Source of the DNA: an uncultured Anaerolineaceae bacterium
GTDB lineage: Bacteria > Chloroflexota > Anaerolineae > Anaerolineales > UBA4823
NCBI GenBank assembly: GCA_964633225.1
Contig: CAZWFQ010000003.1
Location: 26,064 to 90,063, forward strand
Direction of reading: 5' to 3'
DNA: 64,000 nucleotides
How positions within the stretch are numbered: position 1 is the first letter of the stretch; every line of letters starts with the position of its first letter. Positions 1 through 64,000 of this stretch are shown here, piece by piece. Both the position numbers and the translations under genes were made by a program. The notes beneath the pieces were generated by a model. The model searched no databases. It was not told where the DNA came from and worked only from the letters and a program-made list of their open reading frames with translations.

Positions 1-324
1 TTTACCTTGTGACCACAATTCTTCCAGGCGGTAATAATCACGCCGCTCTGGCGCAAACAGGTGCAAGATCACATCACCAAAATCCACCAGCACCCAGCCG
101 TCCTGCGCTTGTCCTTCCAGGCGGGCGTGCAGACCAAACTGCTTTTTTACGCCATCTGCAGCAGACTCAGCCAGCGCATGCAGCATGCGGTCGCTGGTGC
201 CAGTGGAGATTACAAAAAAATCGGCGAAAACAGCAATCCCGCGTATATCAAGCAGGACAATATTCTCGCCTTTTTTCTCTTCCAGAATATTCACAATGTT
301 ACGGGCAAGTTCAAGCGTATCCAG
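1..324 (-). CDS. rsfS: ribosome silencing factor RsfS (iojap family); C-terminus runs off the left window edge
   Basis: Absent from the ORF track because it is open at position 1. My reverse-strand translation: LDTLELARNIVNILEEKKGENIVLLDIRGIAVFADFFVISTGTSDRMLHALAESAADGVKKQFGLHARLEGQAQDGWVLVDFGDVILHLFAPERRDYYRLEELWSQGK. This fits the RsfS pattern (ADFFVI.TG.S.R, W.L.D.GDV..H.F....R.YY.LE.LW). An in-frame TGA at 328-330 caps the N-terminus. The exact start codon is unclear. Confidence 0.8.
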   Translation of the reverse strand, partial: MDTLELARNIVNILEEKKGENIVLLDIRGIAVFADFFVISTGTSDRMLHALAESAADGVKKQFGLHARLEGQAQDGWVLVDFGDVILHLFAPERRDYYRLEELWSQGK

Positions 325-361
325 AGGTCACCTCAATGTTCGTTTATAGGTTGAATTGGTT

Positions 362-943
362 TTATTCTGTCAACGGGGCAGCAACAACACGTGTGTAAAC
401 AGCCCCGCTGGGTTTCAAATCACTACGATATAAATATACTTCGCGGACGCAAGCCGCACCCAAAAAGCCTACTTTGTTCGTCTCCAACACCTTGCTGATG
501 CGAGTCACATCCTGAGAATCCACACTACGGCCCACTCGCCCCAGCGTCAGATGCGGAGAGAAAGAACGTTCTTCGTGTGCATAGCCCAGGCGCGACATGG
601 CATTTTCAACACCGCTCTGCACCGCCCCAAGCTCAGGGGGGGCCTCCAGGCCAACCCAGATCACCCGCGGCCGGCGGATGTTCGGGTAAGCTCCTGAGCC
701 GCCCACACTGATCTCAAAAGGATGGTGAGAGGCCACTTCAGCCTTTAAGATCTTGGTCAACATTTCCAGGGTGGCAACCGAAACATCGCCCAAGAACTTG
801 AGTGTCAGGTGGATGTTGGCTGCTGGCACCCAACGAATCGGCATGCCATCCAGTTGGTGCTTAAAGCCTGCCATCACCTCGTCCAGGCCCTGGCGGATCT
901 CAGAAGATAGATCAATGGCAATAAAAGCACGAATTACAGACAT
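362..943 (-). CDS. thpR: RNA 2',3'-cyclic phosphodiesterase (2H phosphoesterase, LigT/ThpR family)
   Basis: Two H-x-T-x motifs (HLTLKFLG and HLTLGRV) typical of the 2H fold. The ORF track gives 362-991, but the homolog-like N-terminus MSVIRAFIAIDL begins at the internal ATG at 943. Confidence 0.85.
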   Translation of the reverse strand: MSVIRAFIAIDLSSEIRQGLDEVMAGFKHQLDGMPIRWVPAANIHLTLKFLGDVSVATLEMLTKILKAEVASHHPFEISVGGSGAYPNIRRPRVIWVGLEAPPELGAVQSGVENAMSRLGYAHEERSFSPHLTLGRVGRSVDSQDVTRISKVLETNKVGFLGAACVREVYLYRSDLKPSGAVYTRVVAAPLTE

Positions 944-1000
944 ACATCCAGACTTCCCAACTGCAAGCACGGGGGATGTGAGGCCGAGCATAAGTGCCGC

Positions 1001-1387
1001 TTAGCCAGACTCGGCGATAACCTTTTCTACTGCTTTTTTAAGGTCTAGGAAAGAAACCGGCTTGGTCAGGTACATCGATGCACCTGCGTCCAGGCCATCT
1101 TTGATGTCAGATGGCAGCCCCTTGGCAGAGACAACAATGACCGGGATATTCTCCAGCCTGGGGTCGCGGCGTAAAAACCGCAGCACTTCCAGACCCGAGA
1201 TATCGGGCATCATCAAATCCAGCACAACTGCATCTGGCGATTCTCTCTGCAGCATACCCATTGCCGCCGCGCCCCCAAAGGACTTCAGCACACGATAACC
1301 ACTTAGCCGCATCATTTCAGCAAACATTTCGGCTGTATCGGGCTCGTCCTCAACGATCAGGATCGTGATTTGGCTTGAAGGCGACAT
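1001..1387 (-). CDS. stand-alone response regulator receiver (CheY-like)
   Basis: 128 aa. ILIVEDEPD acidic pocket, phospho-acceptor context VVLDLMMPDISG, and conserved LTKP lysine. No output domain. GAGGAG RBS upstream. Confidence 0.9.
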   Translation of the reverse strand: MSPSSQITILIVEDEPDTAEMFAEMMRLSGYRVLKSFGGAAAMGMLQRESPDAVVLDLMMPDISGLEVLRFLRRDPRLENIPVIVVSAKGLPSDIKDGLDAGASMYLTKPVSFLDLKKAVEKVIAESG

Positions 1388-1540
1388 TCCGCGTTGTTCT
1401 CCTCATCTGCACATGGTTTTCTCGCGATACAAGGTTTTACCGCGCACAAGACATGAAACACCTTGCACCAACAACTGGCTGGACGTTCGTTCTTACGATA
1501 GCACAAGACTTAAAAGAAATCAAGGGCAAAGAACCTGTTT

Positions 1541-2140
1541 TCAGGTTATTTTGGGCTTAAAGCGATCGTAATCGTGGGGCGTATCCAGGTCATGCAAAAC
1601 GCTGTCTGTCTGCACAGGCAAGTAAGCAATTTCAGCAGCATGTGCATTCAGAAAATCGCGCATGCTGCCCAGCCCTGGTCCAAGCAAATCTGCCCACAGT
1701 TTCTGCTCAACCAACCAGGGATGACCACGTCGCATCTGGTAGCTGGGCACAATCAGAGCGCTGGGGCTGGCATTGTATCTTTCTAACAAAGCCCTGACCA
1801 CGCTGGCCTCAATTTGCGGCTGGTCACCCAACACGATCAAAGCTGCAGGGCAGTCAACCGGCAGCGCAGCCAGCCCAACCTGTACCGACGAGAGCATCTC
1901 CCCATCGGCATAAGCCGGGTTCTCCACCAGGCGCACAGGCTGTCCTTGCAAAGCCTCTGTCACCTGCGCGCCAGCCCCACCCGTCACCACCACCACCTGG
2001 CTCAAACCGGCCTGGAGCAAAATGCTAACCACCTGACCAATGACAGTGGTCTGCCCCCAGGGCAAAACCATCTTGGGCTGGCCCATGCGCCTGGACTGAC
2101 CGGCTGCCAGCACCACTGCCGCGGCACTTGTTTGCGCCAT
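1541..2140 (-). CDS. mocA: molybdenum cofactor cytidylyltransferase (MocA-type nucleotidyltransferase)
   Basis: VVLAAGQSRRMGQPKMVLPW N-terminal NTP-binding motif, GDQP, RGHPWL and a C-terminal DLDTPHDY. This is the MobA/MocA fold pattern, and the gene is adjacent to XDH-family and yqe genes. Confidence 0.8.
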   Translation of the reverse strand: MAQTSAAAVVLAAGQSRRMGQPKMVLPWGQTTVIGQVVSILLQAGLSQVVVVTGGAGAQVTEALQGQPVRLVENPAYADGEMLSSVQVGLAALPVDCPAALIVLGDQPQIEASVVRALLERYNASPSALIVPSYQMRRGHPWLVEQKLWADLLGPGLGSMRDFLNAHAAEIAYLPVQTDSVLHDLDTPHDYDRFKPKIT

Positions 2141-2167
2141 CAGATAGCAGTCCTCATTTAGCCCTGT

Positions 2168-3553
2168 TCATCCTGCCAGCTTGCGGTAATCTTCTGGCGT
2201 GTCGATGTCCAATAGCAAGCTGACATCATGCCAGGGAAGCCACTGGACAGGATAGCGCGAAAATAACGCCCGCCCGCCCTGGTCACCGTCCAACGCCAGC
2301 AGGTCGCCAAAGGTCGTACGGTCGAACAAGACCGGGTTGCTGCGCTGTCCCCCCACCAGGGGCGCTATCAGCGGGGCCAGGCTGACACGATGCAGCTCCA
2401 CCAGAGACTGCACCAACCTGGGCGGAACATAGGGTTGATCAGCTAACATAAATATCGCCGCGCCCGTCTGCGGCGGCAGGGCCGATACCCCCACTCGCAC
2501 CGATCCACTCTGCCCGGCTTTCCAAGAGGCGTTTTCTACCACCTGAACCGGCAGCCCATCCAGGGCCTGAGACACCAACGAAGCCTGCGCCCCCACCACC
2601 ACAACCACAGGGCTCAGCCCAGCCTGTAGAGCAGTCTGCGCAGAACGGCGCACCAGCGGCACGCCATCCCAGGGCAAGAGCTGCTTAACAGGCGCTTGAG
2701 CCCCGGCTTGCCCAAAGCGTTCGGCCCCGCCCGCCGCCAGGATAATACCAGCTACTGGCTCATACGCCGCGTGGACGAACACCTCGCGGTCGGTTTCGGC
2801 CGCGTTCAACGGTGGCTGAAAACCTGCCACCACCACGCTGTGGAAGGCTTGCAGGAGCTGCGCCGCCATCCCACCGGCTTGCGCCTGGAGTAAGTCTGTG
2901 TTGGCCTGGCTGAGCAGCACGCTGCGCCGCGCTTGCGGCGGAATGTTCTTCAGGCCTCCCTGCGGGTGCACCAGCACAGCCGCCAGGGCCTGGGGGGTGA
3001 TCACCGAGCCTTCGGCCAGGCCGGATAGGGCGGCAAACTGCCCAGGACGGTGGACTGTTTCGGCAGACAGGGGCTGCCCCAGGCCGCTTAAGCCTGCCAC
3101 AACCACCACCTGCTCCACCCAGGGCAGAATAGCTGGCTCGTGTGCGGCTGGGGCCTTCAACGGGCGCATGCGCGATCCATCTGCCTCCAGCAGCAAGGGA
3201 AGGGCGTGAGCATCTGCCAGGCGCACCAATGCATCCAGGGCCTGCGGCGCAAGGCCAGGCAAACGATCCATTTCTCCCCCCGCCTCCGCCGGTCCGGTGC
3301 ACACCAGCACACCGGCTGGCAGATCTGCACCCAGGGCTTCCACCTGGGCTGCATGCTCTACCACCACATGATGATCTGCTGCCTGCACCTGCCAGGTCCC
3401 CAGGTGCGTGGTGGTGGTCAACAAGGCAGTTCGAACCTGGCCCGAGGCCACCAGGGCCTGCCCTAATTGAAAAAGCGTCGTCGTCTTGCCGCCCGCACCA
3501 ACCAAAGCCAGGCGGGCTTTTGAACTTACTCGCAAGGCGCGCCGCAAATCCAT
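2168..3553 (-). CDS. fusion protein: YqeC-like selenium-dependent hydroxylase accessory domain (N) plus MocA-like nucleotidyltransferase domain (C)
   Basis: N-terminus LALVGAGGKTTTLFQLGQAL...LLTTTTHLG matches the YqeC P-loop-like signature. From about residue 265, GIILAAGGAERFG...KQLLPW, LADQP, RSNPVLF and DIDTPEDY match a MocA-type domain. Single uninterrupted 461-aa ORF. Confidence 0.8.
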   Translation of the reverse strand: MDLRRALRVSSKARLALVGAGGKTTTLFQLGQALVASGQVRTALLTTTTHLGTWQVQAADHHVVVEHAAQVEALGADLPAGVLVCTGPAEAGGEMDRLPGLAPQALDALVRLADAHALPLLLEADGSRMRPLKAPAAHEPAILPWVEQVVVVAGLSGLGQPLSAETVHRPGQFAALSGLAEGSVITPQALAAVLVHPQGGLKNIPPQARRSVLLSQANTDLLQAQAGGMAAQLLQAFHSVVVAGFQPPLNAAETDREVFVHAAYEPVAGIILAAGGAERFGQAGAQAPVKQLLPWDGVPLVRRSAQTALQAGLSPVVVVVGAQASLVSQALDGLPVQVVENASWKAGQSGSVRVGVSALPPQTGAAIFMLADQPYVPPRLVQSLVELHRVSLAPLIAPLVGGQRSNPVLFDRTTFGDLLALDGDQGGRALFSRYPVQWLPWHDVSLLLDIDTPEDYRKLAG

Positions 3554-3554
3554 C

Positions 3555-4367
3555 TTAACTCCAAAAATTTTGGCGCAGCTCTGGGCGTGAGAGCATGGCT
3601 TCTAATACTGCCCCACCCACTGCCAGGGCCTTATCTGAAACCAGCCTGCACAACTCCGGGTCCGAACGCGGATCCACGTCACCGATCTTCAAATCCTTTG
3701 TCACCGGCACATCTGGATGGATCAACCCGCGCACCAGGCCGGCAAAAGGTGCTCTCACCGGCTGCCCCCCCACCTCTGCCAGCAGTTGGCCCGCTTCCAC
3801 CAGATCACCAATTTGAACGTGCAGGGTAATGGCACCATCCGCCGGGGCGCGCAGCACGCGCTCTCCGCGATGTTCACCCACGGCACCAGGCGTACCGCTG
3901 TCGGGGGCAGGAGCACCCTGCCACAAGACACGCCCCAGGTTGTGACCGCGCTGCGTTTCGATGACGGCGTGGCAGTTGTCGCCGGCAACAAAACCCGGCC
4001 CCAACCCAATGAATAACTGGGCGTTGTGGCGTAAGGCTTCGGGCGCTTGCTTGAGCATCCGAGCATCCACGATCACGCTGGGGTGCAGCGAATGAACCGA
4101 TTTACCATCCGGATCTACCAACACAGGGATAGCCCCTTTAGAAAACACTTGCAAGATCTTGAGCGTATCCCCCACATCGGTCACACACCGGGCAGTCAGG
4201 CCTTCGATCACCATCTCACCCTGATAAACGGCCTCGCTAAAGCTCACCGTACGGCGCACAGCCAGGGGCTGTGGCAGTTCTGTGATCGCCACGCGCAAGC
4301 CGGCCCGGTGCAGCCGCAGGGCCACCCCGCTTGCCAGGTCTCCGCCACCGCGCAGCAACACAATCAC
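3555..4367 (-). CDS. yqeB: YqeB-family selenium-dependent molybdenum hydroxylase system protein
   Basis: N-terminus [51 protein letters not shown] is the signature I recognise for the short YqeB/EF2563 family. The start overlaps the stop of the upstream XDH-family gene by 4 nt. Confidence 0.8.
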
Positions 4368-6583
4368 GGCTGCCCCAGCTTTCCCAGCCCGCGCAACACT
4401 CGTTCAGGAGTCAGCGGAAATTCATAGAACCACACCCCGGTAGCATCGTGCAGTGCAGCCATCACCGCCGGCACCAGGGGCAAGAAGGGCATTTCGCCCA
4501 TGCCGCGCGCCCCATACGGCCCAATGGGATCGGCATATTCCAGGATCAGAGAATGTACAGCATCAGGAACATCCAATACGGTGGGGATGAGGTAGGTGGA
4601 CAGGGTGGAGGTTTTCACATACCCGTCCTGCTGGACGAAATTCTCCAACACGGCATGACCGCCAGCCTGCACCACAGCCCCTTCGATCTGCCCCTGCACG
4701 TTCTGCGGGTTGACCGCCTTGCCCACATCGTCGGCCGAGATCACCTCCACAATGTGCACATGGCCAGTTTCGGTATCCACCTCCACCGTTACAGCCTGGG
4801 CTACGTAACCATAGGCAAAGTTCGGCTCCGACTTGCCCGTCTGAGGGTCAAATGGGGTGGTGCGAGGCGGGCGGTATTGGTAGGTGGCAATTGCCGGACG
4901 TTCCTCCGCCTGCCACTTGGCCAAGGCTTGCTCGCAGGCGCCCTTAATGGAATTGCCCGCCATGAAGGTCATGCGCGAGGCCGAAACACTGCCCGAATTC
5001 TGCGTGGTGGCTGTATCCGAAACGACCAACTCCACCTTGTCAAAGGGCAGCCCCAGGGTTTCGGCAGCCATCTGCGCCATCACCGTATGCGTCCCCTGAC
5101 CCACTTCAGCGCCGGCATGGTACAGCACAGCCCGTTCGATCTCAGCGCGGCCATGCAGCGCCACCGTAGCCGTGCACTGCTCTGGGGCACCAAAGGAAAA
5201 ACCGACGTTCTTAAAGGCACAAGCAAAGCCGTGCCCGCGCAAGCGCGGCGGGCGGGCGGGCTCGGCAGCCAAAGCCTGCACCCGCTCTTGCTGTTTCAAG
5301 GCACATTGATCTACCACCTGCCGGATGGTGACCCCCTTAGGCAAGGGCGTACCCACCGACAGCAGAGAACCTTCGCCTAACAAGTTACGCCGGCGCAGCT
5401 CAATCGGATCCATGCCCAGAGCTTCAGCCAGGCGATTCATCTGCATTTCAGCTTCAAAGGCGCCCTGCGGGCCGCCAAAGCCGCGGAAAGCGCCATTGGG
5501 CAGGTTGTTGGTATAGACAGCGTACGAGTCCACCTTCACATTGGGGATCTCATACGGGCCGGTGCACATCAGGGTGGCATTGCCCAACACCTTGGGAGAT
5601 GTGTACACATACGCGCCGCCGTCAGAAATCACTTCCACATCAGCCGCCAACAGTTTACCTTCTCGCGTGGCTCCCCAGCGCGCCCGCAAGATGTAAGGAT
5701 GGCGTTTGTGATGCCCAATGATCGACTCTTCCCGAGTCCAGATGATTTTCACCGGTCGGTGAATGCCGCGCTGGCTCAGCCGCCAGGCCGCCAACGCCAG
5801 CACAATCTGCACCGACATATCCTCACGACCGCCAAACGCCCCCCCAATGGCCGGATAAATGACACGCACTTGCTCTTCTGGCAGGCCTAGCGAGTGCGCA
5901 ATTTGTTCGCGGTCTTCATGCGCCCACTGCCCTGCCACCTGGACGGTCACCCGCCCTTCTTCGTCCATGTAAGCCACCCCGGCCTCGGGCTGCAAATAGA
6001 CGTGCTCCTGCGCGGGCGTGTGATACTCGCCTTCGACGATCACATCTGCTTGCGCAAAAGCGGCCTCCACATCCCCTTTGCGGATGCGGAAATGGGTAAA
6101 AGTGTTCGAATCCGGCCGGTCAACCCCTTCTCTTCCAGGGTGCAAGTGCGGTGCGCCGGGTTTCATCGCCTCCAGCACATCAGTCACCACCGGCAGGTCT
6201 TCATAATCTATCCGGATCAGGTCACGCGCCTGGGCGGCAATCTCTTCACTCTCTGCCACCACCAAAGCCACCTGGTCTCCCACAAAACGCACCCGGTCAG
6301 CATACGGGATGCTAGAGCCAGGGCCGCACAGTACCGGTTGGTCTGCCACACCCAGGCCATATTCGTTGACCGGCACATCCTTCGCAGTGAACACCGCCAA
6401 CACGCCGGGCAAGGCCTCTGCCTGGGCGGTTTCAACAGCCCGCACAATGGCATGCGGCCGGTGAGCAAAAAGGATTTTCATATAAGCCTGGTTGGGCAGG
6501 TTGATATCGCCAGGGTAAAGGGCCTGGCCCAAGACTTTGCTGCGAGCATCCACCCGCGTGACAGATTGACCAACAATTGACAT
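4364..6583 (-). CDS. xanthine dehydrogenase family molybdopterin-binding catalytic subunit (enzyme A); no Fe-S or FAD domain
   Basis: 739 aa with motifs [31 protein letters not shown] and GMGEMP (catalytic Glu). A GAGGAG RBS overlaps the stop of the upstream ABC gene. Confidence 0.92.
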
Positions 6584-6595
6584 ATGGTTAACTCC

Positions 6596-8422
6596 TCATA
6601 AGGTGATACCTGGCTGTGCTGCCGGATCTAATAAATTATACGCCTGTTCAAGCTGGTGGCGGAACTGTTGTGTATACAGGCGGTAATATTTGCCACGCAG
6701 CCGCAGCAGTTCCGTATGACTACCCATCTCTGCAATGCGTCCATCTTCGATCACCAAGATGCGGTCGGCGCGCTTGATGGTAGACAGGCGGTGGGCAATA
6801 ATAAAGCTGGTACGGCCTTTCATCAAGTTATCCATGCCGCGTTGGATCAGGGATTCGGTCAACGTATCCACCGAGCTGGTAGCTTCATCCATGATGAACA
6901 ATTCTGGCTTTGCCAACACGGCGCGTGCCAGGCTGATGAGCTGCTTTTGGCCTACCGACAACAGGCCGCCGCCCTCCCCAACTTGTTCTTCATATCCCTT
7001 TTCAAAGCGCACAATGAAATCGTGTGCGCCGGCCATCCTGGCAGCATCTTCTACATCTGCGTCTGATGCATCCAGGCGCCCATAGCGGATATTCTCGCGG
7101 ATCGTACCCGAGAACAGGTGCGGCGTTTGCAGCACCACACCAATGCGCGATTGGATGCCATGCAGGGTGTACTCGGTATAATTGCGCCCGTTCAAGCGCA
7201 CCACACCGCGCTTGGGTTCATAGAAACGGCAGAGGAGATTGACAATCGTGCTTTTGCCGCCGCCAGTTGGTCCCACCAGGGCAATCATCTCGCCCTGTTT
7301 GACCTTGAGCGAAAAATCGCTCAGCACCGGTTTGCCGTCTTCATAGTAGAAGTCGACATGTTCGAACTCGATTTCGCCCCCCAGCGTGCCAGGGTCAAGC
7401 GCTCCGGGCTGATCGCTGACCTCAGGCTTCGAATCCAGCAAGGTAAAAATGCGTTCAGCCGAGGCAATCGAGTGCTGCATTTCAGCATACACGCGCGCCA
7501 GGTCTTGCACCGGCCACAGCATAAAGGTCAGGTAGGAAACAAAAGCCTGGATACCGCCCAATGTGATCAATCCCAACTGAGCTTGCATCCCGCCATAGCC
7601 AATGATCAGCCCCAGCGCTAACGCCGCAATGATCTGCACCGTAGGCAAGAAAAGCGCCGAAAGCCAGGCTGCCCGGTAGCTGGAACGGTACATCTCACCT
7701 GTTAACTGGTCAAATTCTTTCAAATTCTCAGCTTCACGGCCCAAGGCCTTGACCACCCGCACCCCGGTAATGTTCTCATTGTAAGCGCCGGTGATCTTCG
7801 AGTTGACCTTGCGCGCATTGCGAAACTCCAGCAGGATGCGCTTGCGGAACTGTATGGCGATCACCACCAGCACCGGCATAACGGCCAACACGATCAAAGC
7901 CAGCCGCCAGTTGATCACCAGCATGAAGATGGTAGAGGTGCCGATGTTCATCACCGCCCAGGTGCTGTCAATCAAGCCCCAGGTCACCAGGTCAGAGATG
8001 CGCACCGTATCTGAAGTCACACGGGCCATCAAACGCCCGACCGAAGTCTGGCTATAATAAGAAAGCGACAGGTCTTGCAAATGGCTGAACATGGCCCGCC
8101 GCAGATCGTATTGAATGCGCTCACCCAAGACGCCTGACATGTAAATGAATGAAAAGACGCAAAGCGCCTGCACCACCTGCAGCCCCGCATAGATCATGAC
8201 CAGGCGCGCCAGGGCGTGGGTATCGCCAGCCACAATACCCTGGTCGACGATGTCCTTGTTCAGGTAGGTGAAAAACGCATCCACAACCGATGTGAGGGCA
8301 ATCATGCCCCAAAATCCTGCCACCCAACGCCAATGCGGCCAGGCCAGGCTGATGATACGGCGCAAGGTTGCGCCGGTCATCTTACCGGTATAATCTTCCT
8401 CTTCGAGATCAATATCTGCCAC
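6596..8422 (-). CDS. ABC exporter, fused permease/ATPase half-transporter (heterodimer partner 2)
   Basis: Six-TM type-I exporter N-domain. Walker A GPTGGGKST, signature LSVGQKQ, Walker B LFIMDEATS. Confidence 0.92.
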   Translation of the reverse strand: MADIDLEEEDYTGKMTGATLRRIISLAWPHWRWVAGFWGMIALTSVVDAFFTYLNKDIVDQGIVAGDTHALARLVMIYAGLQVVQALCVFSFIYMSGVLGERIQYDLRRAMFSHLQDLSLSYYSQTSVGRLMARVTSDTVRISDLVTWGLIDSTWAVMNIGTSTIFMLVINWRLALIVLAVMPVLVVIAIQFRKRILLEFRNARKVNSKITGAYNENITGVRVVKALGREAENLKEFDQLTGEMYRSSYRAAWLSALFLPTVQIIAALALGLIIGYGGMQAQLGLITLGGIQAFVSYLTFMLWPVQDLARVYAEMQHSIASAERIFTLLDSKPEVSDQPGALDPGTLGGEIEFEHVDFYYEDGKPVLSDFSLKVKQGEMIALVGPTGGGKSTIVNLLCRFYEPKRGVVRLNGRNYTEYTLHGIQSRIGVVLQTPHLFSGTIRENIRYGRLDASDADVEDAARMAGAHDFIVRFEKGYEEQVGEGGGLLSVGQKQLISLARAVLAKPELFIMDEATSSVDTLTESLIQRGMDNLMKGRTSFIIAHRLSTIKRADRILVIEDGRIAEMGSHTELLRLRGKYYRLYTQQFRHQLEQAYNLLDPAAQPGITL

Positions 8423-8433
8423 AGTATGTTTCC

Positions 8434-10293
8434 TCAGCCGGCTGCTGCGCCAGCCACTTCTTTTTCCACTTCTTCGTCAATGCGCGTCTGCAAATCATAA
8501 ATCTGGCGATACATACCCTCTTGCGCTAACAGTTCGGCATGTGTGCCCTTCTGCACGATGCGGCCCTTATCTAACACCACGATCAGATCCGCATTCATCA
8601 CGCTTTGGATGCGGTGAGCAATGATGAAGGTCGTCCGGCCCACATTCAAGCAGCGCAGCGCATCACGAATGAAGGCCTCTGTTTCGGTATCTACCGAGGA
8701 AGTCGAGTCATCCAGGATCAGGATACGCGGATCTTTGAGCAGGGTGCGGGCGATCGTCACGCGCTGCTTCTGCCCACCGGAAAGGGTGACGCCCTTTTCG
8801 CCAACCATGGTCTCGTATCCCTGCGGAAAGGTCAGGATGACATCGTGGATGGCAGCCATCTGGGCCGCATCTTCGATTTCGGTGCGAGGCATCTCTCGCC
8901 CCACCCCGTAAGCGATATTCTCGCCAATCGAGCGCGAAAACAAGAAAGGCTCCTGTTCCACCGTGCCAATCTGGTTGCGCAAAAACTCAGGGGCATAATC
9001 CTTCAGTTCCACCCCATCCAGCTTGATGCTGCCGGTGGAGTAATCGTAAAAACGCGGCAGCAAGTTGATCAAGCTGGTCTTGCCAGAACCGGTGGAGCCC
9101 AACAATGCCACCACCTGCCCTGGTTGGCAGGTGAAACTGATATCCTGCAAGATCGGTTCGTTATCGTCTTCGTAAGAAAAGCCCACCTTATCGAAAACAA
9201 TCTCGCCCTGCACCGGTTTCTCCGGCTGGTAGCGACCCACCGTCAGGGCTTCGCGCGGCTGCTTGATGATCTCGCGCACGCGCCCGAACGAAACCAGGCC
9301 GGTAGAGGTCTGCACAATGAGGCGGCCCAGGTTACGCATCGGCCAGATCAGCCAGCCCACAAGGCCAGAGTAGGCCATGTAAGTGCCTACGCTGATCTCG
9401 CCATCAATGGCCATCAGGGCAGCCGCCAGGAAGCCGCCCAGCAGTTGAAAGCCGCACACAATATCTGAGATCGGCCAGAAGAGCGAGTGCATACGTGTCA
9501 GGCGGCGGCCACGCACAAACTTTTCCCAGTTGTCCTTTTCAAATTTCTTACGCTCGTATTCCTGGCGGGCAAAGGCTTTAACCACCCGCACACCGGTCAG
9601 GTTTTCTTGCAGGGTAGTTGAGAGGATGGCCTCTTGCTCTTGATAAGCCTCGTACACCTTGGTGAGACGTTTAAAGAACCACACCGAGGTCAGGATAATG
9701 ATCGGCATCGCCACAATCGAAAGCAGTGCCAACTTCCAGCTCAACTGAAATATCGCCACAAAGTTGATCGTAAAGAGCAGTGCCACCCGCCCAATGCCAA
9801 TGGCCTGGTCGCTGAAGAAGCGCCGCAGCGCGTCCACATCCGATGTACAACGCTCGATCAGATCACCGGTGGGAGTTTTCTTATGATAGCGAAAATACAG
9901 GCGCTGAATGTGATCAAAGAGGTAATTCCGCAAGCGCCGGGTAATGTTCTCTGCTGTGTAAGCGGCCAGCCTGCCCGACAGGAAACTGAAGCTGCCCTCG
10001 ATGGCTGCCAGGCCCAAAAAGCCCAAGGCCACCAACACCAGGGTAGCTCTCAAGTTACCTGGGATCAGATACTGCTTCTGCCCCAATATCGTATCGATAA
10101 AGTAACTTAGCAGCAGATAGGTGATCGTCTTAGCAGTTGCCGAAACAGCCAGACTGGCAGTTGCCCCCAGGTAATGCCAGCGGTAACCGCTCATCATACG
10201 CCACAACCCTAACAGGCGGTTTGGAACCAGAGTCTCTTGAAAATCAAACGTACGTGCTGGGGTAGACAAGCAATCCTTCCTTAGCCAAAACAA
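8434..10293 (-). CDS. ABC exporter, fused permease/ATPase half-transporter (heterodimer partner 1)
   Basis: Walker A GSTGSGKTS, signature LSGGQKQR, Walker B ILILDDSTS. The true start may be the TTG at 10269, which is preceded by AAGGAAGGA. Confidence 0.9.
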   Translation of the reverse strand: MFWLRKDCLSTPARTFDFQETLVPNRLLGLWRMMSGYRWHYLGATASLAVSATAKTITYLLLSYFIDTILGQKQYLIPGNLRATLVLVALGFLGLAAIEGSFSFLSGRLAAYTAENITRRLRNYLFDHIQRLYFRYHKKTPTGDLIERCTSDVDALRRFFSDQAIGIGRVALLFTINFVAIFQLSWKLALLSIVAMPIIILTSVWFFKRLTKVYEAYQEQEAILSTTLQENLTGVRVVKAFARQEYERKKFEKDNWEKFVRGRRLTRMHSLFWPISDIVCGFQLLGGFLAAALMAIDGEISVGTYMAYSGLVGWLIWPMRNLGRLIVQTSTGLVSFGRVREIIKQPREALTVGRYQPEKPVQGEIVFDKVGFSYEDDNEPILQDISFTCQPGQVVALLGSTGSGKTSLINLLPRFYDYSTGSIKLDGVELKDYAPEFLRNQIGTVEQEPFLFSRSIGENIAYGVGREMPRTEIEDAAQMAAIHDVILTFPQGYETMVGEKGVTLSGGQKQRVTIARTLLKDPRILILDDSTSSVDTETEAFIRDALRCLNVGRTTFIIAHRIQSVMNADLIVVLDKGRIVQKGTHAELLAQEGMYRQIYDLQTRIDEEVEKEVAGAAAG

Positions 10294-10383
10294 GGGTGAA
10301 ACAGCCTGCCAGCGATATCCAACATCGCCAGCCCTGTTTCATCCTTGTTGATTGGATTAATATGGTACGGGTAAAACTCAGGT

Positions 10384-11124
10384 TTAGCCGAGGGCCCCTG
10401 ACTGCCACAAGATGACAACTGCCGTACCCACAATGCACAAACAAGCCAAGACAAAACACCCAATCCCAATTCCAATCCACAGGCCTTTCTTGCTCTTCTG
10501 GGAGGGCTCTTCGACCTCCGGCAACTCTACCACCGGGGCTTCATAAGCCGGCTCTGGTGCGCTGTAGACTGGCTCGGGTGCATTGTAGGGGGGGATCTCA
10601 ATCACCGGCTCTGGCGCAACCACCGGTTCTGCCGGGGGCTCAGGGATCGGTTCTGGCTCAGGCTCAGCCAGCACATTGATCACCGGCACCGACTCAAGGA
10701 TGACTGGAGCCACATCAACCGGCTCAACGACTGCCGGCTCTACCTGGGCCGGAGCCACCACCACTGGCTCAGCAGGGGCCGCAGCATGCGGCGGTGCGAT
10801 CATCGTGGCGGCTACGTCAAACCCAGCCGGGGCAAAGGTCATCTCAACCGTTGAGCCGAACATGATCGTCTCGCCGCCCATCAGCAGCTGCGGGCCGGTC
10901 AGGCGTTCGCCATTGACGTAAGTACCATTGGTCGACCCCAGGTCTTCTATCATGTAAACGTCGCCCTGCAACACCAGGTGAGCGTGCCGGCGCGAGATAT
11001 CGGCGTCGCTGACCACAATATCATTGCCCAGGTCGCGGCCGACCACCATCTCTTCTTTATCCAAGTCATAGACCTTCCCCGGGTTTGGGCCGGCCTTGAC
11101 CGTCAGTTGAAAACTTTGTGCCAT
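10384..11124 (-). CDS. FHA-domain protein with Pro/Glu/Val-rich spacer and C-terminal transmembrane anchor
   Basis: FHA core VVGRDLGNDIVVSDADISRRHAHL...IEDLGSTNGTYVNGERL. Low-complexity (P/E/A/V) region, then the hydrophobic tail GLWIGIGIGCFVLACLCIVGTAVVILW. AGGAGG RBS. Confidence 0.9.
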   Translation of the reverse strand: MAQSFQLTVKAGPNPGKVYDLDKEEMVVGRDLGNDIVVSDADISRRHAHLVLQGDVYMIEDLGSTNGTYVNGERLTGPQLLMGGETIMFGSTVEMTFAPAGFDVAATMIAPPHAAAPAEPVVVAPAQVEPAVVEPVDVAPVILESVPVINVLAEPEPEPIPEPPAEPVVAPEPVIEIPPYNAPEPVYSAPEPAYEAPVVELPEVEEPSQKSKKGLWIGIGIGCFVLACLCIVGTAVVILWQSGALG

Positions 11125-11226
11125 TTTAGCCTCCTATGTTGAAGATAATCGTTTGCCGATTTTAAGTATATCACTATTGGCCCCCTTTTATGACACTTGA
11201 CACATATCCAAGCCCACTTATTGCAC

Positions 11227-11256
11227 TTGACACAGCCTCCCCAATCATTTTACACT
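11227..11256 (+). promoter_or_regulatory. sigma-70-like promoter of the aminotransferase gene (TTGACA, 17/18 nt spacer, TACACT)
   Basis: TTGACA at 11227-11232 and TACACT at 11251-11256. Only 7 nt separate the -10 box from the ATG at 11264, and there is no RBS, so the transcript is predicted to be leaderless. Confidence 0.6.
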
Positions 11257-11263
11257 AACAGGT

Positions 11264-12613
11264 ATGATTACTATTCCCGATTCCGAAATCTTGCCTCTCT
11301 CACTTGAACATACCTTTTGGACCTGGTCAGCCCAGGGCAAGGTAGCGCCCATCCCTGTGACGCGCGCCGAGGGCGTCTATTTCTGGGATACCGCTGGAAA
11401 GCGCTACCTGGATTTCAATTCAATGACCATGTGCGTCAACATCGGTCATGGCAACCAACGCGTAATTGATGCCATTGTGGCGCAAGCACGCGCCCTGCCC
11501 TATGCTGCCCCAGGCATGGCAACCCGCCCGCGCGCCGAACTGGGCAAACTGTTGGACGAGATCACCCCACCTGGGCTGAGCAAGTTCATGTTCACCCTGG
11601 GCGGCGCCGACGCCAATGAAAACGCGGTCAAGTTGGCACGCGGCTACACCGGCAAACATAAAATCCTCACCCGCTACCGCTCTTACCACGGCGCCAGCGC
11701 CGGCGCCATGGCCCTCACTGGCGACCCACGCCGTTGGCCCTGGGAACCCACCCTGATGCCCGGTGTGGTGCATTTCCTCGACCCCTACCGCTACCGCTCT
11801 ACCTTCCATCGCCACAACCCAAATATTTCTGAAGCTGAATTCACCCAAGATTATCTCAACCACCTGGAAGAGATCATCCAATACGAAGGCCCCGAAACCA
11901 TCGCCGCCATCTTGATGGAATCGGTCACCGGCACCAACGGCATCATCATTCCCCCGGCTGGTTACATGCAGGGTGTGCGCGCCTTGTGTGACAAATACGG
12001 CATCTTAATGATCGCCGACGAGGTGATGAGCGGGTTTGGCCGGACCGGGAAATGGTTTGCCGTGGATCACTGGAACGTTATCCCCGACCTGATGACGATG
12101 GCAAAAGGCCTGACATCGGCTTACGCCCCGCTGGGCGCGGTGGGCATGAAACCTGAGATTGCCGACGCCTACAAAGATACCGTCTACCAGGGTGGTCTGA
12201 CGTACACGGCCCACCCCATCTCGCTTGCCGCAGCCTCCGCCAACATCCAGGTGATGCGCGATGAGCATATTGTGGAACATACCGCAGCTATGGGCCCTGT
12301 GCTGCACCGCCTGCTGAACGACCTGGGTGAACAGCACCCATCTGTGGGGGAAGCGCGCAGCATTGGCCTCTTCGGCATCATCGAGCTGGTCAAAGACCGC
12401 CGCACGCGCGAGCCCCTGGCGCCCTGGAACAGCTCCAGCCCCACCATGAACGCGCTGCGCAAGCAAATGCTCGAAAACGGCCTCTTTGTTTACACCCACT
12501 GGCACACCGTGCTCATCATCCCGCCGCTGATCATCACCGAAGAGCAGCTCACTGAGGGCTTTGCCATCTTGGATAAAGCCCTGGCAATTGCAGACCAGGC
12601 CGCGCAAGGATAA
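11264..12613 (+). CDS. class-III PLP-dependent aminotransferase (omega-amino acid:pyruvate type)
   Basis: 449 aa. GGADANENAVKLAR, ADEVMSGFGRTG and PLP-lysine context TMAKGLTS. Exact substrate not determinable. Confidence 0.88.
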   Translation: MITIPDSEILPLSLEHTFWTWSAQGKVAPIPVTRAEGVYFWDTAGKRYLDFNSMTMCVNIGHGNQRVIDAIVAQARALPYAAPGMATRPRAELGKLLDEITPPGLSKFMFTLGGADANENAVKLARGYTGKHKILTRYRSYHGASAGAMALTGDPRRWPWEPTLMPGVVHFLDPYRYRSTFHRHNPNISEAEFTQDYLNHLEEIIQYEGPETIAAILMESVTGTNGIIIPPAGYMQGVRALCDKYGILMIADEVMSGFGRTGKWFAVDHWNVIPDLMTMAKGLTSAYAPLGAVGMKPEIADAYKDTVYQGGLTYTAHPISLAAASANIQVMRDEHIVEHTAAMGPVLHRLLNDLGEQHPSVGEARSIGLFGIIELVKDRRTREPLAPWNSSSPTMNALRKQMLENGLFVYTHWHTVLIIPPLIITEEQLTEGFAILDKALAIADQAAQG

Positions 12614-12693
12614 GCAGGGCTTTCTCGCCCGACCCATAAACGAACCTCCGCAAGATCGGCTGGCGCAGTTAAAACGTGCTTTGCCATCATTTT

Positions 12694-12727
12694 GGGGCTG
12701 TCTCAAAGGAATGCTTGAGACAGCCCC
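12694..12727 (+). terminator. 13-bp stem hairpin downstream of the aminotransferase gene
   Basis: GGGGCTGTCTCAA-aggaatgc-TTGAGACAGCCCC. No 3' U-tract (the T-run lies 5' of the stem), so its role as a terminator is tentative. Confidence 0.4.
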
Positions 12728-12821
12728 AGCTCATCAAGATAGGTTATGCAAAAGGGTCCAAGACAGAGGGTATAATCATGTTAAGAGCCCGATGGTTTAA
12801 GATTCAAAGAAGGAGGACGCG

Positions 12822-14390
12822 ATGATCCGAAAACCGCAGAAGAGATTGGCGAAAAGTTATTCCTCAGCACTAGATGCAAAAGGTTGTCTGGTAATCTTGG
12901 GCATCCTGGCATTGGCACTGCTGGTGTGGGCCATATTTTTGCCGGGATTGTGGCCGATGGGCTCAATTTTATACAGCATTTACAGCAACCCGATCGGGTG
13001 GTTGCTGGTCTTACTCATGCTAGGGGTAGGCATTGCCCTGGTCACGCGCCTCAAGATGCAAGCCAAGGCGGCGATTTCTCTGTTGGCAATGGTACTGTTC
13101 CCTATCTGGATCTTGTGGGCAATCGTTTCTGGGCCCATCATGCTGCGAGGGTTGTATGAGCGCACCGTTTACCAACCAGTAACAGAGCTGGTGCCTCTGA
13201 CCGAGAGCCGGGCTGTTTCTTACGCCGAGGCACGCGAGAACTTCAAAAACCAAAACCCCGACACACGCTTTGTGCCTGGAGACCTGGATTACGTCAACGG
13301 GCATTGGGTGGCGGAATTTGGGCCGGTCGGTTTGCTGAATTCGTTGATCTATCCCTCGCAGGGTTTCTTCTTATACGACCCGGCAGGAGTGGATAAAGTC
13401 CAGATCGTACGGCAAGAGATGCCCTTTGCAGAAAACGGCCTGTTATGGAATTCGGCCGAGTTTTTTGTGCGCCAGCATGACCCGTTTGTCGAATTCCACG
13501 AGGTCCTGTATGTGCAAGATGGGCAGGGAGCCTACATGGCTATGATCAGCCTGCTCAAGCGCGCCGGGCTGGCCCGCGTGCCGTATGTGGCCGAGATTGG
13601 GCTGATCCACTCTGATGGAAGTGCCGAATGGCTGACGCCCGAACAGGCAGAGGCCGACCCGCGCCTGGAGGGTGTGCAGATCGAGCCTGAATGGCTGGCC
13701 GCCCAAAAGACCGAGGCTTACGGATGGCGCAATGGGATCTGGGCTGGAATATTCACCCGCCAGGGGCGGATCGAAGTGCAGCGCAGCTCGATCAACGAAG
13801 AGAACAGTGCCCCCTACCACCTGGTTTCAACAGATGGCATGATGTGGTATACACCCTTTGGCCCCTTGAACAAAGACAGCCTCAAAGGGATCATGATGGA
13901 GGCTTCGAACGATATCAATGGCCCGGTGTTCATTTGGGAACTGCCAGGCGATCAGGCTTACCAGGGGGTGGATGCCCTGGCTACTGAGATCAAAGCCGCG
14001 CCCAACCACCCGGCAGATGTGAACTGGCTGCGAGTAAGCCAGGGTGAGACCGAGGTGCGCAGCGGCGATACCGATGTGATTGAACTTTTGCCTGCCCCGC
14101 GCCTGGAGGATGGGCGTGTGGTGTTGTATTTTACCGGCTTCGTGGCGATCGACCCGCCGACCCGCACGCGCTTTTACGTCATCATCAACGCCGAGAACCG
14201 CCAGGTGCTGCAAGATGTGTATTCGGTGGAAGAGGTGAATGCCTGGCTGCAGGGCGAACTGACATTGAGCACGCAGCGTGATGGGCTAGAGAGTACCACG
14301 CTTGAAAGCGGGGTCAATTTGGAAGAGATGAGTGATACTGATCTCTTGAACCTGCTGGAAGCAATTGTGGAAGAATTGAGAAAGAGGTAA
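12822..14390 (+). CDS. hypothetical membrane-anchored protein (3-4 N-terminal TM helices plus about 400-aa soluble domain)
   Basis: AGGAGG RBS at 12811-12816 and a TATAAT at 12771-12776. Hydrophobic N-terminal segments. I recognise no domain. Confidence 0.7.
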   Translation: MIRKPQKRLAKSYSSALDAKGCLVILGILALALLVWAIFLPGLWPMGSILYSIYSNPIGWLLVLLMLGVGIALVTRLKMQAKAAISLLAMVLFPIWILWAIVSGPIMLRGLYERTVYQPVTELVPLTESRAVSYAEARENFKNQNPDTRFVPGDLDYVNGHWVAEFGPVGLLNSLIYPSQGFFLYDPAGVDKVQIVRQEMPFAENGLLWNSAEFFVRQHDPFVEFHEVLYVQDGQGAYMAMISLLKRAGLARVPYVAEIGLIHSDGSAEWLTPEQAEADPRLEGVQIEPEWLAAQKTEAYGWRNGIWAGIFTRQGRIEVQRSSINEENSAPYHLVSTDGMMWYTPFGPLNKDSLKGIMMEASNDINGPVFIWELPGDQAYQGVDALATEIKAAPNHPADVNWLRVSQGETEVRSGDTDVIELLPAPRLEDGRVVLYFTGFVAIDPPTRTRFYVIINAENRQVLQDVYSVEEVNAWLQGELTLSTQRDGLESTTLESGVNLEEMSDTDLLNLLEAIVEELRKR

Positions 14391-14394
14391 CCTG

Positions 14395-15024
14395 ATGCCA
14401 GAACCTATCTCCGGCCCGGCCTACCAGATCTTCACCCACCGCCTGCTGCTGCGCTGCTGGCAGCCCACCGATGCCGCCCAACTGGGGACGGCGATTGAAG
14501 CCAACGTCACTTACCTCTTGCCCTGGCTGAATTTTGCCGCCGATGAGCCGCGCCCGCTCCAAGAACGGATCGAGATGCTGCGCCGCTGGCGCGGCCGCTT
14601 TGACCTGGGGCAGGATTTCGTCTACGGGGTCTTTAGCCGGGATGGTAAATCGGTGCTGGGAAGCACCGGCTTACACACCCGCCAGGGCGAAGATACGCGC
14701 GAGATCGGTTATTGGATTGACCAGGGCCATGCCAACCAGGGATTGGCAACCGAGCTCTCGGCCGCCCTGACCAAAGTGGCCTTTGAAATCGATCACATCA
14801 GGCGCGTGGAGATCCACTGCGATGTACTGAACCTGGCTTCTGCGGCGGTGCCGCGCAAATTGGGGTATCGCCACGAAGCCACCCTGCACGCCCGCACCAC
14901 CGATCACCAGGGCCGCCTGCGCGAGACAATGATCTGGACTCTTTTCGCCGACGAATACCCCGCCAGCCCATCTGCCAAAGCCGAGATCGAAGCGTATGAT
15001 GTGGCGGGGAGGCGCATCATATGA
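14395..15024 (+). CDS. GNAT-family N-acetyltransferase (RimJ/RimL-like)
   Basis: 209 aa. Typical RimJ-like layout (LLLRCWQPTDA..., EIGYWIDQGHANQGLATE acetyl-CoA loop). Starts 4 nt after the preceding gene. Confidence 0.8.
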   Translation: MPEPISGPAYQIFTHRLLLRCWQPTDAAQLGTAIEANVTYLLPWLNFAADEPRPLQERIEMLRRWRGRFDLGQDFVYGVFSRDGKSVLGSTGLHTRQGEDTREIGYWIDQGHANQGLATELSAALTKVAFEIDHIRRVEIHCDVLNLASAAVPRKLGYRHEATLHARTTDHQGRLRETMIWTLFADEYPASPSAKAEIEAYDVAGRRII

Positions 15025-15054
15025 GTCTCTTTTTGGGGTGAGCAGGCATACGGC

Positions 15055-16539
15055 ATGCCCTTCTCTCTGCATCCCCTCTTCCTGGCCCGCATGCAGCACC
15101 TGCTGGGCGACGAATACCCTCGGTTCATTGCCAGCTATGACCAGCCGCCTACCAGCGGCCTGCGCGTAAACACTCTCAAGCTTTCTCCGGCCCATTTCCA
15201 GGCCATTGCCCCCTACGCACTGAAGGGGCTGCCCTGGTGCCCATCGGGCTTCTTGATCGTGCCTGAGGCCGCGTACCCATCCCAGGTTGGCGGCGATGAT
15301 TTCAGCCCCTGCTCCCCCGGCAAACATCCCTACCACGCCGCCGGGTTATATTACTTGCAAGACCCTTCTGCCATGGCTGCCGCGGAGGTGCTGGCGCCCC
15401 AGCCCGGCGAGAAGGTGCTCGACCTCTCTGCCGCGCCGGGCGGCAAGGCAACCCACCTGGCTGCCCTGATGCAGAACCAGGGGCTGCTGGTGGCGAATGA
15501 GATCCACCCCCAGCGTGCCTGGGACCTGGCAGAAAACCTGGAACGCTGCGGCGTGCAAATAGCCACCATCACCAACGAAACCCCCGCTCGCCTGGCAGAA
15601 ACCTTTGGTGCTTTTTTTGACCGGGTGTTGGTGGATGCCCCCTGCTCTGGCGAGGGCATGTTCCGCAAAAGCGAGGCCGCCCGCCGCGAATGGCAGCCCG
15701 AAATGCCCGCCGCCTGCGCCGCCCGTCAATCAGCCATCTTAGAGCAGGCTGCCCGCCTGCTGCGTCCCGGTGGCTGCCTGGCCTATACCACCTGCACCTT
15801 TGCCCCCGAAGAAGATGAAACCGTTATCGGTCGTTTCTTAAGCGAGCATCCTGAGTTCAGACTGCTACCCATCCGGCCATCCGCTGGCCCTAACCGGTTG
15901 CCAGATTTTTCCGCCTTTACCCCCGGCCGCCCAGATTGGACTGGCGACTATGCGCAGCTTCCGTTGGTTGAGGCAGCCCGCCTGTGGCCTCACCGCCTGG
16001 ATGGTGAGGGGCATTTCATCGCCCTGTTGCAAAAGGACCCGCATGCCGCCATCCAGCCAGCCGCTTCGGCCCGCGGCGCGGCGCGCCTATCCAGGCCCAT
16101 TCAACAACTGTTCGATGACTTTTGCAAACACACCTTGAACGGTGAAATGAATTCGCTGAGCAGTTCAGCACGCCTGGCAGTCGTGGGCTCTTACCTCTAC
16201 CTGCTGCCCGAAGCCCTGCCCAACCTGGAAAAACAAGCCAGCCGCCCCCTGAAAGTACTCCATCCGGGCTGGTGGCTGGGCACGCTCAAAAAAGAGCGCT
16301 TCGAGCCAGCCCATGCCCTGGCGTTGGGGCTCTCTGCCGCAGATGTCTGGCACACCCACGCTATCTCAAGCCAAGAAAGCTCAGCCGCAGCTTATTTGCG
16401 CGGCGAAACCTTCTCCAGCCCAGCCCCTGATGGCTGGACCTTGGTGACAATTGACGGATTTCCCCTTGGTTGGGGCCGTTGTGTCAAAGGTCTGTTGAAA
16501 AACCATTACCCCCATGGCCTGCGCCAACATACCCGGTGA
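15055..16539 (+). CDS. rsmF: NOL1/NOP2/Sun-family rRNA m5C methyltransferase, RsmF-like with C-terminal extension
   Basis: SAM motif VLDLSAAPGGKATHLA, catalytic DAPCSGEGMFRK and TCTFAPEE Cys motifs, N-terminal RVNTLK. Confidence 0.8.
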   Translation: MPFSLHPLFLARMQHLLGDEYPRFIASYDQPPTSGLRVNTLKLSPAHFQAIAPYALKGLPWCPSGFLIVPEAAYPSQVGGDDFSPCSPGKHPYHAAGLYYLQDPSAMAAAEVLAPQPGEKVLDLSAAPGGKATHLAALMQNQGLLVANEIHPQRAWDLAENLERCGVQIATITNETPARLAETFGAFFDRVLVDAPCSGEGMFRKSEAARREWQPEMPAACAARQSAILEQAARLLRPGGCLAYTTCTFAPEEDETVIGRFLSEHPEFRLLPIRPSAGPNRLPDFSAFTPGRPDWTGDYAQLPLVEAARLWPHRLDGEGHFIALLQKDPHAAIQPAASARGAARLSRPIQQLFDDFCKHTLNGEMNSLSSSARLAVVGSYLYLLPEALPNLEKQASRPLKVLHPGWWLGTLKKERFEPAHALALGLSAADVWHTHAISSQESSAAAYLRGETFSSPAPDGWTLVTIDGFPLGWGRCVKGLLKNHYPHGLRQHTR

Positions 16540-16545
16540 ATTACA

Positions 16546-16731
16546 TCATGGTTGGGGCGCTGTGTCTTGCGCTTTTTGCGCCAGGTAGGCCTGGTAAGCC
16601 TTCCAACCTGGGCACCAGCCAGTGTGCCATTTCCACAGCCGCGCAAAGAAAGATTTGGGGTTTGCCTCTGCCTTTTGACGCATCGGACAAGTTTCGCACG
16701 GGATTCCTGTTTTCGAACGGTTATCTTGCAT
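16546..16731 (-). CDS. small conserved-looking Cys/Trp-rich protein (61 aa), function unknown
   Basis: AAGGA RBS 8 nt upstream of the ATG at 16731. Motifs CETCP and LWKWHTGWCPGWKAYQ. Confidence 0.5.
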   Translation of the reverse strand: MQDNRSKTGIPCETCPMRQKAEANPKSFFARLWKWHTGWCPGWKAYQAYLAQKAQDTAPQP

Positions 16732-16776
16732 GACATTCCATCCTTATTTCAGGCTGCTATGCGGGCCGGTACCGCG

Positions 16777-18495
16777 CTAACAGTTCTGTAATCGCGCCTG
16801 CTCTTTATGCAGGATGCGCCGCAGCACCGCCACCGATGCGGCATACGTAGAATCCATACCATAATACGATAGGCTGCCCGCCCCAAGGTTGCGTCCCTTG
16901 CTCAAGGGTGTATCTGAGACATAGTGGATGATCCCCAGGTCAAAGGGCAGGGCGTACAGGTTGACGATCTCGTTGACAGGATGACGCACCGGACGGTACA
17001 TCTCGTACACCGCTGAGAGATACGGACCAGCCTCCATCTCGATATCGGTGTAGCCTTCGCGATAAAACACATCCATATAATTCATATTTTGCAAAAAGGT
17101 GCCGCGCACCGTCACAGCTTTCTGGTTATCCAGAACCGTGCCGTATAACAAATAGGGGGCCACATTGGCAGCCGTGAAGCAATTGGAAAACAGGTATGAA
17201 TTTTGCGAATGCTCATCGTGCACGACATTGGGGATGACGATATCGCCCACGGCGCCGTTCAACGATGCGGCCTTACCCATCACGTACACTCCCAGCACCC
17301 GGCCCACCTGCTCAGCAACCTCGGTAAGAATGTTGTAAGCCGAAAGGCCCAGCGGGTAATCAATGTTCAAGATCAGGGCATCGCTTTTGGCAAGGCTGTC
17401 CAGGTCTTCAGCAGACAGGCGCGGATCCAGGTTCTCAGGCCGCAGGCGGCTGACTTCGATCACCTGGGCGTCCAGGTCAAAGCTGTGCTCGCTGGATACC
17501 CGGCGGACCCCGCCTTCCTTCTCAGCCCGGCGCTGTTCCTCCACCCAGGGCTTCCCATCTTCATTGGCCTGGAATTTCTTCAGCACATAATAGAGGAAAT
17601 TTTGCTTGCTGGCAACTGATTGCTGGTTCTGAACGGTGTGCCACTCTTTCAGCAGCTCTTCATTGCCGGGTTTTTCCAAGAAATCCACCAGCGCATCACG
17701 CTGGCGAATGGCGTGGCCTGTCAGCAGGTTGACCAGGCTGTGGGTATTGCTGGAGACAAAATAAACCGGACGCCGCAGCAAGTCGGGGGCGGCGCGTTCG
17801 ATCTGCTCCCACCACATGGCGGTTGCCCGGCGGTAAGAACTCAACGAGCCGCTCAACAGGCGTACACGCAGCCGGCGCGGGGCGGCTGCCATGCGTTCCA
17901 ACACAGACACAAAGTCCCGGCCCCAGATCGTGCGCAGCCGGCCCAGGTCGTCCAGCGAAATTTGCAGCGCATCAGCCAGTTCTTTCTGAGCACCAATGCG
18001 CTGTTCAAGGTCAACAAAGCGAGAATTCAAACGGTTCGGCGCAAAACGCTGCAAGAGGGTGTGGATCTTATTCCACTCGATCTGGTAAGCTGTTAACGCC
18101 GGGATAATATCGTCAATATCACTGCGGCTGGCGATGAAACAAGCCAGCGTGTCTTGACCATTATAAAAAGAACGGCGGCGGCGGGCCGGAGCAGAGACCT
18201 GTTCCCAGCTTTCAATAGCAGAGAATCCGTGCATCCCAAAAACCTCAGTGCTCTGGCCCAGCACCACCAACTGCACCTGGTGAATGCAGGGCGGTAGGCG
18301 CAGCGTACTATAGATCAGTGCCGCCATATCGGGGGTATGCTCGCGCGCCGCCGGATGCAGCAGCGACTTCATCCCCGCATGCGCTTCTTCTAATGTGCGA
18401 ATCTGCACATCAGCAGTGGAGCGCAGCAAAGAATAGCAAGTGCGCAGGTAAAGCTCAACCTCTTCTGAGGCCGTGCTGGGAACGGTTCTTTCCAT
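16777..18495 (-). CDS. large protein with C-terminal nucleoside phosphorylase/AMP-nucleosidase-like (PNP_UDP_1-type) fold and an uncharacterised N-terminal half of about 350 aa
   Basis: The C-terminal segment LILNIDYPLGLSAYNILTEVAEQVGRVLGVYVMGKAASLNGAVGDIVIPNVVHDEH resembles the phosphorylase-fold core. I do not recognise the N-terminal half. Confidence 0.55.
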   Translation of the reverse strand: MERTVPSTASEEVELYLRTCYSLLRSTADVQIRTLEEAHAGMKSLLHPAAREHTPDMAALIYSTLRLPPCIHQVQLVVLGQSTEVFGMHGFSAIESWEQVSAPARRRRSFYNGQDTLACFIASRSDIDDIIPALTAYQIEWNKIHTLLQRFAPNRLNSRFVDLEQRIGAQKELADALQISLDDLGRLRTIWGRDFVSVLERMAAAPRRLRVRLLSGSLSSYRRATAMWWEQIERAAPDLLRRPVYFVSSNTHSLVNLLTGHAIRQRDALVDFLEKPGNEELLKEWHTVQNQQSVASKQNFLYYVLKKFQANEDGKPWVEEQRRAEKEGGVRRVSSEHSFDLDAQVIEVSRLRPENLDPRLSAEDLDSLAKSDALILNIDYPLGLSAYNILTEVAEQVGRVLGVYVMGKAASLNGAVGDIVIPNVVHDEHSQNSYLFSNCFTAANVAPYLLYGTVLDNQKAVTVRGTFLQNMNYMDVFYREGYTDIEMEAGPYLSAVYEMYRPVRHPVNEIVNLYALPFDLGIIHYVSDTPLSKGRNLGAGSLSYYGMDSTYAASVAVLRRILHKEQARLQNC

Positions 18496-18503
18496 GTAAA
18501 CTT

Positions 18504-18923
18504 TTACCGTTGCGTGGGCCGGCGCTTCTTGATTGGAGGAGCGTCAAAACGCCCATAGCGGCGCGCCCCGCCCATGCGGTACATAACGGCATAGATAATC
18601 GATATCAAGCCAAAACCGACGAACAAAAACGCAATCGAGAAGAGGATTTGTCCAGTGGTGAAGCGGCTCAAGAAGCCGTTCACCTGGGCAATGTAGGTAT
18701 TCACAAACAAGATCTCTGTATCATCCGAATAGGCTAACGCCATTGGTTGGTACATGTTGGCAGGCAAAGGGACCAGGCGAGAATTCATGAACACATCTGC
18801 CCCAACCCAGGCCATAATAGGAACCAAGATGATCAAAAAACAGCCAATTCCACGCCACACTGGATGAATTGACCAGGGACGCTCACGTTGACCTTTATCC
18901 ATTCTTCCAGGACCAAAACCCAT
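18504..18923 (-). CDS. hypothetical two-TM membrane protein
   Basis: 139 aa. GGAGGTG RBS. Two hydrophobic helices and a basic C-terminal tail. Confidence 0.65.
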   Translation of the reverse strand: MGFGPGRMDKGQRERPWSIHPVWRGIGCFLIILVPIMAWVGADVFMNSRLVPLPANMYQPMALAYSDDTEILFVNTYIAQVNGFLSRFTTGQILFSIAFLFVGFGLISIIYAVMYRMGGARRYGRFDAPPIKKRRPTQR

Positions 18924-18980
18924 CTCACACCTCCTGTGGCGGGCTTTTACCCACCCTGTTCAAGATTAATGATGGCGCCT

Positions 18981-20393
18981 TTATTCGCCTGCTTGTGCTG
19001 CTTTCTCAATTGCTGAAACGATCGAATAATATCCCGTGCAGCGGCACAAGTTGCCGCTGATGGCCCACTTGATCTGCTCGGTGGAAGGATGTGGGTGCTC
19101 CTCCAACAGCTTAGCCGCCGACATAACAAAGCCCGGCGTGCAGTAACCGCACTGCACCGCTCCCGCATCAATGAAGGACTGCTGCACCGGGTGAAGCTGC
19201 TGGCCCTGGGCCAGGCCCTCGATCGTCACGATCTCTGCCCCATGGGCGCGCGGCGCAGGCACCAGGCAGCTCATCACCGCCATGCCATCCATAAAAACGG
19301 TACAGGCCCCGCACTCACCCTCCGAGCAGCCTTCTTTGGTGCCAATCAAGCCAGCCTCTTCGCGCAGCAGGTGCAGCAGGGTTTTGTGCTGGCCCGTAGT
19401 GAAACGGTAGGGCTGGCCGTTGATGATCGTTTCGATGGCCGTTTGCGGGCTGTCGTTGTGCATCAGGCTGGCAGTGAGCCCCAAGCCATGGCTGCCCGCA
19501 GACAGCAACACCGGATCTGATGGGAAATCGGGTTGGCATTGGCCCGTGATGGCCTGCAAACAGCGCTGTACACAGACGCGCACCATATCCAGACGGTAAT
19601 CCTTCGAGCTACGCACATCGTCTATCGGCCGCGCCGAGGCCTTGGCCAGCCTGGCAGCTTCCGCCAGGGTTTCTTCGTCTGGCCTGCGCCCCACCAGGTA
19701 AGCTTCGGCTTCTTGAGCATGCACAATCTTAGGGGTCACAGCCCCCAGGGTGATGGAAGCATGCGTAATGCGCTCGCCATCGAACGTCAGAACCGCGGCC
19801 GCATTGACCAACGAGATGGCCTGCGCCCGCCGCAGTCCGAGCTTATAGAAATTGCCACGCTGGTTGGGTTGCAAGGCCGGGAAGATGATCTCTACCAGCA
19901 TCTCATCTGGTTCCATCACCGTTCGCCGCACACCCATGTAAAAGGCATCCAACGCCACGCGCCGCTCGCCGCGCACAGAGCGCAGCACCACCTGGGCACC
20001 AAGAGCCATCAAGGGAGAGATGGTATCGTTGGCAGGCGAGGCCGTGATCAGGTTTCCAGCCACCGTACCGCGGTTACGGATCTGCGGCGCACCGACCTGC
20101 CAGGCAGCCATAGCCAGTGGAAAGGCGCGCTCAACGATCAATTGGGAGGCTACGCATTGGTTGTGGCTCACCATGGCCCCCAGGTGGATCATGCCTTCAT
20201 CATCCAGTTTGATTTGATCCAGCCCTGGGATGCGGCTGACATCCACCAACACATCGATCCCTTTCCGTAAACCGCGCTCCAACTCAAGCACCAGGTCAGT
20301 TCCACCGGCCACAATGCGGGCATGCGCCCCTTTTTCCGCCAGGATCTGTACCGCTTCTTCAATACCGATTACATTATGATATTCATGCCACAT
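18981..20393 (-). CDS. XDH-family electron-transfer protein: FAD-binding (CoxM-like) domain fused to a C-terminal [2Fe-2S]x2 (CoxS-like) domain
   Basis: N-terminal VAGGTDLVLELERG FAD motif. C-terminal GCSEGECGACTV, QCGYCTPGF and CRCTGY iron-sulfur motifs. Confidence 0.9.
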   Translation of the reverse strand: MWHEYHNVIGIEEAVQILAEKGAHARIVAGGTDLVLELERGLRKGIDVLVDVSRIPGLDQIKLDDEGMIHLGAMVSHNQCVASQLIVERAFPLAMAAWQVGAPQIRNRGTVAGNLITASPANDTISPLMALGAQVVLRSVRGERRVALDAFYMGVRRTVMEPDEMLVEIIFPALQPNQRGNFYKLGLRRAQAISLVNAAAVLTFDGERITHASITLGAVTPKIVHAQEAEAYLVGRRPDEETLAEAARLAKASARPIDDVRSSKDYRLDMVRVCVQRCLQAITGQCQPDFPSDPVLLSAGSHGLGLTASLMHNDSPQTAIETIINGQPYRFTTGQHKTLLHLLREEAGLIGTKEGCSEGECGACTVFMDGMAVMSCLVPAPRAHGAEIVTIEGLAQGQQLHPVQQSFIDAGAVQCGYCTPGFVMSAAKLLEEHPHPSTEQIKWAISGNLCRCTGYYSIVSAIEKAAQAGE

Positions 20394-21198
20394 CTTTATT
20401 CTCCATTTGTGCCGTCATGGTCTGGCCGCTGCCGCCTTTTTGCAGCATGATGATTTCAGCCATGATACTGACAGCGATCTCCTCAGGGGTCTCAGCATTC
20501 AGTTCCAGGCCAATCGGAGAACGCACGCGCCCCAATTGATCCTCGCTGACACCCTTTTCCAATAATTGCTTGCGGGTCATGCCCCAGCGGCGGCGTGAGC
20601 CGATCAGGCCAATGTAGGCAGCCGGGGTCTCCAATAGGGCCGGCAAGCCAGCCACATCCACATCCACGCCGCGGGTGGTCAACACCAGGTAGGTCCAGGG
20701 GGTGATCTTCAAATGGGCCGGCAGATCAGCCATCGGCACGGGGTAAAAAGCATTCCCATCGGGGATGGCCTCGGAGGTACACAGCTCTACCCGATCGTCG
20801 CTGACGGCAACGGAAAAGCCCAACCAATGCGCCAGGTGCGCCACGGCCTTGCCAACATGCCCTGCGCCAAGAACTACCAGGGTTGGTTTAGGTTGCAGTG
20901 GTTCCACATACACCTCCACCTGCCCACCGCAGATGCCCGGATCGCCGCGCTGCGGGTCGGCCATATTATATTCCAACAGGCGCGGCTGGCCATCCAGCAT
21001 GGCCTGGAGCGCCTCTGCGATGACACGATTCTCGATCTCACCACCGCCCACTGAACCCACCAGGCTGCCATCAGGCAGAACCAGCATTTTGCTGGTGGTG
21101 TGGCGAGGTGTGGAGCCGCGGCTGCGCACAATGGTACACAAAGCGGCGGCTTCATTGCGTTCTTCCAGATCAGCAATTACCCGGTAAATTGACTGCAT
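20383..21198 (-). CDS. xdhC: XdhC/CoxI-family molybdenum hydroxylase maturation chaperone
   Basis: XdhC_CoxI N-domain (LCTIVRSRGSTPR) plus Rossmann part VVLGAGHVGKAVAHLAHWLGFSVAVSDDR. The ATG at 21198 lies 1 nt after the stop of the upstream gene. The ORF-track 5' extension to 21279 would overlap that gene. Confidence 0.88.
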   Translation of the reverse strand: MQSIYRVIADLEERNEAAALCTIVRSRGSTPRHTTSKMLVLPDGSLVGSVGGGEIENRVIAEALQAMLDGQPRLLEYNMADPQRGDPGICGGQVEVYVEPLQPKPTLVVLGAGHVGKAVAHLAHWLGFSVAVSDDRVELCTSEAIPDGNAFYPVPMADLPAHLKITPWTYLVLTTRGVDVDVAGLPALLETPAAYIGLIGSRRRWGMTRKQLLEKGVSEDQLGRVRSPIGLELNAETPEEIAVSIMAEIIMLQKGGSGQTMTAQMENKDVA

Positions 21199-21199
21199 A

Positions 21200-22546
21200 T
21201 CAATGCTCCAATAATCCCAACACCACCGGCAAGAGTTGCTTTTTACGGCTGACCACGCCTGGCGCGCTAAAGGTACCATCCGGCAAGCGGGGATAAGGCA
21301 GGTCGGCCAGCATCGGCGGCGCGTTGACGGTCAACAAACGGCTGGCATTATCGACCACATCCGTCACCATCAGCATGGCAAAGTCAAGGCCACTCTGCTG
21401 GCGCAGTTCGGTCAGCGCGCCAGAAAGGGGTTCCAAATGCTCATCCATCTGCATCAGGTCGGTCACCTCGGCCTGGGCAATGGCAAAGTGCAAACCACCG
21501 GCTTCATAGATCTTTAAATCAGAGCTGACGATCTCGCGCGAGTCACGCGTGGCTAACCCCGCTCCAGCCTGTATGACCTGTTTGCCATAATCCTGAATGG
21601 TCTCACCTGCCAGGGGACTGTTGCGAACGAAAGCCCAACGCCCCAGGCGTTCGGCTGCCCGCCGGTCGCGGTCGGTGGTGGTGGGCGAGGTGAGGATCAA
21701 CGTATCAGATAGCAAACCAGACAAAAGCATGCCAGCCAGGGCTGGTGGGGCGCTCAAGCCTGCATCCTCGATGCGCTCAGAGACCAGGGTGCTGGTGCTG
21801 CCCACGATATCCACCGTAAAGCGGATCGGCACATGGGTGGAATTATTCCCCAGACGGTGGTGATCCAGGATCTCGACCAGCTCAGCTTCTTCAATTGCAC
21901 CCAAGGCCTGACCCGGTTCGTTATGATCGACCATCACGATGCGCAAGCGCGGCGGGTTCAACACATCCCGCTGGTTGGCCACGCCCACATAAAGGCCTTT
22001 CTCGTCTACCACCAAGAAGTCATTATGTTCTTCGCGCAAGATGCGATTGATGACATCGCGGATGCGCAAGCCAGCCGGGAAGCGCGGCGCTTCTGTATCG
22101 CAGGCTTCGCGGCAGGGCGTATCTAAAATCTCTGCCAGGCGCATTTCTTGCCGCCGCAAGTGAGGGCCAACCAACTTACCCAGGTAATTGAACAGGCTAA
22201 GACCAGTGACCAACCCCAAAGGCACACCGTCATCGCTCACGATGGGGGCAACGCCCCCCGTGCGGCTGGCAATTCCCCAGCCTTCGCGCAGTGGGCTCTC
22301 GGGCGTGGCGGTATCCAGGCGGCGGGTGACCGCATCAAAACGCGGCGAGGCATCGGTCAACAGCAGAGGGGCGTCCAATCCCAGGCGTCTTAGAATCCAG
22401 GTAGTTTGAAGATTGGTAGCCCCGGCGCGTGCTGCGATGGCATCTGTACCGTCTCGCTCTCGCAGCAGCCAGGCATAGCCCATGGCGGCAGCCACAGAAT
22501 CGGTATCGGGGTTCACATGCCCAATCACATAGGTCTGGTCAGTCAT
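21200..22546 (-). CDS. DHH-CBS-DHHA2 phosphoesterase (CBS-regulated family II inorganic pyrophosphatase-like)
   Basis: GHVNPDTDS, MVDHNE and ILDHHRLG DHH motifs. A CBS-pair insert of about 120 aa and a C-terminal DHHA2-like region. Confidence 0.8.
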   Translation of the reverse strand: MTDQTYVIGHVNPDTDSVAAAMGYAWLLRERDGTDAIAARAGATNLQTTWILRRLGLDAPLLLTDASPRFDAVTRRLDTATPESPLREGWGIASRTGGVAPIVSDDGVPLGLVTGLSLFNYLGKLVGPHLRRQEMRLAEILDTPCREACDTEAPRFPAGLRIRDVINRILREEHNDFLVVDEKGLYVGVANQRDVLNPPRLRIVMVDHNEPGQALGAIEEAELVEILDHHRLGNNSTHVPIRFTVDIVGSTSTLVSERIEDAGLSAPPALAGMLLSGLLSDTLILTSPTTTDRDRRAAERLGRWAFVRNSPLAGETIQDYGKQVIQAGAGLATRDSREIVSSDLKIYEAGGLHFAIAQAEVTDLMQMDEHLEPLSGALTELRQQSGLDFAMLMVTDVVDNASRLLTVNAPPMLADLPYPRLPDGTFSAPGVVSRKKQLLPVVLGLLEH

Positions 22547-22569
22547 AGATGGCGTTTCTATCCTCTAAC

Positions 22570-24666
22570 TCAAGCCTTTTTATTCGCAGCCTGCTCACGC
22601 AGTTGTTCGACGCGGTTTAGCAGCACCTGCGCCTCACTATGTGCACCGCGCTGCTTGAACAGGTCACTAGCTTGCAAGCAAGCTGCAACCGCTTCGTTGA
22701 TAGAGCCTGCGGCCTCAAACTGATCAGCCGCCATGATCAGAAAATCGGGGTCTGCGTGCTTCATCATCCAATGACCAACTGCCAGATGGTACTGCAGGCG
22801 GTAAGCGGTCGGGATCAACTCATATGCCAGGTCGCGCAGGACATCGTGCTTGAAAATGTATTCCTGCTCGCTAGAGTATTCACTGTTGGCGCGCGGGAAA
22901 GCCAGTTCTGCTTTGACCAATAAACGCAGCCCTTCTTGTACCGACTGTTCAGCCAGCACCGAGGGCACCGTCAGGTGCAGGTCGGTATGCTTCCCCACAA
23001 AAGCACGCACGGCCGATTCAATACCGCCTACCCAAAATACACGCCCCGAGACTGCCGCCAACATCGCCGCAGCTCTTGCCAGGCGCGGCAGATCAGCCAG
23101 GCGGGTCTTGAGCAAAGCAGGCAACGATTCAGGTGGCTGCGTGCGCAGTTGAGACAGCTTCTCATACATCAATTCCTCGCCGCCTTGTTCACTGCTCTTC
23201 AAGAGCAGGCGCACGATCTCTTCCAAGAAGTATGGGTTGCCTGCCGCATACCGCACCAGCGGGGCCAAAACATGATCCGGCAGAGAAGCCAGGTTCGGAT
23301 AAGCATTCATCACCGTTTCGGCATTGGCTGGCAGCGGGTCCAACCGGATCACCCGCCCCAGGTCAGACAACTTGCAGGTTTGTGTTTGGCAGGGATGATC
23401 CAAAAATTCAGGCGCTACACCTGCCACAATCAACAAAGGCAGGCGGCTATCTGAAGAATTATTCAACAAAGACAGGACCAATTCCAGGCTGTCTGGATCT
23501 GACCATTGAAGATCATCCAACACCAGCGTGGTAGGGCGCGAGCTCGCAATCCGCTTCATCAACTCACGCGTCAACTCAAAAGCCCGCTCCAACCGGCCCT
23601 GTGGATTTTGGGCAAAGGAGGCCAAGTAGGGGCTGCCCTGCCAGGCAAGGCCCACCAGGCTGCCTACCAGGTGCGCCGCCTCCAAGAGCGGCACCGGGCC
23701 CAACGTCCGCCCCCAGGCGCGCTGGAATTCACGCAAAAACTTCTCATTGGTTACCGCCGGGCTTTCATCAGGCCGCAAGCCAAAACGGTTGTACCAGACC
23801 AATTTCCACATGTGAAAGGGCACCCGGGCCGTTTGAGCCAGGGCGCGTGCCGATAACAAGTAGAAAGAGTTGTTATTGCTCTCCAAGAGGCCAGAAAACT
23901 CCATCAGCAAGCGTGATTTTCCAATCCCTGGCTCACCGCTCACCAGGATCAAAGCCGGCTTGCCCGAGCGCACCACCTCCTGGTATTGTTCGTTCAGTTG
24001 GCTCAACACCTCAGACCGGCTGGTCATGCGGGTCGGCAGGTTATCCAGGGTGCCGTAACGTGCCCGGCCTGAAGTAGCTTGCGTATCAATGACCTCATAA
24101 GGCTCGACCGGCTTTGGGAAACCCTTCAATTGGATCTGCGGAAGTTTGCGCACCTGGAAGGCTCCACGTACAGCCTGGTTGGTGGCATCTCCGATCAAGA
24201 TCGTCTCTGCCTCAGCCGCGTCTGCCAGGCGAAAGGCCAGGTTGACCACTTCGCCCATGACCGTGTATTCTTTCTGCGAGCCAACATAACCGGCATAAAC
24301 TTGTCCGGTGTACATTCCAATACGTAGTTGAAGCGCCAGCCCTTGTTTCTCGGCAAATTTGACATACCCAGCAACAGTTTTTTGGATCTCCAGGGCCGCT
24401 CTCACAGCGCGCTCAGCGTCATTTTCGCCCAGGGCCGGCACACCCCACACCGCCATCAGCATGTCACTCATGTGCTTGCAGATGTACCCGCCATGCCGCG
24501 CAACCACTGCTTCCAACCGGGGCCAGGCTTCACGTACCACCTCTCGCAAGGTGTCCAATTCCACCCGCTCGACCAAAGCATTCAAACCCTGGACGGACAC
24601 AAACATCACCGTCACCAGGCGACGCTCTTCAGGATAACGATCAGATTCTTGAGCAGAAGTCATCAA
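22570..24666 (-). CDS. class III nucleotidyl cyclase homology domain plus AAA/STAND ATPase plus TPR-like C-terminal region
   Basis: N-terminal CHD (residues about 15-190). Walker A SGEPGIGKSRL. Long helical-repeat C-terminus. No HTH seen. Confidence 0.85.
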   Translation of the reverse strand: MMTSAQESDRYPEERRLVTVMFVSVQGLNALVERVELDTLREVVREAWPRLEAVVARHGGYICKHMSDMLMAVWGVPALGENDAERAVRAALEIQKTVAGYVKFAEKQGLALQLRIGMYTGQVYAGYVGSQKEYTVMGEVVNLAFRLADAAEAETILIGDATNQAVRGAFQVRKLPQIQLKGFPKPVEPYEVIDTQATSGRARYGTLDNLPTRMTSRSEVLSQLNEQYQEVVRSGKPALILVSGEPGIGKSRLLMEFSGLLESNNNSFYLLSARALAQTARVPFHMWKLVWYNRFGLRPDESPAVTNEKFLREFQRAWGRTLGPVPLLEAAHLVGSLVGLAWQGSPYLASFAQNPQGRLERAFELTRELMKRIASSRPTTLVLDDLQWSDPDSLELVLSLLNNSSDSRLPLLIVAGVAPEFLDHPCQTQTCKLSDLGRVIRLDPLPANAETVMNAYPNLASLPDHVLAPLVRYAAGNPYFLEEIVRLLLKSSEQGGEELMYEKLSQLRTQPPESLPALLKTRLADLPRLARAAAMLAAVSGRVFWVGGIESAVRAFVGKHTDLHLTVPSVLAEQSVQEGLRLLVKAELAFPRANSEYSSEQEYIFKHDVLRDLAYELIPTAYRLQYHLAVGHWMMKHADPDFLIMAADQFEAAGSINEAVAACLQASDLFKQRGAHSEAQVLLNRVEQLREQAANKKA

Positions 24667-24702
24667 TTCTTACAATCCCTCGTTGTGAGCTGGATAAACC
24701 AG

Positions 24703-27700
24703 TTAGGATGTAGCCGTACCCGCAGGCCGCATGAACGCCCGCCACACCTTTTCGGGCGTAACTGGGTTCTCATTGATCTGCACACCGCGGCCGTCGGGTG
24801 CATATAGGCTGGCGTCTAACACTGCATTGCCAACTGCCGGAGCCACCCCATCCATCGGAATCTCTGCCACAGCCTTCACACCAAATGGGTGCGATGGCTC
24901 GTAGGTCTCCACAAAAATCGTCTCCAGCTCTGGCATTTCATGGGCCAGGAAAATATGATAATCGCGCAGATCACGCTCGCGCGGTTGGCCCTTCTCATCA
25001 TACACCATTTCTTCACAAACTGCATAGCCCAGAGCCTGGGTCATCCCGCCCTCAATCTGGCCAGAGGCCGTCAGCGGGTTGACGATGACGCCCGAATCGA
25101 CTGCCATCACCAGCTTGTCCACCTTCACCTGGCCCGTCTCAATATCCAGGGTTACCTCGGCAAATTGGGCAGCAAAGGGCGGCGGCGATACCGGCGACAT
25201 ATAAGAGGCCACCGCCATGATCTGTTCCTGGTTCTCATGGTGCAGGGCATTGTGAGCCACTTCTGCCAGGGTCACAAATTCACCGTTGGGCGCAGACGCC
25301 CGCCCATCTGACAAGGATATCATCGCAGCAGACAGTGCTTGTGCGCCCGATGCTTTCAGACGCTCGTTGAGCATATTTGCGGCCCGCTGGCGGATCTGCT
25401 CAGCCGCCTTCTCGGCAGCACGTGTCACTGCGCCGCCAGAGATGTACGTGGTGCTTGATGCGTAAGCGCCTTTATCAAAGGGAGTGAAATCGGTATCTGA
25501 AGAGTATACAACCACATCTTCCACCCGCACGCCCAGCACCTCTGCTGCCATCTGCGCCAGAACGGTATCCGAACCGGTCCCCAGGTCGGTGGCTCCAATG
25601 AGCAAATTGAAAGAGCCATCATCATTCATTTTGATGCTGGCAGCCCCCATATCCAGGTATGGAATAGCCGTGCCCTGCATCACCATCGCCACGCCCACCC
25701 CTTTACGCAGGTGAGGCTTGCCTGGCACATCATGCCAGGCCGCCTGGCCATATTTTTGATCCCAGCCAATGGCAGCCTTGCCCTGGCGCACACATTCTTC
25801 CAACCCGCAAGTCTGGATAGTCTCAGGGCGTGGTTCACGCCCCTCGCTCCAGGCTGTGCTGAAGGGATGCAGCTCACCAGCGCGCAAGGCATTCTTAAGC
25901 CGGAACTCCAATGGATCGAAACCCATGGCGCGGGCAATCTTCTCCATATGGCGCTCCAGCGGCCAATAACCCTGCGGAACGCCATAACCCCGGTAAGCAC
26001 CGGCTGGCGGATGGTTGGTGTACACCACGTCGGCATAGAAACGGATGTTGGGGTTCTCGCGGTACGGGCCATCTCCCACATATAAAGCCATGGCCTTGTG
26101 CCCTGTGTTGCCGGTCACCGTCAGCGCGTGGCAGCCATAAGCACCCGTATCGCTCAAGGCTTCCATAGAATTAGCTGTAATAGTTCCATCCAGCTTAACG
26201 CCGGTCTTCATGCGCACGCGCATGGGGTGGCGTGAGCGCGCAGCAATGAACTCTTCTTCACGGCTGTATTCATAAATCACGGGGCGGCCCGTGGCAATCG
26301 TCAGGTGAGCAGCTACATCCTCAATCAAGATCTCTTGCTTGCCGCCAAAGCCGCCGCCAATGCGCGGCTTGATCACCCGGATGCGCTTGACCGGCAGCTT
26401 CAACACTGGCGCCAGCACCCGCCGGATGTGGAAAGGCACCTGGGTGCTGGTACGGATCACCAGGCGGTCATCCTCGTCCCAATAGGTCACCGTTACGTGC
26501 GGCTCGATATGGGCTTGCTGCACTTTGGGCACCTCGTACTCAGCCTCAAAAATACGGTCAGCATCAGCAAAGCCTTTTTCCACATCACCAATATCAATGC
26601 GGATCTCCGCCGCCAGGTTTCGGGCGGGGTCTGAGTCGGCAAAATTGACAAATTCGGGTTCGTCGTGCAAGCGCGGCGCAGCAGGCTGCATGGCCTGGGC
26701 TGGGTCGAGCAAAGTGGGTAACAGCTCGTATTCTACATCGATCAACTTTAAGGCTTGCTCAGCGATTTCTTCTGTCTCAGCCGCCACAAAGGCCACCCGA
26801 TCACCCACAAAACGCACCTTATGATCCAATGAGAAAGCATCCAACGGGCCGGGGATGGGATCTGACTGCCCGGCGGTGGAGTAGATCACACGCGGGATGT
26901 CTTGCCAGGTCAATACTGCCGCCACCCCCGGCAGGGCACGCGCCCGGCTGGCATCAATGCGCCGGATGTTGGCATGTGCATGCGGGCTGTGCAGTACCTT
27001 GGCGTATAACATACCGCGTAGTTCCATGTCAGCGGCAAAAGCAGGCTTACCTTGCGCCAGCTTGACGGCATCCACCTTAATTTCTGATTTACCTACCCGT
27101 TGGAGGGCTACCGGCTGCGGTGTAACCACTACCCTAGACCTGGGACGCGCCTGCACGGCAGGTGAAGCCGGATCAGCCGGGCGGTCAGGCTCTTCGATCA
27201 CATCGCCAGGCCCTTGGGCAGAGCCCCAGAAACCCGTGCCACTGACCGGAATCCCGCCTTCAGAAGTCAGGCTCGCGGAGAACTTCCCCCCCAGCACCGC
27301 CGCCGCGTGCAGCACTGCCTGGACCGGTTTCACATAGCCGGTGCAGCGGCACAATACACCTGAGAGCGCCTGGCGTACTTCCTCTTCAGATGGATCAGGG
27401 TTACGATCTAGCAACGCCTTGGCCGCCAGCAGTTGCGCCGGGGTACAGTAGCCGCATTGGATGGCGCCGCTCTCGATAAAAGCCTGCTGTAGCACATGCA
27501 GGCCATCGGTAATCTTCCAGCCCTGCTGGGGGTGCTCTCCCAATGACTCAATGGTCTGGATCAAATGACCTTCAGCTTGCGCTGCCAACAGCAAGCACGA
27601 ATTAACCGGCTTGCCATCCAGCAGCACCGCACAAGCGCCGCATTCACCATGGTCGCAACCGTGCTTTGCGCCGTAATAACCCAGGCCGCGCAAGACCTTC

Positions 27701-27768
27701 AACAGGCTGTCGCCTGCCGCAACCGATACTTCTTGTAGGGTGCCGTTAATGCTCAGCGAAATCTTCAT
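24703..27768 (-). CDS. XDH-family fused [2Fe-2S] plus molybdopterin-binding catalytic subunit (enzyme B)
   Basis: N-terminal GCDHGECGACAV, QCGYCTP and CRCTGY. Then QQAHIEPH, GGGFGGKQE, SRHPM, YRGYGVPQ and AVAEIP. The preferred start is the ATG at 27768 (MKISLSINGT), preceded by GGAG. Confidence 0.92.
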   Translation of the reverse strand: MKISLSINGTLQEVSVAAGDSLLKVLRGLGYYGAKHGCDHGECGACAVLLDGKPVNSCLLLAAQAEGHLIQTIESLGEHPQQGWKITDGLHVLQQAFIESGAIQCGYCTPAQLLAAKALLDRNPDPSEEEVRQALSGVLCRCTGYVKPVQAVLHAAAVLGGKFSASLTSEGGIPVSGTGFWGSAQGPGDVIEEPDRPADPASPAVQARPRSRVVVTPQPVALQRVGKSEIKVDAVKLAQGKPAFAADMELRGMLYAKVLHSPHAHANIRRIDASRARALPGVAAVLTWQDIPRVIYSTAGQSDPIPGPLDAFSLDHKVRFVGDRVAFVAAETEEIAEQALKLIDVEYELLPTLLDPAQAMQPAAPRLHDEPEFVNFADSDPARNLAAEIRIDIGDVEKGFADADRIFEAEYEVPKVQQAHIEPHVTVTYWDEDDRLVIRTSTQVPFHIRRVLAPVLKLPVKRIRVIKPRIGGGFGGKQEILIEDVAAHLTIATGRPVIYEYSREEEFIAARSRHPMRVRMKTGVKLDGTITANSMEALSDTGAYGCHALTVTGNTGHKAMALYVGDGPYRENPNIRFYADVVYTNHPPAGAYRGYGVPQGYWPLERHMEKIARAMGFDPLEFRLKNALRAGELHPFSTAWSEGREPRPETIQTCGLEECVRQGKAAIGWDQKYGQAAWHDVPGKPHLRKGVGVAMVMQGTAIPYLDMGAASIKMNDDGSFNLLIGATDLGTGSDTVLAQMAAEVLGVRVEDVVVYSSDTDFTPFDKGAYASSTTYISGGAVTRAAEKAAEQIRQRAANMLNERLKASGAQALSAAMISLSDGRASAPNGEFVTLAEVAHNALHHENQEQIMAVASYMSPVSPPPFAAQFAEVTLDIETGQVKVDKLVMAVDSGVIVNPLTASGQIEGGMTQALGYAVCEEMVYDEKGQPRERDLRDYHIFLAHEMPELETIFVETYEPSHPFGVKAVAEIPMDGVAPAVGNAVLDASLYAPDGRGVQINENPVTPEKVWRAFMRPAGTATS

Positions 27769-27798
27769 CTTTACTCCGTCGTTGAACGATTCCAATCG

Positions 27799-29427
27799 TT
27801 ACGCTGCGTCTTTCGGTTTCAATATCATTGCCAACAATGCCGATATCCCTGCCAAGAGAATCCCCAAAACCGAGACGATCAATCCCTGGATCAAGGAAAT
27901 GAATGACAGGAACGTGCTGTTAAATTCCGGCAGGGTCCACCCCACCACTGGGCCGTTGAGCACAAAACTGACCGCCACTGGCAGCGCCAGCAAGAAGATC
28001 ACGGCAAATGTCAATCCCAGGGATGTTTCAGCGGCAATGCGGGCACTGCCACGCAAGGCCCTTAGCCCCAGCATCACCACCAGCCAACTCGCGATCAGGG
28101 CAATTGCCGCCGTCACCGCACTGTACATGATCAGGTCAGTTGGGCTGATAACAGAACTGAGCGTATAGGTGCGCCCGCTTAAAACCGCATATCGCAGGTT
28201 GAAAATAACCAGGTACAACACCGCCCCGCCCAGCAGCCAGGCTACAATCCGGCTGCGCTTCCAAACCAGGATAGCCACCGGGATCAGCATGACCACCAGT
28301 GCCAACAGCAAGCGCGGCAGACGCTCGCCTGCCAGCCGGGCAGCCCGCGCCTCGGGAATGGTTTGCCCATCTGCCTCTCCAATGGCCCGGACGTAAGTAT
28401 CCGTCAACAGTTGTTTTTGAGCCGCATCAGCGCTTTGGATGGCAGCTAACTGCTCAGCCGAAAGCAGCAGCATATCGGTGAGCGCCTGCCCCTGGGTGGC
28501 AGCCGGCAGGTTCAACCCCAATAACACGCTCAGCGTGGGGGCCACATCCACCATGTACACATCCTCATACTGACCAGGTTTTACGCCTGCCCCTACCAGC
28601 ACAAAAGGTTCCAACAAGGCCACGGCGTCTTGCCCGCCGTGTCCGCCCCGGTCAATATGACCGTGATCGCTGACCACCAGCAAGGTATCCTGGCTAAAAT
28701 CCAGCCTGGCTGCAATCTCTCGCAAGTGATCATCACAGCGGCGAGCGGCCTCGTCCCAACGCACATCAATTGGCCCGCCCTCATGGTGCCCGGCATAATC
28801 CACCTGGTCTAAATGGATCAGCACCAATTGGTAATCTCTGGTTTCAAGCCAGGGTAAGGCCGCATCAACAACCTGGCGGTCAGCCTCCTGGTCTTCGCCG
28901 GGCGTGTAAAAGCTAGCCTGCACCGCCGACTGAGGGGCTAACTTCTCGAACCAATAATAACCCGAGATGGCCGTTTGCAGCCCGACACGCTCTGCTGCGG
29001 CGAACAGGTTGTCTTGGGTCCAGGTAGGGATGGCTTCGTAATCCAGGTTCACTGCTGGCCCATCGCTGATATCAGGCCAGGCGCCCGTAAAGAGCACCGA
29101 ATAACCCGTCTCAGAATACGAGGGGGGTTGACTGTGCATGGTGGCCCAGGCCCCCTGCTGGCGCAGTTCATTCAGATAGGGGGTCACTTCTGCATCCAGC
29201 GAAGTATCCAGGCGTAAGCCGTCGATCAACACAAATACCACCCGCTGGGTCAGAGGCTGGCCCAAGGGCTGGGCAGGCTGAGGCGGGGTCTCGCTCAAGG
29301 GCGAGCGATATACATACAACGAATCAATCAAACTGGTGGCGCCGAAGTACCCCGCGGCCGCCAGGATCAAACACCCTAAGATACCTAGGTAAATCCAACG
29401 ATACTTCATTCGAGTTTGCTCCATCAA
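27799..29427 (-). CDS. alkaline-phosphatase-superfamily (nucleotide pyrophosphatase/phosphodiesterase-like) membrane protein
   Basis: N-terminal TM helix. VVFVLIDGLRLD, PSYSETGYSVLFTG (nucleophile region), DQVDYAGHHEGGP and VVSDHGH motifs. About 5-6 C-terminal TM helices. Confidence 0.8.
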   Translation of the reverse strand: MMEQTRMKYRWIYLGILGCLILAAAGYFGATSLIDSLYVYRSPLSETPPQPAQPLGQPLTQRVVFVLIDGLRLDTSLDAEVTPYLNELRQQGAWATMHSQPPSYSETGYSVLFTGAWPDISDGPAVNLDYEAIPTWTQDNLFAAAERVGLQTAISGYYWFEKLAPQSAVQASFYTPGEDQEADRQVVDAALPWLETRDYQLVLIHLDQVDYAGHHEGGPIDVRWDEAARRCDDHLREIAARLDFSQDTLLVVSDHGHIDRGGHGGQDAVALLEPFVLVGAGVKPGQYEDVYMVDVAPTLSVLLGLNLPAATQGQALTDMLLLSAEQLAAIQSADAAQKQLLTDTYVRAIGEADGQTIPEARAARLAGERLPRLLLALVVMLIPVAILVWKRSRIVAWLLGGAVLYLVIFNLRYAVLSGRTYTLSSVISPTDLIMYSAVTAAIALIASWLVVMLGLRALRGSARIAAETSLGLTFAVIFLLALPVAVSFVLNGPVVGWTLPEFNSTFLSFISLIQGLIVSVLGILLAGISALLAMILKPKDAA

Positions 29428-29442
29428 AACCTGATCACTGCC

Positions 29443-30204
29443 TCATTCCAGGCAGCGTTTTGCCAGGGTTGCAGCCATTGCACAGCGGTATTCGGCACTG
29501 GCCCATTGATCATCTGCCTGGCTGTAAGCATTGTGTGCTGCAGCCTCCACCCCTCCGGGCTCAGGTCCATCCATCGCCAAGAGCGGGGCAGTGCCCCATC
29601 CACCCAACGCCAGGCGTGTACGGCCTGCCGGCCATTGCGCCAGTGCCGCGCAAACAATTGGCCGGTCAGCAGGCGTGCGCGCCACAGATTGATATGAAAG
29701 CTTGACCGTAGTAGCCGCCAGCACGATTTCCGTGATCAATCCGCGGCTCGGTCCGGCCTGCCGCATGGGCAGCCAACTACCGAGGCCAATCTTCTCACTG
29801 CCGCCCACTTTCCGGATGGTCAGGGAAGCATCCAAAGCCAACATGACCGTTGTGAGTGGAGAGCGGCCGTCTGCAGATGCCAGGGTTCCCGCCAGGGTGG
29901 CAGCCTGGCGCAAGTTGTGCGTCACTTCCAGCCGGATCGCCTCATAGAATATATCCGGTAAGCCCGGATGATCCAGCAAGTTCTGCAAAGTGACCGTTGC
30001 GCCCAGGTGCAGGTTATTTCCGCGCACTTCAATCTTGTTCAGGTCCAGGGCCTGCAGATCAATTACAGCCACCGCTCGAGACTCTGCCTGGGCCCAGCGG
30101 TTAAGCACCGTCCCGCCGCCCAGGGGCAGGGTCAATGGCTCTGACCGTTTTATCAACCGCAGAGCTTCATCAATTGTTTTTGGACGTTGGTATTCAACGA
30201 TCAT
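29443..30204 (-). CDS. XDH-family FAD-binding (CoxM-like) subunit (enzyme B), short form
   Basis: MIVEYQRPKTIDEALRL...LPLGGGTVLN. The ATG at 30204 lies 7 nt after the upstream stop. AAGGAG sits within the end of the upstream gene. Confidence 0.85.
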   Translation of the reverse strand: MIVEYQRPKTIDEALRLIKRSEPLTLPLGGGTVLNRWAQAESRAVAVIDLQALDLNKIEVRGNNLHLGATVTLQNLLDHPGLPDIFYEAIRLEVTHNLRQAATLAGTLASADGRSPLTTVMLALDASLTIRKVGGSEKIGLGSWLPMRQAGPSRGLITEIVLAATTVKLSYQSVARTPADRPIVCAALAQWPAGRTRLALGGWGTAPLLAMDGPEPGGVEAAAHNAYSQADDQWASAEYRCAMAATLAKRCLE

Positions 30205-30211
30205 TCCAAAT

Positions 30212-31285
30212 TCACTCCTTCTTACCAATCAAAAAGTAGGCCATCATATCGGGCTTGTTGGTCACCGGGATCAAGCTGCGCGCCTCAAACAAGTACTTGT
30301 CTTGCAGCCGCTCCTTCGTCACCGCTGAAACCTGGATCCGTCCTGGTACACCGTTCGCTTCCATGCTTTCAGCCACGCGCATTGTATCTCCCCACAGGTC
30401 ATAAATGAACTTCTTGCGCCCCACCACCCCTGCCACAACAGGCCCAGTGTGGATCCCAATGCGAATGCGCACCGGGCGGCCCTGGCTTGTCTCGAGTGCG
30501 GTATCTGCCATGCTGCCAATGGCCTGCTGCATATCCAAGGCCATCGCGGCCACTGCCTCGGCATGGTCTGGCCTGGGGGTTGGCAAGCCGCCGGCGATCA
30601 GGTAATTATCACCGATCGTTTTGATCTTTTCCAGGCCGTACTTGGCTGCCAATTCATCGAAACAAGAGAAGACCCCATTCAGCATCATGATCAGGTTGCC
30701 TGGGGTCATGTTCTCAGCCATGCGCGTGAAGCCAACAATATCTGCAAACAGCACGGTTACATCTGCAAAGCTATCCGCAATCACCAATTCGCCGCGCTTG
30801 AGTTTTTCGGCCACCGGCTGCGGCAGGATGTTCAACAACAGGTGCTCGGCTTTATCACGCTCTTCTTGCAAGGTAGCCAGGTAAGCTTGCTCCTGGTCAC
30901 GCAGGCGCTTTTTTTCCAGGCAGGCATCGATACGCGCGCTTAGCAGCACCGGATTAAAAGGCTTGGGCAGGTAATCTTCTGCACCCATCTCAATGCAGCG
31001 CACAATGCTTTCCAGTTCATCCAAAGCCGAGATCACAATCACTGGCAAAGAACGCAAAGCCGGTTCTTGCTTCATGGCATCCAATACCTGGTAGCCATCC
31101 ATTTCTGGCATCAAAATATCCAACAACACCAGGTCAAAGGCCTGGGAACGCATCTTTTCAATGGCTTGCAAACCGTTCTCAGCCAGGTCAACCTTATGCC
31201 CTTGCTGCTGTAAGCTGAACTCCAGCTTCATGCGGTTCAGGCGGTTGTCATCCACCACAAGGATCGTCCCGGGCCGCTTATCCAC
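30212..31285 (-). CDS. response regulator receiver fused to a class III cyclase homology domain
   Basis: REC (VVDDNRLNRM..., DLVLLDILMPEMDG, LPKP) plus a CHD closely alignable to mycobacterial Rv1625c-type cyclases (VLFADIVGFT, EKIKTIGDNY, YDLWGDTMRVAESME). The GTG start directly abuts the kinase stop codon. Confidence 0.92.
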   Translation of the reverse strand: MDKRPGTILVVDDNRLNRMKLEFSLQQQGHKVDLAENGLQAIEKMRSQAFDLVLLDILMPEMDGYQVLDAMKQEPALRSLPVIVISALDELESIVRCIEMGAEDYLPKPFNPVLLSARIDACLEKKRLRDQEQAYLATLQEERDKAEHLLLNILPQPVAEKLKRGELVIADSFADVTVLFADIVGFTRMAENMTPGNLIMMLNGVFSCFDELAAKYGLEKIKTIGDNYLIAGGLPTPRPDHAEAVAAMALDMQQAIGSMADTALETSQGRPVRIRIGIHTGPVVAGVVGRKKFIYDLWGDTMRVAESMEANGVPGRIQVSAVTKERLQDKYLFEARSLIPVTNKPDMMAYFLIGKKE

Positions 31286-34200
31286 TCACTGCCTCAACGC
31301 ATCCGCCAGCATCCTGGCAACCTCTTGATACTGAATGCCAACCTGATCCAGCAGATCGGCGGCACCATCCAGGCGACTTTCCTTGCCCATGTATTCCAGT
31401 TCGCGGCAAAGCCGGGTGAGCTTGTGCGCCCCAAACTGGGCACTGTTTGCCTTGAGGCTGTGGGCGGCAAGCCGCAGCGCGGCGACATCGCCTTGTTCGA
31501 TCGCCTGGCGCATCGCTTCCAACTGGTGCGGCCCATCCTCCAGCAAAGTGGCGATCAGATCTTTGACAAACCCGCTGTCACCCCCAGCCATACCCCAGAT
31601 CTGGGTAAGATCCAATATCTGCGAAGCATCAGCTTGAGGCGCCGCCGGGGCTGGCTGGCCAGGCGCATTTGATTGCAAAGCAACCTCTACCAACCCATCT
31701 TTGCGAGATGCAAGATTGGCTGCCAGACGGCAATTTTTTAGCGCATAGATCAACTCATCCACCTGGATCGGCTTGGCCAGGTAATCATCCATGCCAGCCG
31801 CCAGGCAGGCCGAGCGGTCTTCGCGCATGGCATTGGCGGTCATGGCAATCACCCGTGGGCGGCGCTCGGCTGGCAAATCCTGATGGATGCGCCGGGAGGC
31901 TTCCAGGCCATCCATTTCGGGCATTTGCACATCCATCAGCACCACATCGTAATCCTGGCGCTGCAGAGCATCCAAAACCTCCAGGCCATTACCTGCCACG
32001 TCTGCCCGGTATCCCATCCGTTCCAGCATCCTTAAAGCCAGCTTCTGGTTAACCGCGTTATCCTCCGCCAGCAAGATGCGCAACGGATTGCGGGAGCCCA
32101 TTTCGGGGTCAAAGTGCATGCCATCTGGCGAAGCCAATTCGGGGGCACTGCCAACTGCAAAAATATCGACCAAAATGTTATATAACTGCGAAGCTTTAAT
32201 AGGCTTAGTGAGGTAAACCGTAAAGGCATCATTTTCATCACCTGCATCGTGCGGCCCCACCGAGCTGAGCATCACCATGGGGATGACACCTGCCCCGCGC
32301 AGGTGCTTGATCTCCGCGGCCAGGGTCAAGCCATCCATTTCGGGCATCTGCACATCCAGGATGGCAATATCAAACTGCTGCCCCTGGCGGATCCATTCCA
32401 AAGCCTCCAAAGGCGAAGCCGTTACCGCCGGCAGCATCCCCCAAGACTGTGACTGAAGGGTCAGAATACGGCGGTTGGTGGCATTATCATCCACAATCAA
32501 AGCCCGCCGCCCGTGTAAATCGGGCTGAACGCGCTCGAGATATGCCGGGGTGGGGATTGGAGCAGGCTGTGCCTTGATGGTGAAGTGGAACGTGCTGCCT
32601 TTGCCCAGTTCACTCTCCACCCACATCGTGCCACCCATCAGCTCTGCTAAGCGTTTGCTGATTGCCAGCCCCAGGCCGGTGCCGCCATAACGGCGGGTAG
32701 TTGAAGAATCGACCTGAGTAAAGGATTGGAATAGATGATCAACCCGGTCAGAGGGAATGCCAATCCCTGTATCATGCACAGAAAAATGGAGCATGAACGC
32801 ACCCTCACAAGGATCGCTTCCTTCTGCCACGGCCCCCACGCTGCCTGCTGGTGCCAGGGCTGGCCCCATACATTGAACATTGACCACCACCTCACCCAGC
32901 TCGGTGAACTTCACCGCATTGCTCAAAAGGTTGACCAAGATCTGGCGTAAGCGGGTCACATCCCCGTAAATAGCAGCCGGAACTTTTTCATCCAGCAAAT
33001 AAGCGATATCCAGTGACTTCTCAGATGCCCGGGTAGCTAACAGATCGAGGGCACTTTCAATGCAGTCTCGCAGGTTCAATGCCTGGCGTTCCAGCTCCAT
33101 CCGCCCGGCCTCAATCTTCGAAAAATCCAGGATATCGTTAATGATGGTCAATAACGCATCCCCGCTCTGGCGGATCGTCTCAGTGAATTCAAGCTGCTCA
33201 GCGGTCAGGTTGGTATCCAGCAGCAGGCTGGTCATACCAATCACTGCGTTCATGGGGGTGCGGATCTCATGGCTCATCGTCGCCAGGAAGACACTCTTGG
33301 CCTGGTTAGCGGCCTCTGCCGCATCTTTGGCCTGCTGCATAGCTTCAAACAAGCGGGCATTTTCAATCGCCCCGCTGATCTGCCCGGTAATGGTCTCTGC
33401 CAGCTTCACTTCTTCGTCTGAGAAAGAGACTGCCTTCTCATCCCGGTCCACACCAATCGTGCCAAAGACTTCACCCCGCGCCACCATGGGGATGATCATC
33501 AACGAGCGCGATCGGCGCTCGCTTAACAGGCCATGGATCTTTTCTGTCAGGGGGCTGGTTTGCGCATTTGCGATGTTGATTGGCTGCATGGTCTGGATGA
33601 CACGCATGGATGACAAATTGCCGTCCAAAGGGATGAAAGTGCCCAAATCTGTCTGCGCATTTGGATCGCGCTGCTGATCAACCACCAACACCAACCCATT
33701 ACGCTGCACATCTAGCAGGGCGATGCCGCAACTGTGCCCATTAAAAATCTGAAGCATTTCCCGGGCTACGCTGTCTAGAGCCGTACGCGCATCCCTGGCA
33801 GCGGTCACCAACCCCATGATGCGGTTCAAGACAGCCAGTTCTTGAATGCGCTTTTCCAACTGTGCGGTGCGTTGTTCGACTTTTTCTTCCAGGTTTTGGT
33901 TGTACTCTTCTAGCCGCGCCTTGGCCTGCTCCAGGTCTGACATGGCCTTGTGCTTGGCTTCAAGGTTGGAGGCCTGAAAACGTAACAAGAACACCAACAA
34001 CAAGCACACCACCACCACAATCATGGCGGTTGGCACCACCTCGGTCAACAAGCTGGTCAGATCGGTGGGATTTTGGGTATAGATCAACCACTGATCCAGT
34101 TTTCGGGCCTGGGCCAGGTAGGTGAAACCTGCCAGGGTGAGCAGGCTAAGCAGGGTCATCACCAACCCCGAGCGCACACTGACCAATACCAGCGCCACAA

Positions 34201-34543
34201 TCGGCAGCAAAACCAGGTACTCTCGCCCCGCGCCAGGCAGCCCGCCTCGCACCAGGGCAACCGCCCCCACCACATACAAAAGCACCAGGATAACCCAGCC
34301 CTTTACCTGGGCAGGCACCTGCCTGAGGTAGGTAATGGCAATCAAAATCACGTACAACAGGACATAAAGCAGCATTGCCGGTCGCTGGGCAGGATCTTGC
34401 CAACCCCCAGCAATTGCTACCACCAAGATCGGCAGCCCCACAACCGTCATCACCATCAACACCACACGCAAGACGCGAGCACGCCACTCGTTCAACAACG
34501 AGTCAATTTGACGGCTTCTGACGTGGGGGATTTTGATCTTCAT
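31286..34543 (-). CDS. hybrid sensor histidine kinase (multi-TM sensor, GAF, HisKA, HATPase, two REC domains, Hpt)
   Basis: H-box [12 protein letters not shown] boxes ([24 protein letters not shown]). Two DVQMPEMDG receiver domains. C-terminal Hpt motif [14 protein letters not shown]. Confidence 0.95.
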
Positions 34544-34581
34544 GCTAAGACATTTGTTAGCCAGGCATCCCGAGAAAAAGG

Positions 34582-35073
34582 TTATTCAAGCTCTTGATCC
34601 TCTTCAGGGTAAACTTTCCAACCCAAAGCTTCCAGGTCAGCCTGCGTCATCCCTTCTGAGGGCACGTTCACAAGCAGTGCCTCTGCTTCTGCCAGCAACT
34701 GCCCATCCGCAGAATAAATGGCGCTGGTGGCAGTGGCGACACGGCCCTTATCTTTGCCGGCCCGCCCTACCACGCGCAGGGGCTGCCCAATGGGCACATT
34801 CTTGCGATAACGCACATCCAGGCGGGCGGTGTACATGAACCGTGGTTCGCCTTCGACAGGGTCTTTGGTGTAAACCCGACCCGCCGCTTCATCCAACATA
34901 GACGCCACAATCCCACCATGCACAACCCCCGGATAGCTCTGGAAATGCTCCGGGACGGTATATTCCACCAGCACCTCGCCAGGGGCGGTTTGATAGAATT
35001 TCAATTTCAAGCCATGCGGGTTTTCGAGACCGCAGATAAAACAATGTCGAGAATTGGGCTGGCGGTTGCGCAA
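34582..35073 (-). CDS. PaaI-family hotdog-fold thioesterase
   Basis: 163 aa. [12 protein letters not shown] zinc-ribbon-like N-terminus and the [15 protein letters not shown] hotdog motif. Confidence 0.8.
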
Positions 35074-35157
35074 TGTAGTTCTCCTCAGTGAAAGATCAAC
35101 TGGTTAATTATACCCTCTGCCATTGCCCCAAGGATCCTGACGACAGACACAATCCTT

Positions 35158-35180
35158 AAAGGGGGGGCAATGCCCCCCCC
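35158..35180 (-). terminator. G/C-run hairpin terminator after the LLM oxidoreductase gene
   Basis: On the minus strand: GGGGGGGGCATTGCCCCCCC followed by TTTAAGG. It lies in the 129-nt gap that ends the F420 block. Confidence 0.55.
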
Positions 35181-35202
35181 ATAAATGCTAGATTAATCTT
35201 AC

Positions 35203-36201
35203 TCAGGCCTGTGCAAAGGTATCGATCAACAGGCGCACATTTCCACCAGCCGGATACAAAATGGGGCAGGTGCAGCCTTGCTTCCGATATTCAGCAACTT
35301 TGGCACGCGCTTCATCGGGCGTTCCCGAAGCCGTGATGCGGTAGATCAGATCTTCGGGCACCAGGTGCTTGGCCTTGTTGATCTGCTCTTTGGTAGCCGG
35401 CCATCCGAGGATTGATTGGATCTGGGCCACCACATCTTGCGAAACACCCGAAGCCTTGGCAATGTGCGGCTGCTGGGCCAGGTATTGGCACAACAACATA
35501 CGGGTATAGTCGATCGCCTTATCGTGGTCATGATCCACTGAGCACACCACCAATTGTGGGCGATCCAGGTCATCCAGTGTACGCCCGGCTTTGCGGGCCC
35601 CTTTATCCAAGAGCTCCAAAGCCCTCACGTTATATTCTGGGGGCACGCAGTAATTCAGCACGGCGCCATCAGAGATTTCACCGGTTAGTTCCATCATCTG
35701 ATCGCCCGTTGCACCAATCATGATCGACACCTGGCGTGGAGAGCGGCGGCCATGCACCACATCCAGTTCAATCCCATCCACGTGGTGGAATTCGCCGTGG
35801 AAGGTGACACGTTCCATGTTCAACAAACGGCGCAAGACCTCCACCGTCTCACGCATTGCCACCAACGGCTTGCGGCGTTCGATACCCACATTGCGTGCCA
35901 ATGGGTCCCACCAGGCTCCGATGCCGCAGATCACGCGCCCCGGGGCCAGGTCATCCAATGTCAAAAAAGTTGCCGCCAGCAGGCCAATATTGCGCGTCCA
36001 GTTATTGATCACGCCCGAGCCGATCTTCAGACGCTCGGTCACCGCGGCATAGGCTGCCATCGGCACGATCGCATCCCGCACCAGGCGCGATTCGGCCTGC
36101 CAAACCGCTTCGAAACCCCGTTGTTCAGCATAGCGCACGTAATCCAACCCGTCTCGCAGATCATGAGCATCTTGCAAATACAAAGCTACTCGTTCGGTCA
36201 T
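35203..36201 (-). CDS. luciferase-like monooxygenase (LLM) class oxidoreductase, probably F420-dependent
   Basis: TIM-barrel LLM pattern ([15 protein letters not shown]..., GIGAWWDP). A perfect AGGAGG lies 5 nt before the ATG at 36201, so the ORF-track 16-aa extension is unlikely. F420 dependence is inferred from the neighbouring genes. Confidence 0.75.
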
Positions 36202-36290
36202 GTCATCCTCCTGATTAAAATGGTCGAAATTTTTGTCTTTACTGATCATGCATCGATCACGAAACCGAAGTTCAGCCCATCACGCAGAGA

Positions 36291-36902
36291 TCAGTTGCTC
36301 ACTGGCTCCATCGCCTGGTTGACCAGCTCAAGATCTTCTGGCGTGTCCAAATCCAGGGCCAGGGAGGGTGAATCAAAGATTTGCAGGCGAGCGCCCGCCC
36401 GCTGTGCCGCCTGGCAGTGGCGGGCAAATGAATCGGGGCCGAATTCATAAGGAAAGAGCCCCGGGGGTGAGAGCAGCAGCGCATTGGTGCCTACCCGGTG
36501 CCGGTCAGGAGCGATCACCACCACGGGGGGCTTTTTGGCCCTACTGATCATCGTAGATACGTCGTCAACCGTCATCAACGGGATGTCTGCCGGTAGGATC
36601 AGAACCCCACCTGGCGCATATTTGCGTGCAAAGGCAGTTGCCCGTTCCAGAGCGGTGTTCAGCTCTGGAGCGCCATGCTCCAGGATAGTATGTGCTTTAT
36701 GGTCGCGCGCCACGGTCAACGCCCGCGGGTCGCGGCTGATCACCAACACACGCTCAAGCTTGGGCACCTGAGATAGCACATCCAACGTATTCTCCAACAT
36801 ACATTGATTAAGCGCCGCACGCTCATCTTCGCTCAACACATCTGCCAAACGGGATTTTCCCCGCTGCAAAGGCTTAACCGGTACGATTGCCCATAATGTC
36901 AT
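36291..36902 (-). CDS. cofC: phospholactate/phosphoenolpyruvate guanylyltransferase of F420 biosynthesis (CofC/FbiD)
   Basis: MTLWAIVPVKPLQRGKSRL N-terminus, ADIPL and DLDTPEDL. Lies 4 nt downstream of cofD. Confidence 0.88.
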   Translation of the reverse strand: MTLWAIVPVKPLQRGKSRLADVLSEDERAALNQCMLENTLDVLSQVPKLERVLVISRDPRALTVARDHKAHTILEHGAPELNTALERATAFARKYAPGGVLILPADIPLMTVDDVSTMISRAKKPPVVVIAPDRHRVGTNALLLSPPGLFPYEFGPDSFARHCQAAQRAGARLQIFDSPSLALDLDTPEDLELVNQAMEPVSN

Positions 36903-36906
36903 CTGA

Positions 36907-37866
36907 TCATTTGCCCTTAGCCGGCCCAGCGTTTTCCACCAGGCCCTGGCAGAATTGTATCACTTCACCAGCTAAACGTTTCCGATCATCCGGAACTACC
37001 ATCAATGTATCTGTGACACAGGTTTGCACACCCACATCCTCGATCGAATCAGCCAGGCTTTCGTCCAGGCTGTCTAAGACAAAGCCCGTCAGCAGCCGGT
37101 TGTAGTGCATGGCAACCGCCAGAGCTGAGGGAGCAATGCCCAGCTCAGCATACATTTTTGCTGCCGGACCTTTAACCGTCTGCCCGCCAATGATCGGTGA
37201 GACCGCCACCACCGGGCGCTCACCAACCGCCTGGCGCATCCCCGGCACCGCCAGGATGGGATCAATGCTGACCCACGGATTTGAAGGGCAGAAGACCACC
37301 ACATCCGCCCTTGCCAATGCCTCCAACGCACCAGGGGCCGGGTGGGCTGCTTGCACATTCTCGAAGCGAAAACCGGTCACTTGAGGCTGGCACTGCCGGT
37401 GAACAAAATACTCCTGGAAGGCCAACTCCCCCGCACTGGTAAGCACAAGCGTGGGAACAGGCTGGTCGCTCATCGGCAGAACCGGATGGGTTACACCCAT
37501 CGCCCGGCAAAAATCAGCTGTCACCTGGCTAAGGCTCTGCCCGGCGCTCAGCCTGTGGGTGCGCTCCAGGTGCAGCCCCAGGTCCCGGTCGCCCAGGCGA
37601 AACCAATCTGGCCCACCCAAGGCTTTCAAACTCTCCAGGGCATTCCAGCTCTCTTCCTGCCGCCCCCAGCCGCTAGCCGTGTTGGCAAGCCCAGCCAGGG
37701 TATAACAGACGGTATCCAGGTCAGGGCAAATCTTCAGGCCCAGGTGCTCAAAATCATCCCCGGTATTGACGATAACCGTCAGGTTTTCGGGCGGCAGAAG
37801 CTGAGCCAGGCCATCCACCAACTTGGCCCCGCCCACGCCCCCCGCCAATGCCACAACATGGATCAA
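36907..37866 (-). CDS. cofD: 2-phospho-L-lactate transferase (CofD/FbiA)
   Basis: VVALAGGVGGAKLVDGL, VNTGDDFEHLGLKICPDLDT and WFRLGDRDL signatures. Confidence 0.92.
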   Translation of the reverse strand: MIHVVALAGGVGGAKLVDGLAQLLPPENLTVIVNTGDDFEHLGLKICPDLDTVCYTLAGLANTASGWGRQEESWNALESLKALGGPDWFRLGDRDLGLHLERTHRLSAGQSLSQVTADFCRAMGVTHPVLPMSDQPVPTLVLTSAGELAFQEYFVHRQCQPQVTGFRFENVQAAHPAPGALEALARADVVVFCPSNPWVSIDPILAVPGMRQAVGERPVVAVSPIIGGQTVKGPAAKMYAELGIAPSALAVAMHYNRLLTGFVLDSLDESLADSIEDVGVQTCVTDTLMVVPDDRKRLAGEVIQFCQGLVENAGPAKGK

Positions 37867-37876
37867 CGTATCACCT

Positions 37877-38239
37877 TCACTCTCCCCCGCGCCGCACCAA
37901 CATACCGCGCAGGCTCCCTTTGTTCATGAATTCCAATACTTGGTCAATATCCGCATCGTCACAGCCCAACAGAACCTTGATCTCTGCATCGCGTTTGTGC
38001 AGGTCTACCGAGCACAACACCCCCACCAGTGCCCGGCCTGGCAAAGAACCCACCCACACATCCACCCCGCCGCCATCTACAGTGGTGGTGGGGTGCAAAT
38101 ATCCATAATCCAGCGGGTAAATCATCCCAGGATAACGCGGGTGCGCTGACCCTTTGGGGCGATCGATCACCACCTGGCTGGTGGCAACCAGACGCTCAAG
38201 GTGCGACCAGAATTCAGATGATTGTGGGCTGAGATCCAT
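37877..38239 (-). CDS. small family-I inorganic-pyrophosphatase-like protein (truncated, degenerate acidic motif)
   Basis: IDRPKGSAHPRYPGMIYPLDYGYLHPTTTVDGGGVDVWV aligns with the E. coli Ppa core VDRF...[24 protein letters not shown]. The start overlaps the cofE stop by 1 nt. Confidence 0.6.
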   Translation of the reverse strand: MDLSPQSSEFWSHLERLVATSQVVIDRPKGSAHPRYPGMIYPLDYGYLHPTTTVDGGGVDVWVGSLPGRALVGVLCSVDLHKRDAEIKVLLGCDDADIDQVLEFMNKGSLRGMLVRRGGE

Positions 38240-39030
38240 TAGCGGAACATATCCTGTTCTTTGGGGCGCAATAATTCTGCCAGGCGGCCATCGCGCAGGG
38301 GATATGGGAAGCCGCGCACATGCACCACGGGCGTACCCTCAGCCGCCTGGCCCATTACCAAAGACGCAGCGGCAGCCAGTTCATCCGCCGCTCCAATCAG
38401 GGTGATCTTCAAGGTGTAACCAAACAAATCCGATTGGCCGCGCAGATCCACCAGGCCCGGCAGGCCTGCCAGGCCAATGGCCACACCCACCACGCCCAGG
38501 CGCCAGGCCCGCCCATGCGAGTCGATGATCAGCACCCCCAGGCCTGCCCCGCTGGCAGACTCAAGCCGCTCTCGCAGGGCTTGGGCTGAGGCATCGGGAT
38601 CCTCAGGCAGCAGCAGCACCCATTCCTCACCCTGGCTGCCTGCCGCCAGGGTGCCGTTGCCAGCGACATTGGAATGATCGATCCCCGCGCTGGCGCACAC
38701 AAACCCCAGGCGGTGCTCCACAATGATCGACCCTGGGCGGCTGCGCAGCACTGCCTGGCTCTCGCGCAAGATCAATTCCACCACGCGGGCATCCTTTTCG
38801 GCACGCTGGGCCAGTTCCACTGCCTGTGGCGAGGGGCTGATGGTTGCCAGGTTTACCCAGCGACCTTCTGCTTTTGAGACCACCTTCTGAGCCACCACCA
38901 GGATATCCCCATCCACCAGGCTCAAGCCGGCTTGCTCCAGTGCAGTCAAGATCAGTGCAGCCAGGTCATCGCCGCTTTGCACTATCGGCAGGCCCGGTAA
39001 AGGGGTCAATGTCATCGACATAGGCGGCAC
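38239..39030 (-). CDS. cofE: coenzyme F420-0:L-glutamate ligase (CofE), single-domain form
   Basis: GDILVVAQKVVSKAEGR, ASAGIDHSNV, IIDSHGRAWR and ADELAAAASLVMGQAAEG. No C-terminal nitroreductase-like (FbiB-C) domain. Confidence 0.9.
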   Translation of the reverse strand: MPPMSMTLTPLPGLPIVQSGDDLAALILTALEQAGLSLVDGDILVVAQKVVSKAEGRWVNLATISPSPQAVELAQRAEKDARVVELILRESQAVLRSRPGSIIVEHRLGFVCASAGIDHSNVAGNGTLAAGSQGEEWVLLLPEDPDASAQALRERLESASGAGLGVLIIDSHGRAWRLGVVGVAIGLAGLPGLVDLRGQSDLFGYTLKITLIGAADELAAAASLVMGQAAEGTPVVHVRGFPYPLRDGRLAELLRPKEQDMFR

Positions 39031-39041
39031 ACCCGCTTGTT

Positions 39042-39722
39042 CTAAGCCGCAGCCGGCGGCTCGAGACCTGAAAGGCTGATGCTGGCAGTCTTGACGCCAT
39101 AATGCTTGTTCACGCTGATCAAGATGGCCGTCAGACCCTCTACCGTGAGGGCATTATCCAGACCGCCGGCAAAATATGCCTGCATCCCACCGGCTTTCGC
39201 CAGGTCAATCACCTGCTGGGCGGCATCAGCCGAATCTGAACACACCAGCACGTCCGTTGCAATCTGCCCACCCAGATTCTTCTTCAAGGCATGCGACGGA
39301 ACATTCTGGAAGGCCGCCACCACCTGCACGCCCGTCCCCAGGATATTCTGTGCCAGGCGGGCCGCTGAGGGCGGTTCGGGCGGACGCGGATCTCTGAAAT
39401 CTACCCGGGCAGTGGCATCCACCAATATCTTCCCCTGCAGGGCATCTTTCAGGCCTTCCAGCGCAGCCTGGTGAGCAGACTGAACCACGGTGAGGACGCT
39501 GATATCGGCCTGGCGGGCGGCATCAGCATTCTCTACGCCGCTGACACTCTCCAAGCCCAACTGCGCATTCAACTCAGCGGCGGTGGCCTGGGCTTTCTCT
39601 GCCTGCCGCGAACCGATGATCACTTTGTAACCGGCATATGCCCACCGCAGGGCAAGTCCTGGGCCTTCTTTCCCTGTTCCACCCAAAATGGCGATGGTGG
39701 GGAGATTGTTTGCTTGTGTCAT
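39042..39722 (-). CDS. npdG: NADPH-dependent F420 reductase (Fno/NpdG)
   Basis: IAILGGTGKEGPGLALRWAYAGYKVIIGSR Rossmann N-terminus, typical length of 226 aa, AGGAGG RBS. Confidence 0.85.
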   Translation of the reverse strand: MTQANNLPTIAILGGTGKEGPGLALRWAYAGYKVIIGSRQAEKAQATAAELNAQLGLESVSGVENADAARQADISVLTVVQSAHQAALEGLKDALQGKILVDATARVDFRDPRPPEPPSAARLAQNILGTGVQVVAAFQNVPSHALKKNLGGQIATDVLVCSDSADAAQQVIDLAKAGGMQAYFAGGLDNALTVEGLTAILISVNKHYGVKTASISLSGLEPPAAA

Positions 39723-39783
39723 ATTACCTCCTGATAAATTACTTCTCTGAGATCTGGTCCTGCCGGGTGGATGAACTCAACGT

Positions 39784-41118
39784 TCAAACATTACTGCTGT
39801 AGCGCTGCCACACCTTTTCGGCCACGGTGCGCGCCTGTGCGCTGATGGCTTCTTCGTCCAGCCCCAACAGCTTGCGATCGCGCATCAACACCTGCCCCCC
39901 CACCATGGTCATGGTGACCATGCTATCGTGGAAGCCGAAGAGCATCTGCCAGGGCAGGTTGCCCTCGGTCAGGGGCGTGTAGGGATGATAATCGACAAAG
40001 ATCAGGTCAGCATGCGCACCCGGTTCCAGCACGCCCACCTTGCCAAAAAACGTCTCTGCCAGGGCCGCATTGTTGTAGGCTGCCATCTGCACCACGTGGC
40101 TGCCGTTCATACAGCGCGGATCGCGGTGCCAGAGTTTATGCGCCAGGTAAGCAGCCTTCCAGTCTTCCCACATAGCATTTGAGAAGCCGTCATTGCCCAA
40201 CCCCACGCGCACCCCGGCCTCTAGCATGGCCTCGACCGGCGGCAGCCCTACACCGTTGTTCATATTTGAACGCGGCTGGTGCGTGACCCAGGTATTCGTC
40301 TCAGCCAGCAATTGGATCTCCTCTACACTGACGTGCACGGCATGCACCACAATGCTGTGCGGGCCAAGCAAACCATGCTGCTGCAGCCGGTTGACCACCG
40401 GCAGGCCGCATTTGGTCAGGCTGTCTTGCTCATCCACCTCATGTTCAGCCACATGGATGTGAAAGCCAACCTCTTGGGGGGCGGCCTGGCGGCAGTCTGC
40501 CAGGGTCTGTTCAGACAAGGTCAGGCTGGCATGCAGGCCAAAAGTGGCCGCCAGACGCGGGCTGGGCTGGCCTTTCAAGCGGTTGATAAAGCGCATGTTC
40601 TCGGCAATCCCGGCCTGAGCCCCCGCCAACCCGTTGCGGTCGGTCACTTCATAACACAAAGATGCCCGCACACCGGCCTGCTCCACCGCCTCAGCAATTA
40701 CGTCCAGCGAACCATCGATGAAGTTGGGCGAGGCATGGTGGTCGATAAGGGTGGTGGTACCGTGGCGGATGGCATCCACCAGGCAGACCAGGGCCGAGTA
40801 ACGCACGGCTTCCTCGTCCAAAGCCAGGTCTAACGGCCACCACAGCTTCTGCAAGATCTCTGGAAAATCCTTGGCTGGCGCGCCCGGTATTGCCATGCCG
40901 CGCGCAAAGGCTCCATAGAAATGGGTGTGGGCACAAATATTGCCCGGCATCACATATTGGCCCTGGGCATCCAATTGTTCTGCTTGCGGATAGCGTGCCA
41001 GGAGTTCGGCCTGCGGGCCGATGGCAGCAATCAGGCCATCTTGAACATACAGGGCCTGCCCGTCCAATACCTGGTTAGGCTGACCCCAAGTGATCAGTTT
41101 TCCGTTCGTTATCAGCAT
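39784..41118 (-). CDS. ssnA: SsnA-like amidohydrolase-superfamily aminohydrolase
   Basis: MLITNGKLIT..., VMPGNICAHTHFYGAFARGM and the amidohydrolase metal ligands (HTH, HVAEH, VHAVH, GNDG). GGAGG lies 5 nt before the ATG at 41118. Confidence 0.75.
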   Translation of the reverse strand: MLITNGKLITWGQPNQVLDGQALYVQDGLIAAIGPQAELLARYPQAEQLDAQGQYVMPGNICAHTHFYGAFARGMAIPGAPAKDFPEILQKLWWPLDLALDEEAVRYSALVCLVDAIRHGTTTLIDHHASPNFIDGSLDVIAEAVEQAGVRASLCYEVTDRNGLAGAQAGIAENMRFINRLKGQPSPRLAATFGLHASLTLSEQTLADCRQAAPQEVGFHIHVAEHEVDEQDSLTKCGLPVVNRLQQHGLLGPHSIVVHAVHVSVEEIQLLAETNTWVTHQPRSNMNNGVGLPPVEAMLEAGVRVGLGNDGFSNAMWEDWKAAYLAHKLWHRDPRCMNGSHVVQMAAYNNAALAETFFGKVGVLEPGAHADLIFVDYHPYTPLTEGNLPWQMLFGFHDSMVTMTMVGGQVLMRDRKLLGLDEEAISAQARTVAEKVWQRYSSNV

Positions 41119-41129
41119 CACAGCCTCCA

Positions 41130-41762
41130 TCAATCAAATACGGTCGGCAAGGTAGAGTCATTGTACGCCGCAAAGACATCCCGCAGAATACGCGGTGGGG
41201 TGCGCTCGCCCGAGAGCTCGCCTGGGATATCTTGCTGTGCAAAGAAAGCCACTTCAGTTGTCTCATTACTGGGTGTAGGCTGACCGCTTAATAAATCACA
41301 CAGAAAGACAAGCTTGAAGGCATGGAATAATTCTACCGGCCCAAAGCGGTTGCAGTCATAGATGCCCACCACCCGCCGGGCCTTGACTTTGAACCCGGCT
41401 TCTTCCCACACCTCTCGCTCTGATGCTTCAGAGGGCACATCGCCCACATCCGCCCAGCCGCCCGGCAGAGTCCAGCCGCCATCTATCCGCTCGCGCACCA
41501 TCAGCAGTTTGCCATCTTGGAAAACCGCCCCCCGCACATCGATGCGCGGGGTAGCATACCCAATCTGGGCCTTAAAAATGCTGCTCAAGGCCGCAAAATC
41601 CAGGCCGGCATACTCGCTGATCATCTCAGCCGCAATCTCATGCAAGCGCTGGTAGCGTTGGCGTTGAAAGTCGTCTTTGGCGTAATTGTTGCCGGTTTGG
41701 GCCAGTGCCTGAATCTCACGCGCCCATTCCAGCCAGCGAGGAGTGGTCACCGGATCGGTCAT
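41130..41762 (-). CDS. NUDIX hydrolase with N-terminal Nudix_N-type helical domain
   Basis: Nudix box GGWADVGDVPSEASEREVWEEAGF (G-x5-D-x7-REVxEEAGF). N-terminal WLEWAREIQALAQTGNNYAKD. Both ends overlap neighbouring genes by 4 nt. Confidence 0.88.
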   Translation of the reverse strand: MTDPVTTPRWLEWAREIQALAQTGNNYAKDDFQRQRYQRLHEIAAEMISEYAGLDFAALSSIFKAQIGYATPRIDVRGAVFQDGKLLMVRERIDGGWTLPGGWADVGDVPSEASEREVWEEAGFKVKARRVVGIYDCNRFGPVELFHAFKLVFLCDLLSGQPTPSNETTEVAFFAQQDIPGELSGERTPPRILRDVFAAYNDSTLPTVFD

Positions 41763-44557
41763 AGGGCTGCCAATACCTGCTCCTGATCCACCGGTAACCT
41801 GTCGACACGCACACCCACGGCGTGATAAATAGCATTGGTGATGGCAGGCGTGGTGGGAATACTGACCAGTTCACCCACTCCCTTGGCGCCATAGGGACCT
41901 TCAGCCGTAGGGTGCTCAACCACAATCGAGACGATCTCGGGCGTCAGCTCGATCGAAGGGATGCGGTAGCGCGCCAGGCGATCAGTGATGACCTGGCCAT
42001 TTTCTACCACAAACTGCTCGGTGAGGGCATTTCCCAGGCCCATCATGGCCCCGCCTTCCACCTGCCCCTGCAAACCCAACGGATTGAGCGCGCGCCCCAC
42101 ATCGTTGGCGGCGATCAGGCACAGCACACGTACTTCACCGGTCAGGGTATTCACTTCCACCTGGGCTGCCTGGGCGGCAAAGCCATAGGCAAAGTGCATC
42201 TTGCCGCCTTCGCCCAGCGGATTGGTGGTTGGGGCCCAATACTCATACAGTGCGCGCGGCTGACGGCCTTCGGCCTTGAGCAGCGCCACCACCTCGCCCA
42301 AGGGCAGGCGTTGATCGCCCACCTGGGCCAACCCTTCCACAAAGCGCACTTGCTCTGGGGGGCAGTCATACTTTTCCGCCAGGCTGCTGGCAAGCGCCTG
42401 GCGCAACGCCTGGGCGGCATGCCGGGCAGCATTGCCCGTCACATAGGTCTGGCGTGAAGCCGTAGTAGGGCCGCCGTCGGGCGTCAGGTCTGTATCCATC
42501 ACCAGCACCCGCACCCGCCCCGGCGCCACCTGAAACTCTTCTGCCACGGTCATTTGCAAGATGGTCACCAAGCCCTGGCCCAGCTCAGCCGACGAGGTGC
42601 GCACTTCCAAAGAGCCATCAGGGTACAATTCTACTTCGGCCCCGGCCTTATCAGGCGCGCCCCCGCCCAGGCCAGTATTCTTATAGGCCACAGCAAAGCC
42701 CCAGGCCCGCCGTTTGTGCGGCTCGCCAGCCACCGCCTGCGCCTTGAAAGGCTGGTCGCCAGCCCGGCGGCGCATTTCAGCTTCAACACGCTGGATGCAC
42801 TCCAACAGTCCAACACTCTCGTCCAACACCTGGCCTGTATTGGTCACGCTGCCCACGCGCAGCGCATTCATGCGCCGTAATTCCACCGGGTCCAGGCCAA
42901 GCTTCTCCGCCAGCATGTCCATCATGCTCTCAACGGCAAAGGCCGATTGGGTCACGCCAAAGCCTCGGAAAGCCCCCGCAGGCGGGTTATTGGTATACAT
43001 GGCATAACAATCGGCGCGGGCATGGGGTGATTCGTAAGGCCCCGAAGAATGGGTGGTGGCGCGCGTCAGCACTTTTTCGCCCAGCGAAGCATAAGCCCCG
43101 GTATCGCCATACAACTCCGTCTCAACAGCCGTCAGCGTCCCATCCTTGCGCGCCCCCACCTTCACCCGGATCTGGGTGGCGTGGCGCTTGGGGTGCACCA
43201 GCAGGCTCTCGTGCCGGTCAAACAACAGCTTGACCGGCCGGCCTGTGGCCTGGGCCAATAGCGCGGCGTGGATCTGCCCGGCAATATCTTCCTTACCGCC
43301 AAAACCACCCCCGATCAATTGGCCGATGATGCGCACCCGATCTTCTGACCATCCCAGGGCGCGTGCCACCTGGTTGCGGTCAGCATATGGGATTTGAGAA
43401 CCAACATACACTTCCATACGCTGAATCCCAGCATCATGTTCGTCTGGAACAAGACGGGCAATGCTGCACTCAGGTTCTAAAAATGCGTGGTCGGTAATGG
43501 CGGTATAGAAGGTATGTTCCATCACCACGTCTGCTTGAGCAAAGCCTTCGCTCACGTCGCCCTTGCGCACCTTGATGTGCTTGAGCAAGTTGCCGCCAGC
43601 GTGCAGGCTGGGGGCATCGGCCTGGCGTGCCTGCACTGGGCCAGCGACCACCGGCTGGAGGTCGTATTCTACCGCGATCAACTCCAGCGCTTGCAGGGCA
43701 ATCTCGCGCTGCTCAGCAGCAACAATGGCAATCGCATCCCCCACGTAACGCACCCGCTCACCTACCCCCACCATCACTGGCCAATCGGGGATCACAATGC
43801 CGTGCTGGCGCTCGCCGGGCAGGTCGGCGGCAGTCAACACCGCCGCCACGCCGGGCAAAGCGCGGGCCTTTTCCACATCAAGTGTCTTCAAAAAGGCGTG
43901 CGGCACACCCGCCCGCTTGACACAGGCATGCAGCATGCCCTCAAATTGCACATCATCCGTGAACCTGGCAGCCCCAGTCACTTTTGCCACCGCATCTGGG
44001 CGGGGCTGGTGGTGACCAATGGTAGCATATGCGTCCGCCTGGCCCGAATTTGCCACGTTGGGAGGCGGCACAGGCTCGCCCGTGCGCAGAGCATAGGCCG
44101 CCGCCTGGATGGCCCGCACAATAGTGGGGTAACCGGCACAGCGGCAGAGAGTATCTTTGAGGGCATGGCGGATCTCAGCCTCACTAGGGTCGGGCTTGGC
44201 CTGTAACAGTGCGCCAGCGGTCATGATCTGCCCGGGGATGCAAAAGCCACACTGCACCGCACCATGCAGCACAAAGGCCTGCTGAAGCGGGTGCAGGTCT
44301 TCAATGCGGGCATCTGCGCCCGCTACAGCCGACAGCCCTTCAATGGTCAGCACGTCTTTGCCTTCCACCCGCGCAGCCGGGTAGCTGCAAGACAGCACTG
44401 GCAGCCCATCCACCAACACAGTACACGCGCCACACTCAGCTTCGTTGCAGCCGATCTTGGTGCCGGTCAGGCCCAGGCGATTGCGCAGCAAATCTGCCAG
44501 CATCTCGCCAGGCAAAGGATCCAGGTTATATGCGGTTCCGTTAACGTGGAAGTTCAT
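41759..44557 (-). CDS. XDH-family fused [2Fe-2S] plus molybdopterin-binding catalytic subunit (enzyme C, XdhD/YgfN-like)
   Basis: GCNEAECGACTV, QCGFCIPG and CRCAGY. Then TDHAFLEPE, GGGFGGKED, KRHAT, FRGFGVTQ and GVGELV. The start overlaps the upstream FAD-subunit gene by 17 nt. Confidence 0.92.
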   Translation of the reverse strand: MNFHVNGTAYNLDPLPGEMLADLLRNRLGLTGTKIGCNEAECGACTVLVDGLPVLSCSYPAARVEGKDVLTIEGLSAVAGADARIEDLHPLQQAFVLHGAVQCGFCIPGQIMTAGALLQAKPDPSEAEIRHALKDTLCRCAGYPTIVRAIQAAAYALRTGEPVPPPNVANSGQADAYATIGHHQPRPDAVAKVTGAARFTDDVQFEGMLHACVKRAGVPHAFLKTLDVEKARALPGVAAVLTAADLPGERQHGIVIPDWPVMVGVGERVRYVGDAIAIVAAEQREIALQALELIAVEYDLQPVVAGPVQARQADAPSLHAGGNLLKHIKVRKGDVSEGFAQADVVMEHTFYTAITDHAFLEPECSIARLVPDEHDAGIQRMEVYVGSQIPYADRNQVARALGWSEDRVRIIGQLIGGGFGGKEDIAGQIHAALLAQATGRPVKLLFDRHESLLVHPKRHATQIRVKVGARKDGTLTAVETELYGDTGAYASLGEKVLTRATTHSSGPYESPHARADCYAMYTNNPPAGAFRGFGVTQSAFAVESMMDMLAEKLGLDPVELRRMNALRVGSVTNTGQVLDESVGLLECIQRVEAEMRRRAGDQPFKAQAVAGEPHKRRAWGFAVAYKNTGLGGGAPDKAGAEVELYPDGSLEVRTSSAELGQGLVTILQMTVAEEFQVAPGRVRVLVMDTDLTPDGGPTTASRQTYVTGNAARHAAQALRQALASSLAEKYDCPPEQVRFVEGLAQVGDQRLPLGEVVALLKAEGRQPRALYEYWAPTTNPLGEGGKMHFAYGFAAQAAQVEVNTLTGEVRVLCLIAANDVGRALNPLGLQGQVEGGAMMGLGNALTEQFVVENGQVITDRLARYRIPSIELTPEIVSIVVEHPTAEGPYGAKGVGELVSIPTTPAITNAIYHAVGVRVDRLPVDQEQVLAAL

Positions 44558-45491
44558 TACCAGCCCTTTCCCAGGCTAACGCCAGCACCTGGCGCAGCAG
44601 CACACCCGCCAAATGACGGCGGTATTCTGCCGTGGCGCGCTGCGGGCTGGTGCGGAAGCGTGCCTCACCCAACAAGGCTTCGTTGGCTTTTGCCAGGGCA
44701 GGCTCGTCCAACGGCTGTCCGAGCAACGCTTGCTCGGTTTGCAAGGCGCGCAAGGGCTTCAAGCCGGCAGGACCGATCGCAATTCGCACGCCCGCCAGGC
44801 GGTTGCCATCGCGCTGCAGCCAGGCCGCCAGGTTCAACACAGGCAGCGCCACCCCTTGGGGGCGCATCACCCGCCGGAAGGCTGATGCCTGGCCCGGCTG
44901 GCTCAAGGGCAGCCAGAAGCCCACCAACAGCTCCCTGCTTTCGGTCAATATCGAGCGCCCCGGCCCCAGGTAGAGATCGGTGATAGGCACAGTGCGCCTG
45001 CCGCTGCACCCAGCCAGTTCAGCCTGGGCATCCAGGGCGTGGAGAGCAATGCTGCCATCCGCAGCCGGCAGGGCATGCGCCACATTGCCGCCCAGGGTCG
45101 CCACGTTGCGCACCTGCGGCCCCCCCACCTGCCCGCAAGCCTCCACCAAAGCCTGGGCATGTTGGCACACCAGGGGCGCATCCACCAGGCGGTGCAAGGG
45201 TACAGCCGCGCCAATGAACAGCCGCTCACCGGTCACTTCAATGGTTTTTAGCTCAGGGATTTGGGTAATGTCGACCAGGGTGTCGACAGCAGCCTGGCGT
45301 CCCTGCTGTAACTCTAACAGCAGGTCGGTTCCACCAGCTACCAGGCGCGCCGGGCCGCTGGCTTTTGCCAGGGCTTGTAAGGCGTCTTCGATACTATGAG
45401 CAAGATAGTAACAGTTCCAGATGGTCATCGAATCGGCGAGATGGCGGTACTTTTCGACGGGCCGGCTGCCCGACGCCGGCGCAAGATTCAC
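44541..45491 (-). CDS. XDH-family FAD-binding subunit (enzyme C, YgfM-like)
   Basis: LVAGGTDLLLELQQG FAD motif and a CO_deh_flav_C-like C-terminus. The start is uncertain (GTG at 45491 or ATG at 45428). Confidence 0.85.
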   Translation of the reverse strand: MNLAPASGSRPVEKYRHLADSMTIWNCYYLAHSIEDALQALAKASGPARLVAGGTDLLLELQQGRQAAVDTLVDITQIPELKTIEVTGERLFIGAAVPLHRLVDAPLVCQHAQALVEACGQVGGPQVRNVATLGGNVAHALPAADGSIALHALDAQAELAGCSGRRTVPITDLYLGPGRSILTESRELLVGFWLPLSQPGQASAFRRVMRPQGVALPVLNLAAWLQRDGNRLAGVRIAIGPAGLKPLRALQTEQALLGQPLDEPALAKANEALLGEARFRTSPQRATAEYRRHLAGVLLRQVLALAWERAGNELPR

Positions 45492-45533
45492 TTGCGACGA
45501 CCGCCGATCCGGTGCTAAGATTATAATCTAAAT

Positions 45534-45583
45534 CCGAAAACGAGTGTGAGACTGGTTGCGCATCGTCTCACACTCGTTTTCGG
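45534..45583 (-). terminator. 19-bp perfect-stem hairpin overlapping the last 5 codons and the stop of the SARP-type regulator gene
   Basis: CCGAAAACGAGTGTGAGAC, a 12-nt loop, then GTCTCACACTCGTTTTCGG. On the minus strand it is followed by ATTTAGATTATAAT. Confidence 0.45.
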
Positions 45584-48500
45584 GAGGCCACGATCTCTGC
45601 CAGGCTGAGGCACATGCCGCGGGCCTGGGCATCTGCCAACCGTTCAGCCGGGATCTTATCACGCAGGTGTTCGAGCAAACCGCTGGCCTTTTGATGGGTT
45701 TGCTCGTCGAGGCCGGTCTGCTGCAGGGCAAAGGACAGCAGTTCAACTGTACCTTCCATCTGTCCATCCAACGACAATGCCTCTGCAATCCCACATAATA
45801 CATCCACTGCCACGGGGGTCAGTTCAATCTCCACCGCCAGGGCCAGGGCTTCATCATAATATTGGCAGGCGCGGCCAGGATTGCCCCGCGTCACCCACAA
45901 GTTGCCCAGGCTGTTCAAAGCATACAGGATGCTTTTCCGATCGCTTGCCTGGCGGCTCATTGCCAGGCTCTGGTCATAGTGCAGCATGGCATTCTCGTAT
46001 TCGCCCAGTGCTTTCTCCACATCCCCCAGGTGCTTGAGGGTGCTGGCAATGCCCCACTGAAAGCCAATTTCCCGACAAATTGCCAGGCATTCCAGGCGCA
46101 GGTCACGCGCCCGTACAAATTCTTCGTGGATGTAGGCGATAATGCTCATGTTCTGCAGGCAGCGTGCCATCCCAGACCGGTCACTGATTTCGCGGAAGCA
46201 TTCCAGGGCCTGCTTGAAATACGCCTCTGCCTGGTCATAATCTCCCAATACTCCATTCAAGACACCCAGGCTGTTGAAGGCCATCGCCATACCCCAGGCA
46301 TTTTCCAGGCGGCCGTACAGCGCTAATGCCTGCATGGTAAGGGCTTTGGCCTGCTCCATATCGCCACGCATGCGGCTAACGTTAGATAGGGTATCGAGCA
46401 GCAGCGCAGCATTAAACAGGCTGCCAGCCTTTTCGTTTGCAACACGTGCTTCATCCAGGTATTGTTGGGCCAGGGCCAGGTCGCCGTGGTTAAACGCCAG
46501 GTCGCCTAACAGGCGCAGCCCCAGGGTGATCTCATGATAATCTTCCCTCAGACGCAGCAGTTCCAGGCCGCGCGCCAATAAAGCCTGGGCCTGGTCACCG
46601 TGGCTCAGCCTGGCCGCGAACATGCCCTGGCGCAGCATCAGGCTGCCCAGCAACCCTTCCATCCCATCCACCCGGTGGCGCCCCTTTTCCACCGCTGCCA
46701 CAGCCGCAGCAAACATTTCCAACCCCTCTTGGAACCAGGAATGGATCTCGTAGAATTGGCCCAGGCCGTTCAGCACAATCACCATCTGTGCAGACTGCCC
46801 CAGGGGGAGCATTTCTCCTTCCGGCACCCCCAAGGCAAGCATCGCCGTTCCCCACTGCCAGGCAGCGCGAATATTTTGGATATTAGCCCCGATGACTGCC
46901 AGGGCATGTTTTTGCTCCTTGCCCACCAGGGCCGGGCCATGCTCTGCCAGGAGATCAAAATAAAACGCACCATGCGCCTGCTGCACAGCCTGGTAATCCG
47001 CCGGGTCAGCTTGTAAATGCTCTTCAGCAAACTGCTGCACAGCCCGGTGCAGGCCGTAATTTCCGGCTGCCAGGCGGCGCACCAGGCTGCGCTCCACCAA
47101 ACCCGTCAAAACCTCCCCGCTGGCTCCTGCCACCTGGGCAGCCGCCTCTGCAGAGAATTCGCCCCGAAACACCGCCAGGCGTGCAAACACAGCCTGTGCC
47201 ACCGGCTCCAGCAAATCCCAGGAATGGTCAAATGCCGCCCGTAAACTGCGGTGGCGCTCGGGCATGTCGCGCAAGCGGGCGGTGGCAATATCCAGGCCCT
47301 GCGCCAACTGTGCAGCAATCTCTTCACAAGATTGCACCCGTACCCAAGAGCCCACCAACTCGATCCCCAGAGGCAGGCCTTCCAACAGTTGGCAAATGCG
47401 CAGCACAGGCAGGTATTCTCTTTGCAGGTCAAAACGCGGCTGGATGCGCCGCGCCGTCTGCTCAAATAAGAGCAGGGCGCTGTGCTCCCCCACCGGTACA
47501 CCGGCAGGGGTTCCATCTTCTGGGTACGCCAACCCTTCCACTTCCAACACGCACTCCAGGCGCAGGCTCAAGGGTTGGCGCGTGGTGGTGATGATCTTAA
47601 GCCCAGGGGCGCGTTCTAACATATCGGCTACCAACCCGGCTGCATCCAACAAGTGCTCGAAGTTGTCCAGCACCAACAAGATCTGCTTTTCTTGCAAGAA
47701 ATTGAGCAGTTGAGCTTCTGGGGCTTCTCGGCTGTAAAACCGGAGCTGTACGGCTTCCGCAATCGCCGGAGCCACCTGGCTGGCAGATGTCAATGGCGAT
47801 AATTTCACCAGGTAGACCCCGTTCTCAAACAACCCCACCTGCGTCGCAGCCGCCTCCAAAGCCAGGCGCGTCTTGCCGCTGCCGCCCGGGCCCACCAGGG
47901 TCAGCAGGCGGCAAGAGACATTTGCCAGGCTATCTGCCATGGCGTCTAATTCGGTCACCCGCCCAACCAGGGGCGTGGCTGGCTGCGGCAGGTTTTTCAA
48001 AGAGGGCCGGAACCGCGGCCGCAGCAGTTCATCATTGACCGCCGCAGGTGCAGCCCCGGTTTGCGCCAGGTGGGCGCGGATCGCAGCCGACAATCGCACG
48101 GTTTCTGTCGCCGGCTCTACCCCCATCTGCTCGCTCAGATAACGGCGGCAGACAGTAAACTGCGCCTGTGCTGCCGCCCACTGCCCATCCAGGGCCAGCA
48201 AACGCATCAACTCACTATGGGCCTGCTCTTCCCAAGGTGCCAGGTTGATCAATTGCGCTGCATCCTGGGCCGCCAGGGCAAATTCAGCCCGCCGCTCGTG
48301 GTATTCTACCAGGCGCGTCAGCACCTCGATCTGCTGCCGGCTAAGCTCCTCGCGCAGCATGCTGGCCCACTCGTCAAACAAGGGCCCCCCGCTCAAGTAG
48401 AACTGGTCCAGGAACCCGCCCCGGTAAAGCGCAGCTGCCTTCCGCAGGCGGCGAAAATTGACCCCTTGCTGGCCTCCCCCGCGCCCCTTACTGCTTTGGT

Positions 48501-48894
48501 AATGCGCCAATGCAGCCTGCACATCTTCTCGGTAAGCCCGCACATCCAGCCAATGATCGCAGTCGGGATTGAACTGGACGCTGCCATCTGGCTGGACCAG
48601 CAGAAATGGCCGGTTGGCAGGCGTGCCATCCCCCCCCTGCGGCACAGCACCGGCATCCTCCTTCAACGCCTTGCGCAAATTTGAAAGCGCCTGCCGCAAG
48701 CTGTGCAGAGCCTTATCTTCCGGTTGGTCTGACCACAACAATCCAGCCAGGTGTTCTCGGCGGTGAGAGCGCTGATTTTCAACCATCAGGTAGATCAATA
48801 AAGCCCTAACCTTATCAGAAGCAAAGGCTTGGAGCGGCCGCCCATCCAATTCCGCGGCGAAGGAACCCAGGCAGGTCATGCGCAGCATTGTCAA
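45568..48894 (-). CDS. AfsR/SARP-type STAND transcriptional regulator (winged-helix DNA-binding domain, BTAD, NB-ARC ATPase, TPR)
   Basis: N-terminus CLGSFAAELDGRPLQAFASDKVRALLIYLMVE...LWSD...LRQALSNLRKAL. BTAD (WLDVRAY..., YRGGFLDQF). Walker A GPGGSGKTRLA. Many TPR-like repeats. Start is the TTG at 48894 or the ATG at 48888. Confidence 0.9.
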   Translation of the reverse strand: MTMLRMTCLGSFAAELDGRPLQAFASDKVRALLIYLMVENQRSHRREHLAGLLWSDQPEDKALHSLRQALSNLRKALKEDAGAVPQGGDGTPANRPFLLVQPDGSVQFNPDCDHWLDVRAYREDVQAALAHYQSSKGRGGGQQGVNFRRLRKAAALYRGGFLDQFYLSGGPLFDEWASMLREELSRQQIEVLTRLVEYHERRAEFALAAQDAAQLINLAPWEEQAHSELMRLLALDGQWAAAQAQFTVCRRYLSEQMGVEPATETVRLSAAIRAHLAQTGAAPAAVNDELLRPRFRPSLKNLPQPATPLVGRVTELDAMADSLANVSCRLLTLVGPGGSGKTRLALEAAATQVGLFENGVYLVKLSPLTSASQVAPAIAEAVQLRFYSREAPEAQLLNFLQEKQILLVLDNFEHLLDAAGLVADMLERAPGLKIITTTRQPLSLRLECVLEVEGLAYPEDGTPAGVPVGEHSALLLFEQTARRIQPRFDLQREYLPVLRICQLLEGLPLGIELVGSWVRVQSCEEIAAQLAQGLDIATARLRDMPERHRSLRAAFDHSWDLLEPVAQAVFARLAVFRGEFSAEAAAQVAGASGEVLTGLVERSLVRRLAAGNYGLHRAVQQFAEEHLQADPADYQAVQQAHGAFYFDLLAEHGPALVGKEQKHALAVIGANIQNIRAAWQWGTAMLALGVPEGEMLPLGQSAQMVIVLNGLGQFYEIHSWFQEGLEMFAAAVAAVEKGRHRVDGMEGLLGSLMLRQGMFAARLSHGDQAQALLARGLELLRLREDYHEITLGLRLLGDLAFNHGDLALAQQYLDEARVANEKAGSLFNAALLLDTLSNVSRMRGDMEQAKALTMQALALYGRLENAWGMAMAFNSLGVLNGVLGDYDQAEAYFKQALECFREISDRSGMARCLQNMSIIAYIHEEFVRARDLRLECLAICREIGFQWGIASTLKHLGDVEKALGEYENAMLHYDQSLAMSRQASDRKSILYALNSLGNLWVTRGNPGRACQYYDEALALAVEIELTPVAVDVLCGIAEALSLDGQMEGTVELLSFALQQTGLDEQTHQKASGLLEHLRDKIPAERLADAQARGMCLSLAEIVASRKRV

Positions 48895-48934
48895 ATAATA
48901 CCTCTAACAAAAATAACCTCCTCATTATAAAAGA

Positions 48935-48978
48935 TTTACGCAAAAATTGACGCTTTCTTGACGCCCATTCTGTATCAT
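48935..48978 (+). promoter_or_regulatory. heptad direct repeats (TTTACGC, TTGACGC, TTGACGC) plus a TATCAT -10 box: candidate SARP-activated promoter
   Basis: Repeats at 48935-48941, 48947-48953 and 48958-48964 (the last two 11 nt start to start). The -10 TATCAT lies at 48973-48978, exactly 8 nt after the last repeat. The ATG at 48987 is 8 nt after the -10. Confidence 0.6.
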
Positions 48979-48986
48979 GTAGGCGT

Positions 48987-49244
48987 ATGAGACACTACTT
49001 TTCTTACCTTCTTCGCATCTGGCAGCCTCTCTCTCCCACCTGGAAAGGAGACTTAGCTACAGCCCCCCAAGAGACCGACTGGATGGCATCCCTTGAAGAC
49101 CCCCACACCCACCAGGTTCATCATTTCAACAGCCTGGCAGACCTGTACCAATTCATTCAACAGCAGGCAGATACGCTGGACTGCCCGCCCGAAACCAAAC
49201 CGGTTGCCCCTCAACCGATCCAATCTCCCCCTCGAAAGGAATAG
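48987..49244 (+). CDS. small hypothetical protein (85 aa) with YLLRIW ... WMASLEDPHT motif
   Basis: First ATG after the candidate promoter (leaderless geometry). It ends 4 nt before the beta-helix gene. Coding status rests on position and on motif recollection only. Confidence 0.5.
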   Translation: MRHYFSYLLRIWQPLSPTWKGDLATAPQETDWMASLEDPHTHQVHHFNSLADLYQFIQQQADTLDCPPETKPVAPQPIQSPPRKE

Positions 49245-49248
49245 AACC

Positions 49249-50853
49249 ATGAAATCCAAGCACGCCCTTCGTCCTGTTTCACCCATCATTTTATTCATCA
49301 GCCTGGCCCTTTTTGGGCTGCTCCTCTTCAGCCTGGCGGATGCCGGCCCGGCTGCCGCCGCGCCCCAGGCTACCACCATCACCGTCAACAGCGGCACCGA
49401 TCCCGATACCAGCCAAAGTAACACCTGTATCTCGCACACGCCCTGCACCCTGCGCCGGGCCATCGTCCAGGCTCGTAACACCGCCGGGGACGTGGTCATC
49501 GCATTTGACATTCCCGAAAGTGCAGCCGAGGGGTGGAATTCCGCGTTGGGTATCTGGAAAATAAATATCAACGAAATCACACCCATCTCCGGCAGCGTCT
49601 TCCGCCGCCTGACCGGGAACATCACCATCGATGGCTCCACCCAGCCTGGTGGACGCAGCAGCGGACCCAAGATCATCATTCACGGGCCAAAAACGGGCCA
49701 GAATGACGGGTTGATCGTGGGCGACTTTGCCGGCAATGATCACATTGTGATCCGCGGTCTGGGCTTCCAGAACCTTACAACTCATATTAACATCAATACC
49801 GACTACAATACCATTGAAGACTGTTGGTTTGGCCTGAGCGATGATGGCACCGCCATGTATATGCGTGGCAATAACCCCGACAGCGGCAGCGGTGGTACGG
49901 GAGTTGCAGTAAAAATTGGGGCCAATAATAACCTGATCCAGAACAACGTTTTCTTAGGCATCTCCGGCGTGGCAGCCGCCATCGATGGCGACCACAACAC
50001 ATTCGCCAACAATTACGTCGGCACACGCGCCGATGGCAATGTCCCCGATCTGGCGCCTTCTCAGGTTTGCTCACCGGTGGATTGGCAAGGCGGCAGCGGC
50101 CTGAGCATCTCAGATGACTACAATATCATCGAAAACAACATCATCGCCGGGCTGCGCCTGGATGTTGAACCCCCATCCATTCAGCCTGACGCCATCCGAG
50201 TCAGCGGAGACAATCACATCTTCCGGGAAAACATCATTGGCGAGGATATCAACGGCACCCAGGTGGGGGTCTGTGGGCGCGGGATCTACCTGACCAGCAG
50301 TACCAAGTACAACCTGGTAATAGATAACCGCATTGTTTCGCCAGGCTATTCAGCCATTTCGCTGAACGACTCGCCGACCGATGTCATCACATCCAACGGC
50401 AACACTCTGAGCACCAATGTGATTATCAAATACACGCCCTGGGGCGAGGTAGAAGGCCAGACCAGCCCTGAAGACGCCATCCAGGTAACAAAGAGCATGC
50501 CCACCGCCTTTAAAAACTTCAAGCCAGCCGCCGTGACATCCATTGAAGGCGTCAATATCTCCGGCACAGCCGGCGCTAACAGCCCCTGCAACCTCTGCAC
50601 GATCGAGATCTTCCTCGATGATGACGATGGCATCAACGAGGCCCTGCAGTCGCTGGCTGTGGTCACCGCCGATGCCAACGGCAATTGGAGCGCCACCCTC
50701 CCCGCCGCCCTCACCGCAGGACAGGGCCTGCGCACCACAACCACCACGCATGAATATGGAGATATCGCCGGGATGTATGCTGGCACCACCACCGGCCTCT
50801 CAGAGTTGTATGTGCCCGGCTACGAGGTCTTCTTGCCAATGATCTCTCGCTAA
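49249..50853 (+). CDS. secreted right-handed parallel beta-helix repeat protein
   Basis: ATG at 49249 preceded by AAAGGA. Signal peptide MKSKHALRPVSPIILFISLALFGLLLFSLADA. CTLRRAIVQARN motif. Repeated (I/V)xGN/Dxxxxxxxxxxx(N/D)N beta-helix rungs. Confidence 0.85.
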   Translation: MKSKHALRPVSPIILFISLALFGLLLFSLADAGPAAAAPQATTITVNSGTDPDTSQSNTCISHTPCTLRRAIVQARNTAGDVVIAFDIPESAAEGWNSALGIWKININEITPISGSVFRRLTGNITIDGSTQPGGRSSGPKIIIHGPKTGQNDGLIVGDFAGNDHIVIRGLGFQNLTTHININTDYNTIEDCWFGLSDDGTAMYMRGNNPDSGSGGTGVAVKIGANNNLIQNNVFLGISGVAAAIDGDHNTFANNYVGTRADGNVPDLAPSQVCSPVDWQGGSGLSISDDYNIIENNIIAGLRLDVEPPSIQPDAIRVSGDNHIFRENIIGEDINGTQVGVCGRGIYLTSSTKYNLVIDNRIVSPGYSAISLNDSPTDVITSNGNTLSTNVIIKYTPWGEVEGQTSPEDAIQVTKSMPTAFKNFKPAAVTSIEGVNISGTAGANSPCNLCTIEIFLDDDDGINEALQSLAVVTADANGNWSATLPAALTAGQGLRTTTTTHEYGDIAGMYAGTTTGLSELYVPGYEVFLPMISR

Positions 50854-50860
50854 AGATTGA

Positions 50861-50904
50861 AAACAAGGTGGAGCGGCGAATTCGCCGCTCCACCTTGTTT
50901 TCAG
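50861..50904 (+). terminator. intrinsic terminator: 40-nt perfect palindrome with A-tract and T-tract flanks
   Basis: AAACAAGGTGGAGCGGCGAA/TTCGCCGCTCCACCTTGTTT followed by TCAG. It starts 8 nt after the beta-helix stop codon. The geometry is potentially bidirectional. Confidence 0.8.
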
Positions 50905-50905
50905 A

Positions 50906-50911
50906 TATAAT
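50906..50911 (+). promoter_or_regulatory. TATAAT -10 box, 7 nt upstream of the DUF1361 gene ATG
   Basis: TATAAT-caagttc-ATG(50919). No RBS and no clear -35. Confidence 0.45.
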
Positions 50912-50918
50912 CAAGTTC

Positions 50919-51605
50919 ATGTCTGTCAAAAATATGCACCGTTTCCTGGCCAGCCAATCCTTTTACCCCCTGCTCTTATCCACCGGGTTGGCAGCTTGCT
51001 TCCTGGCTTTTCGAATGCTGTACAGCGGCAACACCAATTACAGCAATCTATCCTGGAATCTCTTTCTCGCCTGGCTGCCGTATTTCTTCAGCATGGCCGC
51101 GGCCGGGCTGCACCGCTTATTCCCGCGCCACTGGCCCTGGCTGATCCCGCTGGCCCTGGCCTGGTTGGCCTTCTTTCCCAACGCGCCGTACATCGTCACA
51201 GATTTCTACCACCTGGCGGCGCGCCCCCCTGTGCCCATGTGGTACGACATTGGCCTGATCGCCATTTTTGCCTTCACGGGCTGTTTCTTGGCCATTGCCT
51301 CACTGCGCACCATGCAGTTCTTGGTTGAGGCGCACGCTGGGCGGCTGTTTGGCTGGCTCTTTGTGATCGCCAGCCTGGGTTTGAGCGGGCTGGGCGTGTA
51401 CCTGGGCCGCTTTGGGCGCTGGAATAGTTGGGACCTGCTCATACAGCCCAAGGCCGTGGTCAAAGATATTGCCTTGCAGATCCTCAACCCCCTGGATAAC
51501 CTGGGCTTTGTGGGCTTCACCCTCATGTTCACCGCCATCTTGTTGGTCTTCTACCTGATGTTCGTATCCGCGGCCGCGCCGGCCTCAACCCGGCAAGAGC
51601 CATGA
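50919..51605 (+). CDS. DUF1361-family integral membrane protein
   Basis: Multi-TM. LAWLPYFFS and FFPNAPYIVTDFYHL motifs. The ORF-track start at 50868 lies inside the terminator palindrome, so the ATG at 50919 is preferred. Confidence 0.75.
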   Translation: MSVKNMHRFLASQSFYPLLLSTGLAACFLAFRMLYSGNTNYSNLSWNLFLAWLPYFFSMAAAGLHRLFPRHWPWLIPLALAWLAFFPNAPYIVTDFYHLAARPPVPMWYDIGLIAIFAFTGCFLAIASLRTMQFLVEAHAGRLFGWLFVIASLGLSGLGVYLGRFGRWNSWDLLIQPKAVVKDIALQILNPLDNLGFVGFTLMFTAILLVFYLMFVSAAAPASTRQEP

Positions 51606-51618
51606 GAAAGGATGATTG

Positions 51619-52500
51619 ATGTCTCACCCTTCTTTCCGAGAACGCATCCAATCCGGCGCCGTCCTGGTGGCTGATGGCGCCACCGGCACCAACCTGCTGG
51701 CGCGCGGCTTGCCCAGCGGCATCACGGCCGAAACCTGGGTATTAGAAAACCCCGCCCAGATCGTCCAACTGCACCAGGATTTCATCACTGCCGGTGCAGA
51801 CATCATCCTCACCAGCACCTTCAGTGCTTCGCCGCTGCGCCTGGCCGCTTCGCCGCTGGCAGACCGCCAGGCTGAGATCAACCAGCGCGCCGTGGCATTG
51901 GCCCGCCAGGCCGCTGCCGGAGGCCAGATATTGATTGGCGGGTCATTGGGCCCTGCCGGGCAATTGCTCAAGCCCTATGGCCCGCTCGAGCCTGCCGATG
52001 TGACTGCGTCCTATGCAGCCCAAGCGCGCTCCCTGGCTGAGGCCGGCGTTGACCTGCTGGTGATCGAGACCCAATTCGACCTGGCCGAAGCACGCGCTGC
52101 CATCCAGGGTGTGCGCTCCGTTAGCACCCTGCCGCTGGTTTGCTCCTTTAGCTATGACCGCGGCAAGCGCACCATGATGGGCGTCAGCCCCAGCCAGGCC
52201 GGTCAAGAATTGACCGCCCTGGGTGTGGATGTCATCGGCATCAACTGCGGGCGCAGCCTGGAAGAAAACCTGGCCAACTTGCAAGCCCTGCGCCAGGCCA
52301 CCAGCCTGCCACTATGGTTCAAACCCAACGCGGGTCTGCCCCGTCTGGATGAAAATGCCCAGGCCATCTACGATGTCAGCCCCCAGCAAATGGGCCAGCA
52401 GGTGCCCGCCTGGCTGGCAGCCGGTGCGCAGATCATCGGCGGCTGCTGCGGCACCAGCCCAGCCCACTTAAAGGAGATCGCCCAAAATGTGGCAAGGTAA
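51619..52500 (+). CDS. homocysteine S-methyltransferase-domain protein
   Basis: GATGTNL, INCG and GGCCGTSPAHL zinc-Cys motifs. AAAGGA lies 6 nt before the ATG at 51619. Confidence 0.85.
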   Translation: MSHPSFRERIQSGAVLVADGATGTNLLARGLPSGITAETWVLENPAQIVQLHQDFITAGADIILTSTFSASPLRLAASPLADRQAEINQRAVALARQAAAGGQILIGGSLGPAGQLLKPYGPLEPADVTASYAAQARSLAEAGVDLLVIETQFDLAEARAAIQGVRSVSTLPLVCSFSYDRGKRTMMGVSPSQAGQELTALGVDVIGINCGRSLEENLANLQALRQATSLPLWFKPNAGLPRLDENAQAIYDVSPQQMGQQVPAWLAAGAQIIGGCCGTSPAHLKEIAQNVAR

Positions 52501-52954
52501 AGTCCATTCCATTTACATCACCCCCACCGCCGGCGCCCCAACCCAGACCGTCGAGCAGGTGCGCGCTGTGCCAAGCATGGGCTTACAAGGCGACCGCCAC
52601 TTCGGCCCAGCCGAGAACAAACGCCCCGGCGGTGGACGCGATATCACCCTCATCGCACTGGAAGCCATCCAGGCCATCGTCGAAGAAACCGGCCTCCAGT
52701 TCACCCCAGCCGATGCCCGGCGCAACATCGTCACCCAGGGCGTGCCGCTGAACGACCTGGTGGGCTGCAAATTCCACCTGGGCGGCGTGGCCCTGCGCGG
52801 GGTGCGCCTGTGCGAGCCTTGCCATCACCTGGCCAGCCTCACCGACGCCCGCATCTTGCCGGCCCTGGTACACCGCGGCGGCCTGCGCGCCGATATCCTC
52901 AACGAAGGTGACATCCACGTTGGGGATCTGATTACGCCCGACAACGAAGTATAA
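52487..52954 (+). CDS. MOSC-domain protein
   Basis: 155 aa. GLQGDRH, RNIVTQG and LCEPCHHL (conserved MOSC cysteine). Overlaps the preceding gene by 14 nt. Confidence 0.8.
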   Translation: MWQGKVHSIYITPTAGAPTQTVEQVRAVPSMGLQGDRHFGPAENKRPGGGRDITLIALEAIQAIVEETGLQFTPADARRNIVTQGVPLNDLVGCKFHLGGVALRGVRLCEPCHHLASLTDARILPALVHRGGLRADILNEGDIHVGDLITPDNEV

Positions 52955-52983
52955 TTGCACAAATCACGCTCAAAGGAGATTCC

Positions 52984-54357
52984 ATGACCGAACCCCGTTC
53001 TGCTGCCATCCAATATGCCCACGATCATCGTGAACGCTTTTTGGATGAATTAAAAGACTTTGCCACCATCCCTTCGATCTCTACTGACCCGGCTGCCAAG
53101 CCTGATATGCAGCGCGCTGCCGAATGGGTTGCCAACCAATTGCGCTCGCTGAAAATCGAAAACGTGCAGATCTTCTCCACGCCTGGCCACCCGATCGTAT
53201 ATGGTGAATGGCTCAAGGCCGGCCCCCAGGCCCCCATTGCCCTGGTATACGGCCATTACGACGTCCAGCCGGTTGACCCGCTGAACTTGTGGCAAAGCGG
53301 GCCTTTTGAGCCCCAGGTGCGCGGCGAATATATCTATGCCCGCGGCGCCACTGATATGAAGGGCCAGATCATGGTAGCCCTAAAATCCATCGAGGCGATC
53401 GTCAAGACGGGCACCCTGCCCATCAATCTCAAATTCATGATCGAAGGCGAAGAAGAGATCGGTTCTCCCAGCCTGGTGCCCTTCATGGAAAGTCACAAAG
53501 AGCTCTTGGCTTGCGATTTTGCCCTTAACCCCGATTCTGGCACACTCTCGCCCGAGATCCCCTGCATCACCTATGGCCTGCGCGGCCTGGCATACTTCGA
53601 GCTGCGCGTCTTCGGCCCTGACCACGATCTTCACTCCGGCGTCTTCGGCGGAGCGGTGCTCAACCCGGCTAACGCCCTGTGCCGGTTGATCGCCGGGATG
53701 CACGATGCCCAGGGCCGCGTGACCCTGCCCGGTTTCTATGACAAGGTCTTACCCATTGATACAGAAGAGCGTGCCGAGATGGCTCGCCTGCCCATTGGTG
53801 ATGAATATTACCTTAAGAACACCGGCGCCCCAGCCTTGTGGGGTGAACAAGGCTACACCCCCACTGAACGCGTTGGAGCCCGCCCCACCCTGGATGTAAA
53901 CGGCATCTTATCGGGCTTCACCGGCGAGGGCGCCAAGACCGTCCTGCCGGCCTGGGCCATGGCCAAGATCTCCACCCGCCTGGTTCCCAACCAGACCCCC
54001 GAAGATGTGCACCAGCAAATGCTGGCATACTTAGAAGCAAATGCCCCTCAGGCCGTGCGCTGGACCTTGCAAGACATGCACGGCGGGGTAGCATCCATCT
54101 CAGACCGCCACTCGCCTTATATCCTGGCCCTGGCCGACGCTATGGAAACGGTGTGGAACAGACGCCCCGTCTTCAAGCGCGAAGGCGGCAGTGTGCCGGT
54201 GGTCACCCAGTTCCAAAATATCCTGGGGGTCGAGTCGGTCAATACCGGCTTTGCCATGGCTGATGACAACATGCACAGCCCCAACGAAAAGATGCATCTG
54301 CCGACCTGGTATCGCGGCATCGATGCTTTCATCCATTTCTTCTACAATCTGGGATAA
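52984..54357 (+). CDS. M20-family metallo-dipeptidase
   Basis: 457 aa. GHYDVQP, ARGATDMKGQ and EGEEEIGS metal and catalytic motifs. AAAGGAG RBS. Confidence 0.88.
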   Translation: MTEPRSAAIQYAHDHRERFLDELKDFATIPSISTDPAAKPDMQRAAEWVANQLRSLKIENVQIFSTPGHPIVYGEWLKAGPQAPIALVYGHYDVQPVDPLNLWQSGPFEPQVRGEYIYARGATDMKGQIMVALKSIEAIVKTGTLPINLKFMIEGEEEIGSPSLVPFMESHKELLACDFALNPDSGTLSPEIPCITYGLRGLAYFELRVFGPDHDLHSGVFGGAVLNPANALCRLIAGMHDAQGRVTLPGFYDKVLPIDTEERAEMARLPIGDEYYLKNTGAPALWGEQGYTPTERVGARPTLDVNGILSGFTGEGAKTVLPAWAMAKISTRLVPNQTPEDVHQQMLAYLEANAPQAVRWTLQDMHGGVASISDRHSPYILALADAMETVWNRRPVFKREGGSVPVVTQFQNILGVESVNTGFAMADDNMHSPNEKMHLPTWYRGIDAFIHFFYNLG

Positions 54358-54362
54358 TTAAA

Positions 54363-54389
54363 GGGGATGCATGTTTTGCATGCATCCCC
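54363..54389 (+). terminator. 11-bp stem hairpin after the M20 peptidase gene
   Basis: GGGGATGCATG-ttttg-CATGCATCCCC, starting 6 nt after the stop codon. No strong U-tract. Confidence 0.45.
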
Positions 54390-54409
54390 AACAGAAAATT
54401 TACAGGTAT

Positions 54410-55306
54410 CCAATGAGCGATAATTGTCGTTTACCATCTTATGGCGGCCAGGCTGTGATCGAAGGCGTGATGATGCGCGGGTCACAATCGGTAGCCATTG
54501 CCATGCGCGCCCCCGATCAAAGCATCCAGATCCACAAGGAAAGCCTGGGGGGTATCTACAAAAGCCGCCTGACCAAGATTCCCTTCTTGCGCGGCCTCAT
54601 TATGCTGTGGGATTCACTGGGCCTGGGCATGCGCGCCCTGACTACCTCGGCCAACATGCAGACCGGCGAAGATGAAAAGCTGGAAGGCCCGGCCCTGTAC
54701 TTAACCATGGCGGCCTCATTTGGCATTGCCATTGCACTCTTCTTCGTAGCCCCGGCTGCCGTTGGGCAGCTCATTGAACACTGGCTGGGTGGCGCCAACA
54801 CTACCAATGCCTGGCTGGGCAACCTGCTCGAAGGCCTGGTGCGCCTGCTGCTGCTCATCGGTTACATCTGGGGAGTAGGCAAGATGCCCGAAATCCGGCG
54901 CGTCTTTGCGTACCACGGCGCCGAGCATAAGACCATCAACGCCTTTGAGGCCGGGGTAGAGCTGACCCCCGAAAACGCTGCCCGCCATTCCATCGAGCAT
55001 CCTCGCTGCGGCACCGCTTTCTTGTTGACCCTGGTGCTGCTCTCGATCGTCATGTTCTCACTCTTGGGGCCCATGCCCTTGGGCTGGCGCCTGGCAAGCC
55101 GGGTGTTAATGCTGCCAGTATTGGCTGGCATCGCTTACGAGTATATTCGCTGGACCGCCAACCACCTGGATTCAGCCCTGGTCAGGCTCTTGGTGCGGCC
55201 AAACCTGGCCCTGCAGCACCTCACCACCCGCGAGCCATCCCTCGACATGTTAGAAGTGTCGATCGCGGCTTTCCAGGCCATGCGGGATGACGAAAAGGTC
55301 CTATAA
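54410..55306 (+). CDS. DUF1385-family membrane protein
   Basis: YGGQAVIEGVMMRG N-terminal signature and HGAEHK motif. The ORF-track start at 54371 lies inside the hairpin, so the ATG at 54410 is preferred. Confidence 0.8.
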   Translation, partial: PMSDNCRLPSYGGQAVIEGVMMRGSQSVAIAMRAPDQSIQIHKESLGGIYKSRLTKIPFLRGLIMLWDSLGLGMRALTTSANMQTGEDEKLEGPALYLTMAASFGIAIALFFVAPAAVGQLIEHWLGGANTTNAWLGNLLEGLVRLLLLIGYIWGVGKMPEIRRVFAYHGAEHKTINAFEAGVELTPENAARHSIEHPRCGTAFLLTLVLLSIVMFSLLGPMPLGWRLASRVLMLPVLAGIAYEYIRWTANHLDSALVRLLVRPNLALQHLTTREPSLDMLEVSIAAFQAMRDDEKVL

Positions 55307-55310
55307 AAAT

Positions 55311-58300
55311 CTATGGGTTGACAAAGGTTTTTAAGGCCAGTTGCACTTTTTCATACTCAGCCTCAACCTGGGCCAGCTTCTCGGCTGCGCCTGTCATCTG
55401 ACCAGATTTCCCCATCATCTCCATTTCGGCGCACAGGCCGCGCAAGACCTCTGCCCCAAACGTGGCACTGTTTGATTTCAGGCTGTGGGCATTTAAGCGC
55501 AGGGCCGCCGCATCACCATCTTGCACGGCACCGCGCATCTCTTGCAGTAAACGCGGCCCATCCTCCAAGAATACCTCCACGATGGAACCCAAGGCATCCA
55601 GGTCGCCAAAGGCTTGCTTTAGCTCGTTCAATGCCGCCGGATTGAGGTCGGCCGGTAAAAGATCCTGCTGCGGCTGAGCATCACCGGCCTGCAACCTCTC
55701 CCAGGCACACGGCCGGTCCGGGTCTGCCTGCCCGGTGTCGATCTGACAACATTCCAGTGCTTCAACCAGCTCAGCCACCTGGATGGGCTTGCTGAGATAA
55801 TCATCCATCCCGGCTTCCAGGCATTCCAGCCGGTCCTCTTTCAGGGCATTGGCCGTCATGGCAATAATGCTCGGCCGCGGGAGGCCGGGATTCCACTGCA
55901 GCCAGTGCCTGCGGATGGTGCGGGTCGTTTCCAGGCCATCCATCTCTGGCATTTGCACATCCATCAGCACCACATCATACTGCTGGCGCTTTAACGCTGC
56001 GATCACTTCCAAACCATTGGCCGCCACATCAGCCCGGTAACCCAAGCGCTCCAGCAAGCGCAGTGCCAGCTTCTGGTTGGTCACATTATCTTCTGCCACC
56101 AGGATGCGCATGGGCAGCCGCTGGGCCATCTGTGGGTCAAATTCAAAATGCCGGCTGCGCTCCAATCTCCTGGCTGAGCGAGCCCCCCGCAAGAAGAACC
56201 CCGCCAGCACATCATACAACTGCGAAATCTTAACCGGCTTGGTTAGAAAGCTGACCAACAATGCATCCTCAACCTGAGCAGCCTGCCTCCCCAAAGAAGT
56301 CAGCATCACCAGGGGCATCTTATAGGCCAGCGGCTCTTTCGAGATGGCTCTCGCCAACTCATTGCCATCCATCTCTGGCATGTGCGTATCCAAGATCGCC
56401 ACGTCAAAGTGCTGCCCCTGCCTGATCCAATCCAGGGCCTGGGAGGGCGAACCCGTCTCGCTGGGCAGCATGCCCCACGCAGAAGTCTGCACCTGCAAGA
56501 TGCGCCGGCAGGTATCGTGATCATCCACAATCAAAACCCGCTTGCCTCTCAGCTCAGGCTGCGGCCCCAGCAGGTGTGATTTGACCGGGACCTGAGCAAT
56601 GGGCACCTGAATGGTGAAATTGAATGTGCTGCCCTGCCCCACTTTGCTTTCGGCCCACATACTGCCGCCCATCATCTCTGCCAGGCGGCGGCTGATCACC
56701 AAGCCCAGGCCGGTGCCCCCATAACGCCGTGTGGTTGAGAGGTCAACCTGGCTGAAGGATTGGAACAGGCGGTCCATGTGAGTGGCAGGGATACCAATGC
56801 CCGTATCGGTGACCGCAAAATGTACGGTGCAGAGACAGACCCCATTTTCAGCCTGCTCTTCTTCCCGCACGCCCACCGAGATAAATATCTCCCCTTGCTC
56901 GGTGAACTTCACCGCATTGCCGATCAAATTGACCAGGATCTGCCGCAGCCGGGTCACATCGCCCATCACCGCCAAGGGCACATGGTCATCAACCAGGCAA
57001 GACATCTCCAATCCTTTTTCAGCCGCGCGCCGCGCCAGCAAATCCAGCGCACTCTCCAGGCAGTCGCGCAGGTCAAAAGGCTGGCTTTCCAGGTCCATTT
57101 TTCCGGCTTCAATCTTGGAAAAGTCCAGAATATCGTTGATGATCACCAGCAGCGCGTCGCCGCTTTGGCGGATCGTCTCGGTGAACTCGCGTTGTTCTGT
57201 GCTAAGCGGTGTATCTAAGAGCAGGCTCGTCATCCCAATCACGGCGTTCATCGGCGTGCGGATCTCGTGGCTCATGGCCGCCAAGAAGGCACTTTTGGCC
57301 CGGTTGGCCTGTTCTGCCAGGAGCTGAGCTTGTTGGGCGGCCTCATAAGAGCGGGAATTCTGGATTGCCACGCCCATATTCGCCCCCACCGCGCTCACCA
57401 GGCTTACATCCGCCTCGGTGAACAGGTTTTCTTGTGTCAGGCTTTGCAGGCTAAGCACCCCCATCACCTGGTTGCGCATCATGATCGGAACACCTAACCA
57501 CGATTTAGGGTACTCATTCCCCCCCACCAAAAGCCCGCCCAGCTCGATCACGCGTTCAGAAAAGTTCTCGTTGATCAACAATGGGCGCACGGTACTGATC
57601 ACCACTGAAGTCAACCCCTGTCCCAATGCCATACTGGGCACATCAATTACCTGGCCGCGGGTCATGAAATAGGGCGTTGCAATGACCTGGGTTTCTGCAT
57701 CATAGAGGGCCACATAGATCACATCCACGGCATAGATTTGTTGGATGTACTTGCTGACCGCCTCGCAGATGGTGCGGATATCCAGCTTGCCGGTAATGGC
57801 CTGGCTCAGATCGTTCACGGTTGAAAGCTCGACCACCCGCTGCTGAGCCTGGCGCAGCAGACGCAGGCGCTCGATTGCCAGGCCGGCCTGGTTGGCAGCC
57901 GAGGTCAAAACGTCGATATCACTCTCCGAATAGGCATTTTTGCGCTGATTTTCGACCGTTAAAACGCCTTGCGCTTTCCCGTCGATATAAATCGGAGCGT
58001 CCACTTCAGACCCGCCAAGCCCTGCGATATAAGCCGGTTCAATCGTCACATCTGACCAATAATGCGGCTGCCCATCTTGCAAGGCTCGCTCGGTTAGGCC
58101 AAGTCCGGCAGGCAAACGATAACCAATGGGCACATCCAAGAGCCCCGCCTTGGCCCGCACGATGCGATCGCCGGTAGCAGCATCCACTAAAAACATAACT
58201 ACATACGTGAATCCCAGCGCCTCATCCAACAGGCCCAGCGCAACATTCTGGCAGACATCTGCTTCTGTATTTGAAGCCGCCAATTGAGCGCTCAAACAGA

Positions 58301-59882
58301 AGAGTGCTTCCTGGCGCCTTGCCTGGCGGCGTTCAGCATCAAACAGGCGCGCGTTATCCAGCACGATCGCCGCCAGCTCCGAGAAGCGGGCCAAACGCCG
58401 CACATCCTCGCCAGTGAACTGCCGGGCAGAGTGGTAATCATGAGCCAGCCCAATCACCCCGATCACCTCACTGCCCGAAAGGAGCGGTATCCCGATGATG
58501 ACGCCATATACTTGACTCTGGATGATTGACAAACGCTCATCCCAAGTATCGTACCCTTCGATCAGGTAAGGCTTGGCCGTACGCCGCACAATACCCGACA
58601 GGCCTTCATCCGATTGGCGGCGCAGTCCAATCAAATCTACCGACCGGCCCATTGCAGCGTGGGTGACCATTTCTTGGGTCTGAGGATCAATCAAGTCCAG
58701 GTAACCGTGTGGAGCGCCGCTGATCTTACCCGCTTGCTCCAAGACAAGGTGCAAGAGCGCCTCCGTCTCCTGGCGGTTGATGATGGTCGTCTCGTGCAAG
58801 ATGGTCAAGTATTCATTCTGCTGGCGCAGTTCATCCTCAACCCGCTTGCGTTCCGTAATATCGCGCAATTGCACCAGCCGCCCAATCACAGACCCTTCTC
58901 GGCTTTGCAGGGGAGCGATGCGCACATCAAATTGGCGTTGTTTTTCCCCTTCTCCCAGGGTCATTTCTGCCTGTGTAAGGGTCACGTTGCGGGAACGCGC
59001 CGCCAGCTCGGCCCAAGGCTGCAGCACCTGGTGGGCGGGCTTACCCACAATTTGAGCAAGCGGCAATCCAATGAGCTGCATGCCCACCGGATTGACATCA
59101 ATCACCCGATTGAGGGTATCTAACACCAGCATGCCATCGCTCAAGTTTTCGATCAACAGGTCACGCGCCACCGGCACAATATCTTGCATCCGGTAGCGGA
59201 ACAAAGCCCAGGCCATCACCAACCCGGTCAGGGTGAAGGCAAAGGGCGTTGGTTCAATCTGGGCAAATGGCTGAACGCCAGCAATCCACAGCAAATTGCC
59301 AATCCAGGGGAGAAAAGCGCCCAGCAGCATAAAGACAGCCTGTTTGCGATACAGATGCGGCGATTGCAGCAAGGCGCGTACAATCAAATAGGTTCCAATA
59401 AACAGCAAGATATACGCGTATGCGATATGGATGAAAAACCACAGGCCAAAATCCAACCCTACGCGCGGAACCACCTGGCTGGTATCCAGGGTTACGTGCT
59501 GGTAGATCAGCCCGCCCTGTAAGCGGTTCGTCCAGGCCATCAGGGTCATCACAACCGGCTCGATCAAAAGCAGGGCAATGCGATGGCGGCTGATCCAGTT
59601 GCCCAGGCCCACGTACTCGAAGACAAAGAGCATCCAGGCGACCGTCAGGGTGCTGATGAACAACCAGCGCACCTGTATCCAGAAAAACTTGCCAGGCAGG
59701 TCTTGGACCATTAACTCCAAAGCATAACTTGCCGCCCAACCGCTGACGATCAACATCAAGGCGGCAAAGGAAAGCGCTCCCAAACCCGGCCGCCGCCGCC
59801 AGGCATAGATCCCCAGCATCAGCGTCAACCCGGCGCACAACCAACTCAACCCAATCAAATAAGACAGCACCGTGGAATTCAT
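55311..59882 (-). CDS. very large hybrid sensor histidine kinase (7TM N-domain, PAS, three GAF domains, HisKA, HATPase, two REC domains, Hpt)
   Basis: 1523 aa. H-box [20 protein letters not shown], two receiver domains, and Hpt motif [14 protein letters not shown]. The core is a paralog of the kinase at 31286-34543. Confidence 0.95.
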
Positions 59883-61417
59883 CCCTGTTGCAACAATTCA
59901 CTCCAACCTATCACCTGGTTACGACCAGCGTGTTTGGCAGCATACATCGCCTGGTCGGCCCGGCGCAATACGTCGGCGCCTTTTTCTCCATGCTCAGGGT
60001 AAGTTGCCACCCCCGCAGACAGGGTGGCATGCAGCATGATACCCTGGTGAAGCACGCGCAGCTCAGAAAAGGCTTGCCGCCATTGTTCAGCCTTGCCCTG
60101 TGCCGCTTCCAGGTCTGCCCCCCACAGCACCACCAGGAATTCCTCGCCGCCATACCGGCAGGGGATATCCTCGCGGCGGGCTTTTTTCAACAACAGGCGG
60201 CCTAATTCTTGCAGCACACGATCGCCAACCTCGTGCCCGTATTGATCATTGAAAGATTTGAAATGGTCGATATCCAGCATGATCAAGCTCACCGGCATGT
60301 GCTTGCGGGCAGCACGCGACAGCTCGCGCCCCAACATTTCATCCAGGTAGCGCCGGTTATATAAGCCGGTCAGGCCATCACGGATGGCTTGCTCGCGCAG
60401 TTGTGCCTGCAGTGCTTCAATCTCTGCCAGCTTGACTTGCAACAGATCGTTCGCTTGCCTGAGCTCTGCCTCAGCGCGCTGGCGTTCTTTTAGCTCTTGC
60501 TGCGCTTCGGTATACAGGCGCGCATTCTTGATTGCAATCGCCGCCTGGGCCGTAAATGTCAACACCAATTGGGCATGTTCTTCAGTGAAAAAATTTGGTT
60601 CGCGCTTATCCAGCGTGAGCATGCCTGCCACGCGCCCATCTACCATCATCGGCACACCCAACCAACTGCGGATCTGCTGTGGGGCAAATACACCGCTGCA
60701 AAAACTTTCGTAGCTCACTGGGGCATCTCCCAGGCGCAAGGGGGCCTGGGTGCGCACCACTTCGGCATTTGGGTTATCCTCAGCACGAATATCAAACTTC
60801 TGGCCCACAATCTCGTCCGGGTCTGCCACACCGTGCACAGCAAAGATCTCCAACTCATGGCCTTCCAGCAGCATCACCGAAACACTGTCGTGGGGCACAA
60901 ACTGCTCCAGGGCTTGTAAGATCGCTTGCAGCGCCAGGCGCAGATCTAAGGTAGAGAGCAGTGTTTGCAAAACCTGATTGAAAGCCTCAATCCGTTCGGC
61001 ACGCCGCTGAAGTGCATCTTCGGCTGCTTTGCGCAGGGTAATATCTTGCTTGATCGAGATGAAATGAGTGATCTCGCCCTCAGCATCACGCACCGGGGCG
61101 ATCGTTTGTTCCTCGGTATACAGGCTGCCATCTTTGCGGCGGTTGACCGTCTCACCGTGCCAGATCTGCCCGCTCAAGATCGTAGACCACAATTCCTGGA
61201 AGTATGCATTGGGGTGCACATCAGATCTAAAAAGGCGCGGCGTACGCCCCAGCACTTCCTCAGCGCTGTAGCCGGTAATGACGGTGACCGCAGGGTTGAT
61301 CCAAAGGATCTCTCCCATCCGGTTGGTGATCACAATCCCGTTCGCAGCCGACTCTAGGGCCACACTCTGCAAGCGCAGTTGCTCTTCAGCCTGCATACCA
61401 GATTTGAAATCTCGCAT
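59879..61417 (-). CDS. PAS-GAF-GGDEF diguanylate cyclase
   Basis: GGEEF active-site motif with an RxxD I-site 5 residues upstream ([14 protein letters not shown]). The stop overlaps the kinase start by 4 nt. Confidence 0.92.
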
Positions 61418-61498
61418 CTTCAGCCTTTCAATCTACCCACCGTCCGGGTGTGTGCCAGCCCCAGGGTCAAGGGCCGGGTCACGCTCCAAGACGTGCCA

Positions 61499-62701
61499 TC
61501 AACGGCCAAAAGTAGCCTGCAAACGGCGTGCCAAAGGCTCCAGGTGCTTTTGCAGAGCGGCATCTACCCCCATGCCGTTCGTCACATCTGCCCCGATAAA
61601 ACCAAGCACTTCAGCGAATTGGTGCTCCAGCTTGCCCCAGGCTGGCAGAGAACGGTAAGAACGCCCTGTCTGCAGCGATTGGATAGCCGCGCGCGTGATG
61701 GGTGTGTCTGGCAACGGCAAAGAGTCCAGCACGTCTGGCCGGGTGGGCAAGAACACCTCAACCCCCTGGCAGTACACGCCCTGCGCTTCACGGCTGGTCA
61801 AATGCTTGACCAAAGCCAACGCCGCCCGCTCTCGTTCGTTCGAGGCTTGCACCTCATTCCAAACCACCAGGCTGTTGCCTCCCAGCCAGGGTACGCCCGG
61901 CATACTGATCACGCCCAGGTGCGAAAGCACACCCGGCGCCACCGAGCGCCGCCGCAGCCATTCATAGGGGCGGTCAATTCCAAACATCATCATTGCAGCC
62001 TGCCCACTGGTAAAATAACGTTCGGCTTCCACCCCATCCAGGCGCTGGGCCTCAGGCGGCAAATAACGCAGCAAATTAAAATAGGAGCGAAAACCTTGCA
62101 GGGCCTCTGGCTGGGTAAACGTCAGGCGCGAGCCGGTAGGGCTGACAAAATCTCCACCCATGCCCCACACAAAACTGGCTACCATGTGCAAAATGCCCAG
62201 GTGAAACGCACTGACTGGCGCTACCCACGGGCACTTTACACCGGCGGCATGCAATTTTTCTACCGTCTGCGTCAGGGTGGGCAAGCTCAAAAAGGCACTT
62301 GCTTCGTCGATCCCGGCTTTCTCAAGCACATCGCGGCGGTAACACAAAACAAATGTAAAAGCGCTCCACGGCACCGACCAGGCCTCAGGCTGGTTAGGCA
62401 GCACAGCACTATGCCAGATCTGCGGAAAGAAGGCCGTCGAGCCTCCCAATTCCCTGACTTCGGTATGGGTGAAGGGCCTCAGGCCATTCAATGCCACCAA
62501 GCTGCCGGTCCAGGTGGACCCCACCTGAGAAACATCTGGCCCCTGGGTGTGCAGCGCCCAATCCACCAATTCGTGCCAGGCTGTTTCCCAATCCAGGCTG
62601 CGGATGCGCACCCGCACGCCTTGCTGAATTTGAAAATTCTCTACCAACCGCATCAGCGTCGGTGATACATTACCGATCAGAGATAAGTTCAACTCCAACA
62701 T
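61499..62701 (-). CDS. periplasmic-binding-protein (ABC family-1 SBP) fold protein without a signal peptide
   Basis: SBP-like pattern from residue 1 (LIGNVSPTLMRLVENFQIQQGVRVRIRSLDWETAW...GPDVSQVGSTW). The ATG at 62701 lies 7 nt after a TATAAT. Neither candidate N-terminus has a signal peptide or lipobox. Confidence 0.75.
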   Translation of the reverse strand: MLELNLSLIGNVSPTLMRLVENFQIQQGVRVRIRSLDWETAWHELVDWALHTQGPDVSQVGSTWTGSLVALNGLRPFTHTEVRELGGSTAFFPQIWHSAVLPNQPEAWSVPWSAFTFVLCYRRDVLEKAGIDEASAFLSLPTLTQTVEKLHAAGVKCPWVAPVSAFHLGILHMVASFVWGMGGDFVSPTGSRLTFTQPEALQGFRSYFNLLRYLPPEAQRLDGVEAERYFTSGQAAMMMFGIDRPYEWLRRRSVAPGVLSHLGVISMPGVPWLGGNSLVVWNEVQASNERERAALALVKHLTSREAQGVYCQGVEVFLPTRPDVLDSLPLPDTPITRAAIQSLQTGRSYRSLPAWGKLEHQFAEVLGFIGADVTNGMGVDAALQKHLEPLARRLQATFGR

Positions 62702-62708
62702 AGGAAAT

Positions 62709-62714
62709 ATTATA
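62709..62714 (-). promoter_or_regulatory. TATAAT -10 box, 7 nt upstream of the SBP-fold gene ATG (leaderless geometry)
   Basis: The minus strand reads GGATTATAAT-atttcct-ATG(62701). Confidence 0.5.
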
Positions 62715-62809
62715 ATCCACTTGCAGGGCCGTAGGGCAACCACCCATTGATGTGATCCGGCACGGATGCTTTACGTTTCTCACTTAATCGCTTAAACTTC
62801 GAATACGCT

Positions 62810-63586
62810 ATGAGCCAGGTCAACTACACCTGCCGCGGTCAAGGGCCGCCCATCATCCTGCTGCACGGCATGTATGCCTCCATGCACGACTGGGATACCT
62901 TGCTGCCCATCCTGGCTGCCTCGGGTTACCAGGTTTTTGCCCCCGACCTCCCTGGTCACGGAAAAAGCGCCCGGCTGGAAAATCCCCAGGACTATCATGC
63001 TGAGCATATGGCTGCCGAGTTGGAAGCCTGGATCGAGAGCTTACACCTGCCGGAGCCGCTGCGCCTGGTAGGTCATTCCTTGGGCGGCTACCTCAGCTTG
63101 CAGTATGCCATCCACCATCCACAGCAAGTGGACCGCCTGGTGCTTGTAGATCCACTGTACAACGCCAGCCAGCTTTCTCCGCTGCTGCTGCCTTTGGCCT
63201 GGCAGCCGCGCCTGGGCGAGCAAGCTGTCCGGCGCATCCCATCCAGTTGGGTGTATACCTTCATGGGCTGGGATGTCACGCCGCGTACCAACCGCTCCCC
63301 TGCTCTCCGCCGCCAGATCGCATCTGATTTCAAACATGCTGACCCACAGCTAATCCACCTGCTCGCCGATATCCCCGACCTGGCGCCGCAAGTTTCAAGC
63401 CTCTGTGCGCCAACCCTGGTCATTTGGGGCCAAAGCGACCCCACCCTCAACCCGCATTCCTTCCCCACCCTGGTACAGGCCATTCCGGGTGCCCGCGGGC
63501 ACCCCATTGCAGGCTGCGGGCACCAGCCGCACATTGATCTGCCCGAGCTGACCAACCGGCTGGTGGTAGAATTCTTCTCATCATGA
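62810..63586 (+). CDS. alpha/beta-fold hydrolase
   Basis: ILLHGM oxyanion region, nucleophile elbow GHSLGG, and a C-terminal GCGHQPH histidine. Confidence 0.88.
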   Translation: MSQVNYTCRGQGPPIILLHGMYASMHDWDTLLPILAASGYQVFAPDLPGHGKSARLENPQDYHAEHMAAELEAWIESLHLPEPLRLVGHSLGGYLSLQYAIHHPQQVDRLVLVDPLYNASQLSPLLLPLAWQPRLGEQAVRRIPSSWVYTFMGWDVTPRTNRSPALRRQIASDFKHADPQLIHLLADIPDLAPQVSSLCAPTLVIWGQSDPTLNPHSFPTLVQAIPGARGHPIAGCGHQPHIDLPELTNRLVVEFFSS

Positions 63587-64000
63587 AGACATCTATCATC
63601 GACTCATCCTGGTACCAATGCCCAGACGATATCCGCCAGCGCACCTCCGCCGGCGGCATCATCGTGCGCCCAGCCCGCAAAAAATTGTGGGTGGCTTTTG
63701 CGCGCGAAGCCGATTTTCCACTCTACGTGCTGCCCAAAGGCGGCGTTAAGCGCCACGAAAACCTTGAGCAAGCCGCCCGGCGCGAGATTGCAGAAGAAGC
63801 CGGGCTGACCGAGCTGACCCTGCTGCGCTACCTGGGCACCCGCCCACGCCTGAACTTCGCCAAAGATCGCTGGATGACCATCCATTACTTTCTATTCTCC
63901 ACCCAGCAGAAAGACGGTCATCCCACCGATTCTGAACGCCATTACGGCGTCTGGTGGTTTCCGATCACCGACCTGCCTTCTATGTTTTGGCCCGAACAGC
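63583..64000 (+). CDS. NUDIX hydrolase (3' end beyond the window)
   Basis: The ATG at 63583 overlaps the upstream stop (ATGA). My translation: MKTSIIDSSWYQCPDDIRQRTSAGGIIVRP...LPKGGVKRHENLEQAARREIAEEAGL, which is a Nudix box. Open to the window edge. Confidence 0.8.
   Translation, partial: MKTSIIDSSWYQCPDDIRQRTSAGGIIVRPARKKLWVAFAREADFPLYVLPKGGVKRHENLEQAARREIAEEAGLTELTLLRYLGTRPRLNFAKDRWMTIHYFLFSTQQKDGHPTDSERHYGVWWFPITDLPSMFWPEQ

Follow-up and report, generated by a model that had tools for sequence, protein, structure and literature searches.

Does the short gap between a regulator gene and a divergent small-protein gene in an Anaerolineales genome contain the promoter through which the regulator acts? 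The two genes lie back to back in the 64,000-nucleotide stretch of DNA that was analysed (hereafter, the window), and the original prediction was that repeated heptads in the gap form the cognate operator of the regulator, which was taken to be of the SARP type. If this reading is correct, the arrangement of the repeats should follow the rules known for SARP promoters, the adjoining gene should encode such a protein, and both should recur together in related genomes.

Architecture of the intergenic region

Measured from the longest reading frame of the regulator, which begins with the TTG at 48894, the distance to the ATG at 48987 is 92 nt, as originally given. The gap and its edges contain the following features:

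48924..48929, minus strand: TATAAT (ATTATA on the plus strand), probably the -10 box from which the regulator gene itself is transcribed divergently
48935..48941, plus strand: TTTACGC, distal repeat, unsupported as a member of the site
48947..48953, plus strand: TTGACGC, upstream direct repeat (DRup), at about -38 to -32 if transcription starts at 48985
48954..48957, plus strand: TTTC, T-rich spacer of 4 nt that fills out the 11-bp repeat unit
48958..48964, plus strand: TTGACGC, promoter-proximal direct repeat (DRdown), at about -27 to -21 and ending 8 nt short of the -10 box
48973..48978, plus strand: TATCAT, -10 box of the TAnnnT class
48985..48987, plus strand: predicted transcription start site (TSS), 7-9 nt past the last base of the -10 box, placed from the -10 geometry

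All three heptads occur where they had been reported (48935, 48947 and 48958). The latter two begin 11 nt apart with a 4-nt spacer (48954-48957) between them, TATCAT follows the last heptad after 8 nt (48965-48972), and the ATG at 48987-48989 comes 8 nt after the -10 box. [quoted passage not shown] A scan with the sigma-70 consensus detected no -35/-10 promoter in 48500-49500, and no -35 element at 16-18 nt from TATCAT.

It is very unlikely that no activator is involved, i.e., that the TTGACG copies are ordinary sigma-70-type -35 elements serving other -10 boxes and that the repeat arose by local duplication. TTGACG does match the TTGACA consensus at 5/6 positions, and a TG stands immediately 5' of TATCAT; but, as originally noted, neither copy has a usable -35 spacing, the -35-like hexamer of DRup lying 20 nt and that of DRdown 9 nt from TATCAT, and no -10-like hexamer occurs 16-18 nt from either. 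Moreover, the spacing that is conserved is an 11-nt period plus an 8-nt gap rather than a 17-nt spacer, and related loci have TCACG, CCACG or ATGCG at the same positions, none of which is -35-like.

Only two of the three heptads originally assigned to the site are supported. The distal TTTACGC at 48935 was rejected as a member because it starts 12 nt from the next heptad and is not conserved: its counterpart in the close relative (84% identity in the small protein) is TTTACAG, and 30 more distant loci lack it. Other readings of the region were also rejected. A terminator-like hairpin on the minus strand (48965-48949) was treated as an artefact of the repeats, since it precedes the regulator gene instead of following a gene and has only 5 pairs, including a G-T pair, with shuffled sequences expected to yield 0.9 such hairpins. 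An ECF-type promoter was set aside by reasoning, in that elements 11 nt apart misfit a -35/-10 pair. No Rfam family of structured RNA reached its gathering score within the window.

Chance and uniqueness within the window

The single heptad TTGACGC is not over-represented, with 9 copies in the window against 8.3 expected, and on this count alone the repeat might be regarded as fortuitous in an A/T-rich intergenic region. The exact 18-nt heptad pair, in contrast, occurs once, its nearest relatives in the window having 3 mismatches and appearing at chance frequency, and the relaxed pattern T[GC]AC[GA]-N6-T[GC]AC[GA]-N8-10-TAnnnT finds only this site on both strands of the 64 kb. This uniqueness speaks against a chance repeat, and the conservation across about 32 loci, far above that of shuffled sequences (see below), effectively refutes it. 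Even with the relaxed pattern, the window yields no further regulon site, and it contains neither another SARP gene nor another small-protein gene.

The regulator

The gene on the regulator side of the gap is:

[quoted passage not shown]

That this gene is of the SARP type, as originally stated, is borne out by its domains, by its best sequence hits in the PDB and by the modelled structure of its N-terminus. The BTAD (PF03704; residues 139-273) scores 62.8 bits, its cut-off being 22.1; NB-ARC (PF00931) scores 37 bits against 23.5, and the Walker A sequence GPGGSGKT is found at residue 335; TPR_12 scores 59 bits, other TPR models matching at residues 830-986. For the N-terminal winged helix, the Pfam model Trans_reg_C falls just below its cut-off (23.6 bits, E 5.4e-5, vs. 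26.2), and the OmpR-type domain is identified by matches to AfsR at both the sequence and structural levels. The best PDB sequence hits are the AfsR cryo-EM entries 8HVR/8K60/8JKE (with a phmmer match at residues 4-81), and an AF2 model of residues 1-300 (pLDDT 90.8), which includes an all-helical domain at 117-278, has AfsR as the top Foldseek match (E 1e-11, TM 0.62-0.75), along with EmbR (E about 1e-9, TM 0.5-0.64).

The gene starts at either the TTG at 48894 or the ATG at 48888. The TTG opens the longest reading frame and is preceded by AGAGG 6 nt upstream; the close relative uses the ATG equivalent to 48888.

This protein is not an AfsR ortholog, as it scores 97 bits against the cut-off of 1430 for the equivalog model NCBIfam NF053617, nor is its host an actinobacterium, its closest relatives being from Anaerolineales/Anaerolineae MAGs. 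Reviews describe SARPs as 'exclusively found in actinobacteria' (PMC10972967), which is a reported distribution and not a structural criterion. The JGI and NCBI pipelines already annotate such proteins as SARP/BTAD, and the literature that we searched contained no paper linking SARPs to Anaerolineae or Chloroflexi.

The downstream genes and the start of the transcript

On the other side of the gap are two closely spaced genes:

48987..49244, plus strand: small-protein gene, 85 aa, first of the unit predicted to be activated
49249..50853, plus strand: second gene, 534 aa, whose product combines a right-handed beta-helix with a signal/transmembrane segment at the N-terminus

The 85-aa reading frame is real. 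It has homologues at 84% and at 42-49% identity, with 22 invariant columns and a conserved N-terminus in their alignment, and differences from the close relative are concentrated in third codon positions (20, vs. 9 and 8 in the others). The core of the protein reads Y-x-S-Y-L-L-R-x-W-Q ... W-x-A-S-L-E-D-P-H ... H-F-N-S-L, and its profile recovers 2,890 clusters at 50% identity, although no Pfam or NCBIfam family matches it. An AF2 model of moderate confidence (pLDDT 71) has a three-strand-plus-helix fold, for which the PDB offers no significant match (best E 0.6).

The second protein matches the Pfam Beta_helix model just below its cut-off (25.8 vs. 25.9 bits) and has a weak N-terminal match to CSLREA (E 0.015). 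Its gene begins 4 nt past the stop codon of the small reading frame, and the same gene order is repeated in loci L001-L008; the two genes are probably co-transcribed. The predicted targets comprise a small protein and large extracellular beta-helix or beta-propeller proteins, and no biosynthetic gene cluster is evident.

The original prediction also held that the activated transcript would be leaderless. Only GTAGGCGT (8 nt) precedes the small-protein ATG, and this contains no Shine-Dalgarno (SD) sequence, whereas four downstream genes that start with ATG have AAAGGA, AAGGAG, AAAGGAG and AAAGGGG 5-9 nt upstream; among reading frames starting with GTG or TTG, the SD-like purine run is weaker or absent. 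A start codon 6-8 nt after the -10 box is found in the window and in L017, L025, L027 and L016, which represent three sequence groups. Because most related loci have a leader of 30-75 nt with an SD, a leaderless start would be a feature of some lineages and not a general property of these promoters, although for the window it is made plausible by the missing SD and the 6-8 nt spacing. For transcription to start precisely at the A of the ATG, a discriminator of 8 nt would be near the upper end of the usual range, and the transcript in this lineage is probably leaderless or has a leader of 2 nt.

Conservation across related loci

The small protein was used to retrieve 30 Anaerolineae loci (the protein-first set), in 29 of which a divergent SARP gene is situated directly upstream. 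In each locus, the 230 nt that follow the SARP start on its downstream side were searched for heptads matching at 5/7 or more positions with a period of 11 nt, a gap of 8 nt and a TAnnnT box. The repeats are conserved upstream of these related genes, as the original prediction entails: the architecture was present in 24 of the 30 regions, with two to four heptads, whereas shuffled sequences gave 2.3 on average and never more than 7. With a heptad match of at least 6/7, its rate is 92-fold above that in the rest of the same loci, and 11 nt is the sole enriched period across 32 loci.

Among these approximately 32 loci, whose regulators have identities of only 30-78%, the proximal repeats plus the 8-nt gap and TAnnnT form the only conserved island between intergenic flanks that cannot be aligned. 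The heptad columns follow nT[G/C]ACGn, position 4 being A in 31 of the 32 loci, and T fills the first, second and third columns of the spacer in 28, 25 and 26 of them, respectively. Between the proximal repeat and the -10 box, most loci have 8 nt and two have 7 nt; TAnnnT occurs at the aligned column in 28/32 as registered, and also in L016 and L027 if a 7-nt gap is allowed, the exceptions at this column being L038 (CATACT) and L044 (AATAAT). Seven loci (L022, L032, L036, L038, L042, L044 and L045) had to be registered by hand, the automatic 11/8 scan having been either empty there or matched elsewhere, and at least L032 lacks clear repeats even after hand registration.

These distances bear on the possibility that the regulator does bind here but acts mainly on its own divergent promoter, by auto-repression or auto-activation, with the plus-strand operon being independent. 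The distal heptad of the pair begins exactly 17 nt upstream of the minus-strand TATAAT in the window, i.e., at the position of a -35 element (minus-strand hexamer CGTCAA), and ATTATA can be seen in the majority of the related intergenic sequences inspected. Yet the distance from the repeats to this box ranges from 15 to about 40 nt, whereas that to the plus-strand -10 box is fixed at 8 (or 7) nt, and the orientation and register of the repeats fit activation of the plus strand, as in the afsS promoter. In loci with a tandem arrangement, moreover, the motif comes after the regulator gene and does not precede it. We therefore consider a primarily autoregulatory site unlikely.

Heptads and recognition helices

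Although its geometry is constant, the heptad varies in sequence with the lineage of the regulator (TGACG, TCACG, CCACG, ATGCG and TT[CG]AGAG), and it differs even between paralogous modules within one genome (L029/L033, L022/L036, L035/L042 and L025/L044). In AfsR, the residue contacting heptad base 3 is T88 (PMC10936776). Within the divergent family, 16 loci have TGAC in both heptads and a readable helix, and in every one of them its equivalent is Q. The same residue is found in L035 with its mixed heptads (TTGACGC/TTCACGA), and in all 16 Chloroflexi-type regulators from the motif-first scan described below. It is Y or H in L029, L030, L022 and L039, whose heptads contain TCACG or CCACG, and N in loci with ATGCG. 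There are exceptions, in that Q occurs with TCACG in L038 and L044, and L037 and L042 have T and N, respectively, despite mostly TGAC heptads; in the distant tandem regulators, TTGACG is paired with D or N. On these comparisons, the heptad appears to change together with the regulator, with the covariation between helix and heptad being confounded by shared ancestry. A correlation of the AfsR R92 position with heptad base 1 looked suggestive but is not relied upon, because it was weakened by the motif-first loci, in which a T at base 1 is accompanied by any of H, T, S, Q, L and K.

Searching by motif alone

A metagenome scan that used only the DNA motif returned 80 hits (59 non-redundant). A SARP gene and/or a small-protein gene adjoins at least 25 of the 80 hits (at least 25 of the 59 non-redundant ones), many of the contigs being short. 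About half of the hits have no SARP on the contig, including some with 4-9 kb of upstream room, and these last suggest that sites of this kind may also be read by other proteins, or may be located far from the regulator.

On low-GC contigs, AfsR-like regulators occur in tandem before hut operons, with the same TTGACG repeats. SARP promoter grammar appears to exist in low-GC gut or sludge bacteria as well.

The SARP-less hits raise the question of whether a different winged-helix regulator of the OmpR/PhoB family, such as a response regulator with a pho-box-like 7+4 site, is the true reader, the SARP gene being a mere neighbour. It is established that PhoB-type boxes share the 7-bp repeat, the 4-bp A/T-rich spacer and the 11-bp period, that they are bound by winged-helix domains in tandem, head to tail, and that they replace the -35 element, and AfsR and PhoP are known to have common sites. 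Against this stand the adjoining SARP in 29/30 protein-first and at least 25/80 motif-first loci, the tracking of the heptad with SARP lineage (also between paralogous modules of one genome), and the SARP-specific nature of the 8-bp rule. The regulator also differs from PhoB in having no receiver domain, and contacts of the BTAD with RNA polymerase, combined with the 8-bp distance, are SARP features. A foreign regulator at this site is, in our assessment, more improbable still than an autoregulatory one.

A model for activation

Taken on its sequence features, the segment 48945-48978 is likely to be a SARP-dependent promoter of the class-II-like, 'sigma adaptation' kind, and the TTGACGC pair is very probably the site at which the adjoining AfsR-like regulator activates the operon for the small protein and the secreted protein. 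The original reading of the pair as the cognate operator of its neighbour is, as a prediction, strongly supported by genomic linkage, by the conserved footprint, by the covariation of heptad and regulator, and by the motif-first scan.

According to this model, two regulator protomers would sit side by side on the two 11-bp units, centred near -29.5 (with the TSS at 48985). The upstream protomer would cover the misplaced -35-like TTGACG 20 bp from the -10 box, and the downstream protomer would end 8 bp from TATCAT, such that the bound dimer would replace the missing -35 contact and recruit sigma-A RNA polymerase. The small-protein gene and then the gene for the secreted beta-helix protein would be switched on, with the NB-ARC/TPR part presumably gating activation in response to a signal. 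Transcription would begin at the ATG or 2 nt before it, which would make the transcript leaderless or nearly so.

Comparison with known systems

The closest parallel is AfsR of Streptomyces coelicolor, which has the same domain order (OmpR-type DBD, BTAD, NOD/NB-ARC and TPR). [quoted passage not shown] The original prediction described the heptad as unlike the TCGAG type of Streptomyces, which is correct, and its register is nevertheless that of the afs box. In both systems, the first target is a small protein, although the one described here is unrelated to AfsS. The two regulators are 24-25% identical in a structural alignment and differ in their heptads (TTGACGC here vs. the TTCAGC type in the AfsR system), in the base-contacting residues (Q and N here vs. 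T88 and R92), in the position of the target (divergent here vs. downstream for AfsR) and in their hosts, that of the present regulator belonging to the Anaerolineales. No link to an AfsK-type kinase is known for the regulator in the window.

The small, pathway-specific activators ActII-ORF4, DnrI and RedD share the SARP domain (DBD and BTAD) and the 11-bp heptad repeats, the last of them standing in for a -35 element 8 bp from the -10 box; their heptads are of the TCGAG type, and the regulator described here differs both in its heptad and in its additional NOD and TPR. EmbR of Mycobacterium tuberculosis (2FEZ/2FF4) matches it in the fold of the SARP domains, but has a C-terminal FHA domain in place of NOD-TPR and a promoter architecture that is less well defined.

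Implications

A broader interpretation, which we put forward tentatively and regard as rather doubtful, is that a conserved and new signalling circuit of the Anaerolineae links the regulator to the small protein and to one or more large extracellular proteins. If so, the 65-90-aa YxSYLLRxWQ...WxASLEDPH protein would be the functional counterpart of AfsS and could serve either as an effector or, in a feedback loop, as a partner of the TPR/NOD sensor; the display of surface proteins with a beta-helix or beta-propeller would be under the control of this circuit. On the same interpretation, the 'sigma adaptation' geometry of SARPs would be an inheritance common to several phyla and not an innovation of the actinobacteria, a suggestion supported by the tandem regulators and TTGACG repeats ahead of hut operons on low-GC contigs. 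Were this circuit to exist, its natural pairs of heptad and recognition helix would amount to a readable code of DNA recognition by SARPs.

In the literature, SARP activators are viewed as a speciality of actinobacteria that serves antibiotic gene clusters. In Chloroflexota, the complete grammar of SARP promoters (i.e., 11-bp repeats, 8 bp to the -10 box and a -35 displaced to 20 bp) is conserved, and nothing evident connects the genes behind the SARP-type sites with the synthesis of antibiotics. Dozens of operator/regulator pairs from nature, with different heptads, provide material for testing residue-base contacts and for building orthogonal SARP switches, and a small-protein family of about 2,900 clusters, hitherto unannotated, gains a regulatory context. 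Because this grammar extends beyond the actinobacteria, the AfsR-type mechanism would be older and more general than has been described.

The probable promoter between the divergent genes

Re-reading positions 48700-49200 confirmed every coordinate of the original prediction, which had placed heptameric direct repeats and a -10 box between the regulator gene and the gene for the small protein.

Features of the locus (promoter elements by sequence reading of 48700-49200)
45568-48894, minus: regulator ORF with Trans_reg_C, BTAD, NB-ARC and TPR domains
48929-48924, minus: TATAAT, probable -10 box of the regulator's own promoter, seen in most related intergenic regions
48935-48941, plus: distal repeat TTTACGC
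48947-48953, plus: upstream heptad TTGACGC
48954-48957, plus: spacer TTTC
48958-48964, plus: proximal heptad TTGACGC
48973-48978, plus: -10 box TATCAT
48987-49244, plus: 85-aa ORF (small protein), supported by homologues, conserved columns and codon-position pattern
49249-50853, plus: 534-aa beta-helix protein with a signal/transmembrane segment, beginning 4 nt past the small ORF's stop codon

Within the 92-nt gap between ATG 48987 and the longest regulator ORF (TTG 48894), the -10 box is separated by 8 nt from the last heptad, by 20 and 9 nt from the two TTGACG hexamers, and by 8 nt from the ATG 48987 that follows it. A single heptad occurs in the window at chance frequency (9 copies vs 8.3 expected); the 18-nt pair is unique there, and the whole architecture, even when relaxed, is seen nowhere else in the 64 kb. 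A sigma-70 consensus scan found no ordinary promoter in the region around the site. TTTACGC, originally counted as a third repeat, was rejected as part of the array: its distance to the next heptad is 12 nt instead of 11, and it is not conserved outside the close relative L017, whose small protein is 84% identical.

Conservation at related loci

Contigs carrying homologues of the small protein, together with a scan that took a single genome for each species, yielded about 32 non-redundant loci, all from Anaerolineae/Chloroflexota. Immediately upstream, 29 of the 30 scan loci have a divergently oriented SARP-type gene; in 15 of these loci TGAC[GA]-N6-TGAC[GA], the strict pattern, is found just once in about 14 kb, always in the divergent gap. 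The other scan loci have regulators just 30-39% identical to that of the window; most keep the layout with different heptads, as in the following sites.

Variant sites at loci with regulators of 30-39% identity
TTCACGT-TTTC-TTCACGC-8-TATCCT
CCCACGT-TTTC-CCCACGC-8-TAGGTT
three ATGCG/ATACG repeats, 8 nt, TATGGT
four TCACG-type repeats, 8 nt, CATACT

Aligned on the proximal heptad, 32 loci (seven of them registered by hand where the automatic scan had missed the site) give the consensus nT[G/C]ACGn-TTTy-nT[G/C]ACGc-N8-TAnnnT, with A at position 4 of the two heptads in 31/32 and 29/32 loci and near-random columns outside the site. Of the 30 regions downstream of a SARP start, 24 contain the full architecture (2.3 in shuffled sequences, maximum 7) and, in an unbiased grid of periods 7-15 by gaps 4-13, enrichment appears at period 11 only (up to 17/32 loci vs 0-3 at other periods). 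At a heptad match of at least 6/7, the architecture is 92-fold commoner downstream of the SARP start than elsewhere in these loci.

The regulator and its probable site

By domain content, sequence and model, the regulator is a 'large SARP' of AfsR architecture. Its Trans_reg_C score (23.6 bits) is slightly below the cut-off, and a Walker A motif lies at residue 335. AfsR was the sole match to its N-terminal 290 aa among solved structures in a sequence search, and an AlphaFold model of the N-terminus (31 homologues as input, pLDDT 90.8) superposes on EmbR and on the AfsR SARP domain of transcription-initiation complexes (E 1e-11 to 1e-9, TM 0.6-0.75). Orthology to AfsR itself was ruled out (NCBIfam 97 bits vs a cut-off of 1430).

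If each regulator reads its own site, paralogous modules within a genome would be expected to differ in heptad, and in four pairs, each within a single genome, they do: L029 (TTCACG) vs L033 (ATGCG) on one 1.9-Mb contig of Brevefilum bin505, L025 (TTGACG) vs L044 (ATCACG) in HGW-Chloroflexi-10, L022 vs L036, and L035 vs L042. Such differences are as expected for cognate pairs avoiding cross-talk, and suggest that the modules are insulated paralogous circuits.

In the AfsR complex, T88 touches base pair 3 of the repeat's TTCAGC, and R92 its first T (PMC10936776). The residue equivalent to T88 is Q in 16/16 divergent-family loci with two TGAC heptads and a readable helix, and also in L035 (mixed TTGACGC/TTCACGA); it is Y or H in four loci with TCACG or CCACG heptads (L029, L030, L022, L039), N in ATGCG loci, and different again in TT[CG]AGAG and GGAAATG loci. 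Exceptions are L038 and L044 (Q with TCACG) and L037 (T) and L042 (N), with mostly TGAC heptads, and the covariation is confounded by ancestry. When a metagenome collection was queried with TTGACGNTTTNTTGACGC-N8-TANNNT alone, 21 of 80 loci carried a SARP N-terminal domain (HMM), three more had the small protein only, with no room upstream, and one was a truncated copy of a SARP locus; SARP or small-protein loci thus make up at least 25/80, or 25/59 once 21 identical human-gut copies are collapsed. The T88 position of the Chloroflexi-type regulators found in this way is Q in 16/16, as predicted. A correlation of the R92 position with the heptad, promising in the loci found through the small protein, was lost in those found through the motif. 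From these sequence comparisons, the window site is very probably the cognate operator-promoter of the adjacent SARP.

The distal TTTACGC stands at the -35 position of the minus-strand TATAAT, 17 nt off, and autoregulation is possible; with distances of 15 to about 40 nt in other loci, it is not a conserved constraint. Relative to L017, the window has additional bases at 48886-48910 (alignment gaps of 8 and 4 nt) between the regulator's SD-like AGAGG and ATG 48888; because they create an in-frame TTG at 48894, the regulator's start is ambiguous by two codons (TTG 48894 or ATG 48888). Directly downstream of the regulator gene, 41759-45491 (minus) encodes a molybdopterin-dehydrogenase FAD-binding subunit (FAD_binding_5/CO_deh_flav_C) and a 932-aa large subunit (Ald_Xan_dh_C/MoCoBD in orthologous loci), syntenic in the close relative and with no evident tie to the regulator.

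The small protein and downstream genes

Judged by its pattern of conservation, the 85-aa ORF is a real gene. Homologues share 84% and 42-49% identity, their alignment has 22 invariant columns with a conserved N-terminus and the start codon at the same place, and substitutions relative to the close relative fall mostly at third codon positions. According to a profile search, its family comprises 2,890 clusters (50% identity), whose proteins mostly have 60-95 aa and share the invariant core YxSYLLRxWQ...WxASLEDPH...HFNSL (window protein and homologues P0002-P0160). The family is unannotated, with no covering model in Pfam or NCBIfam, and the modelled fold, three strands plus a helix, matches nothing in the PDB. 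The gene almost always adjoins a SARP-NOD-TPR gene at the Anaerolineae loci that were examined.

Nothing resembling an SD sequence fits in the 8 nt before ATG 48987. Four downstream ATG-start genes have AAGGAG-like sequences 5-9 nt upstream, and GTG- or TTG-start ORFs have weaker ones or none. The start codon is fixed by the conserved N-terminus of the protein, and it lies 6-8 nt past the -10 box in the window, L017, L025, L027 and L016 (three sequence groups). These features make a leaderless or 2-nt-leader mRNA more likely than not in the window. Since the majority of the remaining loci have SD-bearing leaders of 30-75 nt, or another gene first (in L011 and L014, one for an 828-aa protein), leaderlessness would lie outside the conserved design.

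The 534-aa protein weakly matches the CSLREA N-terminal domain (TIGR04214, E 0.015; motif CTLRRA). Beyond it, with gaps of at most 14 nt, follow housekeeping-looking genes (DUF1361, homocysteine S-methyltransferase, MOSC, M20 peptidase, DUF1385); synteny with the related locus L004 ends past MOSC. At related loci, the genes downstream code for a C25 peptidase and for large repeat proteins whose domains are of the beta-helix, beta-propeller (DUF5122, Reg_prop, Kelch/FG-GAP, DUF7948/SBBP) or Ig-like type; these products are read as extracellular from their domain content. No biosynthetic gene cluster is apparent. The host belongs to the Anaerolineales; its closest public relative is MAG GCA_035341015.1.

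The motif at other genes

In low-GC (about 0.47) metagenome contigs, TTGACGn-TTTn-TTGACGC-N8-TAnnnT occurs in tandem, 15-60 nt past the stop codon of genes for BTAD-AAA_16-TPR (AfsR-like) regulators (L052:5190-9750, L111:973-6190, L057:6365-10332; also L059, L122). It precedes, and is predicted to drive, histidine-utilisation genes (histidine ammonia-lyase, urocanase, formiminotransferase); the gene order there is that of afsR and afsS, but with a catabolic operon as target.

In a human-gut bacterium, L096:4772-4803 (minus) reads TTGACGATTTTTTGACGC-N8-TATATT and precedes a V-type ATPase operon. The sequence is perfectly conserved in some 20 identical contigs from the human gut (L049, L053, L054, L064, L073 and others), and the 5.5 kb examined upstream contain no SARP-like gene; the site may belong to a regulon at a distance from its regulator, may be bound by a different OmpR-type protein, or may have arisen by chance. 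Other copies with good -10 boxes, at L079:7377-7408 (minus), L089:5958-5989, L061:988-1019 and L055:7604-7635 (minus), had no SARP gene in the 1-7 kb examined upstream. The copy in L079 precedes an ORF of 1,924 aa and that in L089 one of 580 aa; judged by translation only, the former has a hydrophobic segment at its N-terminus and the latter a lipoprotein-like N-terminus. TTGACG is repeated at 11-nt spacing four times in L061 and three times in L055.

Likeness to AfsR and afsS

SARP promoters carry direct repeats 11 or 22 bp apart, the 3' repeat lying 8 bp from the -10 (PMC10936776, PMC11301090). At afsS, a 22-bp box is centred at -29.5, and its upstream repeat shares bases with a poor -35 (TTCAGC, -38 to -33) that lies 20 bp from the -10; two side-by-side SARP protomers take the place of the -35 and touch sigma region 4, the beta flap and alpha-CTD (PMC10936776, PMC11301090). 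With the window TSS placed 7 nt past TATCAT (48985), the repeat units span -40 to -19, centred at -29.5, and TTGACG falls at -38 to -33, 20 bp from the -10. Because this register is identical to that of afsS, we propose that the window promoter works alike: the SARP domain of the regulator would dimerise on the two repeats, the dimer would stand in for the -35 contact and recruit RNA polymerase, and the NOD/TPR part would gate recruitment. Binding, activation and the signal at this promoter are inferred. As predicted, the heptad is unlike the TCGAG of ActII-ORF4 and DnrI; it is the positional equivalent of the AfsR box. In both systems a large SARP activates, or in the window is predicted to activate, an adjoining small-protein gene, a suggestive parallel, although AfsS is unrelated to the window small protein.

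Reviews describe SARPs as exclusive to actinobacteria or mainly found there, and our literature search found no paper tying them to Anaerolineae or Chloroflexi; annotation pipelines already label proteins of this type SARP/BTAD. As read from its sequence, the window promoter is a textbook SARP promoter, and what is new is the phylum, the heptad class and the target set. Its by-products are a conserved regulator/small-protein module and a natural series of operators and recognition helices.
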